Below are positions 1 through 30,414 of a DNA stretch of 30,414 bases, one piece after another; within the stretch, counting starts at the first letter, position 1, and every line of letters starts with the position of its first letter. The notes beneath the pieces were generated by a model. It saw only the letters and a list, made by a program, of their open reading frames with translations. It was not told the origin of the DNA and did no database searches. Source of the stretch: a virus (lineage: Duplodnaviria > Caudoviricetes); IMG/VR virus record IMGVR_UViG_3300037789_000017, positions 1-30,414 of that record; one strand, given 5' to 3'. A program made the translations under genes and the position numbers.

Positions 1-2247
1 ATCGAGCAGCTTGCCTATCGGGTGGATAGCCCGAACGCATCGGAAGCAGACATGACCCGCTTCCTGCAATATCAGTCCCGGCTGGTGGAGACCTCTGCCA
101 ACCTGCGTTCTGTCATCACAGGCGCGGCACAGACGACTGCAGCAGGGCGCATCCGAACGGCTGACGGGATCACTGGGCAGCAGCTTGCTGACGCCGACAT
201 CCTCCGCCAGATGCAGGCCAACATCGACAGCGCAGGCGGTCCAGATGCCATTCGTGCTCTGGCACGTGCAGTACGGGCCAACGGCGGTAGCGCAGGCAAC
301 ATCCTTCGCCTCGCCGAAACCACGCGTCACGGACCCATGGGCTGGCTCAATGAGATCAGGATCAACGGTCTCCTGTCGGGTCCGAAGACCCACATCGTGA
401 ACATGCTGTCGAACGCAGGCAACATGCTCTTGCTCCCGTCTGAGCGGGTCCTTGGCGGCCTTCTTGGCGGTGATCTGCGTACGGCACGTGAAGGTGTCCG
501 CATGTTTGCTGGCATGTCCAACGCTATGCGTGAGAGCTTCCGAGCTTTCCGCCAATCACTGCGTGAAGGTCGCAACATCCTCGATCCAGAGGCGGCGATC
601 CTTGAGGCCAACGGTATTGTGAACCACGCGATCACAAGCAACACCGGCAACCCTGTCCTTGACAACATCGTCAACAGCATGGGGGCAGTGATCCGGGCAC
701 CGTCTCGCCTGCTCATGGCAAGCGACGAGCTGTTCAAGCAGATGAACTATCGGGCGGAAGTCTATGCACGACTGACGACCGAGGCCGGTGACTTGGTGTC
801 CAGCGGGAAACTCCCGCGTGAGCGGGCGGCAAAGTACATCGCTGATCGCATGGAACGAGCGTTCGACCGCCACGGAAGTGCCACCTCGCAAGCTGGTCTC
901 GATCATGCACGTGAGGCTACGTTCACACAGGAGCTTCGCAAAGGAAGTCTCTCACGTGACATTCAGATGGCGACGAACCGTCACCCCGGCCTCAAACTCC
1001 TGATGCCATTTGTGCGCACCCCTACCAACATCATCGTTGCAGGTGTTCAACGGACACCTCTGGTGCGCCGCCTGAGCAAGAACCTGATGGATGACATGCG
1101 CAGTGGTGACCCACGGCGTGTGGCAAGTGCTCGAGGTAAGCTGGCAACAGGCAACCTCATCTGGGGATCGGCCATCCTCGCGGCAATGCAGGGCAAGATC
1201 ACCGGCAACGGCCCGTCCGATCCTGCAGCTCGTGCTCGTCTGCTCGAGACTGGCTGGCGTCCGTACAGTGTGGTGACAGAAAACCCTGATGGGTCTCGCA
1301 CCTACACGGAGTACCGACGTCTTGCGCCTTTCTCCATGTTCTTCGGCCTCGCTGCAGACATTGCAGCAATCTCCGGTGAGTTGGACGAGGCTACCATGGG
1401 TGACATCGCTCTAGCAGCCTCTGTGGCCATGGCAAATAACGTCGCCTCGCAGACCTACCTGCAAGGTATTACGGACGCTGTCGAGGCGTTCAGCGACCCT
1501 GAGCGGTATGCTGGACGATACTTCGCCAACCTGTCTGCCTCCATGCTGCCGTACTCGGCACTCATGCGGGAAGCCAGAAAGCAGGATGACCCTGTCATGC
1601 GTGAGGTCCGTTCCATTGTGGACGCGGCCATGAACACCGTCCCCGGCTTCTCTGAGAACCTGCCAGCACGGCGTTCTTGGGTTACTGGACAGCCTATCAT
1701 CTACCCGACTGGGTGGGGGTCGGACATGGTAAATCCCGTTGGGGCAGCCTTCATGTCTATGGGCAATCCGTTCATGCAGGGTGACTGGGAGCCTGACACG
1801 GTTCTCGACGAGCTTGCAGGCCTTGGCTACAACTTCTCCTCTCCTACGCGGACAGTGGAAGGTGTGGAGCTTACCGGGCACCAGTACGAGCGCCTGCTCG
1901 AGCTGCACGGCACGGTACGCATTGGCCGACGCACGATGTACCAAGCCCTCGAACACCTCATGGGGACACAGGGCTACGACATCGGTCGTGAGCGTTTCGC
2001 TGACACTGACGAGCCATCTGACAACAGGCGCATCGTCGCTGTTCAACGCGTGATCGCAGGCTATCGCCGAGCTGCACGTGAGGCACTCATCCGTGAGGAC
2101 GCCGAATTGCGACAGGCAATCACTGAGGCTCGTCGTGAGTCCATGGCTGCCCGCCGGGGTGTTTACTCCGGTGTCGCGGCAATCGCTGGGAACCGCCCGG
2201 AAGAAGGTGAGTCGATCTACGACAGCCTATCCACGCTGGCCGAGTAA
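1..2247 (+). CDS. Large internal virion (ejection) protein, T7 gp16-like, 5'-truncated
   Basis: Frame is open from base 1 to TAA at 2247. Long Ala/Arg-rich helical protein lying directly upstream of the tail fibre, the gp16 position in T7-like genomes. Call rests mainly on synteny. Confidence 0.7.
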   Translation: MEQLAYRVDSPNASEADMTRFLQYQSRLVETSANLRSVITGAAQTTAAGRIRTADGITGQQLADADILRQMQANIDSAGGPDAIRALARAVRANGGSAGNILRLAETTRHGPMGWLNEIRINGLLSGPKTHIVNMLSNAGNMLLLPSERVLGGLLGGDLRTAREGVRMFAGMSNAMRESFRAFRQSLREGRNILDPEAAILEANGIVNHAITSNTGNPVLDNIVNSMGAVIRAPSRLLMASDELFKQMNYRAEVYARLTTEAGDLVSSGKLPRERAAKYIADRMERAFDRHGSATSQAGLDHAREATFTQELRKGSLSRDIQMATNRHPGLKLLMPFVRTPTNIIVAGVQRTPLVRRLSKNLMDDMRSGDPRRVASARGKLATGNLIWGSAILAAMQGKITGNGPSDPAARARLLETGWRPYSVVTENPDGSRTYTEYRRLAPFSMFFGLAADIAAISGELDEATMGDIALAASVAMANNVASQTYLQGITDAVEAFSDPERYAGRYFANLSASMLPYSALMREARKQDDPVMREVRSIVDAAMNTVPGFSENLPARRSWVTGQPIIYPTGWGSDMVNPVGAAFMSMGNPFMQGDWEPDTVLDELAGLGYNFSSPTRTVEGVELTGHQYERLLELHGTVRIGRRTMYQALEHLMGTQGYDIGRERFADTDEPSDNRRIVAVQRVIAGYRRAAREALIREDAELRQAITEARRESMAARRGVYSGVAAIAGNRPEEGESIYDSLSTLAE

Positions 2248-2313
2248 CCAGAACAACCAAACACACAACTTTGAAAGGGTGCCTGCTACCTAACGGTAGC
2301 GGGTTCTTAACAC

Positions 2314-5043
2314 ATGGCAACACCGTATGTTGAGTACAACGGTGACGGATCGACGTCGCTGTACGTATTCAGTTTTGGGTACATCGAGGCGGACCACGTC
2401 AAAGTCACTGTTGATGGGGCTGATGTACCGTTTACTTGGGTCGGCCCAAGCTCTGTGCAGCTCACTGCAGCACCCGCAAGTGGAACACTTGTGCGTATCT
2501 ACCGCGAGACGCCGCGTGAACGGCTCGTCGATTTCACGGATGGCACCTCTGTCCGCGCTGACGATCTCGACCTTGCGTCAACCCAGATGTTGTACATCTC
2601 CGAAGAAGTCGAGGTCGATGTGTCGGTAGCGCTCCGGCGTGGTGCTGATGGTGCATATGATGCAGGTGGCCTGCGCGTGACGAACGCAGGGGCACCTACT
2701 GAGGACACTGACCTCGCAACTCGAGGTTGGGTGAACACCGCGTTCGACAGTACGCTTGTGCTTGCTCAAGCAGCGCAGGCAGCCGCTGAGGCATCTGCGG
2801 ATGCTGCGTTCGCCGCTTCTGTTGAGGGCCGCAACTTCCCGTCCCGCAGCGCAATCGTCGCGTACCTCGGTGGTCTATCGGCTTCTGAGGCAGCTGCTGT
2901 CCCTGCTGGCGCAGTCTGGGCGTCCCCTGAGTGCAGCTTTTTCAAGCTTCCTGCAGGACATTCCGCGTATGGTCAGGACTACGTCCAAGACCTGCCGGGG
3001 TTCTACCCTTACGGGCGTGTCCACACACCGCAACACTACGGTGCAGCAGGCGACGGAACGACCGACGACACGCTTGCGATCCGAAGCTTGATCGCTGGTG
3101 CGCCATCTGGTGGTCATATCCACTTCGCGGCGGCAGACTCTGGGGTCTACCTTGTGGATGGTCTCGTGACTCCGGGCACGACTGTGTCGATGAGTGCGTT
3201 CATTGTCGACAAACCGCTGACCGTCACTGGTGTAAAGACCGGACTCATCCGCATCAAGGGCGGAGCAGGTGCTAGCTTCTTCGATGCAGGCACACGCGGT
3301 AATGTCTTCCTTCTGGACAGCTCGGACATCATGTTCCTCGGGGTCCACATGGACCTGAACACCGACAACCTCTACGGAACAGAGATCGACGGTACGCGTT
3401 ACTACGCGGAGAATGCTGCAGGAGATGCTTCCATCGGCGTCACCGGCGTGAAGCTGTATCGTTCCGACTTTACTGCCCACACCACGAACGTCATCGTGGA
3501 GCGTTGTCAGTTCTACCGCGTGTCGTTTGCTGCTGTGTCCCTCAGTGGGCGCAAGCTCGAAACAGGCGCACCGGACCCAATCGCGTACTACAACGATAAC
3601 ATCTTCGACACCGCAGGTACGATCTCCAACTGCCACGTCCGGTATAACTACACGGAAGGCGGTCAGCGTAGTACCCTTGTGCTCACCGGAGGTGCACGTC
3701 ACTGCACGATGAACAACAACTTCTGCTACAACGCACACTGGGCCGCTGTTCGGCTGTATCTGATGTGCTACGCGTGTCAGATGAACGACAACTACGTCAT
3801 GTACGATGGCGCGACAGTCGATCCTACTCTCGTCCAGACAGATGAACTCGCTATCGAGCGCCCCGGAAACATTCTCCCGAGGCTTCTCCGCATCGGTCAC
3901 GGGAGCAGGCTAGCTGGTACAGTGCGGTACTGTGAGGCCCGCAACAACCGTCTCGTCGTCGTTAATACTGACGCGCTTGACGACAGCCTGACTGACGCCA
4001 CTATCCCTCTCGGACGCGTTGTTCTTCGTATGGAGAATGGCACAGAAGGGAACGTAATCGAGGGCAACGTCATCTCTGGCAGTGCGAAGATCGCTGCGTG
4101 GATTGGTCAAAGCACAGGCACGAGCTTCTGTTTCAACCACCTCTACGGCGCTGACTACGACGGTCAGTTCCAACGTGGGCTTGTCTTCGGCGGTGACCAG
4201 ACCGGCGGTAAATTCAACGGCAACACTGTCAACGGGTTCACACGCGGGATCACAACTGACACCACAGAGACGCTCGACAACTGTCAGATCAATGAAAATG
4301 ACATGACAGGAAACAGCGTTGACGTGCGTCTTGAAGGTGCCTTCAACAACTCCGAGTTCATGCGGAACAAGGGCACGGGCGCAGGGACACTCCTGAGCTT
4401 GACTGGTACAGGCTCTGGCAATGACATCAGCTACAACAACGGCGTATGCACGACCGATGTCATCTTTGCTTCTGGTATCCAAGACAGTCGCTTCAAGGCC
4501 AACAGAGGAAGTGGTTACTCCGGCTACGGAGCACACCTGCACGGTAACTGCACCGGCTCGTCCGTGTCCGATAGCTTCTTCCGCTCCGCTTCTGGGACGG
4601 CTGGGGTGAACATCTCCGACGCCGCATCTGTCGGTGTTCGCGTGTTCAACAATGACTTGCTTGGTTCTGGTACTGACCAGTTCTTGGACAGCGGTACAGA
4701 CACTGAGTCTGACATCTGGGCGTCACTTGCTGACGGTCAGGTTGTACGTCTTCCGGGCGGTCTTCAAGTGTGTACCCGTCAGGTTGAGTTCGACACCGCT
4801 TTGGCGTCCACTCCTGTCTCGTTTGCGTATCCGAAAGGGTTCAACGGGACCGTGCTGTTCTCCAGCGCTAACGTGGAGGAAGGTGTTGGCGGTGCAAACG
4901 TCGGGGCTATCAACTCTCTCCACCAGACGCTCACGTGTGAGACAACCACCTCAGCGTGGAAGATCCGCGCGTCATCCTACACCGGAGGTGATATTGGCAC
5001 CATGACCGTCAAGCTGTTCGCCATCGGCGTTTCCAATCCGTAA
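2314..5043 (+). CDS. Tail fibre/tailspike with T7 gp17-like N-terminal anchor and beta-helix (pectate-lyase-like) body
   Basis: N-terminus 'YNGDGSTSLYVFSFGYIEADHVKVTVDG...VRIYRETP...VDFTDG' resembles the gp17 N-terminal domain. 'PQHYGAAGDGTTDDTLAI' is the usual beta-helix start motif, followed by Asn/Gly-rich repeats and a C-terminal 'RLPGGLQVC...YPKGF...FAIG' module. Confidence 0.9.
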   Translation: MATPYVEYNGDGSTSLYVFSFGYIEADHVKVTVDGADVPFTWVGPSSVQLTAAPASGTLVRIYRETPRERLVDFTDGTSVRADDLDLASTQMLYISEEVEVDVSVALRRGADGAYDAGGLRVTNAGAPTEDTDLATRGWVNTAFDSTLVLAQAAQAAAEASADAAFAASVEGRNFPSRSAIVAYLGGLSASEAAAVPAGAVWASPECSFFKLPAGHSAYGQDYVQDLPGFYPYGRVHTPQHYGAAGDGTTDDTLAIRSLIAGAPSGGHIHFAAADSGVYLVDGLVTPGTTVSMSAFIVDKPLTVTGVKTGLIRIKGGAGASFFDAGTRGNVFLLDSSDIMFLGVHMDLNTDNLYGTEIDGTRYYAENAAGDASIGVTGVKLYRSDFTAHTTNVIVERCQFYRVSFAAVSLSGRKLETGAPDPIAYYNDNIFDTAGTISNCHVRYNYTEGGQRSTLVLTGGARHCTMNNNFCYNAHWAAVRLYLMCYACQMNDNYVMYDGATVDPTLVQTDELAIERPGNILPRLLRIGHGSRLAGTVRYCEARNNRLVVVNTDALDDSLTDATIPLGRVVLRMENGTEGNVIEGNVISGSAKIAAWIGQSTGTSFCFNHLYGADYDGQFQRGLVFGGDQTGGKFNGNTVNGFTRGITTDTTETLDNCQINENDMTGNSVDVRLEGAFNNSEFMRNKGTGAGTLLSLTGTGSGNDISYNNGVCTTDVIFASGIQDSRFKANRGSGYSGYGAHLHGNCTGSSVSDSFFRSASGTAGVNISDAASVGVRVFNNDLLGSGTDQFLDSGTDTESDIWASLADGQVVRLPGGLQVCTRQVEFDTALASTPVSFAYPKGFNGTVLFSSANVEEGVGGANVGAINSLHQTLTCETTTSAWKIRASSYTGGDIGTMTVKLFAIGVSNP

Positions 5044-5056
5044 GGAGACCCCCACA

Positions 5057-5239
5057 GTGAACGATAGAGACGTAGCCGACGTGGCAGCCTTAGGTGCTGC
5101 CATCGGCTCTCAGATTGATTGGCTGCCTGTAGTCGTGACCACGGTTGCAGGTGTTCTGGCTATAATCTGGACGTGTATCCGCATCTACGAATGGGTGCGG
5201 TTCCGTCTGCTCGGCAAGGAAGGAGACCCATACCTATGA
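5057..5239 (+). CDS. Putative holin (T7 gp17.5 position)
   Basis: 60 aa, GTG start with SD TAAGGAG, a hydrophobic TM segment and charged C-terminus; lies between tail fibre and terminase. Confidence 0.7.
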   Translation: MNDRDVADVAALGAAIGSQIDWLPVVVTTVAGVLAIIWTCIRIYEWVRFRLLGKEGDPYL

Positions 5240-5463
5240 GCCGTGCGACCGAAGACCTGATGGCGGCACTTCACGGTGCCCTCGCAGAAGAGATGATGGA
5301 CCGTCTGAAGTCCGGGCAGGCTACCCCGTCCGACCTCAACGCCATTCGACAGTTCCTCAAGGACAATGGCATCAACGCCGATGGTGCAAAAGACCCGGCG
5401 ATCAAATCCCTCGCGGATGACCTGCCTGACCTTGGAAACGTGACCCCTCTCTACGGCGGCTGA
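5236..5463 (+). CDS. Terminase small subunit (T7 gp18-like)
   Basis: ATG at 5236 overlaps the holin stop, SD AAGGAG. 'ATEDLMAALHG...ATPSDLNAIRQFLKDNGI' resembles gp18-like proteins. Confidence 0.85.
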   Translation: MSRATEDLMAALHGALAEEMMDRLKSGQATPSDLNAIRQFLKDNGINADGAKDPAIKSLADDLPDLGNVTPLYGG

Positions 5464-5474
5464 GAAGCCGTACC

Positions 5475-5530
5475 ACAGGCCTGAACGGGTTCTCTGGGGC
5501 AACCACACCCTAGAGACCCTTTAGGCCTGT
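5475..5530 (+). other. Long intergenic hairpin, candidate RNase III processing site
   Basis: ACAGGCCTGAA/TTTAGGCCTGT outer arms with an inner GGGTTCTCTGGGG/CCCTAGAGACCC stem and no U-tract. Similar position to T7 R18.5. Confidence 0.5.
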
Positions 5531-5562
5531 CCTGAGCTTCTCCAGCCCGCATAGGAGCCTTT

Positions 5563-7338
5563 ATGAGCCTAGAGAAAGACACGCCGTGGTGGCGTGAAGA
5601 ATACCCTGAGAAGGATTGGAAGATTTTTGAGGACTTCCGGTACTTCTTGATCCTCGTGTGGCGGCACCTCCTCCTCCCTGACCCGACATGGGTACAGATG
5701 GACATCGCCACATACCTCCAACACGGGCCACGACGCCTTATCATCGAGGCGTTCCGTGGCGTCGGCAAGAGCTGGATCACATCAGCATACGTGTGCTGGC
5801 GGCTCCTGCGTAACCCTCAGCTCAAGTTCATGGTGGTCTCGGCCTCCAAGGATCGTGCTGACCAGTTCTCGATCTTCACACAGCGTCTCATCAGTGAGAT
5901 GCCGATCCTCCAACACCTCCAGCCCCGTCCTGAGCAACGAAGCTCGATGATCGCCTTCGATGTCGGCCCCGCCAAAGCAGACCATTCCCCATCGGTGAAA
6001 TCCGTGGGCATCTTCGGTCAGCTCACTGGCTCCCGCGCTGACGAGATCATTGGCGACGACGTGGAGGTCCCCAACAACTCCGAGACCCAAGGCCAACGTG
6101 ACAAGCTGGCAGAGCGTGTGAAGGAGTTCGACGCCGTGCTCAAGCCCGGTGGACGCATCAAGTACCTCGGCACCCCGCAGACCGAGGAGAGCCTGTACAA
6201 CGAGCTGCCCAACCGTGGCTATGCTGTGCGTATCTGGCCTGCCCGCCTGCCTGCCAAGGACGTTCTCGCTACGAGCTACGGCGACCGGCTGGCACCGAGC
6301 ATCGTGGCCATGCTGGAAGACGGAGACTCTCCACGTGCTCCCGTCGATCCTACTCGCTTCGATGACGACGACCTCCTCGAGCGGGAGATGTCCTATGGAC
6401 GCTCAGGCTTTGCCTTGCAGTTCATGCTCGACACGAGGCTCTCTGATGCCGACAAGTATCCGCTCAAGCTGTCCGACCTCATCGTCACGTCCCTCAACGT
6501 GGACACAGCCCCTGAGCGCCTGATCTGGTCTGCTGATCCTCAGTACAGACTGCAGGAACTCCAGTGCGTCGGCCTCAATGGCGACCGCTACCACCGCCCA
6601 GCGGCAACGCCCGGTGATTGGGTGAAGTACGAGGGCAGCGTCATCGCTATCGACCCCTCTGGTCGGGGCAAGGACGAGACCACCTACGCTGTGGTCAAGA
6701 TGCTCAACGGCTTCCTCTTCGTGACGGAGGCTGGTGGTATGCAGGGTGGCTACGACGACCACGTCATGGACGCCCTCGCACAGATCGCCAAGCGTAACAA
6801 GTGCAACCTCGGGATCATCGAGAGCAACTTCGGTGACGGCATGTTCACCAAGCTCTTCACTCCGCACCTCAAGAAGGCCGGATACCCCATGACCCTCGAG
6901 GAGGTCCGCTCCAACCAGCAGAAGGAGAAGCGGATCATCGACACACTCGAGCCTGTCATGAACCAGCACAGGCTTGTCGTCTGTCCCAGCGTGATCAAAC
7001 ACGACCAGCAGTCAGTCAGGGACTACCCGCCTGAGCAAGCGCTCAAGCGACAGCTCATGTACCAGATGAGCAGGCTGACGAAAGAGCGTGGCTCACTCGC
7101 ATACGACGACCGTGTAGACGCTCTGGCTATGGCCGTGGCTTACTGGGTCGAGCAGATGGGTCAGGACGAGGAGCAGAAGGCTGCAGAACGTAGCTCCCGC
7201 ATCCTCGAAGCTGAACTGGCGCTCTGGCACGGTGAAGTAGGCCTCAGCTTGGACGCTCTGGCTATGGGTGCAAGCCCTGAAAAGGCCATGGAAATTGCCA
7301 TGAATGAAGGCTCAGGAGGCCTCTGGGCAAGTACCTGA
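5563..7338 (+). CDS. terL: Terminase large subunit (T7 gp19-like)
   Basis: Walker A 'AFRGVGKS', 'GQLTGSRAD...DDVE', nuclease 'IDPSGRGKDET' and 'DDRVDALA' motifs. Confidence 0.96.
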   Translation: MSLEKDTPWWREEYPEKDWKIFEDFRYFLILVWRHLLLPDPTWVQMDIATYLQHGPRRLIIEAFRGVGKSWITSAYVCWRLLRNPQLKFMVVSASKDRADQFSIFTQRLISEMPILQHLQPRPEQRSSMIAFDVGPAKADHSPSVKSVGIFGQLTGSRADEIIGDDVEVPNNSETQGQRDKLAERVKEFDAVLKPGGRIKYLGTPQTEESLYNELPNRGYAVRIWPARLPAKDVLATSYGDRLAPSIVAMLEDGDSPRAPVDPTRFDDDDLLEREMSYGRSGFALQFMLDTRLSDADKYPLKLSDLIVTSLNVDTAPERLIWSADPQYRLQELQCVGLNGDRYHRPAATPGDWVKYEGSVIAIDPSGRGKDETTYAVVKMLNGFLFVTEAGGMQGGYDDHVMDALAQIAKRNKCNLGIIESNFGDGMFTKLFTPHLKKAGYPMTLEEVRSNQQKEKRIIDTLEPVMNQHRLVVCPSVIKHDQQSVRDYPPEQALKRQLMYQMSRLTKERGSLAYDDRVDALAMAVAYWVEQMGQDEEQKAAERSSRILEAELALWHGEVGLSLDALAMGASPEKAMEIAMNEGSGGLWAST

Positions 7339-7354
7339 TAACATGGGGAAATAA

Positions 7355-7372
7355 TTGGGTTCCACCATTGTA
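7355..7372 (+). promoter_or_regulatory. Putative phage RNAP promoter (phiOR-like, right end)
   Basis: TTGGGTTCCACCATTGTA; one of 8 copies of consensus TTRRGKBCCACCATTGCA. Confidence 0.7.
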
Positions 7373-7384
7373 AATGGGCTATAC

Positions 7385-7615
7385 CTATAGCTATGCAGTG
7401 GTGGGGCCTGAGCTTGTGGCTGAAGCTCCCCCTGTCCTCGTGTAAGACCATCATGGACAGGTAGAAGCTGAAGCCAAGCTGTGCCCGCCCCTACTCGAGG
7501 ATGATGGTATCCTCCTCTCCTAGGGGCACATAGCAAGAGGAAAGTTGAGGCTAGGGTTAGGTTGTAGCTTGAGCTTGACCTGTAGTGGATAGCATGAGCT
7601 TGACCACCAGCTCGT
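7385..7615. repeat. AGCT-rich short-repeat tract (right-end SRR-like)
   Basis: About 9 AGCT tetramers in ~230 non-coding bp, including GCTGAAGCT 7419-7427 and AGAAGCTGAAGC 7463-7474. Confidence 0.6.
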
Positions 7616-7941
7616 ACCCGTCCCAGTGGTCTCCCAACCCCGTTGGTTTTGGGCCAAACTTGTGATCGCCCTACCGCTATATTGGTTGCCGCGCTTTCCC
7701 CCCATAGGGTGGGCCGTCGCTCACACCGCAGGAAAAGCATGGTCTGACAGGGGGGGTGTGCAACAAATGGCAACCCTGCCCACGTCAAGCCCAATGAAAC
7801 AAGGGTTTTGCGCAAGATGGTGCATCTAATCATGCAACATTCACGTGCTATTTCTTGTGAGTTTGTGTAGATCGTACGCTATGTGCAAAGTAGTTTAATG
7901 GTTGAACCATCTGTATTTGATCCATATATCCTTTTCATCCT

Positions 7942-8009
7942 TAGTGTCTAGCATACGCTAACTCACATGCTTCCACGCCCTGACATAGTGTCTAGCACAC
8001 GCTATCTCA
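7942..8009 (+). repeat. Imperfect 24-bp direct repeat (left-end SRL-like)
   Basis: TAGTGTCTAGCATACGCTAACTCA (7942-7965) and TAGTGTCTAGCACACGCTATCTCA (7986-8009), 2 mismatches. Confidence 0.75.
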
Positions 8010-8193
8010 TCCGCTCGTAGCATCCGAACCAGCCCGCCACACGCGCTCACGCATACGCGCACGCACGAGCTATCCACGGGGGAAATGCAAGGTTGCATAG
8101 GTCTAGCTGTTGCTGGACCACGGCAAGGCACAGCATAAAACCTAAGCAAAACAGCGGCTTACAAGAAAAATGCACCTAGATGCAAAAAAGGTG

Positions 8194-8222
8194 TTTACAT
8201 CTCGTTCGCCAAGCTGCATAAC
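8194..8222 (+). promoter_or_regulatory. Host sigma70-type early promoter
   Basis: -35 TTTACA (8194-8199), 17-bp spacer, -10 CATAAC (8217-8222), with A-tracts upstream resembling an UP element. A -10 lacking the final T is common in alphaproteobacteria. Confidence 0.65.
8208..8220 (-). promoter_or_regulatory. Putative operator TATGCAGnnTGGC overlapping the early promoter
   Basis: Reverse complement reads TATGCAGCTTGGC; the same motif recurs at 6738, 9438, 12509 and 16611. Confidence 0.55.
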
Positions 8223-8228
8223 TGTCTT

Positions 8229-8600
8229 ACCGAAACGACGGGGCGCCACGCTCCACCGGGTCGGGATTCCGAGGGGCCTGAGCGCAAGCCCGCCCTGAGG
8301 TGGCAACCGGTGCGGCAAGCAAGGCCCGGCGGGAAGGCCCTTCGATATGGCCCGAGATAGGTGGAAGGCCTTACGCGGTTCAAGGCGGGGTGACCTGCAG
8401 GATACGCGGCAGACATAGCGGGACGAACCCGCACCATAGCAGGGGCCAGCCGCCCGAAGACATATCACCGGCTGGGCGTCGAAACCGAACGCGGCATTTG
8501 AAGCAAAGTGTCGCCCAGAGGGACTAGGCGCAGGGGAGTGGGACCGCCTTGATAGGGGCATCCACAATGGCCATGCAGAGCCGCTTCCACTTGTTCGGTC
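8229..8600 (+). ncRNA. Putative large structured leader RNA of unknown class
   Basis: No credible ORF. Nested complementary segments: 8361-8366/8585-8590, 8375-8379/8580-8584, 8380-8388/8544-8552, 8394-8398/8439-8443, 8418-8422/8428-8432, 8446-8452/8469-8475, 8512-8515/8527-8530, 8254-8259/8307-8312. The 5' end is inferred from the promoter. Confidence 0.55.
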
Positions 8601-8665
8601 CAGAGCTATGCCATGTGGCATTTGTCGCTCTGCTGATGAGGCCCAGAAGGCCGAAACCGAACAAG
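8590..8665 (+). ncRNA. Hammerhead ribozyme, type III (cleavage after C8600)
   Basis: Stem III CTTGTTCGG 8590-8598/CCGAACAAG 8657-8665; GUC site; stem I CAGAGC 8601-8606/GCTCTG 8627-8632; core CTGATGA 8633-8639; stem II GGCC/GGCC; GAAA 8653-8656. Confidence 0.93.
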
Positions 8666-8676
8666 GGGAGAGACCC

Positions 8677-9435
8677 ATGGCCAAAGCTGGCAAAACCTTC
8701 ATCATCTACGACGGTCCGTCATTGCTGGATGGGGAACGTATCATCGTCCTAGCTCAACAGGGCAGCACGAACCGCAAGACTGGCGGTATGATGCAGACCT
8801 ATATCCTTCGTGCTGACATGGACCCGATCACCGCAAGCCGCACCGGGGCTGATTTCTCGATCTGTGGCAACTGTCCACACAAGGGCAAGGCACACGACGG
8901 GGACAGCGGACAAGCCAAGGATCGCACCTGCTACGTTACGCTGGCCCATGGTCCGCTTGGCAAGTGGAAGGCATGGCAGCGCGGGGCTTACGAGGCTATC
9001 AACGGCCATGCCGCCATTGCTGCAGCCGGGGCCGGTCAGATGGTCCGCATTGGCACCTATGGCGACGGGGCCGCAGTGCCCTCTTACATCTGGGACAGCT
9101 TGTGCTCCGATGCTACCGGCTGGACCGCCTACACCCACCAGAACGGGGTGGACGGGGCCGCGACCGATCCTAAGCGCTACATGACCAGTGCTGAAAGCGA
9201 AGGCCACGCACAAGCTGCATGGGCCATGGGTCAGCGGACGTTCCGTGTGATCGCTGACGTTGCTGACGTGGTCAAGGGCAAGGAAATCTTGTGCCCTGCC
9301 AGTGAGGAAGCTGGGATGCGGACCACCTGCGAGAAATGCGGTCTCTGCGCTGGGGCAGCGGTCAAGGCGAAGTCGATTGCGATTGTCGCCCATGGCACCG
9401 CCAAGCGCAAAGCGAAGGCCCTTGTTGCGGCGTGA
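8677..9435 (+). CDS. First early gene: Cys-rich, probable Fe-S/radical-SAM-like enzyme
   Basis: ATG 8677 with SD GGGGAG, 252 aa. Motifs 'CGNCPH...CYV', 'VRIGTYGD', 'YTHQ', 'CPAS...CEKCGLC'. The family call is from memory of similar phage proteins. Confidence 0.7.
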   Translation: MAKAGKTFIIYDGPSLLDGERIIVLAQQGSTNRKTGGMMQTYILRADMDPITASRTGADFSICGNCPHKGKAHDGDSGQAKDRTCYVTLAHGPLGKWKAWQRGAYEAINGHAAIAAAGAGQMVRIGTYGDGAAVPSYIWDSLCSDATGWTAYTHQNGVDGAATDPKRYMTSAESEGHAQAAWAMGQRTFRVIADVADVVKGKEILCPASEEAGMRTTCEKCGLCAGAAVKAKSIAIVAHGTAKRKAKALVAA

Positions 9436-9436
9436 T

Positions 9437-9453
9437 CTATGCAGACTGGCAAA
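9437..9453 (+). promoter_or_regulatory. Putative operator, 17-bp exact repeat of 16610-16626
   Basis: CTATGCAGACTGGCAAA, intergenic in both places. Confidence 0.6.
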
Positions 9454-9520
9454 GGCGAAACCGTCCAGCGATGGGCGGTCTGGCCGGGATGGGTTCCCGG
9501 TCACTGATGAGCCAACCCAT
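9454..9520 (+). ncRNA. Hammerhead ribozyme, type II with pseudoknot (cleavage after C9480)
   Basis: Stem II GGC 9454-9456/GCC 9511-9513; GAAA 9457-9460; stem III CCGTCCA-GCGA-TGGGCGG; GUC site; stem I TGGCCGGGA/TCCCGGTCA; CTGATGA 9504-9510; tail AACCCAT 9514-9520 complements ATGGGTT 9489-9495. Confidence 0.93.
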
Positions 9521-9533
9521 AGGAGAGAAAACC

Positions 9534-9995
9534 ATGGCCCACAAAGGCTTTTACATCCTCATTGAACACGGAAGCGCCAGCACCACCTATCGTGAGGGCG
9601 AGTTCCTCGGGACTAACCGCTACACCACCATGGAAGAGGTCAAACGGGCGCTCGATTGGCAGTATGCCGGGGGCTTCGATGCCGGGGACTACATCGTGGC
9701 GACCCCAAGCCCTATTCCGGGCATCTTGGAAGAGGTTGGCAAGGACGGTGAAACGCTCACCCCAATCGTTCCTGTGCTTGTTCATAAGGGGTTTCTGACA
9801 GAACGTGCATTCGCTGGTCTGCACCTCTCGATCTGGGGGGAACGTGGCATGAGCTTCGATAATCCGCACCGCTGGTCCCCTGACCGCATCCGCGAAGAGT
9901 TTGACCAGAACCCCGAGCTTACCTTGGCTGACCTTGGGCGGATCACTGGCCGCACCTTCCCGGCCTTGAAACGCATCCTGATGGGGGAGGCGTGA
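9534..9995 (+). CDS. Hypothetical early protein, possible C-terminal HTH
   Basis: ATG 9534 with SD AGGAG; C-terminal 'LTLADLGRITGRTFPALKRIL'. Confidence 0.65.
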   Translation: MAHKGFYILIEHGSASTTYREGEFLGTNRYTTMEEVKRALDWQYAGGFDAGDYIVATPSPIPGILEEVGKDGETLTPIVPVLVHKGFLTERAFAGLHLSIWGERGMSFDNPHRWSPDRIREEFDQNPELTLADLGRITGRTFPALKRILMGEA

Positions 9996-9998
9996 TCA

Positions 9999-10244
9999 AT
10001 GAAAACGATTGACCAACGGCAGCGACATTGGGTCAGGCCGGGGATGCTTGTGAAGGCCATAGGCTTCCACGGAAACACTGAAAGAGTGGTTGAGGGGGGT
10101 GTCTACACCGTCGTCAGGGTGGAGGAAGGTATTTTCCCTGACAGGCCCTACGTCACCGTCAAGGACGCTGATGGACGGGAACACTCTGGCTTCCACCTGA
10201 CCCGCTTCGCGTTGCTTGATGCAATCGGAAATGGGGAGGAGTGA
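9999..10244 (+). CDS. Hypothetical early protein (small beta-rich)
   Basis: SD GGAGG, 81 aa, tightly packed with neighbours. Confidence 0.65.
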   Translation: MKTIDQRQRHWVRPGMLVKAIGFHGNTERVVEGGVYTVVRVEEGIFPDRPYVTVKDADGREHSGFHLTRFALLDAIGNGEE

Positions 10245-10246
10245 TC

Positions 10247-10354
10247 ATGCAGGGACGTATCCGCAGCTTCCTGCTCGAGCTTCTCGGAGTCTTGTTCATT
10301 GCTATCTGGCTGGCTGGTCCGTGGATCATGTTCGCGGCGCTAGTCGAATGGTGA
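10247..10354 (+). CDS. Small membrane peptide (35 aa)
   Basis: SD GAGGAG; MQGRIRSFLLELLGVLFIAIWLAGPWIMFAALVEW. Confidence 0.55.
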   Translation: MQGRIRSFLLELLGVLFIAIWLAGPWIMFAALVEW

Positions 10355-10473
10355 GGCCACCTCTGTCTTGGGTGCCGCCTGCGCCGTTGCCACTCAGGCC
10401 TGCCACCTGTGAAGGCTGTGGGGCGCACACGTCGCCTTGCATCTGCCCATATTGTGGGCGTCCCAAGCAATGA
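10348..10473 (+). CDS. Small zinc-ribbon protein (41 aa)
   Basis: CEGCG...CPYCG; overlaps the previous stop. Confidence 0.5.
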   Translation: MVRPPLSWVPPAPLPLRPATCEGCGAHTSPCICPYCGRPKQ

Positions 10474-10538
10474 TCGACGACCCTTGCGACGACTGGTCTG
10501 GCAACGACCTCGCCCGCCTTTAGCGGCCCTGCCGTAGA

Positions 10539-10600
10539 TGACGCATCGCCTGTAGCCCTCGCCTGAGGGGGCTGCAGCACCATGCGCCAACGCATGAGCT
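10539..10600 (+). repeat. Structured intergenic element copy 1 (RNase III-site-like)
   Basis: TGACGCATCG + hairpin + CCATGCGCCAACGCATGAGCT; the flanks are identical in copy 2. Confidence 0.7.
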
Positions 10601-10622
10601 TGAACCACATGAGGAACCCACC

Positions 10623-10949
10623 ATGAGCACCAACAAAATCCGCACCCGTCGCCGCACCATCCGCAAGCTTCTGGATGGTCTCGAGGGGCGCTTTGTGTCT
10701 GTCACGTTCGCCAAGAAAGATGGCACCATCCGCAAGCTGACGATCCAGCCCCACGCTGTCGCCACACACCTCGCCGTGAACCCTTCACAGGCCGGTCTCA
10801 AGGCTGCCCGCACACGTCTCGAGCGTTACCCGAACCTGCTTCCCGTCTATGACGTGGCCGCTGGCCGGATCAAGTCGATCAACCTCGACAAGGTGTCTTC
10901 GATCCGCGTGGACAAGTCCGAACTGCTTGTCATGGAGGGTGCTGCCTGA
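10623..10949 (+). CDS. SH3/Sm-like beta-barrel protein (WYL_2-like)
   Basis: 'FVSVTFAKKDGTIRKL...VYDVAAGRIKSINLDKV' pattern; SD GAGG. Confidence 0.7.
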   Translation: MSTNKIRTRRRTIRKLLDGLEGRFVSVTFAKKDGTIRKLTIQPHAVATHLAVNPSQAGLKAARTRLERYPNLLPVYDVAAGRIKSINLDKVSSIRVDKSELLVMEGAA

Positions 10950-11006
10950 CGCATCGGTGTCCGCCCTGCCAGCCGGGGCGGCATCCCATGCGCCAACGCA
11001 TGAGCT
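10947..11006 (+). repeat. Structured intergenic element copy 2 (RNase III-site-like)
   Basis: TGACGCATCG 10947-10956 + a different hairpin + CCATGCGCCAACGCATGAGCT 10986-11006. Confidence 0.7.
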
Positions 11007-11025
11007 ACCACATAGGAGAACCCAC

Positions 11026-11094
11026 ATGCTTGACTACCTCGACGACGTGCTTGACCGTGTCCCGGCCAGCCTGCCTAAGGAGTACCGCAAATGA
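11026..11094 (+). CDS. 22-aa peptide
   Basis: Strong SD AGGAG; stop overlaps the next ATG (ATGA). Confidence 0.45.
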   Translation: MLDYLDDVLDRVPASLPKEYRK

Positions 11095-11396
11095 GCCTTG
11101 AACACCTGATTAACGCACCTGTGATCATGGTCCCGACCTCCGCCCTGCGAGAGGGTGACCTGATCCGCAACAACGGCTGCATCATGAGGATCAACGAGGT
11201 CCACGAGAGCGAAGGCCACGCACCTGATGAGAACGGGGCTGTGTACTGGTCCAAAGCCACCGTCGTGCATCGCTTCAACAGTACCATCCCGCTCGGCTGG
11301 CTCGACCGTGGCGAGAACGGGGAACGCACACTGTGGACGGTACAGGGCAACGACCTCGCCAAGTGGGCACGGGTAGCAGAAGGGGAAAAGACATGA
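11091..11396 (+). CDS. Hypothetical early protein
   Basis: SD TAAGGAG, ATGA coupling, 101 aa. Confidence 0.7.
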   Translation: MSLEHLINAPVIMVPTSALREGDLIRNNGCIMRINEVHESEGHAPDENGAVYWSKATVVHRFNSTIPLGWLDRGENGERTLWTVQGNDLAKWARVAEGEKT

Positions 11397-11626
11397 CCAA
11401 GATCAAACTCACAGGAAACAGCGTTGCACCAGAGGAAGCCCCGGTACGCACCGTCGACATGACACCCACGTGGGCCGCAGCGGCCCGCATCTACATCATG
11501 GCCTTGGAAAATGGGACCGGCGAGGGCAAACAGATGGCCCGCGAAGAGATCGAGCGCATGGGTATCCTTTTGGATAGCTTGATTGCCGCGCGTAAAGATG
11601 CTGGCGAGGGGGTTGCAGGGGCATGA
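11393..11626 (+). CDS. Hypothetical early protein
   Basis: ATGA overlap; 'TVDMTPTW' motif; 77 aa. Confidence 0.65.
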   Translation: MTKIKLTGNSVAPEEAPVRTVDMTPTWAAAARIYIMALENGTGEGKQMAREEIERMGILLDSLIAARKDAGEGVAGA

Positions 11627-11778
11627 TGAAAGGTCTACGCCAATCCGCATCACCCGCCTTGCTGCACGATCTGGGGAAGCAGGAGCGCCGCATCCGCTGG
11701 TCGAATGCAAAAGGCAATGGGAGCTTGAGTAAGACACGGCGGATCGCCCGTGTCTGTGCTTTGTTGGTGCTCGAGTAG
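11623..11778 (+). CDS. Small basic hypothetical protein (51 aa)
   Basis: ATGA overlap with the previous gene; fills the gap. Confidence 0.4.
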   Translation: MMKGLRQSASPALLHDLGKQERRIRWSNAKGNGSLSKTRRIARVCALLVLE

Positions 11779-11835
11779 AGTCGGAAGGGCTGCGTATCAC
11801 GACAGCCTGTCACTACACTATCACTCAGTGGGACA

Positions 11836-12075
11836 ATGAGTATGAACGTGAGAACTGTGTGCTTCCCTTTTGTTGGGGCTTTGGCTATCGAAACGAGGGG
11901 ACCATCATTCCAGTGGCTTAGGCCGCTGGTCGAGAGAGACCCGGAACAGGGAACAAGCATCAACTGCGGCAGAGTGGTGGTCTACATCACCTCATGCAGC
12001 GCGATGCAAAAGGAGAGAGAGAATGTCCGTAACTTCGACGCGCTTCTTGGCGAGGGTGGCGGCCCACTTCCTTAG
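11836..12075 (+). CDS. Hypothetical protein upstream of the regulator
   Basis: 79-aa ORF filling the gap; overlaps the next gene by 53 nt; weak SD. Confidence 0.4.
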   Translation: MSMNVRTVCFPFVGALAIETRGPSFQWLRPLVERDPEQGTSINCGRVVVYITSCSAMQKERENVRNFDALLGEGGGPLP

Positions 12076-12355
12076 GATCGACCCGGAAATGACCGTGTCG
12101 CGGGCGCATATCTTCCTACTGGTTCACCAGAAGGGGGAATGCACGGTGAGAGACCTCTGCACCAGCACAGGCTTGAACCAGTCCACCGTAGCACGACAGA
12201 TCGCTCTGCTGCACGACAAGCCACACCGGGGGGTGAAAGCAGGACTGGAGCTGGTGACGCTGCAGCCTGACCCGGAAGAGCCGCGCCGCATGTTGATCAG
12301 CCTGTCGCCCAAGGGCAAGCGCCTGATCGCGGAGCTTCAATCACTAGCTGACTGA
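12023..12355 (+). CDS. MarR-family winged-helix regulator (candidate repressor)
   Basis: SD AAGGAG, ATG 12023. 'TVRDLCTSTGLNQSTVARQI' HTH and 'DPEEPRRMLISLSPKG' wing; adjacent to the integrase. Confidence 0.85.
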   Translation: MSVTSTRFLARVAAHFLRIDPEMTVSRAHIFLLVHQKGECTVRDLCTSTGLNQSTVARQIALLHDKPHRGVKAGLELVTLQPDPEEPRRMLISLSPKGKRLIAELQSLAD

Positions 12356-12368
12356 GAGGAGAGAGACC

Positions 12369-13412
12369 ATGTCCAAGCAGCTACCCAAAGGCATCCGCAT
12401 GAGGGGTGCCAAGTACTTCGTTGATGTGACGGTCAGCGGGAACCGCCACACTGCCACCTGCGAGACGCTTGAGGAAGCCATTGCTACTCGCCTTCGCTTG
12501 CGTGGTGCTATGCAGGTTGGCCTTGATCCACGCACACCACGGGCCAACGCCAAGGGCTGGACCCTGCAGGAAGCGCTCGACAAGGTACTGTCCCTGCCCA
12601 AGCCTGAGGGCTGGCGTGGCTGTAGCTACGAGAACATCGCCCGCATGAACGTAGAGAGTGCAATCGAGGTCATGGGTCCTGACGTGCCACTGGCATCCAT
12701 CGACCGGGACATGATCGACCGTTGGCTGGCCGCGTGTGAAGCCAAAGGCAACAGTGACAGCACGATCAACCGCAAGATCAGCGCCCTGTCCAAGGTGCTC
12801 AAGACTGCCGTCGCTTTCGGGGGTCTGGCTGCCATGCCACACATGCCGAAGCTCAGGAAGGAAGCTGTTGGCAGGATCAGGCAGATCAGTGAGGCCGAAG
12901 AGCGTTCGATGCTCGACACGTTCGTCCAGCTCGGGATGCTCGACCACGCCGCTGCTGTCACTGTACTGATCGACACCGGCCTCCGCTGCTCTGAGCTGTG
13001 GAACGTGCGGGCCGAGGATGTTGACCTCAAGTCGGGGGTCATGCTGGTCTATGGGGCCGAGGGCAAGGGCACGAAGAACGGCAAGTACAGGTCGGTGCCT
13101 ATGACCAAGCGGGTGAAGCAGATCATGGGACGCCGCGCCGGTCAACCTCAGCCTTTCCCCTACGACAACACGTGGCTGCGCCACCCATGGGATCGGGTGC
13201 GTGGGATGATGGGTCTCAGCGGGGACAAGAACTTCGTGCCCCACGTCTGCCGCCACACCTGTGCTTCCCGTCTGGTCAAGGCCGGGGTCTCCCTGCCTGT
13301 GGTCAAGGACTGGCTCGGTCATGCCTCGATCACGACGACGATGAAGTACGCACACCTCATGCCACAGGACCTGATGAGGGCCGTGGCTGCACTGGAAGGA
13401 GACGCAGCATGA
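12369..13412 (+). CDS. int: Tyrosine recombinase / phage integrase
   Basis: Catalytic R (TGLRCSE), K (TKNG), HxxR (HVCRH), LGH and Y (TMKY); N-terminal arm-binding-like segment. Confidence 0.95.
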   Translation: MSKQLPKGIRMRGAKYFVDVTVSGNRHTATCETLEEAIATRLRLRGAMQVGLDPRTPRANAKGWTLQEALDKVLSLPKPEGWRGCSYENIARMNVESAIEVMGPDVPLASIDRDMIDRWLAACEAKGNSDSTINRKISALSKVLKTAVAFGGLAAMPHMPKLRKEAVGRIRQISEAEERSMLDTFVQLGMLDHAAAVTVLIDTGLRCSELWNVRAEDVDLKSGVMLVYGAEGKGTKNGKYRSVPMTKRVKQIMGRRAGQPQPFPYDNTWLRHPWDRVRGMMGLSGDKNFVPHVCRHTCASRLVKAGVSLPVVKDWLGHASITTTMKYAHLMPQDLMRAVAALEGDAA

Positions 13413-13609
13413 GCATCATGTATGGTGGGTACACCGCCGAACAGCTCGACAAGATGATCACCCATTACGAGGTGACTCAACACCTGCACGACACGCAGGC
13501 GTGGAAACACATGGCCATGGCTGCGGAGCTGGAGGTCAAGCGCCGGGAACTCGCCCGCATCGAGAACGAAATCACCGCACTCGTGAATGCCCTTGATCGC
13601 CGCGCATGA
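13409..13609 (+). CDS. Small coiled-coil hypothetical protein (66 aa)
   Basis: ATGA overlap with the int stop, SD AAGGAG. Confidence 0.6.
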   Translation: MSIMYGGYTAEQLDKMITHYEVTQHLHDTQAWKHMAMAAELEVKRRELARIENEITALVNALDRRA

Positions 13610-13679
13610 GAAGCGTATCTACTTGCAGCGTTTGTTGCGGACGTTGTTGCAGATGATGCAGCAACACGTTGCATATGTT

Positions 13680-13768
13680 GCGGGTGTGGTGGAACTGGTA
13701 GACACGCGGGATTTAGGTTCCCGTGCCTTTTCAATGGCTTGCAGGTTCGATCCCTGTCACCCGCACCA
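13680..13768 (+). tRNA. tRNA-Leu (anticodon TAG), 89 nt, CCA encoded
   Basis: Acceptor GCGGGTG/CACCCGC + ACCA; D-loop TGGTA; anticodon arm CGGGA-TTTAGGT-TCCCG; long variable arm; T arm GCAGG-TTCGATC-CCTGT. Confidence 0.95.
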
Positions 13769-13780
13769 AGCGCAGAAGAT

Positions 13781-13798
13781 TTAGGTTCCACCATTACA
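13781..13798 (+). promoter_or_regulatory. Putative phage RNAP promoter
   Basis: TTAGGTTCCACCATTACA consensus copy. Confidence 0.6.
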
Positions 13799-13834
13799 CG
13801 TTCACCACCTCGCATCGGTGGCTGGAACACCAAC

Positions 13835-13868
13835 AAAGCCTCGGCATATTCGCCGGGGCTTTTTCTTT
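13835..13868 (+). terminator. Rho-independent terminator after the tRNA
   Basis: AAAGCCTCGGC-ATATTC-GCCGGGGCTTTTTCTTT. Confidence 0.85.
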
Positions 13869-13943
13869 CGCTCGACATTCTCCAATCCGCATAAGATTGG
13901 AACGATCCGCAACATCTGTTGCTGCAACACGAGGAATACACGC

Positions 13944-16607
13944 ATGAACCACACCCTCCGTCGCCCCGAAGAGCAACTGGCTGCAACATACGGGGAGGCA
14001 CTGGCTGCCGAGCTGGAGCTGGAAAGCAAGATGGTCTCGCTCGGTCGGGATCAGGTACGCAAGGCCGTTGCTGCCGCCCGTGAGCGGGGCAACGAGAGTG
14101 GCACAGGCTATGGTCGCACACTCGTCGGCATGTCCGTGGTCACCATCGCCGAAGCCATCGAGCGCTTCAAAGAGAAGGCCAAGCAGGGGGCAGGACGCCG
14201 CCACATCGCACTCAAGTACCTCGATCAGGTAGACGCTGACGTCGCGGGCTTCATCGCCATGAAGGTGGTGGTCGATAGCCTGACCGGGAAGCGTCAGCTC
14301 CTGCAGCGTGTCGCCATCCACATCGGTCGCCGCATTGAGGACGAGGTGCGCTTCACCCGGTTCAAGGATACCGACGCCCGTATGTATAACCGTGCCCTCG
14401 AACGTGCCAAGAAGGGTGGGTCCTACCACCGCAAGAAGAGCACCATGGCTGGCTATGACCGCCGCTTCAACGAAGACGAGTGGACGCCGTGGCCGGAGCA
14501 GGATTGTCTCCACCTCGGGGCAGCTCTGGTTGACATGATCCAGCAGACTGGTCTCGTCGAGATTGGCGATGAGGTGCAGACACGCCGTGACACGGTGAAG
14601 ATACTGCAGCCCACGCAGCGGCTGATGGAATGGATCGAAGCTGAGTGCGCCCGCTCTGAGATGCTGCACCCTGCCCACATGCCGATGGTTGTGAAGCCTC
14701 TCGACTGGACTGACCCGTTCAACGGTGGCTACCTGACGCAGGACGCACAAGGCCGCAACGCATTGGTCAAGTCGCCCAACATGAATTACCTGTCTGAGCT
14801 GGCCGACCACGCAGACCAGATGCCGATGGTCTACGAGGCGGTGAACGCACTGCAGGCTACCCGGTGGCATATCAACCGCGACGTGATGCAGGTGATCGCC
14901 AAGATGTGGGACCTCGGCCACCCTTTGGCTGGTCTGCCCTCCCGCGAGGACATTCAGTACTGCCCTTGCCCTGTCTGTGGTGAGAGCATCCCTCTGCCGG
15001 GGCTTCACACCAAGACGACAGGAGGTGAACACGCCTGCCTCGAGGACAACGAGGAAGCGCTGCGTGAGTGGAAGCGTGAGGCCCACCATCACCATGCCTC
15101 TAACGTGTCCATGCGATCCAAGCGTCTGGCCCTAGCCAAGGCTCTCCGCATCGCTGAGACCTACGCTGACTACGAGGCGATCTACTTCCCGTACCAGCTC
15201 GACTTCCGGGGCCGGGTCTATGCCATCCCCTCGTTCAACCCGCAGGGTAACGACGTGACCAAAGGTTTGCTCCAGTTCGCTGACGCCAAGCCTATCGAGG
15301 ATGGTCTGGCTGCTGGCTGGCTGGCTATCCACGGTGCCAACGTCTTCGGCTACGACAAGGCAGCGCTGGCTGATCGCATCGTGTGGGTCGAAGAGCGTGA
15401 GCAGGAGATCGCAGCATGTGCGGCTGACCCTTTCAGCAACACCCTCTGGCAGGAGGCCGACAAGCCATGGCAGTTCCTCGCCTTTTGCTTTGAGTGGGCA
15501 GGCTTCATGGAGCAAGGCTTTGGCTACCAGTCACGCCTCGCTGTGGCTCTGGACGGGAGCTGCTCTGGCATCCAACACTTCTCTGCCATGCTGCTCGATG
15601 AGACCGGGGGCAAGGCGGTCAACCTGCTACCATCTGAGGTGCCTGCTGACATCTACCAGCGGGTTTGTGACAAGGTCGTGGAGAAGCTTGAACGCATCGG
15701 TGGTGAATTGAGTTCCACCATTGCAGCTAAAGCTTGTTCTTCAGATGCCTCCTCCTCCTCCCTGAAAGGAGGAGAAGCTGAAGCTATTGCTGAAGCTATA
15801 GCTGTTCAAGCTGAAGCTAGAGGTTCTTGGGACGAGGAGGTCTACGCTGCAGCTTGGCTGCGCATGGGACTCAGCCGCAAGACCACCAAGCGTCAGGTCA
15901 TGACCCTGCCTTACGGGAGCACACGCTATAGCTGCCGTGACTACACGGTCGAATGGTATCGGGACCAGCTCAAGGCTGGCTTCACTGACCCGTTCGGTCA
16001 GGGCCAAGCGTTCGGTGCCTGCTTGTTCCTGTCCGACTTGATCTGGGACAGCATCGGCGAGGTGGTCGTAGCTGCACGTGACGCTATGGGCTGGCTGCAG
16101 AAGTGCGCCAAGGTCGTAGCCAATGAAGAGCTGCCGGTATACTGGACCACGCCTGTCGGGTTCCGTGTCATGCAGCAGTACAAGAACACCAGCAGCCGCC
16201 GCGTGAAGACCAAGCTCGGCGATGCGGTCGTGAAGCTGTCCCTCGCAGAGGAGAAGAGCACCATCGACAAGCGGCGGATGGCCAATGCTATCAGCCCGAA
16301 CTTCGTCCACTCGATGGACGCCACGCACCTCGTGATGAGCGTGTGCTACGCCAAGGACAATGGCATCAACCACTTTGCCATGATCCATGACAGCTTCGGC
16401 TGCCATGCAGCAGACACGAACATGCTGGCTGCCTGCCTGCGTGAAGCGTTCGTCGATCTCTACAGTGACATGGACGTGCTCGAGGACTTCCGTCAGCAGA
16501 TCATCCGTCAGGTTGATGAAGGCGAGAAGGACACAGTCCCAGCGATCCCACCCAAGGGCAACCTGTGCTTGGATGAAGTTCGTGGCTCGGACTTTTTCTT
16601 TGCCTAG
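13944..16607 (+). CDS. T7-type single-subunit DNA-directed RNA polymerase
   Basis: ATG 13944 with SD GAGGA. Motifs DFRGRVY, 'DGSCSGIQH' (A), 'RKTTKRQVMTLPYG' (B), 'PNFVHSMDA', 'IHDSF' (C) and C-terminal DFFFA. Confidence 0.98.
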   Translation: MNHTLRRPEEQLAATYGEALAAELELESKMVSLGRDQVRKAVAAARERGNESGTGYGRTLVGMSVVTIAEAIERFKEKAKQGAGRRHIALKYLDQVDADVAGFIAMKVVVDSLTGKRQLLQRVAIHIGRRIEDEVRFTRFKDTDARMYNRALERAKKGGSYHRKKSTMAGYDRRFNEDEWTPWPEQDCLHLGAALVDMIQQTGLVEIGDEVQTRRDTVKILQPTQRLMEWIEAECARSEMLHPAHMPMVVKPLDWTDPFNGGYLTQDAQGRNALVKSPNMNYLSELADHADQMPMVYEAVNALQATRWHINRDVMQVIAKMWDLGHPLAGLPSREDIQYCPCPVCGESIPLPGLHTKTTGGEHACLEDNEEALREWKREAHHHHASNVSMRSKRLALAKALRIAETYADYEAIYFPYQLDFRGRVYAIPSFNPQGNDVTKGLLQFADAKPIEDGLAAGWLAIHGANVFGYDKAALADRIVWVEEREQEIAACAADPFSNTLWQEADKPWQFLAFCFEWAGFMEQGFGYQSRLAVALDGSCSGIQHFSAMLLDETGGKAVNLLPSEVPADIYQRVCDKVVEKLERIGGELSSTIAAKACSSDASSSSLKGGEAEAIAEAIAVQAEARGSWDEEVYAAAWLRMGLSRKTTKRQVMTLPYGSTRYSCRDYTVEWYRDQLKAGFTDPFGQGQAFGACLFLSDLIWDSIGEVVVAARDAMGWLQKCAKVVANEELPVYWTTPVGFRVMQQYKNTSSRRVKTKLGDAVVKLSLAEEKSTIDKRRMANAISPNFVHSMDATHLVMSVCYAKDNGINHFAMIHDSFGCHAADTNMLAACLREAFVDLYSDMDVLEDFRQQIIRQVDEGEKDTVPAIPPKGNLCLDEVRGSDFFFA
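15708..15725 (+). promoter_or_regulatory. Putative phage RNAP promoter inside the RNAP gene
   Basis: TTGAGTTCCACCATTGCA, followed by the AGCT repeat tract. Confidence 0.65.
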
Positions 16608-16609
16608 AC

Positions 16610-16626
16610 CTATGCAGACTGGCAAA
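16610..16626 (+). promoter_or_regulatory. Putative operator after the RNAP stop
   Basis: CTATGCAGACTGGCAAA, identical to 9437-9453. Confidence 0.6.
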
Positions 16627-16659
16627 CATCGGCGCCATCAACACCAAGGAACCCATCCC

Positions 16660-16872
16660 ATGAACGGCATTCCTCTCTGGCTCATCAAGCTCTCGCTCAT
16701 CGCCAACACAATCACATGCGGGCCTACGGGCTACAGCCTGTGCGCCCGGTTCTATGAGGGTGAGAGGGAAGGACGTGCGGTCCACTCGATCCTGCGCCGC
16801 TTCGCCGACCGCCTGTTCTGGTGGGATGAGAACCACTGTCGGAAGGCGTGGGCGCTCCGCTCCCGCAATTAA
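16660..16872 (+). CDS. Hypothetical phage protein (70 aa)
   Basis: SD AAGGA, ATG 16660; 'DRLFWWDENHCRKAW' motif. Confidence 0.7.
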   Translation: MNGIPLWLIKLSLIANTITCGPTGYSLCARFYEGEREGRAVHSILRRFADRLFWWDENHCRKAWALRSRN

Positions 16873-16886
16873 GGCCCACCATTGCA
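16869..16886 (+). promoter_or_regulatory. Putative phage RNAP promoter (start of middle genes)
   Basis: TTAAGGCCCACCATTGCA. Confidence 0.75.
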
Positions 16887-16926
16887 ATCAGCGTTTCAAC
16901 GCATCCAACAACTGGAAAGGAAGCAC

Positions 16927-17169
16927 ATGCAGTGCATCAAAACCACCACCGTACCCGCAGTCGAAATCACTGAGGTTGTCGAAGGCTACCTCGGCAATGG
17001 GATCTTCGTCAGCAAGGTCACGACCTACAGCGACCTCGATAACGATCTCACCCTGAGCACGGAGAGCGGGGAACGGATCGGTTTCTTTGAAGCCGACGAC
17101 CTCCGTGGACTCGCCGCAGATCTGTACACCCTCGCAGAGGCACTCGAAGGCATGGAGAACAAGGACTGA
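16927..17169 (+). CDS. Hypothetical acidic protein (80 aa)
   Basis: SD GAAAGGA, ATG 16927. Confidence 0.7.
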   Translation: MQCIKTTTVPAVEITEVVEGYLGNGIFVSKVTTYSDLDNDLTLSTESGERIGFFEADDLRGLAADLYTLAEALEGMENKD

Positions 17170-17170
17170 C

Positions 17171-17428
17171 ATGCTCAACCGCGATACGCTCAACCACCTG
17201 AGCGTCCGCGATGCAGCAACCGGCACGATGACGGTGATCGACGCCATTCAGGACATGACACCTGAGCGTCAGACCATCGCCATCGCTGCTGCGTTCAAGC
17301 TGCTCATGGAGAAGCACAAGCTCTCCCCGCAGGACGCATTCACCGTCGCCGACAACATCATGAACCACGCCGATGGACGCCGTGTCGAGTTCGACGCAGT
17401 CCGCGCCTACTTGGAACACGAGCTTTGA
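17171..17428 (+). CDS. Hypothetical protein (85 aa)
   Basis: SD AAGGA, ATG 17171; gene-like codon usage. Confidence 0.7.
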   Translation: MLNRDTLNHLSVRDAATGTMTVIDAIQDMTPERQTIAIAAAFKLLMEKHKLSPQDAFTVADNIMNHADGRRVEFDAVRAYLEHEL

Positions 17429-17571
17429 ACTCCCGCACCGACCGTCTCATCGCAATCGCCCGCCGCCGTGTGCAGCAGGGCAACCACATACCCCTCGACC
17501 TGTTCGCCGAACTCATGGACGCAGGCATCGACGTGACCGAACTCGAAAGGAACGCCCGCAATGGCGCGTAA
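17425..17571 (+). CDS. Small hypothetical protein (48 aa)
   Basis: TTG start overlapping the previous stop; 'GNHIPLDLFAELMDAGIDV'; fills the gap to SSB. Confidence 0.55.
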   Translation: MNSRTDRLIAIARRRVQQGNHIPLDLFAELMDAGIDVTELERNARNGA

Positions 17572-18277
17572 GCAGCAGTACTTCACCCCCATCGCAGTCT
17601 TCAAGTACTGCCACCTGAACAAGCCCGACACCCGGTACAAGGCCGAGGGCGAATACTCCGTCAACGTCCTGCTGGACAAGGACGACCCTGCCGTCCAGAA
17701 CTTCCTCGAGAAGATCGAAGCTCAGGTCGCCGACCAGCAGCGTGACGCCGAGGAAGCATTCAGCTCCGCATCGCCCAAGCAGAAGGCGAAGTGGAAGAAG
17801 GAAGGCATCACTGCCCCGGTCATCGTGGACTTCTACGAGGACGAGCTGACTGAAGAAGGTGAGCCGACCGGCAACATCATCATGAAGTTCAAGACGAAGG
17901 CCAGCTTCACCGACCGCAAGACCGGCGCGACCGTGAAGAAAGTGGTCAAGCTGTCCGACCCCAAGGGTCAGGTGATCCCGCACAAGAAGCGTCCGCTCGT
18001 CTATGCTGGCACCACTGGCCGTGTCGCGTTCGTGATTGGCTACTCGTTCATCGCCGAGAACGCGAAGTCGTTCATGAGCTTCTACCTGAACGAAGTCCAG
18101 ATCGTTGACCTTGTGTCTGGCGGCGGCGGTTCCTCTGCCTTCGGTGCTGTTGAAGGCGGTGGCAACTTCGACGTTGATGACCTCGACGAATACGACGCCG
18201 ACGAGGACACTGACGACAGCGATGCCGACGACGACGACGACGGGGATGGCCTCGACGACGACGAAATCCCGTTCTAA
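17561..18277 (+). CDS. ssb: Single-stranded DNA-binding protein (T7 gp2.5-like)
   Basis: 'LNKPDTRY...GEY', 'YLNEVQIVDL', very acidic tail ending DDEIPF; synteny. Confidence 0.92.
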   Translation: MARKQQYFTPIAVFKYCHLNKPDTRYKAEGEYSVNVLLDKDDPAVQNFLEKIEAQVADQQRDAEEAFSSASPKQKAKWKKEGITAPVIVDFYEDELTEEGEPTGNIIMKFKTKASFTDRKTGATVKKVVKLSDPKGQVIPHKKRPLVYAGTTGRVAFVIGYSFIAENAKSFMSFYLNEVQIVDLVSGGGGSSAFGAVEGGGNFDVDDLDEYDADEDTDDSDADDDDDGDGLDDDEIPF

Positions 18278-18326
18278 GGGCCGGACAGATAGGGGGGCTT
18301 CGGCTCCCCTATCTGCGTTTCAGCAC

Positions 18327-18779
18327 ATGCGTACCAAGCTCACCCCGGATCAGCGGGCGAGGGCTGCGGGCTACCGCTCAGGTCTTGAAGGCAAGACTGC
18401 AGCGCACTTGACCAGCTTAGGCGTTGACTTCTCGTACGAGGAGAAGCCCGTCTTCTACGTCAAGCCAGCTCGGCTCTCCCGCTATACCCCCGACTTCATC
18501 CTCCCCAACGGTATCATCATCGAGACCAAGGGGCGCTTCGTGACCGAAGACCGGCAGAAGCATATCCTCATCAAAGAGCAGCAACCGGAGCTGGACATCC
18601 GCTTCGTGTTCTCGAACCCCAACACCCGGATCAGCAAACAATCGCGGACCACCTATGCAATGTGGTGCGACAGACATGGTTTCATGTACGCCAAAGCTGT
18701 GATCCCGACGGGCTGGATCGACGAACCGGCAGGCACAGACCGGCTGGCTGCCATCGAGAAAGCAGGCATCAAGCCATGA
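18327..18779 (+). CDS. Endonuclease I / Holliday junction resolvase (T7 gp3-like)
   Basis: 'YRSGLE', 'YTPDF', 'IETKGRF', 'LDIRFVF'. Confidence 0.95.
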   Translation: MRTKLTPDQRARAAGYRSGLEGKTAAHLTSLGVDFSYEEKPVFYVKPARLSRYTPDFILPNGIIIETKGRFVTEDRQKHILIKEQQPELDIRFVFSNPNTRISKQSRTTYAMWCDRHGFMYAKAVIPTGWIDEPAGTDRLAAIEKAGIKP

Positions 18780-19498
18780 ACATCTTCCCCGCAACGCCGG
18801 GGGTGTACGAATATCTCATCGTCCACTGCACAGCCACCACTCCAACCATGGACATTGGTGCTGCGTGGGTGGACCGCGTACACCGCCGTAAAGGCTGGAG
18901 CGGCTGCGGCTACCACGTCGTGATCACACGCTCCGGTGAAATCCAGTGGCACGGCTCCGGCCATCGCACCCGTCGCGTCGGCTCTCCCGGCGCTCATGTC
19001 GGAGGCTGCGGCCCCGGCTGGAACGCCCGCAGCTTTGGTGTCTCCCTAGCGGGCGGTGTCAAAGAGGACGGGCGCACACCCGACTGCAACTTCACAGACG
19101 CACAGTACGTCGCCCTCTGGTACGTGATCGAGGATGCCTGCGAGAAGTTCGGCATCCCCATGGACAACGTGATCGGTCACCGCGACCTGATCAAGATGAC
19201 CAGAGCTGCTCCCAAGGCTTGCCCTTGCTTCTCCGTCGAGGAGTTCAAGACCGGCTTCGTTGTCCCACTCGACACGTATGACGATGACCGTCTCGAATAT
19301 CGGTGGGATCGCCATCTCCGTCCTGCACTGCAGCGCGGTGAGAAGCTTGGCGTCAAGCGCCAGTACATCGTCAAGGCAGGAGATACGCTGTGGTCGATCT
19401 CCCGTGTAACCGGGGTCCCGCTCCACACAATCCGCCGCCTCAACGACATCGACAATGACCTGATCCGGCCCGGCCAGAAGCTCCAGCTGCTGGATTAA
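18776..19498 (+). CDS. N-acetylmuramoyl-L-alanine amidase (T7 gp3.5-like) with C-terminal LysM
   Basis: 'HCTAT', 'GYH', 'GAHV', 'GHRD', 'KACPCF'; LysM 'YIVKAGDTLWSISR...LNDIDNDLIRPGQKL'. Confidence 0.93.
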   Translation: MNIFPATPGVYEYLIVHCTATTPTMDIGAAWVDRVHRRKGWSGCGYHVVITRSGEIQWHGSGHRTRRVGSPGAHVGGCGPGWNARSFGVSLAGGVKEDGRTPDCNFTDAQYVALWYVIEDACEKFGIPMDNVIGHRDLIKMTRAAPKACPCFSVEEFKTGFVVPLDTYDDDRLEYRWDRHLRPALQRGEKLGVKRQYIVKAGDTLWSISRVTGVPLHTIRRLNDIDNDLIRPGQKLQLLD

Positions 19499-19512
19499 GT
19501 TCCACCATTGCA
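19495..19512 (+). promoter_or_regulatory. Putative phage RNAP promoter
   Basis: TTAAGTTCCACCATTGCA. Confidence 0.75.
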
Positions 19513-19522
19513 AATCCAAAAC

Positions 19523-19562
19523 GCCCCGCATCAGCACACGCTGGTGTGGGGCTTCTTTGTTT
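19523..19562 (+). terminator. Rho-independent terminator-like hairpin
   Basis: GCCCCGCATCAGC-ACAC-GCTGGTGTGGGGC followed by TTCTTTGTTT. Confidence 0.7.
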
Positions 19563-19582
19563 CGACAGAAGGAACCCCCCCC

Positions 19583-20143
19583 ATGTACGATTACGACCTC
19601 TCCCCATCCGAAGGCGGCGTCGAGTTCAAAGGCTGGCCGAAGATTGCTCGGGATCGCGGCAACACCATCACCATCACTGAGAAGATCGACGGGACCAACG
19701 CCTGTGTGATCGTCCGTGATGGCGTCCTTGTTGGGATGCAGAGTCGCAACCGCCTGATCAAACCCGGCGACGACAACATGGGCTTCGCCTTCTGGGCACA
19801 TGAGAATGCTGAGGCTCTGGCCACGCTCGGCGATGGCTACCACTATGGTGAGTGGGCTGGTCCCGGCATCCAGAAGAACCCGCACATGCTCGAGCAGAAG
19901 CAGTTCTTCCTGTTTAACACCTTCCGTCCGGTGGACACGCTGCCACCCTGCGTGAAGCAGGTGCCTGTCCTGTACACAGGAGCCGGTTCCGGCGAGGTCA
20001 TCAACAAGGTGATGGCAGACCTGTGGCGTAGTGCCGGAGAGGCTGGCTACATCCCAGAAGGGATCATCATCTACAACCACGACAGCCGCACGTACCTGAA
20101 GAAGACCTTCGCCAATACCGGCGGCAAATGGCAGGCGTCCTGA
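19583..20143 (+). CDS. RNA ligase (Rnl2-like nucleotidyltransferase domain)
   Basis: Motif I 'EKIDGTNA', 'QSRNR', 'YGEWAGPGIQ', 'FFLF', 'EGII'; 186 aa. Confidence 0.8.
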   Translation: MYDYDLSPSEGGVEFKGWPKIARDRGNTITITEKIDGTNACVIVRDGVLVGMQSRNRLIKPGDDNMGFAFWAHENAEALATLGDGYHYGEWAGPGIQKNPHMLEQKQFFLFNTFRPVDTLPPCVKQVPVLYTGAGSGEVINKVMADLWRSAGEAGYIPEGIIIYNHDSRTYLKKTFANTGGKWQAS

Positions 20144-20144
20144 A

Positions 20145-20162
20145 TTAGGGCCCACCATTGCA
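20145..20162 (+). promoter_or_regulatory. Putative phage RNAP promoter
   Basis: TTAGGGCCCACCATTGCA. Confidence 0.75.
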
Positions 20163-20174
20163 ATCCCCTCGTTT

Positions 20175-20217
20175 CTCCCCTCGCTCCTGCTTCGGCAGGG
20201 CGGGGGGTTTCTCGTTT
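20175..20217 (+). terminator. Terminator-like hairpin with cUUCGg loop
   Basis: CCCCTCGCTCCTGC-TTCG-GCAGGGCGGGGGG followed by TTTCTCGTTT. Confidence 0.55.
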
Positions 20218-20251
20218 CAACGCACCCGACAACCGGGAAAGGAACCCAAAC

Positions 20252-21001
20252 ATGCGCACGAAGTTCATCTGCAACATGAGCCCTGACACCCATCTCGAGA
20301 TTTCTGTCAACGATTATGACGTAAATTGGGGAGCGATGGTAAAGACCTATGGGTCTCACCTCATCGACCTCTCCCCCTCGGATGCTCTCGCTATCGGCAC
20401 CCACCTCGTCACATCCATGGCGTCTTCGGCACCGGAGCAGGTTGTCGCGTTTGCTGAAGCTCTCATCGAAGAGCACGGCACCGTGGACACTCCGACGGAT
20501 GACAACCGCATCGAGATGAAAAACCCCGAGACCATCTACAGAGGTATCGGTTGGGGCCTCACGTTCCAGCAGGAAAAAGGCCACGAAGAAGGGTTCGGTT
20601 TCTTCCGCTTGGACAACAATGCTGGCCACGGGGGTGCATTCACCTTTCCGCAATCCATCCTCAGCCTTGCCGAGACTCTCATCGACCGCTTCGGTGAAGA
20701 TGATGACGCCGTGATCGCCATGGCCCAGCGCCTGATCGACGAACGCACCGACGAGCCTGAGGTCCACATCCCCGGTGGCTACCTTGCGCTGTCCGCACAG
20801 GCTCAGACTGTCCTGCAGTACATGCGCCGTGCCGGTACGATCTCCGCACGTGATGCCATGGCTGATCTCGACATGACCTCGGCCACCCTCTCGCGCCGCA
20901 TCTGCGACATCGAGCAGGAGGGCTTCCGTGTCATCCGTGAGCGTCGGCAGCATCCGGTGACTGGTAAGCGGTACACCCGCTACTCGCTGGCTGACGGTTG
21001 A
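20252..21001 (+). CDS. Protein with C-terminal winged HTH domain
   Basis: 'QAQTVLQYMRRAGTISARDAM...TLSRRICDIEQEGF...YTRYSL'; SD GAAAGGA. Confidence 0.8.
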   Translation: MRTKFICNMSPDTHLEISVNDYDVNWGAMVKTYGSHLIDLSPSDALAIGTHLVTSMASSAPEQVVAFAEALIEEHGTVDTPTDDNRIEMKNPETIYRGIGWGLTFQQEKGHEEGFGFFRLDNNAGHGGAFTFPQSILSLAETLIDRFGEDDDAVIAMAQRLIDERTDEPEVHIPGGYLALSAQAQTVLQYMRRAGTISARDAMADLDMTSATLSRRICDIEQEGFRVIRERRQHPVTGKRYTRYSLADG

Positions 21002-21078
21002 TGGACCCTGTCCTGCTCTGGTTGGTGGCTGCGTACGTCTGCGCAGCCATCGGCATCATCATCATGTCCTCCTTCTGA
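21001..21078 (+). CDS. 25-aa membrane peptide
   Basis: TGATG overlap; MDPVLLWLVAAYVCAAIGIIIMSSF. Confidence 0.4.
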   Translation: MDPVLLWLVAAYVCAAIGIIIMSSF

Positions 21079-21097
21079 AATGACAAGGAACCTGCCC

Positions 21098-21355
21098 ATG
21101 TTCACCTTCCGCAAACTCATCCGCAAAGCCACCGGCACCAACAACATCGACAGCATCTTGTCTGCGTTCACCAAAGCAATCGCTGACCTGCGTGAGCTGG
21201 CCGATGAGCAGACCGATGCTGCTGCGAACCTCGAGAAGAAAGCCGAGGACCTGCGCCTCGCTGCTGCTGCCCACGACGCTGAGGCTGCCGACGCAGTCGA
21301 AGTCGCACTGGCTGCCCGGTCCAAGGCTGTCCAGATCGAGAAGCTCATCTCGTGA
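21098..21355 (+). CDS. Ala-rich coiled-coil hypothetical protein
   Basis: SD AAGGA, ATG 21098; GTGA overlap with the primase. Confidence 0.7.
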   Translation: MFTFRKLIRKATGTNNIDSILSAFTKAIADLRELADEQTDAAANLEKKAEDLRLAAAAHDAEAADAVEVALAARSKAVQIEKLIS

Positions 21356-23001
21356 CAGAAGAGTCGTCCGAGTTCGTAGGGAAGGAGCCATGCCCTGCGT
21401 GTGGCTCCCGCGACAACCTCGCCCGTTACTCGGACGGCCATGCTTTCTGCTTCGGCTGTGAGCACAGAGAGCCGCCGACTGATGGGTATGTCCCAACTGA
21501 AACCAAGAGGAGCAGCTTCGTGTCAGCAGACCTGATCGACGACGCGGAGGTCAAGCCTCTGCCTAAGCGCAGGATCACCGAAGAGACGTGCCGCCGGTAC
21601 GGCTACAAGTTCGGCAAGTACAGCGGCAAGCCCGCCCACATTGCAGACTACCGCGACCAGCAGGGGCACGTCACATCACAGCACATCCGCCTCAAGGGCA
21701 AGGACTTCCCGTGGATCAACCACAAGAAGGACCTGCAGCTCTTCGGCCAGCATGTGGTCCGCGACAACCCGCCTAAGCTCATCGTCACTGAGGGTGAGCT
21801 GGACGCCATGTCCGTCTACGAGGTGATCAGTGGTGGGCGCAACAGGTGGGGTGCAGTCTCCATCAGCAGCGGTGCGAAGAACGCACACCGAGACATCAGC
21901 GCCAACCTGCAGTGGCTCGAGCGGGCAGAGGAAGTGATCCTCATGTTCGACAACGACGAGGCTGGGAAGGAAGCTGCAGAAGCTTGTGCCCGTCTCTTCC
22001 GTCCCGGCAAGTGCAAGATCGCAAGCCTCCCTCTCAAGGACGCAAGCGAAATGCTCGTCGCAGGTCGCGGACCGGAGATCATCGACGCGATCTTTGAAGC
22101 CAAGAGCTGGCGACCGGAAGGCGTCGTCCGTCTGAGCGACATCAAGGACGAGGTCATGGTTGACCCTGTGCGTGGTCTTCCGTGGTTCCACAAGGACCTC
22201 GACGATGCTGTCCTCGGGCGTCGCTACGGTGAGCTTGATGCTCTCGGGGCTGGCACGGGTGTTGGTAAGACCGACATCCTCACGCAGCAGATCGCCTTCG
22301 ACATCACCGAGCTGAACCAGAAGGTCGGCCTGTTCTTCCTCGAGCAGCAGCCGACAGAGACAGCACGGCGTGTTGCAGGCAAGGTCGCTGGCCGTAGGTT
22401 CCATGTGCCCGCCGGGGAGGGCAACCCGTGGGAGACAGCGGAGCTGATCGAGACCATCGAGAAGCTGGACGGGAGCGACAACCTGTTCATGTACGACCAC
22501 TTCGGTTCGGCTGACTACGAGCTGATCGAGGAGACCATCCGGTTCATGTACCACTACTCGGGTGTGCGTCTGTTCTACATCGACCACCTGACAGCTCTGG
22601 CCTCACAAGAGGAAGACGAACGGAAGGCTCTCGAGAAGATCATGGCCCGCCTCGGCGGTCTGGTCAAAGAGCTGGACATCTGGGTCTGCATCGTCTCGCA
22701 CCTGACCACCCCCGACATGGGTAAATCCCACGAGGAAGGTGGGCGTGTCACCATTCGCCAGTTCAAAGGCAGCCGAGCCATCGGCTTCTGGTGTCACCAC
22801 ATGTTCGGCCTCGAGCGTGACCAGCAGGCTGAAGATGAAGACGAACGCTCCACCACCACATTCCGCGTCCTCAAGGACCGCGTGACTGGTCAGGCCACAG
22901 GCAAGACCTTCAAGCTCGGGTACGATCCAGTGTCCGGTCTTGTCTACCCAATCGAGAACTCAGGCTTCGGACCCGTCGAGGACGGAAGCCCAATCTTCTG
23001 A
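21352..23001 (+). CDS. DNA primase/helicase (T7 gp4-like)
   Basis: Zn finger CPACGSRD...CFGC, TOPRIM 'TEGELDA'/'MFDND', Walker A GAGTGVGKT, 'IDHL'. Confidence 0.97.
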   Translation: MTEESSEFVGKEPCPACGSRDNLARYSDGHAFCFGCEHREPPTDGYVPTETKRSSFVSADLIDDAEVKPLPKRRITEETCRRYGYKFGKYSGKPAHIADYRDQQGHVTSQHIRLKGKDFPWINHKKDLQLFGQHVVRDNPPKLIVTEGELDAMSVYEVISGGRNRWGAVSISSGAKNAHRDISANLQWLERAEEVILMFDNDEAGKEAAEACARLFRPGKCKIASLPLKDASEMLVAGRGPEIIDAIFEAKSWRPEGVVRLSDIKDEVMVDPVRGLPWFHKDLDDAVLGRRYGELDALGAGTGVGKTDILTQQIAFDITELNQKVGLFFLEQQPTETARRVAGKVAGRRFHVPAGEGNPWETAELIETIEKLDGSDNLFMYDHFGSADYELIEETIRFMYHYSGVRLFYIDHLTALASQEEDERKALEKIMARLGGLVKELDIWVCIVSHLTTPDMGKSHEEGGRVTIRQFKGSRAIGFWCHHMFGLERDQQAEDEDERSTTTFRVLKDRVTGQATGKTFKLGYDPVSGLVYPIENSGFGPVEDGSPIF

Positions 23002-23016
23002 CAAGGAACTCACATC

Positions 23017-23505
23017 ATGAAGAAACTGTTCGCGGCCCTGTTGGGGCTGTCTCTCACTGTGTCTGCAGCTCTGGCCTATGAGCCGACTGATGACCTGCGT
23101 GTCGTCGAAGGCATGGGCGGTGGTCCCATGCAGTGGGGCTACGATGAAGCCGAGCGCTATTGGCGTGACGGCGTTCCGATCCGGTTGGAGGGTGACTACG
23201 TCAGTGCCGGTACGTTCCTCCTGTGGAGCGTCGAGCAGCTTCCGGGTTCGTGTATTGCGCCTGATGCAACCTTCAACTTCCACGAGCCGCAGACAGCTCT
23301 GGCCGCGTTCGTCTTCTGCGCCCCTTTTGGGATGAACAACCCGAACCGGGCCGACGCTCTCGAAAGCATCACCCGTCCGTACAACGACGCGCTCACTGCG
23401 TGGTTCATGCGTGAAGTCGCAGGCGACAGCGCTGAGTGTACGTACACCCGGCTGACCGGCGAAGAGGTCGCACAGGCCTTTGGCTACCCCCTCTGCTCTG
23501 ACTGA
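23017..23505 (+). CDS. Secreted/periplasmic protein, possible ClpP/crotonase-like fold
   Basis: Signal peptide MKKLFAALLGLSLTVSAALA; 'GG...IRLEGDYVSAGTFLL...CIAPDATFNFH' pattern. Confidence 0.65.
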   Translation: MKKLFAALLGLSLTVSAALAYEPTDDLRVVEGMGGGPMQWGYDEAERYWRDGVPIRLEGDYVSAGTFLLWSVEQLPGSCIAPDATFNFHEPQTALAAFVFCAPFGMNNPNRADALESITRPYNDALTAWFMREVAGDSAECTYTRLTGEEVAQAFGYPLCSD

Positions 23506-23538
23506 CCCTCAACCTCAGCTACTCGAAAGGAGGCAGAC

Positions 23539-25452
23539 ATGCGTCTGGCCTTTGACATCGAGTCTGACGGTCTCATCCCTGAAATGACAGTCATCCATTC
23601 CCTCGTGTTGGTTGACGTTGAAACAGGCCGGGGCTGGTCCTGCACGGATCACCCCGGTTACGTGTCACCGCTTGGCTACGAGGTCCTCCCCATCGACGAG
23701 GGCCTACGTATGCTGATGGAAGCTGACGAGATCATCGGACACAACATCATCAAGTTCGACATCCCTGCGATCCGTAAGGTGAAGCCGTGGTTCAACGTGA
23801 CCCGCTGGCAGGTGAACGACACCTTGATCAACTCCCGCCTGATCTGGCCGGAGCTACGCGAGAACGACTGGCGCTTGAAGCGTCGGATGCCTGACTTCCC
23901 CGGCTACCTTATGGGCAGCCACGGGCTTGAAGCATGGGGCTTACGGCTAGGCGAATGGAAGGGTGACTACTCCAAAGAGATGAAGGCGAAGGGTCTTGAT
24001 CCTTGGGCCAACTGGAACGTCGAGATGCAGGAGTACTGTGAACAGGACGTCACGGTCACCATCAAGTTCCTCGAGCTGATCGAGAGCAAGAACTACTCGG
24101 CTCGTGCCATCGAGATCGAACGGGACTTCGCTTGGATACTCGCCGAGATGGAGCGTAATGGCTTCCCACTCGACTTGGACAAGGCCGGTGCCCTGCAGCA
24201 GCGCCTGATGCGCCGCCGCGCCGAGCTTCACGCTGACCTCATGGAGGCCTTCCCTCCGATCACGGACACGTGGAAGTTCACGCCAAAGGTCAACAACAAG
24301 AAGCTTGGCTACAAGAAGGGTGTGACCATCACCAAGACTGCAGAGGTTGTGTTCAACCCCGGCAGCCGGGATCACATCGCCCGCTGGCTCAAGCAGAAGT
24401 ATGGCTGGAAGCCAAGCGAGTACACCGACGGTGGCAAGCCGAAGATCGACGAGCGTGTTCTCAAGAAGCTCAAGTATCCTGAGGCCCAGCTCCTCGCCGA
24501 GTACTTCCTCGTGGACAAGCGTCTGTCCATGCTTGAAGGACGCGGCGGCAAGGGACTGATCCCGTACGCCAAGAAGGGCAAAGGGGTCATCCACGGCAGC
24601 GTCACGACCAATGGTGCTGTGACCCGGCGCTGTACCCACAGCTCTCCCAACATGGCGCAGCTCCCTGCTGTCAACGTCCCGTATGGGCGTGAGTTCCGTG
24701 AGCTGATGTATGCACCCGATGGCTGGAGCCTGCTCGGGTGGGACGCATCCGGTCTCGAGCTGCGGTGCTTCGCTCACTACATGGCCCGTTACGACGGTGG
24801 CAAGTACACGACCACGGTTCTATCCGGTGACATCCACTGGGTTCACGCGCAGGCCCTCGGGCTTGTGGAGGAAGGGACCGAGTACGACGAGCACGACGAC
24901 CACCACAACCACTCGCGGAACAAGATCGCCAAGCGCTTCATCTACGCCTACCTCTACGGCGCAGGTGCAGAGCTGATCGGTGAGATCGTCAAGCCGCAGG
25001 GTTCGTCCGCCGAGAAGAAGAAGGCAGGGCGCAAGCTCATCAACGAGTTTCTCAAGCGCACACCTGCACTGAAGCGTCTCAAGGAAGACCTGAAGAAGGC
25101 TATCGAGAAGCGTGACATGCACGTCATGGGGATCGACGGAGGCCTGCTCAAGGTGCGTTCGGAGCATTCCGCTCTCAACACACTGCTGCAGTCAGCCGGT
25201 GCCATCGCAGTGAAGCTGGCGACCATCATGTTCTACGACCGGATGGTGGCTGATGGTCTCGTCTCTGGCGAGGACTTCATGCTCGTAGCCCACGTTCACG
25301 ATGAGGTCCAGACCTTGGTGAAGAAGGGTCTCGAGCAACGCGTCGGCGAACATGCTGTCGCTGCCATGAGAGAAGCCGGGGATGCCCTCGGGTTCCTCTG
25401 TCCCCTCGATGGGGAGTTCAAGTTCGGTGCCAACTGGGCCGAAACCCACTGA
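23539..25452 (+). CDS. DNA polymerase family A (T7 gp5-like)
   Basis: Exo I 'FDIESDG', Exo II 'HNIIKFD', Exo III 'YCEQD'; pol motifs 'DASGLELR', 'AKRFIYAYLYG', 'HDEVQ'. Confidence 0.97.
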   Translation: MRLAFDIESDGLIPEMTVIHSLVLVDVETGRGWSCTDHPGYVSPLGYEVLPIDEGLRMLMEADEIIGHNIIKFDIPAIRKVKPWFNVTRWQVNDTLINSRLIWPELRENDWRLKRRMPDFPGYLMGSHGLEAWGLRLGEWKGDYSKEMKAKGLDPWANWNVEMQEYCEQDVTVTIKFLELIESKNYSARAIEIERDFAWILAEMERNGFPLDLDKAGALQQRLMRRRAELHADLMEAFPPITDTWKFTPKVNNKKLGYKKGVTITKTAEVVFNPGSRDHIARWLKQKYGWKPSEYTDGGKPKIDERVLKKLKYPEAQLLAEYFLVDKRLSMLEGRGGKGLIPYAKKGKGVIHGSVTTNGAVTRRCTHSSPNMAQLPAVNVPYGREFRELMYAPDGWSLLGWDASGLELRCFAHYMARYDGGKYTTTVLSGDIHWVHAQALGLVEEGTEYDEHDDHHNHSRNKIAKRFIYAYLYGAGAELIGEIVKPQGSSAEKKKAGRKLINEFLKRTPALKRLKEDLKKAIEKRDMHVMGIDGGLLKVRSEHSALNTLLQSAGAIAVKLATIMFYDRMVADGLVSGEDFMLVAHVHDEVQTLVKKGLEQRVGEHAVAAMREAGDALGFLCPLDGEFKFGANWAETH

Positions 25453-25475
25453 TCAATCTGAAAGGAAATCGTCGC

Positions 25476-26165
25476 ATGATCGACGTTGAATACCTGCGCC
25501 ACTCAGGCGACGACCTTGCTATCGTGAATGCTGCCCGCGTCAGCTTCGATGCTGAGAGCGAGTGGGATTACCAGCACGACATTGGCCTTCCTCCTCTGGC
25601 GTACATGCACGAGCGTGACGTCAAGCTCATCAACTACCTCGCCAAGCACAAGCACAAGTCCCCCTTCAACCACGCCTTCGTTTCCTTCCGGGTAACGGCC
25701 CCGATCTTCGTGGCCCGCCAGCTCGTGAAGCACGAGTACCTGCCGTGGAACGAGGTGAGTCGTCGCTATGTCGAGGGTGAGCTGGAGTTCTACTGGCCGG
25801 AGCAGGATGACTGGCGCAGTCAACCAGAGAACGTGAAGCAAGGCAGTGGGGACATGATCGGTCGCCACGAGATGGAAGAGATCGAGAAGCGCTATCGTCG
25901 TGTCCTCGACCACGCACAGGACGCCTACAACTACGCAATCGCTGTCGGCCTCTCCCGTGAGCAGGCCCGCATGTTCCTGCCTCAGTCTCTCATGACCACG
26001 TGGATTTGGTCTGGGTCTGTCTACGCCTTCGCCAAGATGTGTCAGCTCCGGTTGGACAGCCATGCGCAGAAGGAAAGCCAGTACGTGGCCAAGCCCATCG
26101 CCGACACCCTTCACGCCTTGTTCCCCGTGAGCATGGCAGCCCTCGAAAAACATGGAGCCAACTGA
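25476..26165 (+). CDS. thyX: Flavin-dependent thymidylate synthase
   Basis: 'VNAARVSF', 'HKSPF', 'PIFVARQLVKH...NEVSRRY', 'EQARMFLP', 'LRLDSHAQKE'. Confidence 0.93.
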   Translation: MIDVEYLRHSGDDLAIVNAARVSFDAESEWDYQHDIGLPPLAYMHERDVKLINYLAKHKHKSPFNHAFVSFRVTAPIFVARQLVKHEYLPWNEVSRRYVEGELEFYWPEQDDWRSQPENVKQGSGDMIGRHEMEEIEKRYRRVLDHAQDAYNYAIAVGLSREQARMFLPQSLMTTWIWSGSVYAFAKMCQLRLDSHAQKESQYVAKPIADTLHALFPVSMAALEKHGAN

Positions 26166-26365
26166 TGCTGAACGAAGCTCATAATGAAGACAACTGGCTG
26201 CAAGACGACGACCGCCTGAGCCTTCGGTTTGCTGATGTGAAGGTGCTTCGTCGGGACAGCCATTTCCTCGCGTGTCTCAATGAGGCTGGAGTAACTGGCT
26301 GGGAAGGTTACGAACAAGCCATAGAACTCGCCGACGCGGACCCGCTGCCCCCGGAGTATTACTGA
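26165..26365 (+). CDS. Hypothetical phage protein (66 aa)
   Basis: TGATG coupling at both ends; 'LACLNEAGVTGWEGY' motif. Confidence 0.7.
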   Translation: MLNEAHNEDNWLQDDDRLSLRFADVKVLRRDSHFLACLNEAGVTGWEGYEQAIELADADPLPPEYY

Positions 26366-27111
26366 TGGCCAAACCCACTCTGCTGATCGACGCAGACGTG
26401 GTCGCCTTCCAGTGCGCTGCCGCATGTGAAACGGCTCTCGAGTGGGAGCCGGGTCACTGGACGTGGAACGTCAACTTCACCGAAGTGACCAACGCTGTCC
26501 TCGCTCAGATCGAGCGGATGATGGACGCACTGGATGGGCACGACTACAAGCTCTGCCTCACTGACCCCAAGCACAACTTCCGCTTGGACGTCCTGCCTAC
26601 CTACAAGACCCACCGCAAGACGGTGAAGAAACCGCTGGTCCTCCTCGCTGTGAAGCAGTGGATGATCGACGAGCTGGGCGGCATCATGCGCCCCGGCCTC
26701 GAGGGTGACGATGTCATGGGCATCTTCGCCACGTACCCTTCGAAGCGTGACAAGATCATCGTGTCCATCGACAAGGACATGAAGACGATCCCATGCACCT
26801 ACGTGAAGGACATATCCGAAGCTCCTGTCGAGATCACCGAAGACGAAGCTGATTGGTATCACCTGTACCAGACGCTGATGGGTGACGTCACCGATGGGTA
26901 CAAAGGATGTCCTCAGGTGGGAGCCAAGCGGGCGGCTGAGATCATCGAATTGGGTGCCACCATTGCAGACAACTGGGCTGCTGTGGTCGAGACGTACGCG
27001 TCCAAAGGCCTCGGTGAAGAGGAAGCTCTGCGGCAAGCCCGCGTGGCCCGTATCCTCCGCGCCTCTGACTATGACTTCAAGAAGAAGGAACCCATCCTAT
27101 GGACACCATGA
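26365..27111 (+). CDS. 5'-3' exonuclease (T7 gp6-like)
   Basis: 'LLIDAD', 'NFR...PTYK', 'LEGDDVMG', 'SIDKD', 'GDVTDGYKGCP'. Confidence 0.95.
   Translation: MAKPTLLIDADVVAFQCAAACETALEWEPGHWTWNVNFTEVTNAVLAQIERMMDALDGHDYKLCLTDPKHNFRLDVLPTYKTHRKTVKKPLVLLAVKQWMIDELGGIMRPGLEGDDVMGIFATYPSKRDKIIVSIDKDMKTIPCTYVKDISEAPVEITEDEADWYHLYQTLMGDVTDGYKGCPQVGAKRAAEIIELGATIADNWAAVVETYASKGLGEEEALRQARVARILRASDYDFKKKEPILWTP
26950..26967 (+). promoter_or_regulatory. Putative phage RNAP promoter within the exonuclease gene
   Basis: TTGGGTGCCACCATTGCA. Confidence 0.6.
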
Positions 27112-27524
27112 AGAAGGTCCGCTGCGTTGAACCGCACCAGAGCAGGCTGACCGAGGGTATGGAGTACCAAGTTATCAGAGAGGATGAGAGGTTCTACTAC
27201 CTCCGTTGTGATGACAGGAATGACAACACCAGAGGGTGGTCCAAGGGCCGCTTCGAAGTTGTGGCCGAGGATGGGTTTTCAGGGGAATCAACACCAGTCT
27301 CCTCCGATGGTGGCTCCAGCTCCTACTACGACCTCCCCGTGGACGCCACTGAGCTGAACGATCTGATCGAAGCCAAAGGTATGTCCTTCGCCCGCGCCAA
27401 CATCTTCAAGGCCTGCTTCCGCATGGGTGAGAAGGCAGGGACCGACACCATCTACGACATCAACAAGATCATCTACTTCGCCGAGCGTATGCGTGGGATG
27501 GTTGAGAAAGGACACAAGGTATGA
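27099..27524 (+). CDS. DUF3310-like / T7 gp1.7-like putative nucleotide kinase domain protein
   Basis: C-terminal 'SYY...DLIE...FARANIFKACFRMGEK...YDINKIIYF'. Confidence 0.6.
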   Translation: MDTMKKVRCVEPHQSRLTEGMEYQVIREDERFYYLRCDDRNDNTRGWSKGRFEVVAEDGFSGESTPVSSDGGSSSYYDLPVDATELNDLIEAKGMSFARANIFKACFRMGEKAGTDTIYDINKIIYFAERMRGMVEKGHKV

Positions 27525-28006
27525 ACGCCTTTGCTGAACTGAAAGAATCCCCCGTAACGCCCATGGTCGCCGAGTTCATCCGCGCTTTCTCTGGCTCAAT
27601 CGACGCCCGCCTGTGGGTGAAGCTTGTGGAAGAGGAGCGTGCCGAGTTGATCGAAGCCGTTGCCGAAGGCCACGATGAAGAGGCAACCCTCAAAGAACTG
27701 GCCGATCTGGTCTACGTGACCTACGGCCTCGCTCTGGTCTCGCCCATTGCTGGCCCGCTGGTCATACCCGAAGAGGAGGTAGAAGCGATCCTCGCACTGT
27801 GCGGAGATTGCAGTGGCCTCATGGGAGACGTCATGGCTGTCCACGACTGGGACGAAGACGTGGTCATGGAGGCTGTCGGTCGTGTCCACGCCTCGAACAT
27901 GTCGAAGCTCGGGGACGATGGTAAGCCGATCAAGCGTGAGGACGGTAAGGTCCTCAAGGGACCCAACTACACCCCGCCCGACCTGTCCGATCTGGTCGCG
28001 GCCTGA
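27521..28006 (+). CDS. MazG-like (PRA-PH family) NTP pyrophosphohydrolase
   Basis: 'LVEEERAEL', 'KELADLVYV', 'VHASNMSK', 'DGKVLKGPNY'. Confidence 0.88.
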   Translation: MNAFAELKESPVTPMVAEFIRAFSGSIDARLWVKLVEEERAELIEAVAEGHDEEATLKELADLVYVTYGLALVSPIAGPLVIPEEEVEAILALCGDCSGLMGDVMAVHDWDEDVVMEAVGRVHASNMSKLGDDGKPIKREDGKVLKGPNYTPPDLSDLVAA

Positions 28007-28019
28007 CCAACACAAGACG

Positions 28020-28047
28020 AAGCCCTCGCTCCACGCGGGGGCTTTTT
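28020..28047 (+). terminator. Rho-independent terminator
   Basis: AAGCCCTCGC-TCCAC-GCGGGGGCTTTTT. Confidence 0.75.
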
Positions 28048-28073
28048 CGTCTGGAGAACAAGAGCAACAACAC

Positions 28074-30071
28074 ATGAACCAACCATCTACCCGTGCGACC
28101 GTGGTGACACGTCGTACGTACAACCGACCTCTGGACGAAGAAGGAACCACATTCGAGACATGGGAGCAGACAGTTGACCGCGTGATCGAGCATCAGCGGT
28201 GGCTGTGGAACCGTGCCAAAGGTTTCAACCTCAGTCAGAACTTCACCATCGAGGAGCTGGAAGAGCTGGAAGAGCTGCGTCAGCTCATGCTCGAGCGCAA
28301 GCTCTCCGTCTCTGGTCGTACCCTCTGGCTCGGCGGCACCGACGTTGCCAAGTCCCGTGAGGCCTCGCAGTTCAACTGTTCCTTCGGTCGGATCGAGACT
28401 GTCCATGATGTGGTCGATGCCTTCTGGCTGCTGCTGCAAGGCTGTGGCGTCGGCTTTGAGCCTGTCGTCGGCACCCTCAACGGTTTCGCCAACGCTGCTG
28501 AGATCGAAGTCTGGCGCTCCGAGAAGGTGATCGGTGATCCCAAAGGTCGTGAAGGCAACGAGACCGAGATCAAGACAGTAGGTGACAAACGTGTCTACCG
28601 CCTGTCCATTGGCGACAGTGCAGCCGCATGGGCTAAAGCTGCTGGCAAACTGCTGGCACTCAAGGAGCCGGTGGACAAGATCATCCTCGACTTCCGTGAA
28701 GTCCGCGCCGCAGGTATCCGCCTCAAGGGATACGGCTGGATCAGCTCCGGCGACGAGACCATCAGCAAAGCTTTCGCGGCCATCTGCGAGATCATGAACA
28801 AGCGGGCAGGGAAGCTCCTCACCCGCATCGACATCCTCGACTTGCTCAACTGGCTCGGCACCACGCTGTCCTCCCGCCGATCTGCAGAGATCGCAGTGAT
28901 GGGCGTGGACGAACCTGAGATCGACGAGTTCATCTCGGCCAAGAAGGACTTCTGGCTGTACGGGAACGAACACCGGCAGCAGTCGAACAACTCGATCCTG
29001 TTCCACCGCAAGCCGTCGAGATGGGAGCTGTCCCACATCTTCACCAAGATGGTCGAGGCCGGTGGGTCTGAACCGGGCTTCATCAACGCTGAGGCAGCCA
29101 AGGACCGTGCTCCGTGGTTCAAAGGCGTGAACCCCTGCGCTGAAATCCTTCTTGGAAACAAGAGCTTCTGCAACCTTGTTGAAGTGGACTGGGGCAAGTT
29201 CATTGACGACTTTGGCGGGCTTGAGCGGGCTACCCGTCTGGCGGCACGGGCCAACTATCGGCAGACCTGTGTCAACCTAGACGACGGTGTCTTGCAGCGT
29301 AGCTGGCACGAGCTGAACGAGTTCCTGCGCCTGTGCGGCGTCGGTCCAACAGGCATCGTGAAAGCTCTCGATGCTTGGGACCGCCCTGACCTCAAGCTCG
29401 AGCAATTGAAATGGGGAGCACAGAAGGGTGCGCACTCCATGGCCGACGAGCTGGGTCTCCCCCGAGCGAAAGCTGTCACCACAGTCAAGCCCAGCGGCAC
29501 CCTGTCGAAGATCATGGACACCACTGAAGGCGTTCACCGGCCCCTCGGTCGCTACATCTTCAACAACGTCACCTTCTCCAAGCATGACCCAATCGTCCCC
29601 AAGATGCGGGCTGCCGGGTACAAGGTGATTGAGAAGCCGTTCGAGAGCGAGAGCGTCCTTGTGACCTTCCCGGTCGCCTACGAGGATGTTGCGTTCGACG
29701 AGGTCGATGGCAAGCACGTGAACCTTGAGACCGCCGTTGAGCAGCTCGAGCGCTACAAGCTCATGATGGATCACTACGTGGATCACAACTGCAGCGTGAC
29801 CATCAGCTACGACCAGAGCGAAATCCCGGCCATCATCGACTGGATCATGGACAACTGGGACAGCTACGTCGGCGTGAGCTTCATCTACCGCAACGACCCG
29901 ACGAAGACTGCAGCCGACTTGGGCTACGCCTACCTGCCTCAGGAGGTCGTGACCAAGGAGATGTACGACGAGTACGTGCAGCGACTGTGGCCTGTAGACC
30001 TCGACGGCACCGAGAGCTTTGAGGAGATGCAGGACGAGGGCTGCGCAACTGGTGCGTGTCCCATCCGCTAA
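28074..30071 (+). CDS. nrdJ: Class II (B12-dependent) ribonucleotide reductase
   Basis: ATG 28074; 'GRTLW', 'FNCS', 'NPCAE', 'CNL', 'TTVKPSGT', C-terminal 'CATGACPIR'; no beta subunit gene nearby. Confidence 0.93.
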   Translation: MNQPSTRATVVTRRTYNRPLDEEGTTFETWEQTVDRVIEHQRWLWNRAKGFNLSQNFTIEELEELEELRQLMLERKLSVSGRTLWLGGTDVAKSREASQFNCSFGRIETVHDVVDAFWLLLQGCGVGFEPVVGTLNGFANAAEIEVWRSEKVIGDPKGREGNETEIKTVGDKRVYRLSIGDSAAAWAKAAGKLLALKEPVDKIILDFREVRAAGIRLKGYGWISSGDETISKAFAAICEIMNKRAGKLLTRIDILDLLNWLGTTLSSRRSAEIAVMGVDEPEIDEFISAKKDFWLYGNEHRQQSNNSILFHRKPSRWELSHIFTKMVEAGGSEPGFINAEAAKDRAPWFKGVNPCAEILLGNKSFCNLVEVDWGKFIDDFGGLERATRLAARANYRQTCVNLDDGVLQRSWHELNEFLRLCGVGPTGIVKALDAWDRPDLKLEQLKWGAQKGAHSMADELGLPRAKAVTTVKPSGTLSKIMDTTEGVHRPLGRYIFNNVTFSKHDPIVPKMRAAGYKVIEKPFESESVLVTFPVAYEDVAFDEVDGKHVNLETAVEQLERYKLMMDHYVDHNCSVTISYDQSEIPAIIDWIMDNWDSYVGVSFIYRNDPTKTAADLGYAYLPQEVVTKEMYDEYVQRLWPVDLDGTESFEEMQDEGCATGACPIR

Positions 30072-30098
30072 TACCTTAGGGGTGCGCCCCTTCGGATA

Positions 30099-30121
30099 GG
30101 TCGCCCTTCGGGGCGGCTTTT
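30099..30121 (+). terminator. Rho-independent terminator
   Basis: GGTCGCCC-TTCG-GGGCGGCT-TTT. Confidence 0.75.
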
Positions 30122-30148
30122 ACCTGAGGAGGAGCTTCGGCTCCCTCT

Positions 30149-30166
30149 TTAGGTTCCACCATCCCA
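30149..30166 (+). promoter_or_regulatory. Putative phage RNAP promoter (start of late genes)
   Basis: TTAGGTTCCACCATCCCA variant, at the T7 phi6.5-equivalent position. Confidence 0.6.
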
Positions 30167-30179
30167 AAGGAGAGCCACC

Positions 30180-30414
30180 ATGGCCGACATCAAATGCCCT
30201 CCGATCAGCCAGCAACTGATCAACTACCTCCGTGTGATCTTTCCCGACCGTTGTGTCGACCCACGCGAGGACGACGCTGCAATCCGCTACGGGCAGGCGT
30301 CTGTTGTCAGGCACTTGGAGGCAGTCAAGCAATCCCAAGAGGAAGACCCCTATGTGTCCACCCAAGGTGAAGACCCCACACCCCCCCGTGCCCCCCCCCC
30401 CCCCCCCCCCCCCC
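30180..30414 (+). CDS. Small protein at the T7 gp6.5 position, 3' end unresolved
   Basis: SD AAGGAG, ATG 30180, MADIKCPPISQQLINYLRVIFPD...; runs into the poly-C end. Confidence 0.6.
   Translation, partial: MADIKCPPISQQLINYLRVIFPDRCVDPREDDAAIRYGQASVVRHLEAVKQSQEEDPYVSTQGEDPTPPRAPPPPPPP
30352..30414 (+). CDS. Start of a gp6.7-like virion protein, truncated
   Basis: SD GAGGA; MCPPKVKTP resembles the MCxxPKxK start of T7 gp6.7-like proteins. Confidence 0.4.
   Translation, partial: MCPPKVKTPHPPVPPPPPPPP

Follow-up and report, generated by a model that had tools for sequence, protein, structure and literature searches.

Two hammerhead ribozymes of different topology bracket a DUF7227-related gene in the early region of a T7-like phage

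The early region and its two hammerheads

The window, meaning the whole 30,414-nt stretch of DNA analysed, carries a T7-type RNA polymerase gene (13818-16607) whose best matches, at 39-42%, are in LUZ100 and the roseophages CRP-113 and CRP-171. An HTH-like gene, an integrase gene and a tRNA gene lie directly upstream (12016-13765). The same gene order, minus the tRNA, precedes the RNA polymerase gene of CRP-113, and this arrangement suggests a temperate T7-like phage. Given the polymerase gene and the gene order upstream of it, the region from about 8229 is read as the early region of a T7-like phage; it is preceded by a large ORF (5563-7338), which we take, partly from a matching order in CRP-403, to be the terminase. 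A promoter-like site was read directly from the sequence (Table 1); a consensus promoter scan found no promoters, and this site did not pass it. In two related loci, L004 and L005, a similar promoter-like arrangement precedes a CGAAA(C)GACG start. The -10 element of the site lacks its final T, as it does in relatives, and -10 elements without this T are typical of alphaproteobacterial promoters. The inferred host group is Roseobacteraceae, the family named in the tree output, because the closest cellular copy of the gene at 8677-9435 (79%) is in a Shimia genome; among 401 genomes of this family, one contains the gene.

The gene encodes a protein of 252 aa. Its coordinates and the 880-nt length of the RNA expected to be excised around it were both correct on recomputation, and its earlier designation as the first early gene applies to this genome; in several relatives, small genes precede it. 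The protein matches phrog_2554 with an E-value of 6e-68 and DUF7227 (PF23872) with 21.4 bits, below the 27-bit Pfam cut-off; many close homologues bear PF23872, and the nearest Atlas cluster is named DUF7227. There are 3,108 homologues and 152 matching phage records, and a literature search found no paper naming DUF7227.

The structure model of the protein (pLDDT 89) links it to DUF7227 and GP88 proteins. Seven cysteines are invariant across 35 diverse sequences (C63, C66, C85, C206, C218, C221 and C224), and the protein probably binds Fe–S. The radical SAM CxxxCxxC motif is absent from it. The top four solved-structure matches (VIA), to PFL-activase, QueE (twice) and viperin, have Z values of 3.4-4.0 and rmsd values of 4.5-5.1 over 130-146 aligned residues, below the reliable range; a PDB sequence search returned nothing, and Foldseek against the PDB returned nothing at E ≤ 0.001. 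The modelled resemblance to a radical-SAM fold is weak, and a radical-SAM or SAM-depleting role may be followed as a lead. By analogy with ardA in Perreault et al. (2011), our guess would be an Fe–S protein whose early action is aimed at host defence or metabolism.

Hammerheads were sought with a descriptor covering three topologies on both strands of the window, which gave exactly two hits, one with its predicted cut at C8600 (type III) and one at C9480 (type II). Among 200 dinucleotide shuffles, 2 gave any hit at a minimum stem of 3 bp and none at 4 bp, and none gave a hit totalling at least 19 bp. Two complete sense-strand hammerheads with intact cores and different topology, as proposed in the preliminary description, were thus confirmed by descriptor hits, fold and a match to Rfam family RF02276.

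Table 1 Features of the early region in window coordinates
Feature	Position	Strand	Remarks
Promoter-like site, host polymerase type	8194..8222	+	TTTACA, 17 nt, CATAAC; read from sequence; inferred start near 8229
Non-coding leader, predicted 5' cleavage product	8229..8600	+	About 372 nt; two modules, at about 8443-8485 and about 8527-8588
Stem III extension	8584..8670	+	8584-8588 pairs with Shine-Dalgarno bases 8666-8670 in uncut RNA
Type III hammerhead	8590..8665	+	Predicted cut C8600/C8601; descriptor, fold, covariation; compensatory stems in the homologues from L005, L115 and L116
Predicted excised mRNA	8601..9480	+	880 nt; stem I hairpin at the 5'-OH end, stem III hairpin at the 2',3'-cyclic phosphate end; from topologies and known chemistry
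DUF7227/GP88-related protein gene	8677..9435	+	252 aa; phrog_2554; 7 invariant Cys
Type II hammerhead with loop I-tail pseudoknot	9454..9520	+	Predicted cut C9480/U9481; RF02276
Motif A copy 1, irregular hairpin	10539..10600	+	Before WYL_2-like gene 10623-10949
Motif A copy 2	10947..11006	+	Directly after WYL_2-like gene

The upstream element contains the conserved core strands (CUGAUGA 8633-8639, GAAA 8653-8656, GUC 8598-8600) and three stems in type III order: a 10-bp stem III (8590-8599/8656-8665), stem I (8601-8606/8627-8632) and stem II (8640-8643/8649-8652). When 8229-8760 was folded whole, each stem pair had a probability of 0.85-1.0. All four type III copies share a UAU opening loop I and CAG...A in loop II, the two loops of a putative tertiary contact. 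Comparison with Rfam models, put forward earlier as a check, separated the two elements. Against Hammerhead_3 (RF00008), the upstream element scores 18.2 bits, below the gathering score of 48.5, and is misaligned on its 5' side; because this match is weak, its identity rests on descriptor, fold and covariation, and it is type III by topology and not a member of the RF00008 alignment.

The downstream element scores 46.9 bits against RF02276, above the gathering score of 37 (E 8e-7), and combines CUGANGA, GAAA and NUH cores with type II stem order and a pseudoknot. Its stem II (9454-9456/9511-9513) adjoins GAAA (9457-9460); the stem III hairpin spans 9460-9479, with GUC at 9478-9480, and the stem I hairpin (9481-9503) leads into CUGAUGA (9504-9510). 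The pseudoknot joins loop 9490-9494 to 9515-9519, with 5-7 bp in the window, and the next Shine-Dalgarno sequence (9521-9525) follows directly. Type II homologues with a covarying pseudoknot occur in L005, L115, L116, L043, L121 and L038, and in L115, L116, L043 and L121 the pseudoknot is formed by different complementary pairs. An Rfam scan of the whole window returned the tRNA and the type II hammerhead and nothing else.

Within the leader, module 1 (8443-8485) also occurs in L195 (3704-3733) and L200, and module 2 (8527-8588) in L200; Rfam found no family in the leader besides the hammerhead, and the modules had no match. They are possibly antitermination or regulatory RNAs. Nearly identical modules are present in other phage or prophage leaders, directly downstream of an early promoter.

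Distribution among relatives and in RNA contigs

We collected 195 loci with the gene, 158 of them distinct once duplicates and fragments had been removed, and divided these into a close set of 11 relatives (protein identity at least 69%) and a distant set of the other 147. Hammerheads were counted with a relaxed descriptor scan, which returned 1 hit when run on 877,891 nt of reversed sequence as a control; the strict descriptor misses variant cores in L115, L116 and L038. Relaxed-scan hits in L015 and L016, 1.6 kb away and chance-like, were left out of the counts.

Only part of the close set keeps both ribozymes. The same single-gene bracket is present in L005 and L115 (2/11), and the bracket of L116 (1/11) spans three genes, its type III hammerhead lying 569 nt upstream with two small ORFs intervening. 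In the remaining eight, there is either a downstream type II hammerhead alone (L043, L121 and L038) or no hammerhead at all (five relatives, including the closest, L195). Measured by distance, a type II is found no more than 150 nt downstream in 6/11 and a type III no more than 100 nt upstream in 2/11. In all 147 distant relatives, the 700 nt upstream and the 150 nt downstream are free of hammerheads, with flanks being short in 15 of them; L006, L091 and L138 in this set have one further off. Rfam, applied to 20 of the closest loci, added one further type II and found no twister, pistol or HDV-like ribozyme replacing the missing hammerheads. As five close relatives and the entire distant set lack a nearby hammerhead, ribozyme processing is dispensable.

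Where hammerheads are present, stems I-III and the pseudoknot are maintained through different base pairs (4 type III and 7 type II copies), and three type II cores bear an extra nucleotide. The extra nucleotide lies in or after the CUGANGA core, at 1229 in L115, 1788 in L038 and 3285 in L116. Hairpins of 17-30 pairs, a size that suits RNase III, stand just before the gene in L043, L038, L116 and L118, all of which are without a hammerhead directly upstream; this observation, a lead, was made without a shuffle control. Such a distribution is one of exchangeable processing sites and not of an obligate pair. The protein tree is a quick tree, and no clade claim is based on it. In L195, a ribosome-binding cassette of about 25 nt is repeated, at 3972-3996 before this gene and at 4743-4771 before the next.

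RNA from a strain about 92% identical is represented in two estuary metatranscriptomes (X1 and X2), which may be one campaign and consist of assembled contigs without a DNA run. Assembly loses rare forms, strong hairpins alone are able to break cDNA coverage, and uncovered stretches were not counted as absence. The leader contig has an identical 5' start in both runs and ends at 8593 in X1 and 8569 in X2; the X1 contig thus stops 7 nt short of the predicted cut and then continues with 14 adapter-like letters, presumably sequencing adapter. Gene contigs start at 8675 or 8685 and end at 9454, and the next X2 contig, which contains the type II core strand, starts at 9493, 12 nt past the second cut. 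Neither X1 nor X2 has a contig spanning either ribozyme. The breaks at both ribozymes fit, weakly, cleavage in vivo.

Proposed processing of the early transcript

Hammerhead cleavage after GUC yields 5'-OH and 2',3'-cyclic phosphate ends. From the sequence, fold, covariation and distribution of the two elements, we infer that the early polycistronic RNA is probably self-processed at both into a linear single-gene mRNA, with cuts at 8600/8601 and 9480/9481 freeing the 880-nt species. The self-excised monocistronic mRNA of the preliminary description is retained as a well-supported prediction, for which intact cores and covarying stems argue and with which the contig breaks in the related strain are weakly consistent. 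Type III stem I would stay on its 5'-OH end and type II stem III on its cyclic-phosphate end, and these terminal hairpins would confer resistance to exonucleases and to 5'-monophosphate-stimulated decay. The type II element would additionally supply the next mRNA with a hairpin at its 5' end; this may account for the placing of type II in intergenic slots and of type III after a non-coding leader. The cut leader could remain bound through the 15-bp stem III.

Protection by the 5'-OH, suggested earlier, is plausible in part: RNase E can enter directly, independent of the 5' end (PMC2948425), so that protection would be only partial and the gain in stability uncertain. Independence from host nucleases, likewise claimed, may apply to this gene at most and not to the operon, which has two RNase III-sized hairpins of another kind downstream.

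The purpose of the cuts would be that of the RNase III sites of T7, the uncoupling and stabilization of early mRNAs, with the sites acting as swappable modules for which relatives have long hairpins or nothing. T7-like phages are the textbook case of an early polycistron processed by RNase III. The early region of T7 has five such sites (PMC3867540). As in T7, an early polycistron made by the host polymerase would be cut intergenically before ribosome-binding sites, leaving terminal hairpins; unlike in T7, the predicted cuts are made by RNA catalysis, with no host enzyme at these two sites, and leave 5'-OH and cyclic-phosphate ends in place of T7's 5'-phosphate and 3'-OH.

A single-gene hammerhead bracket is not new. 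Perreault et al. (2011; PMC3088659) described and tested it in prophages: that paper reports hammerheads flanking single genes, including Agrobacterium ardA and examples from Azorhizobium and Clostridium scindens, proposes single-gene mRNAs and documents cleavage in vitro and in E. coli. With at least two sense-strand hammerheads flanking a gene in a phage operon, the present locus is of the clustered prophage type of that study, which it resembles in bracketing one gene or a short block, in its pseudoknotted type II and in the variable identity of the gene. It differs in its carrier, a T7-like phage that encodes its own RNA polymerase and an integrase, and in having a DUF7227-like gene inside the bracket. 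A layout known in this form since 2011 limits the surprise. Our literature search, which was not exhaustive, found no report of hammerheads in T7-like or roseobacter phages, and the main text of a 2026 ribozyme preprint makes no mention of phage.

Type II hammerheads that are nearly identical (84% over about 65 nt) also lie between early genes of the Streptomyces phages Issmi and Spernnie. These phages are unrelated; their arrays each hold many copies of type II (6 and 7 Rfam hits), and a type III was not found in them. The type II copies of Issmi (L034) and Spernnie (L035) are unannotated in the records, and Spernnie has a pair back to back (1805-1871 and 1873-1933). In Desulfovibrio cells, cleavage by type II hammerheads linked to phages is on record (PMC8782182), engineered 5' ribozymes are covered in PMC6993053, and PMC6765202 lists the purpose of bacterial and phage self-cleaving ribozymes as unresolved. 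With hammerheads, long hairpins or nothing around the same gene, the relatives offer a natural comparison for stability, translation and independence from host enzymes.

Four other accounts of the ribozymes were weighed. The type III element might serve mainly as a translation gate, its stem III hiding the Shine-Dalgarno sequence until cleavage and leader release and so delaying or tuning the first protein. In the precursor, Shine-Dalgarno bases 8666-8670 are paired with a probability of 0.99, and after the cut and leader release the opening cost is down to 5.8 kcal/mol in the window (12.7 before) and to 2.0 kcal/mol in L115 (11.1 before); the change is small in L005 (4.6 to 3.5 kcal/mol) and L116 (3.6 to 3.8 kcal/mol), no drop exceeds 1.6 kcal/mol at 37 °C in 7 type II cases, and any benefit requires the long duplex to be released. 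A primary gating role is therefore unlikely, and with the Shine-Dalgarno sequence paired in 2 of 4 type III cases, gating would be a local refinement at most.

It is considerably less likely that the first cut serves to free the structured leader of about 370 nt as a functional small RNA, with the mRNA as a by-product. The leader does have two modules common to other phages and forms a separate contig with the same 5' end in both runs. Against this, L195 has module 1 without a hammerhead, L005 and L115 have the hammerhead with no module 1 match at up to 3 mismatches, and the downstream ribozyme is left unexplained.

Engineered ribozyme-flanked circular RNAs are ligated by RtcB. The preliminary description suggested that host RtcB could ligate the excised RNA into a stable circular mRNA. 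A reverse ribozyme reaction might also serve. The ends have the established chemistry for RtcB, the junction in the window would restore part of the type III substrate strand (five letters), and the strict bracket is kept in 2/11 relatives. Retrozymes offer a parallel, as two ribozymes excise an RNA with ligatable ends; these are eukaryotic and the ligase is general (PMC7229834), whereas in the likely host family RtcB is rare. It was detected in 27 of 201 genomes (about 5 strong near-full-length matches), some of which may be incomplete and whose link to the phage is an inferred host, and was not found in the two genomes that harbour the gene; controls gave a signal in 10 of 14. Neither run contains a 3'-to-5' back-joint, in contigs that stop short of the ends and drop rare forms, and Perreault et al. 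(2011; PMC3088659) looked for circular or spliced products and detected none. The pair is not kept as a unit, the downstream ribozyme alone being as frequent as both together (3/11 against 3/11), and both mRNA ends lie in or adjoin hairpins. Circularization is accordingly considered unsupported and highly improbable.

Equally little credence is given to the view that the ribozymes are active but near-neutral mobile spacers of little consequence, swapped among phage early regions: distribution on the quick protein tree is patchy and unrelated Streptomyces phages have a nearly identical type II, but compensatory changes preserve the cores, stems and predicted tertiary contacts, and every element lies on the sense strand and immediately ahead of a ribosome-binding site.

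Motif A hairpins downstream

Further along the same operon, two copies of an irregular hairpin of about 55 nt, termed motif A, flank the WYL_2-like gene (Table 1). The motif has covarying stems, is placed after a stop codon and ahead of the next ribosome-binding site, and has no Rfam match. Ten copies from nine loci share a 17-pair irregular hairpin in which 96.5% of positions are paired, and both sides have changed in 6 pairs, a level reached in 0/500 shuffles; five of the ten copies were found by a pattern that fixes the basal sequence, which makes their conservation in sequence circular. With a covariance model, four further, divergent copies were recovered in L332-L334, and 4 of 150 family genomes had matches, of which three were new; several of the copies found in this way alter both sides of the basal stem. 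Besides the window, the loci with motif A include L005 (4496-4548), L324, L325, L332-L335, L337 and L340-L342, with multiple copies in several unrelated phages. An exact 20-mer of the motif had no match, a loose pattern and blastn against phage records gave chance matches only, and a search with the WYL-like protein gave one weak locus.

Of the four contigs downstream of motif A in X1 and X2, three share their first letter, which lies some 11 nt beyond the internal loop of the 3' arm and just short of the motif's 3' end, and one starts 4 nt later; the 11-nt offset resembles the 12 nt seen at the type II hammerhead. One X2 contig reads through copy 2. The helix of RNase III sites measures about 20 bp (PMC3867540), and motif A, with 17 pairs, has the form of such a site: an irregular helix on this scale, an internal loop and an intergenic position. 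On these structural grounds, motif A is more likely an RNase III site than a new ribozyme. A bolder reading, which we hold to be improbable but somewhat less so than the rival accounts above, is that the early transcript is diced by RNA alone: the hammerheads would frame the first gene, and motif A, as a class of self-cleaving ribozyme recurring between early genes of unrelated phages, would frame the WYL-like gene, with a cut in the 3'-arm internal loop near 10985. Motif A, which is uncatalogued, is a more novel lead than the hammerhead bracket and could be a new processing element.

Two further stretches of the window were recorded. A long hairpin at 13620-13680, directly before the tRNA gene, is a possible further processing site. 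After the stop of the DUF7227-like gene, the segment 9429-9450 resembles 16606-16626, which follows the RNA polymerase gene; the two share about 15 letters, perhaps as a phage promoter or processing signal.

What the first reader, a model, noticed from the sequence alone, without database searches (positions are those of the whole stretch)
8229..8600. ~370-nt structured non-coding RNA as the first transcript, with its 3' end cut by a ribozyme
Seen: between the predicted host promoter and hammerhead 1 there is no credible ORF but many nested helices. These include TCAAGGCGG 8380-8388/CCGCCTTGA 8544-8552, GTGGAA 8361-8366/TTCCAC 8585-8590 and CCAGCCG 8446-8452/CGGCTGG 8469-8475, enclosing a multi-hairpin junction. 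I do not recognise the family. Inference: a discrete phage ncRNA released at the start of infection. It could be a put-like antiterminator that lets host RNAP pass the terminator at 13835-13868 ahead of the RNAP gene, a decoy for a defence system, or a ligand-sensing switch.
Basis: partly seen in the sequence, partly recalled or inferred. Interest (0 to 1): 0.85.

Follow-up and report, generated by a model that had tools for sequence, protein, structure and literature searches.

The report
Modular ribozyme-trimmed phage leader RNA
The first stretch that this marine T7-like phage likely transcribes is a non-coding leader made of short swappable pieces and ending in a hammerhead ribozyme predicted to cut it free, and one conserved piece of no known RNA family sits where related phages carry the host's "keep transcribing" signal, so it may be a new anti-termination RNA.

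Summary
Partly confirmed. 8229-8600 is a non-coding, U-poor leader between a host-type promoter and a well-formed type III hammerhead (predicted cut after C8600) in a temperate T7-like phage. It is not one conserved 370-nt fold. Folding is near chance (z -1.0 to -1.4), the 9-bp long-range helix is a chance-level match, and near-identical phages lack the 5' 173 nt or replace the whole leader.

What is conserved is modular: a 5' hairpin, a ~45-nt module A (8439-8483) in four other T7-like phages and prophages, a module B before the ribozyme, and the ribozyme. None except the hammerhead matches Rfam.

Four alphaproteobacterial T7-like prophages carry their host's rRNA boxA in the leader. In one, boxA follows the same 10-nt flank that precedes module A. 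Leaders with module A lack a good boxA.

Best reading (0.45): a cis-acting antitermination leader, later trimmed by the ribozyme, as RNase III is thought to trim T7's leader. Rival (0.25): a released decoy RNA cassette. One metatranscriptome contig of a relative ends 7 nt before the cut site, a weak hint. The element is not a put member, and a riboswitch is unlikely.

The parts
8195..8228 (+). Predicted host sigma-70-type early promoter (-35 TTTACA at 8195-8200; -10 near 8217-8224); +1 predicted at about 8229
   Evidence: Sequence; same layout and ACCGAA/ATCGAA start in relatives L006, L043, L023, L105, L289 and L309 (printout); not reported by the strict scan
8229..8264 (+). 5'-terminal hairpin with one unpaired first base; a start-proximal hairpin of variable sequence is seen in related leaders
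   Evidence: Fold z -2.03, 8 of 200 shuffles; alignment; shared with near-identical relatives that diverge after 8264
8266..8438 (+).
   Evidence: DNA run X4 record 10 joins 8265 directly to 8439; X4 record 9 has other sequence before 8415; X3 record 4 has 8286-8415 followed by other sequence
8439..8483 (+). Module A: conserved ~45-nt element (purine run, 6-bp stem, conserved loop); no Rfam family
   Evidence: 91-93% identical over 55 nt in L034 and L198, present in L037, diverged in L043/L206; three compensatory pairs, all from L043
8484..8526 (+). Variable linker, with a poor boxA-like stretch at 8492-8504 (8 of 13 matches to the host boxA) that is not conserved
   Evidence: of the 23 substitutions listed for run X8 over 8415-8593, 17 fall in 8484-8526
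8527..8588 (+). Module B: conserved element just before the ribozyme (GGGAG/CUUCC base helix, CAA bulge, UGGC/GCCR hairpin with variable loop, optional inner hairpin)
   Evidence: Shared with L037, L198 and partly L006; nearly unchanged in X8/X9/X4; predicted pairing only moderate (0-0.76)
8590..8665 (+). Type III hammerhead ribozyme, predicted cleavage after C8600
   Evidence: Complete core and three stems, z -3.77; equivalents with changed stems end the leaders of L043, L206, L198, L006 and L126
8677..9435 (+). First gene, phrog_2554, unknown function, flanked by the two hammerheads
9453..9521 (+). Type II hammerhead after the first gene (predicted cut after C9480)
   Evidence: Rfam RF02276, 46.9 bits, above the gathering score
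13835..13868 (+). Intrinsic-terminator-like hairpin between integrase/tRNA-Leu and the RNA polymerase gene (ATG at 13944); the predicted barrier for an antiterminator
   Evidence: an equivalent lies just upstream of the polymerase gene in G004

Best explanation
8229-8600 is a non-coding leader, built of short interchangeable modules, at the predicted start of this temperate T7-like phage's first host-polymerase transcript, and it ends in a type III hammerhead predicted to cut it off after C8600; its conserved module A likely acts in cis to make host RNA polymerase resist termination on the way to the phage polymerase gene. SHOWN by sequence comparison: the modular make-up; the exchange of whole leaders between a fixed promoter and a fixed ribozyme; the absence of a credible ORF; low U content; host-matched rRNA boxA in the leader of four related prophages; no good boxA in leaders with module A. 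INFERRED: host polymerase starts near 8229; module A folds on the nascent RNA and binds the elongation complex or a host factor, standing in for boxA-NusB/E; the modified polymerase reads through terminators such as 13835-13868; the hammerhead then removes the used leader and gives the first mRNA a new 5' end, the job of the RNase III site R0.3 in T7.
For: (1) Slot. Prophages L123, L125, L126 and L140 have boxA 40-65 nt after the predicted start; in L125 and L126 it matches the host's own rrn boxA plus extension at 18 of 19 nt. (2) L126 runs promoter, short leader, boxA, hammerhead, first gene. Its boxA follows a 10-nt flank that also precedes module A in L034, L037 and L198 (p 0.008-0.015 each, uncorrected, 11 comparisons). 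(3) Of 12 leaders scored, 5 with module A reach at most 8 of 13 against host boxA with its TTTGA core, 4 without module A reach 10-11 of 13, and 3 have neither; by hand one-sided Fisher p is about 0.07, and the leaders are related. (4) Module A lies 30-49 nt after the predicted start in 4 of 5 carriers. (5) It persists across phages whose terminases are 41-81% identical to the window's, with different first genes and no shared early protein found. (6) U is 12.6% against 19.1% in the window; only 0.13% of sampled 372-nt windows are as low. (7) In LUZ100, host polymerase is proposed to read through a terminator after the integrase to reach the polymerase gene (PMC10134795, passages).
Against: No functional data. 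A strict boxA pattern hit 6 of 63 post-terminase regions on the sense strand and 6 of 63 on the reverse strand (5 against 1 among the 24 regions of GC 0.5 or more), so boxA is not general. G004, the closest complete relative, keeps the terminator but its leader has neither boxA nor module A, and close relatives in X3 and X5 replace the whole leader. Module A's covariation comes from one sequence (L043), in a register I chose by trimming, and that stem has about zero predicted probability in L043's full leader and 0.2 in L034. The other copies are so similar that recent recombination could explain them. A promoter nearer the polymerase gene is not excluded. Likeness of the window's own 5' end to the host rrn start is nil (p 0.57).
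Confidence: 0.45

Rival explanations
1. The leader is a released small RNA that works in trans as a decoy or sponge against a host defence or regulatory protein. The slot between promoter and ribozyme is an exchangeable RNA-gene cassette under diversifying selection.
For: Whole-leader replacement between an almost unchanged promoter and ribozyme (365 nt replaced by 234 nt in runs X3 and X5) and at least four other arrangements among close relatives. The RNA would have defined ends: a 5' hairpin with one free base and a ribozyme cut. It would be the first RNA made after DNA entry. RNA-library contigs of a relative cover the leader as a separate piece in 2 of 2 RNA runs laid, one ending at 8593 with an adapter-like tail.
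Against: No match to any Rfam family except the hammerhead at E up to 10, no tRNA or tmRNA likeness, no tandem copies. The fold is not unusually stable in any of 7 leaders (z -1.03 to +1.64). L034 carries module A with no hammerhead found, so release is not required for its retention.
Confidence: 0.25
2. The leader is mainly a spacer, like the RNA ahead of T7 gene 0.3. It is GC-rich and U-poor so that it is transcribed without pausing and is then discarded; shared modules reflect recent recombination among phages of one host group.
For: Chance-level folding and helix counts; length varies from 168 to 372 nt; each module is missing from some relatives; T3/T7 have promoters A1-A3, a non-coding stretch and processing site R0.3 before gene 0.3 (PMC3276506, passages).
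Against: Substitutions in close relatives concentrate in the linker and spare modules A and B. Module A keeps fixed loop letters in a diverged copy and a fixed place after the start. Module B's stems stay while its loop changes.
Confidence: 0.2
3. Module A is conserved at the DNA level, as a protein-binding site, origin or packaging signal near the genome end, and the RNA fold is incidental.
For: Very high sequence identity with little covariation; location near the left genome end.
Against: It occurs once in the genome and differs from the repeated putative phage-polymerase promoter. It always lies downstream of the start on the transcribed strand. It is shared by phages whose RNA polymerases are only about 40% identical.
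Confidence: 0.06
4. The leader is a ligand-sensing riboswitch that controls the early operon or the hammerhead.
For: A possible pseudoknot in module A (4 pairs, intact in 4 of 5 copies but with 2 mismatches in the window). The leader's 3' end can pair alternatively with 8359-8367 or within module B.
Against: No terminator in the leader. The first gene's ribosome-binding site lies beyond the ribozyme. Downstream genes differ among carriers. The alternative helix needs the optional block. No Rfam riboswitch match.
Confidence: 0.04

Closest known systems
rrn-type (boxA / NusB-NusE) antitermination leader
   Same: Promoter-proximal untranslated leader; related prophages carry the host's boxA in this slot; a similar ACCG-type start.
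   Different: The window has only an 8 of 13 boxA-like stretch that is not conserved; module A stands there instead.
HK022 put RNA (PMC9378689, passages)
   Same: Proposed working mode: a protein-independent RNA element near an early promoter (putL promoter-proximal, putR about 270 nt downstream) that lets host polymerase pass distant terminators.
   Different: put is about 70 nt with two stem-loops and specific residues, in lambdoid phages of E. coli. Module A is about 45 nt with one supported stem, in T7-like phages of alphaproteobacteria, and is followed by a ribozyme. No activity has been shown.
T7/T3 left end: promoters A1-A3, non-coding leader, RNase III site R0.3
   Same: Same order of host promoter, non-coding leader, processing site and first gene (PMC3276506, PMC4517105, passages). 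A T7 A1 leader of about 390 nt is recalled, not checked.
   Different: Processing here is predicted to be by hammerheads; the leader holds conserved, exchangeable modules; the phage is temperate (integrase, MarR-like regulator, tRNA-Leu).
Hammerhead ribozymes flanking genes in phages and prophages (Perreault et al. 2011, PMC3088659, passages)
   Same: Two hammerheads flank the first gene; proposed there to process long transcripts.
   Different: The passages read address the mRNAs, not a conserved RNA released upstream of the first ribozyme.
Phage RNA decoys (pseudo-ToxI repeats, RNA anti-CRISPRs; recalled, no paper read)
   Same: Early, non-coding, variable between close relatives.
   Different: No likeness to a host antitoxin or CRISPR repeat in Rfam, and no tandem copies.

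Membership tests
Hammerhead ribozyme type III (8590-8665) | CUGAnGA and GAAA core, NUH cleavage triplet, stems I and II closed, stem III open | tested here: met
Hammerhead ribozyme type III (8590-8665) | Rfam RF00008 gathering score | tested here: not met
   18.2 bits against 48.5, on a partial alignment that missed the long stem I; the L198 equivalent scores 33.1
Hammerhead ribozyme type III (8590-8665) | Self-cleavage | not testable with these tools
   Only a weak contig-end hint
put RNA | About 70 nt with two adjacent stem-loops | tested here: not met
   One 6-bp stem supported in module A; a second conserved stem was not found
put RNA | Sequence likeness to known put elements (5' AGACG duplex, G35, A64) | tested here: inconclusive
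   Compared by eye with the residues quoted in PMC9378689, no likeness seen; no put alignment was run
put RNA | Located downstream of an early host promoter | tested here: met
   +30 to +49 in four carriers, +212 in the window; starts are predicted
put RNA | Factor-independent antitermination through the beta-prime zinc-binding domain | not testable with these tools
   Needs transcription assays
rrn/nut boxA leader | boxA matching the host consensus | tested here: not met
   8 of 13 in the window, altered in the X8-type relative; met in L005, L309, L049, L123 and L125, L126, L140
rrn/nut boxA leader | Phage-encoded N-like partner travelling with the RNA | tested here: inconclusive
   None of the five small early ORFs of 35-108 aa tested found a match in any fetched locus; three carrier records are fragments
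tmRNA / tRNA-like RNA | tRNA-like domain and tag frame | tested here: not met
   ARAGORN finds only tRNA-Leu at 13680
Any Rfam 15 family (riboswitches, RAGATH motifs, large ncRNAs, other ribozymes) | Covariance-model match | tested here: not met
   Searches (E up to 10 on 8100-8750; four carrier loci): hammerheads only, plus two sub-threshold miRNA chance hits
   No full-length homologue beyond near-identical strains (X2); the 5' strands of the long-range helices are absent from relatives that keep the 3' strands

The most novel reading that the evidence does not exclude
Module A (with module B) is a new class of cis-acting antiterminator RNA that replaced the borrowed rRNA boxA in a lineage of temperate T7-like roseophages. 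The promoter-to-hammerhead slot is an exchangeable RNA cassette in which phages swap alternative polymerase-modifying or decoy RNAs, each cut free by a ribozyme after use.
Probability: 0.25. Interest if true: 0.85.

Novelty: new variant of a known kind. Interest (0 to 1): 0.58.

Why it matters
Among the papers read, HK022 put is the only protein-free antiterminator RNA of a phage, and how temperate T7-like phages get host polymerase past the terminator before their own polymerase gene is an open point raised for LUZ100. A 45-nt motif, natural variants with and without it, and relatives that use host boxA in the same slot make this testable with a simple reporter. The result would also give phage hammerheads a concrete role: trimming a used leader or releasing an exchangeable RNA.

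Tried and rejected
Cultured phages: no real DNA match to the leader (one 25-nt chance hit; with L043's leader: one chance hit). Plasmids: 3 hits; the best, in Novosphingobium, reads by eye as the reverse strand of a coding region, has no Rfam match and was rejected.

Pattern scans gave mostly chance hits, judged by context. Real leader hits were 1 of 2, 1 of 4 (22), 3 of 22 (26), 1 of 6 (27), 1 of 4 (30), 1 of 19 (31), 3 of 18 (59) and 2 of 4 (60), all falling on the same five records. The covariance model R1 found only its training sequences plus L206 in 200 sources and 1 of 151 genomes of the Shimia family. The terminase search found 2 of 401 such genomes; G025's hit is not followed by a phage left end.

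HDV-like, twister, twister-sister and pistol folds were considered by eye from recalled consensus and did not fit. An 11-nt repeat shared by 8480-8490 and the hammerhead's 3' strand is not conserved in relatives and is treated as incidental. The rrn row in alignment A3 had wrong coordinates and was ignored; the comparison was redone. The stem I probabilities used a wrong index and were ignored.

RNA-contig 5' starts (170-171 nt before 8415, about 13 nt inside the estimated start) were not accepted as transcript ends, because a DNA contig in X3 starts 169 nt before 8415. X9's 3' stop at 8569 is shared with DNA run X4. Missing RNA cover at 8594-8674 is uninformative on its own. Contig depths were not used to rank expression.

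Literature searches listed no paper whose title or abstract start describes this motif or boxA leaders in alphaproteobacterial T7-like phages; most subscription journals are not in the library, and supplements were not read.

Full report
CONTEXT. The window is a 30,414-nt linear virus record with T7-like gene order: internal virion protein, tail fibre and terminases, then a non-coding gap, small early genes, MarR-like regulator, integrase, tRNA-Leu, single-subunit RNA polymerase and replication genes. Its first early gene (8677-9435, phrog_2554) is 79% identical to one in a Shimia prophage and about 60% to Roseobacter phages CRP-403 and CRP-118. The host is therefore inferred to be a Rhodobacteraceae bacterium and the phage temperate.

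OBSERVATION. The named helices are exact complements. None of four overlapping ORFs has a PHROG match. The hammerhead at 8590-8665 has a complete core, a GUC triplet ending at 8600 and z -3.77. The leader as a whole does not fold better than chance to a convincing degree: z -1.44 and -1.03, with perfect helices of 6 bp or more numbering 20 against 18.8 in shuffles. The 9-bp helix 8380/8552 is matched by 26% of shuffles and has about zero predicted probability. Six related leaders give z from -0.47 to +1.64. The leader is U-poor, 12.6% against 19.1%. Rfam finds nothing but a weak hammerhead hit, and ARAGORN finds no tmRNA.

WHAT IS CONSERVED. Relatives were gathered through the first gene (32 viral loci, 1 genomic), the terminase (80 and 55), the polymerase (80) and eight pattern scans. 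No full-length homologue exists among them. Module A (8439-8483) recurs in L034 (Shimia prophage), L037, L198 and L043, plus L206, which is 97% identical to L043. L034, L037, L198 and L043 all lie downstream of a T7-like terminase, 41-81% identical to the window's. In these four the module starts 30-49 nt after the predicted start; in the window it starts at +212. On a five-row alignment its 6-bp stem shows three double-sided changes (4 of 500 shuffles as high). All three come from L043, I trimmed the input so that this register aligned (an earlier alignment gave another), and the folding model does not predict that stem in L043. Structure is therefore suggested, not established. Module B (8527-8588) recurs in L037, L198 and partly L006. 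Of seven leaders compared, four end in a type III hammerhead (window 372 nt, L043 253, L006 about 210, L198 168), two show none (L005, L034) and one is cut off by its contig end (L037).

CLOSE RELATIVES SHOW A CASSETTE. Six of 15 listed runs' worth of contigs were not all laid: five distinct runs besides X2 were examined (X3, X4, X5, X8, X9), with X2 near-identical to the window. In DNA run X4 one contig joins 8265 directly to 8439 with one other letter on each side, which restores the G-rich flank seen before module A in all other carriers. The 173-nt block 8266-8438 is therefore optional, most simply an insertion in the window's lineage. In X3 and X5 the stretch 8226-8590 is replaced by 234 other letters between an almost unchanged promoter and ribozyme. 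Other contigs keep the 5' hairpin and diverge after 8264, or keep 8286-8415 and continue into L037-like sequence, or have other sequence before 8415. The one predicted to form (8361/8590) competes with a local helix of module B that an X4 variant (8539 T to C) would strengthen.

RNA EVIDENCE (weak). Two metatranscriptome runs hold contigs of the last-named relative that cover 8415-8593 (X8) and 8415-8569 (X9). X8's contig ends 7 nt before the predicted cut and runs into 14 letters that I recognise from memory as the Illumina adapter, while a DNA contig sharing its 8574 variant crosses 8600 (X4 record 12). Both RNA runs also stop at 9454, at the second hammerhead, where DNA run X3 goes on to 9531, and an X9 contig begins at 9493, 13 nt after that predicted cut. 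Against over-reading: these are contigs, without strand or true ends; X9 has some cover upstream of the promoter; and a DNA contig in X3 starts at nearly the same 5' place as the RNA contigs.

WHAT THE SLOT DOES IN OTHER PHAGES. The Shimia rRNA leader carries boxA. T7-like prophages of Chelatococcus, Rhizobium, Agrobacterium and Brucella pseudintermedia carry boxA 40-65 nt after their predicted early start, matching their own host's rrn boxA, in two cases at 18 of 19 nt. L005, L309 and L049 score 10-11 of 13 as well. L126 is a minimal version: promoter, short leader, boxA, hammerhead, first gene. Its boxA follows the same 10-nt flank that precedes module A in three carriers. The five leaders with module A reach at most 8 of 13 with a boxA core. 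This is the main ground for reading module A as a functional stand-in for boxA. Its limits are clear. A strict boxA pattern hit 6 of 63 de-duplicated post-terminase regions on each strand, with enrichment only among the 24 GC-rich ones (5 against 1). Three of 12 leaders have neither element, including G004, which keeps the terminator before its polymerase gene. The exclusion is not significant (about p 0.07, by hand).

MECHANISM. Most likely (0.45): host polymerase starts near 8229; module A on the nascent RNA makes it termination-resistant, so that it can pull in the genome and pass 13835-13868 to reach the polymerase gene; the hammerhead then trims the leader. In LUZ100, most transcripts stop at a terminator after the integrase, and occasional read-through is the proposed route to polymerase expression (PMC10134795, passages). 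HK022 put keeps acting on terminators 10 kb away without remaining tethered (PMC9378689, passages), so a ribozyme cut after the element need not abolish such an effect. No small early protein of the window was found near module A in other carriers, which favours a host partner or none. Rivals are a released decoy cassette (0.25), a discarded spacer with recombination-spread sequence (0.2), a DNA site (0.06) and a riboswitch (0.04).

COMPARISON WITH KNOWN SYSTEMS. The hammerheads are ordinary members of their class, and flanking of phage genes is described (PMC3088659 and PMC6765202, passages). The promoter-leader-processing-site order is that of T3/T7 (PMC3276506 and PMC4517105, passages). Short 5'-leader RNAs have been mapped in Pseudomonas phages, including T7-like LUZ19 (PMC10914365, passages). 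The boxA consensus was checked in PMC5725501 (passages). The element may work like put or an rrn leader, but it fails the membership tests of both. Modules A and B match no Rfam family, and ten literature searches listed no description of them. Earlier AI notes of this scan describe similar promoter-leader-hammerhead layouts, boxA leaders and swappable cassettes in other genomes; they are unverified leads, and none holds this sequence.

VERDICT. A real non-coding, ribozyme-bounded leader, but a mosaic of modules and not a single new 370-nt fold. The new part is a small conserved motif in an exchangeable slot that elsewhere holds boxA. New variant of a known kind; interest 0.58.

Noticed in passing
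window 7355-7370, 13780-13795, 30151-30162: Repeated motif AGGTTCCACCAT (exact at 13783 and 30151, partial at 7358; also after the terminase in L043), a likely phage-polymerase promoter. The copy at 13783 lies upstream of the terminator and the polymerase gene, as in LUZ100's proposed feedback loop.
   Followed up: partly
window 13630-13680 and 13905-13930; also 8087-8113: Clusters of GTTGC/GCAAC half-sites and a TGTTGCTGCAACA palindrome around tRNA-Leu and before the polymerase gene; candidate operators for the MarR-like regulator.
   Followed up: no
L123, L125, L126, L140 (leaders after the terminase); L005, L309, L049: Temperate T7-like prophages of alphaproteobacteria carry their host's rRNA boxA, with matching downstream letters and similar start sequences, in the first leader: apparent borrowing of rRNA antitermination.
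   Followed up: partly
window 8677-9435; L043 4593 onward: The hammerhead-flanked first gene is itself swappable: phrog_2554 here, a different cysteine-rich gene in L043 between nearly the same two ribozymes. phrog_2554 relatives also occur near genome ends of mycobacteriophages and in large roseophages.
   Followed up: partly
window 10623-10949: Small early protein with a weak WYL_2 (Sm-like) match, E 4e-4; possible nucleic-acid binder. Not found in the fetched loci.
   Followed up: partly
L043 4253-4505: The leader holds three copies of a GCTGGATAGC hairpin-loop word and several GATGG words, another repeated module absent from the window.
   Followed up: no
L136 6885-6901 and window 8272-8288: A 17-nt exact match between the window's optional block and the leader of a Roseomonas T7-like prophage (E 0.16-0.19 alone, but in the same genomic slot).
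   Followed up: partly
G001 contigs C1 and C5: One Shimia genome holds two T7-like prophages, one with boxA (L309) and one with module A (L034).
   Followed up: partly
L198 1001-1360; L044 7050-7500: Long short-unit tandem repeats upstream of the early promoter in L198; about 66-nt tandem repeats inside an ORF after the terminase in L044.
   Followed up: no

Follow-up and report, generated by a model that had tools for sequence, protein, structure and literature searches.

In the phage DNA analysed here (the window, 30,414 nt), a type III hammerhead ribozyme precedes the first early gene, gene 1, and its stem III is predicted to extend over the Shine-Dalgarno sequence (SD) and the start codon of that gene. 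In this predicted fold, the masking strand lies on the 5' cleavage product. On balance, we lean slightly towards a mechanism in which self-cleavage and loss of the leader release the mask and unlock gene 1, and a second hammerhead trims the mRNA. The features of this arrangement are the following:

8194-8222, + strand: candidate early promoter for the host polymerase (-35 TTTACA, 17 nt, -10 CATAAC), recognized by eye
8229-8600, + strand: non-coding leader of about 370 nt, the predicted 5' cleavage product; a mosaic (fold z = -2.08)
8568-8575, + strand: AUG-covering strand, predicted to pair with 8676-8683 (pairing probability 0.91-0.97)
8584-8588, + strand: anti-SD mask CTTCC, predicted to extend stem III past the one-nt bulge A8589 (pairing probability 0.99)
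8590-8665, + strand: type III hammerhead ribozyme, complete fold, 54.7 bits with a phage-hammerhead model
8665-8670, + strand: gene 1 SD, GGGGAG, read from the sequence
8677-9435, + strand: gene 1 (252 aa, PHROG 2554 / DUF7227), with conserved cysteines and a weak likeness to the radical SAM fold
9453-9521, + strand: type II hammerhead, Rfam RF02276 at 46.9 bits (cut-off 37), cut predicted after C9480

Phage, host and early region

The record contains genes for a T7-like RNA polymerase, a DNA polymerase, a primase/helicase, a terminase, an integrase and a tRNA-Leu, and based on this gene content it belongs to a temperate T7-like phage. The closest genomic relative of gene 1 (79%) sits in a Shimia MAG, so a Roseobacter-group alphaproteobacterium is the probable host. 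The site under study is the non-coding gap that separates the terminase gene from the first early gene. The candidate promoter was not reported by a consensus promoter scanner; by eye, a similar hexamer pair precedes a CGAA(A)CG start in four related loci (L005, L033, L194 and L206). Transcription would start near 8229, and the promoter at 8194-8222 implies a leader that is probably about 450 nt long.

Comparison with cultured phages gave no match to 8410-8600, and the nearest cultured RNA polymerases were 40-42% identical. Among 80 RNA-polymerase loci examined, no close early region of use for comparison was found. We also searched 401 family, 401 order, 401 class and 34 genus genomes, where gene 1 or the leader was present only in one (G001); short matches in 23 further genomes (E 1e-4 or weaker) were counted as chance. 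Finally, a tRNA-Leu(TAG) at 13680-13768 lies just past the integrase region (12369-13412) and is a possible attachment site, and a terminator-like hairpin was observed at 13830-13865 of the window.

The type III hammerhead

According to its predicted fold, the element at 8590-8665 is a real type III hammerhead, with self-cleavage predicted, and we infer that it is active in vivo. Stem III is formed by 8590-99/8656-65, stem I by 8601-06/8627-32 with an added hairpin (stem I carries an 18-nt insertion) and stem II by 8640-43/8649-52; stems I and II are closed and stem III is open, with pair probabilities of 0.98-0.99. The core contains CUGAUGA (8633-39) and GAAA (8653-56), which agree with the CUGANGA and GAAA consensus, together with the U16.1-A15.1 pair and an NUH triplet, here GUC (8598-8600), after whose last letter, C8600, the cut is predicted.

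The score of 54.7 bits was obtained with model R1, which was built without the window sequence from 44 other phage type III hammerheads out of 56 listed, near-duplicates being left out, and 15 out of its 15 pairs were standard in the window. The same model detected the hammerheads of L033 (51.3 bits) and L005 (45.6 bits) and gave no match in L194, L206, L004 and L034. With Rfam RF00008 the score was 18.2 bits, below the cut-off of 48.5, and stem III was mis-registered; this low score weakens only the score-based membership of RF00008. The UAUGC that follows stem I is common to the window, L005 and L033, and loop II opens with CAG in all three, in which pairing for a tertiary contact between loop I and loop II was drawn by eye only.

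Gene 1 and the downstream type II hammerhead

Gene 1 has 3108 relatives at E 0.001 and contains the invariant cysteines C63, C66, C85, C206, C218 and C221, with two cysteine clusters. Its structure was predicted with high confidence (pLDDT 91). The top seven VIA fold matches were radical SAM enzymes, with Z of 3.0-4.1, which is below the trust level, and rmsd of 4.4-6.1; a Foldseek search gave no match at E 0.001. In its predicted fold, gene 1 may thus weakly resemble radical SAM enzymes.

In the type II hammerhead, UGGG of loop I (9490-93) can pair with CCCA (9516-19) in a pseudoknot, and an SD (AGGAG, 9521-25) and an ATG (9534) come after the ribozyme. Gene 1 is therefore flanked by two hammerheads (III and II) in the early region of a temperate phage, as in the prophage clusters discussed below. 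The layout of the window (promoter, leader, type III, gene 1, type II) is repeated in L005, where the type II hammerhead lies at the same place behind gene 1, and in L033 a type III precedes gene 1 and a type II was recognized after it by eye. Among 112 gene-1 loci scanned, L005 and L033 were the only ones with a type III upstream of gene 1. Five distinct relatives had a gene-1 identity of at least 72% and upstream DNA, and three of them (the L004 group, L034 and L194) carry no hammerhead upstream, which speaks against the mechanism that we favour.

Predicted masking of the ribosome site

The preliminary description of this DNA had proposed that CTTCC extends stem III over the SD of gene 1, and our analysis bears this out. 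In the prediction for the full transcript, CUUCC/GGGAG formed with a probability of 0.99 and stem III with 0.98. With the 5' product, 10.6 out of 14 nt of the ribosome site were paired, compared to 4.2 in shuffled sequences (p = 0.020; 250 dinucleotide shuffles of the 45-nt flank). The AUG helix (8568-75/8676-83), a local partner of the mask at 8534-41 and the second hammerhead at 9453-9521 had escaped that description. One pair of the AUG helix is broken by T8574C in related strains. The unpaired probability of the SD was 0.0 in the uncut RNA and 0.40-0.49 in the 3' product, and the predicted cost of opening 8664-82 was 16.0 kcal/mol uncut and 12.2 kcal/mol in the 3' product. The latter exceeds the cost at most other starts of the window (3.7-11.1, and one of 16.2), which is a point against release by cleavage.

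Masks with other letters appear to recur in relatives: two were predicted, and two more were recognized by eye in strain variants. In L033, GUUCC/GGAAC is accompanied by pairing of 9.0 out of 15 site nt (p = 0.10 against shuffled flanks), and in L005, GCCUU/GAGGU by pairing of 5.9 out of 17 (p = 0.15); each test taken alone is non-significant and gives weak evidence, and both values count against the mechanism that we favour. In a strain contig (X3 record 4), the identical hammerhead (8591-8702) and SD follow a different leader that ends, just before stem III, in CACCUCCU. This string closely resembles the 16S anti-SD, and its pairing with the SD was read by eye. Another strain, represented by two contigs linked by inference, has a changed stem II and the SD AGGAGC, which is pairable by GCUUC as read by eye. 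That the mask at this locus is kept across relatives is moderately supported.

Proposed release of the mask by cleavage

In the mechanism that we favour, the host polymerase would make the early RNA and the ribozyme would be folded by 8666. RNA still uncut would settle with the SD and the AUG masked, while the cut after C8600 would free the 5' product carrying the mask, and the leader would refold on itself, leading to release. The second hammerhead would then trim gene 1 to its own mRNA, a 3' product that would start with the stem I hairpin and end at 9480. The outcome would be a processing-coupled, largely constitutive or timing device, in which good translation is confined to the cut mRNA, and not a regulated switch.

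Predicted binding between the products dropped from about -36 kcal/mol for the bare duplex to -9.5 kcal/mol with the whole leader (about 0.2 micromolar). Blocking 8361-67, 8480-90 or the two together gave a dimer at -9.9 to -11.0. Net binding barely changed in this way, so release is plausible without these two segments (GUGGAAG and an 11-nt duplicate, see below), and refolding of the leader would be a general effect of its GC-rich composition.

The two hammerheads might instead simply divide the early RNA into a leader and an mRNA of gene size with a hairpin at its 5' end, relevant to stability or dosage, a reading that we consider possible but doubtful. The pairing with the SD would then be incidental, being preceded by cleavage or by ribosome loading. 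In favour of this, hammerheads that flank single prophage genes are known and were described as active in vitro and in E. coli (PMC3088659). At length 8666, moreover, the predicted fold has the hammerhead formed, the mask held in leader module 2 (described below) and the SD free, so that ribosome loading may precede formation of the mask, and the ribozyme is predicted to reach this fold, with the SD unpaired, over zero barrier. The significance of the mask in the window and the anti-SD-like string that occupies the same position after a different leader argue against incidental pairing.

Masking across phage type III hammerheads

Two pattern scans recovered at least 59 unique phage type III hammerheads, including those of the window, L005 and L033. 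Among those listed, 55 have an ORF within 45 nt, with an SD in 49, a placement that agrees with plain processing. We scored 48 listed type III hammerheads with an SD, a set that excludes the window, which was scored separately with another flank length and shuffle, and that keeps L435 despite a doubtful SD call. Mean masking was 0.35, compared to 0.30 in shuffled flanks (Wilcoxon p = 0.70). Masking above 0.5 was found in 16 out of 48, and p < 0.05 in 7 out of 48 (binomial p = 0.009, with sequences that are not independent). As average masking was not above that of shuffled flanks, chance masks are common: SD masking is not general to phage hammerheads and often arises by chance. This result favours incidental pairing and weighs against release of a mask as the function of the cut. 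Conversely, masks were commoner in the listed type III hammerheads without an ORF end within 100 nt upstream (11/25) than in those with one (5/23), which argues against incidental pairing (Fisher p = 0.09, rank test p = 0.03, the related sequences not being independent).

Among the matches listed (L216-L464 together with the window, L005 and L033), we counted 237 unique hammerhead calls, 172 of which were of type I, and 126 out of these 172 had an ORF within 45 nt.

Mosaic leader and its modules

The leader is a mosaic of conserved blocks swapped between strains, with joints in strain contigs that connect 8265 to 8439, 8191 to 8415 and 8225 to 8591. Two of its blocks were followed as modules:

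8439-8483, + strand: leader module 1, 45 nt long and almost unchanged in L194 and L206
8527-8590, + strand: leader module 2, conserved in L206 and strain contigs, ending in the mask

An Rfam search of 8200-8700 with E up to 10 returned nothing except the hammerhead, and no Rfam family was matched by the leader modules. Likeness of the leader to SAM-I, c-di-GMP-I, ZTP, hairpin, HDV-like and twister-sister RNAs was considered and dropped because of misfits in order or pairing and the lack of an Rfam report. Copies of module 1 lie in L194 (2697-2741) and L206 (168-124, - strand), within leaders that are otherwise different and with or without a hammerhead, and the module is also present in the RNA-library contigs X8 and X9. 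In an exact-pattern search with the modules, L206 was the sole match. L005 (2801-2824) and L033 (280-304) have a common hairpin with a GAA/GGAA internal loop in leaders that are otherwise unrelated, and a looser look-alike of this hairpin occurs at 8347-8372 of the window.

One metatranscriptome contig of a related strain (X8 record 16) covers 8415-8593 and 171 nt further upstream, that is, leader only, and ends at 8593 in adapter, 7 nt before the predicted cut. This end fits a released leader RNA and is a weak hint from one contig, for which library DNA is possible, given that adapters follow any fragment end and an RNA library can contain DNA. RNA contigs X8 and X9 start 170-171 nt before 8415; this does not point to a start site, as the DNA contig X3 stops at 169. 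The missing RNA cover at 8594-8674 is uninformative because the strains differ there.

Module 2 contains the local partner of the mask, GGGAGTGG (8534-8541), and its closing helix would be formed by GGGAGUGG (8534-41) and CCGCUUCC (8581-88). This local helix was predicted with a probability of 0.55-0.61 at lengths 8590 and 8665, and for the mask taken by itself no better pairing was found (-14.3 kcal/mol). It is compatible with the hammerhead, leaves the SD free and brings the opening cost down to 9.2. For any alternative fold of importance, the local 8534-41 helix is a better candidate than the long-range pairings treated in the next section.

A ribozyme-riboswitch hybrid, with the hammerhead as the release catch of an early non-coding RNA payload against the host and module 2 as a sensor, is unlikely in our judgement. 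In it, the payload would be the 370-nt modular leader, the SD mask would couple translation of gene 1 to its release, and module 2 could hold the mask and expose the SD in uncut RNA. We consider it quite unlikely that module 2 (8527-8590) is itself an aptamer or a protein-binding fold whose closing helix holds the mask, and rate in the same way the mode of action belonging to it, in which the bound form would have a free SD without cleavage and, in the unbound form, the mask would slide onto the SD until the cut. The conservation of module 2 and the properties of the local helix agree with such a sensor. It is opposed by the lack of an Rfam match and of a suggested ligand, by the two full copies of module 2, too few for covariation, by a predicted register that differs between the window and L206, and by L005 and L033, which have a hammerhead and a mask and no module 2 match.

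Long-range pairings in the leader

The preliminary description had also proposed a switch gated by leader folding, in which GUGGAAG and an 11-nt duplicate would capture the mask and the 5' strand of stem III, block the ribozyme and free the SD. The segments involved are:

8352-8367, + strand: segment that could pair with 8584-8598; includes GTGGAAG and also lies in a local hairpin (8334-8372)
8480-8490, + strand: 11-nt duplicate of the 3' strand of the hammerhead; letters 1-4 form the invariant end of module 1, and the remainder varies

Its strings and coordinates are exact (GTGGAAG 8361-67, CTTCCAC 8584-90, GGGAG 8666-70, GTTCGGT 8593-99 and ATG 8677), and the duplicate CGAAACCGAAC is found letter for letter at 8480-90 and 8652-62. 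Both pairings are also feasible in nascent RNA. A 15-bp helix (8352-67/8584-98) with GUGGAAG as its core has a probability of 0.93 at transcript ends 8595-8640, and the duplicate helix, at most 0.02 until 8640 and 0.4 at 8655-62, reached 0.94-0.98 when the pair span was limited to 120 nt or less. According to Findpath, whose barriers are heuristic upper bounds, 32-55 kcal/mol separate the traps from the ribozyme, in support of a switch, whereas about 18 kcal/mol would have to be overcome to enter either trap from the locally folded state. Both long-range pairings vanish once 8670 has been made, and they cost 6.6-6.9 kcal/mol at full length.

We compared these pairings with chance. The best duplex of the leader with 8582-8600 (-21.6 kcal/mol) was equalled by 21% of 2000 shuffled leaders; the GTGGAAG 7-mer was present in 113/5000 shuffles, and any perfect 7-mer complement to 8582-8600 in 1296/5000. 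Tested singly, the duplicate is rare (p = 0.0015-0.0065), and any repeat of at least 11 nt was found in 235/5000 shuffles of 8229-8680. Two separate 7-mer complements occurred together in 163/5000 shuffles, which, like the single test of the duplicate, favours the switch. The capture energy in the window was 12.5 compared to 10.6 in shuffles, was matched by 69 out of 291 of them, and is thus no stronger than expected; similar matching was observed in L005 (47/300) and L033 (190/300). Compared with chance, the SD mask is above it, the GTGGAAG helix is not and the duplicate is marginal.

Conservation of the duplicate in relatives, whose absence had been named beforehand as decisive against the switch, was found in two out of six module-1 carriers only: it is exact in X2, from nearly the same strain, and in X4 record 10, and it is changed in the other four, namely L206, L194, X3 record 3 and the strain of contigs X4, X8 and X9 (5/11 letters). 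L194 has no hammerhead, yet it keeps 9/11 letters of the duplicate. The X4/X8/X9 strain keeps 8581-93 to within one difference. The 8352-67 segment is missing from L206, L194 and X4 record 10 and unaligned in the X4/X8/X9 strain. X4 record 10 differs from the window by one letter over 8439-8569 and joins there from 8265, without 8266-8438 and thus without GUGGAAG; X3 record 1 keeps GUGGAAG and departs from the window at 8415. The two elements are therefore lost independently in close strains, and the strands of the mutually exclusive helices (8361-67 and 8480-90) are not kept across relatives. GTGGAA itself is found in all three full hammerhead-bearing leaders (window, L005 and L033), a point for the switch, but in L005 and L033 it is part of the local hairpin common to both, with predicted mask pairing of 0.02 and at most 0.19, and we rejected it as a conserved mask partner. 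The occurrence of the identical hammerhead behind a different leader also stands against the switch, which we regard as very unlikely. Out of the two routes by which the SD had been proposed to be freed, cleavage is likely, whereas gating by leader folding through 8361-67 and 8480-90 is unsupported.

Comparison with known systems

In phage T7, the early transcript is processed by host RNase III, which cuts the polycistron between genes and removes a leader before the first gene; here, the cutters would be cis ribozymes and not a host nuclease. A natural hammerhead with an SD mask on the strand that is cut off would offer a concrete entry to the function of bacterial and phage ribozymes. The locus adds natural variants in which the leader is swapped and the mask apparently kept, as well as a mosaic leader outside the Rfam families. 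It also carries the lesson that chance can produce appealing alternative pairings when a leader is rich in GC.

The prophage clusters described by Perreault et al. 2011 (PMC3088659) include Agrobacterium, Azorhizobium and Clostridium scindens, and the HHphage of HF1/HF2 heads an early operon. As described for those clusters, a type III and a type II hammerhead flank one early gene in the window, loop I and the 3' tail of the type II can form a pseudoknot, the gene is the first of the early transcript and an integrase is nearby (PMC3088659). Stem III in the window is predicted to lie over the SD and the AUG, unlike in PMC3088659, whose main text does not contain the words 'Shine', 'ribosome' or 'translation', and release of a mosaic leader of 370 nt would be a further difference from those clusters.

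Engineered hammerhead and twister switches that mask the SD are described in PMC5052635: cleavage frees the SD and expression goes up, with a 5- to about 100-fold rise for the twister constructs. As in the design of Wieland and Hartig (PMC5052635), the SD in the window is predicted to pair with an anti-SD in a ribozyme stem; unlike those switches, the arrangement here is natural and predicted only, with the mask in a stem III extension on the 5' product. The glmS ribozyme (PMC6765202) likewise self-cleaves in a bacterial 5' leader and affects a downstream gene, but as described there it is cofactor-dependent and turns the gene off through decay, whereas cleavage here would turn translation on. 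The roles of bacterial ribozymes are described as largely elusive, and processing might alter stability or translation (PMC6765202). Our literature search, which covered few subscription papers, turned up no paper describing SD masking by a natural hammerhead of a phage.

Other elements between early genes

In L033, the type II-like element after gene 1 (1201-1270) recurs after a later gene (1715-1748); this was observed by eye, and the descriptor gave no call. Arrays were observed in L197-L199 and L202-L205, with three to five type II calls each within 3.6 kb, located between small genes. Finally, we noticed a two-hairpin element at 10539-10605 and again at 10947-11012 of the window, as well as in L005 (4498-4559). 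An Rfam search of this element (10539-11012) gave no match at E up to 10. It lies between early genes just before an SD, in a hammerhead-like position; its 5' end (from the stop codon onward) and its 3' end are fixed, and both hairpins are variable in sequence. We consider it a candidate processing element or undescribed ribozyme.
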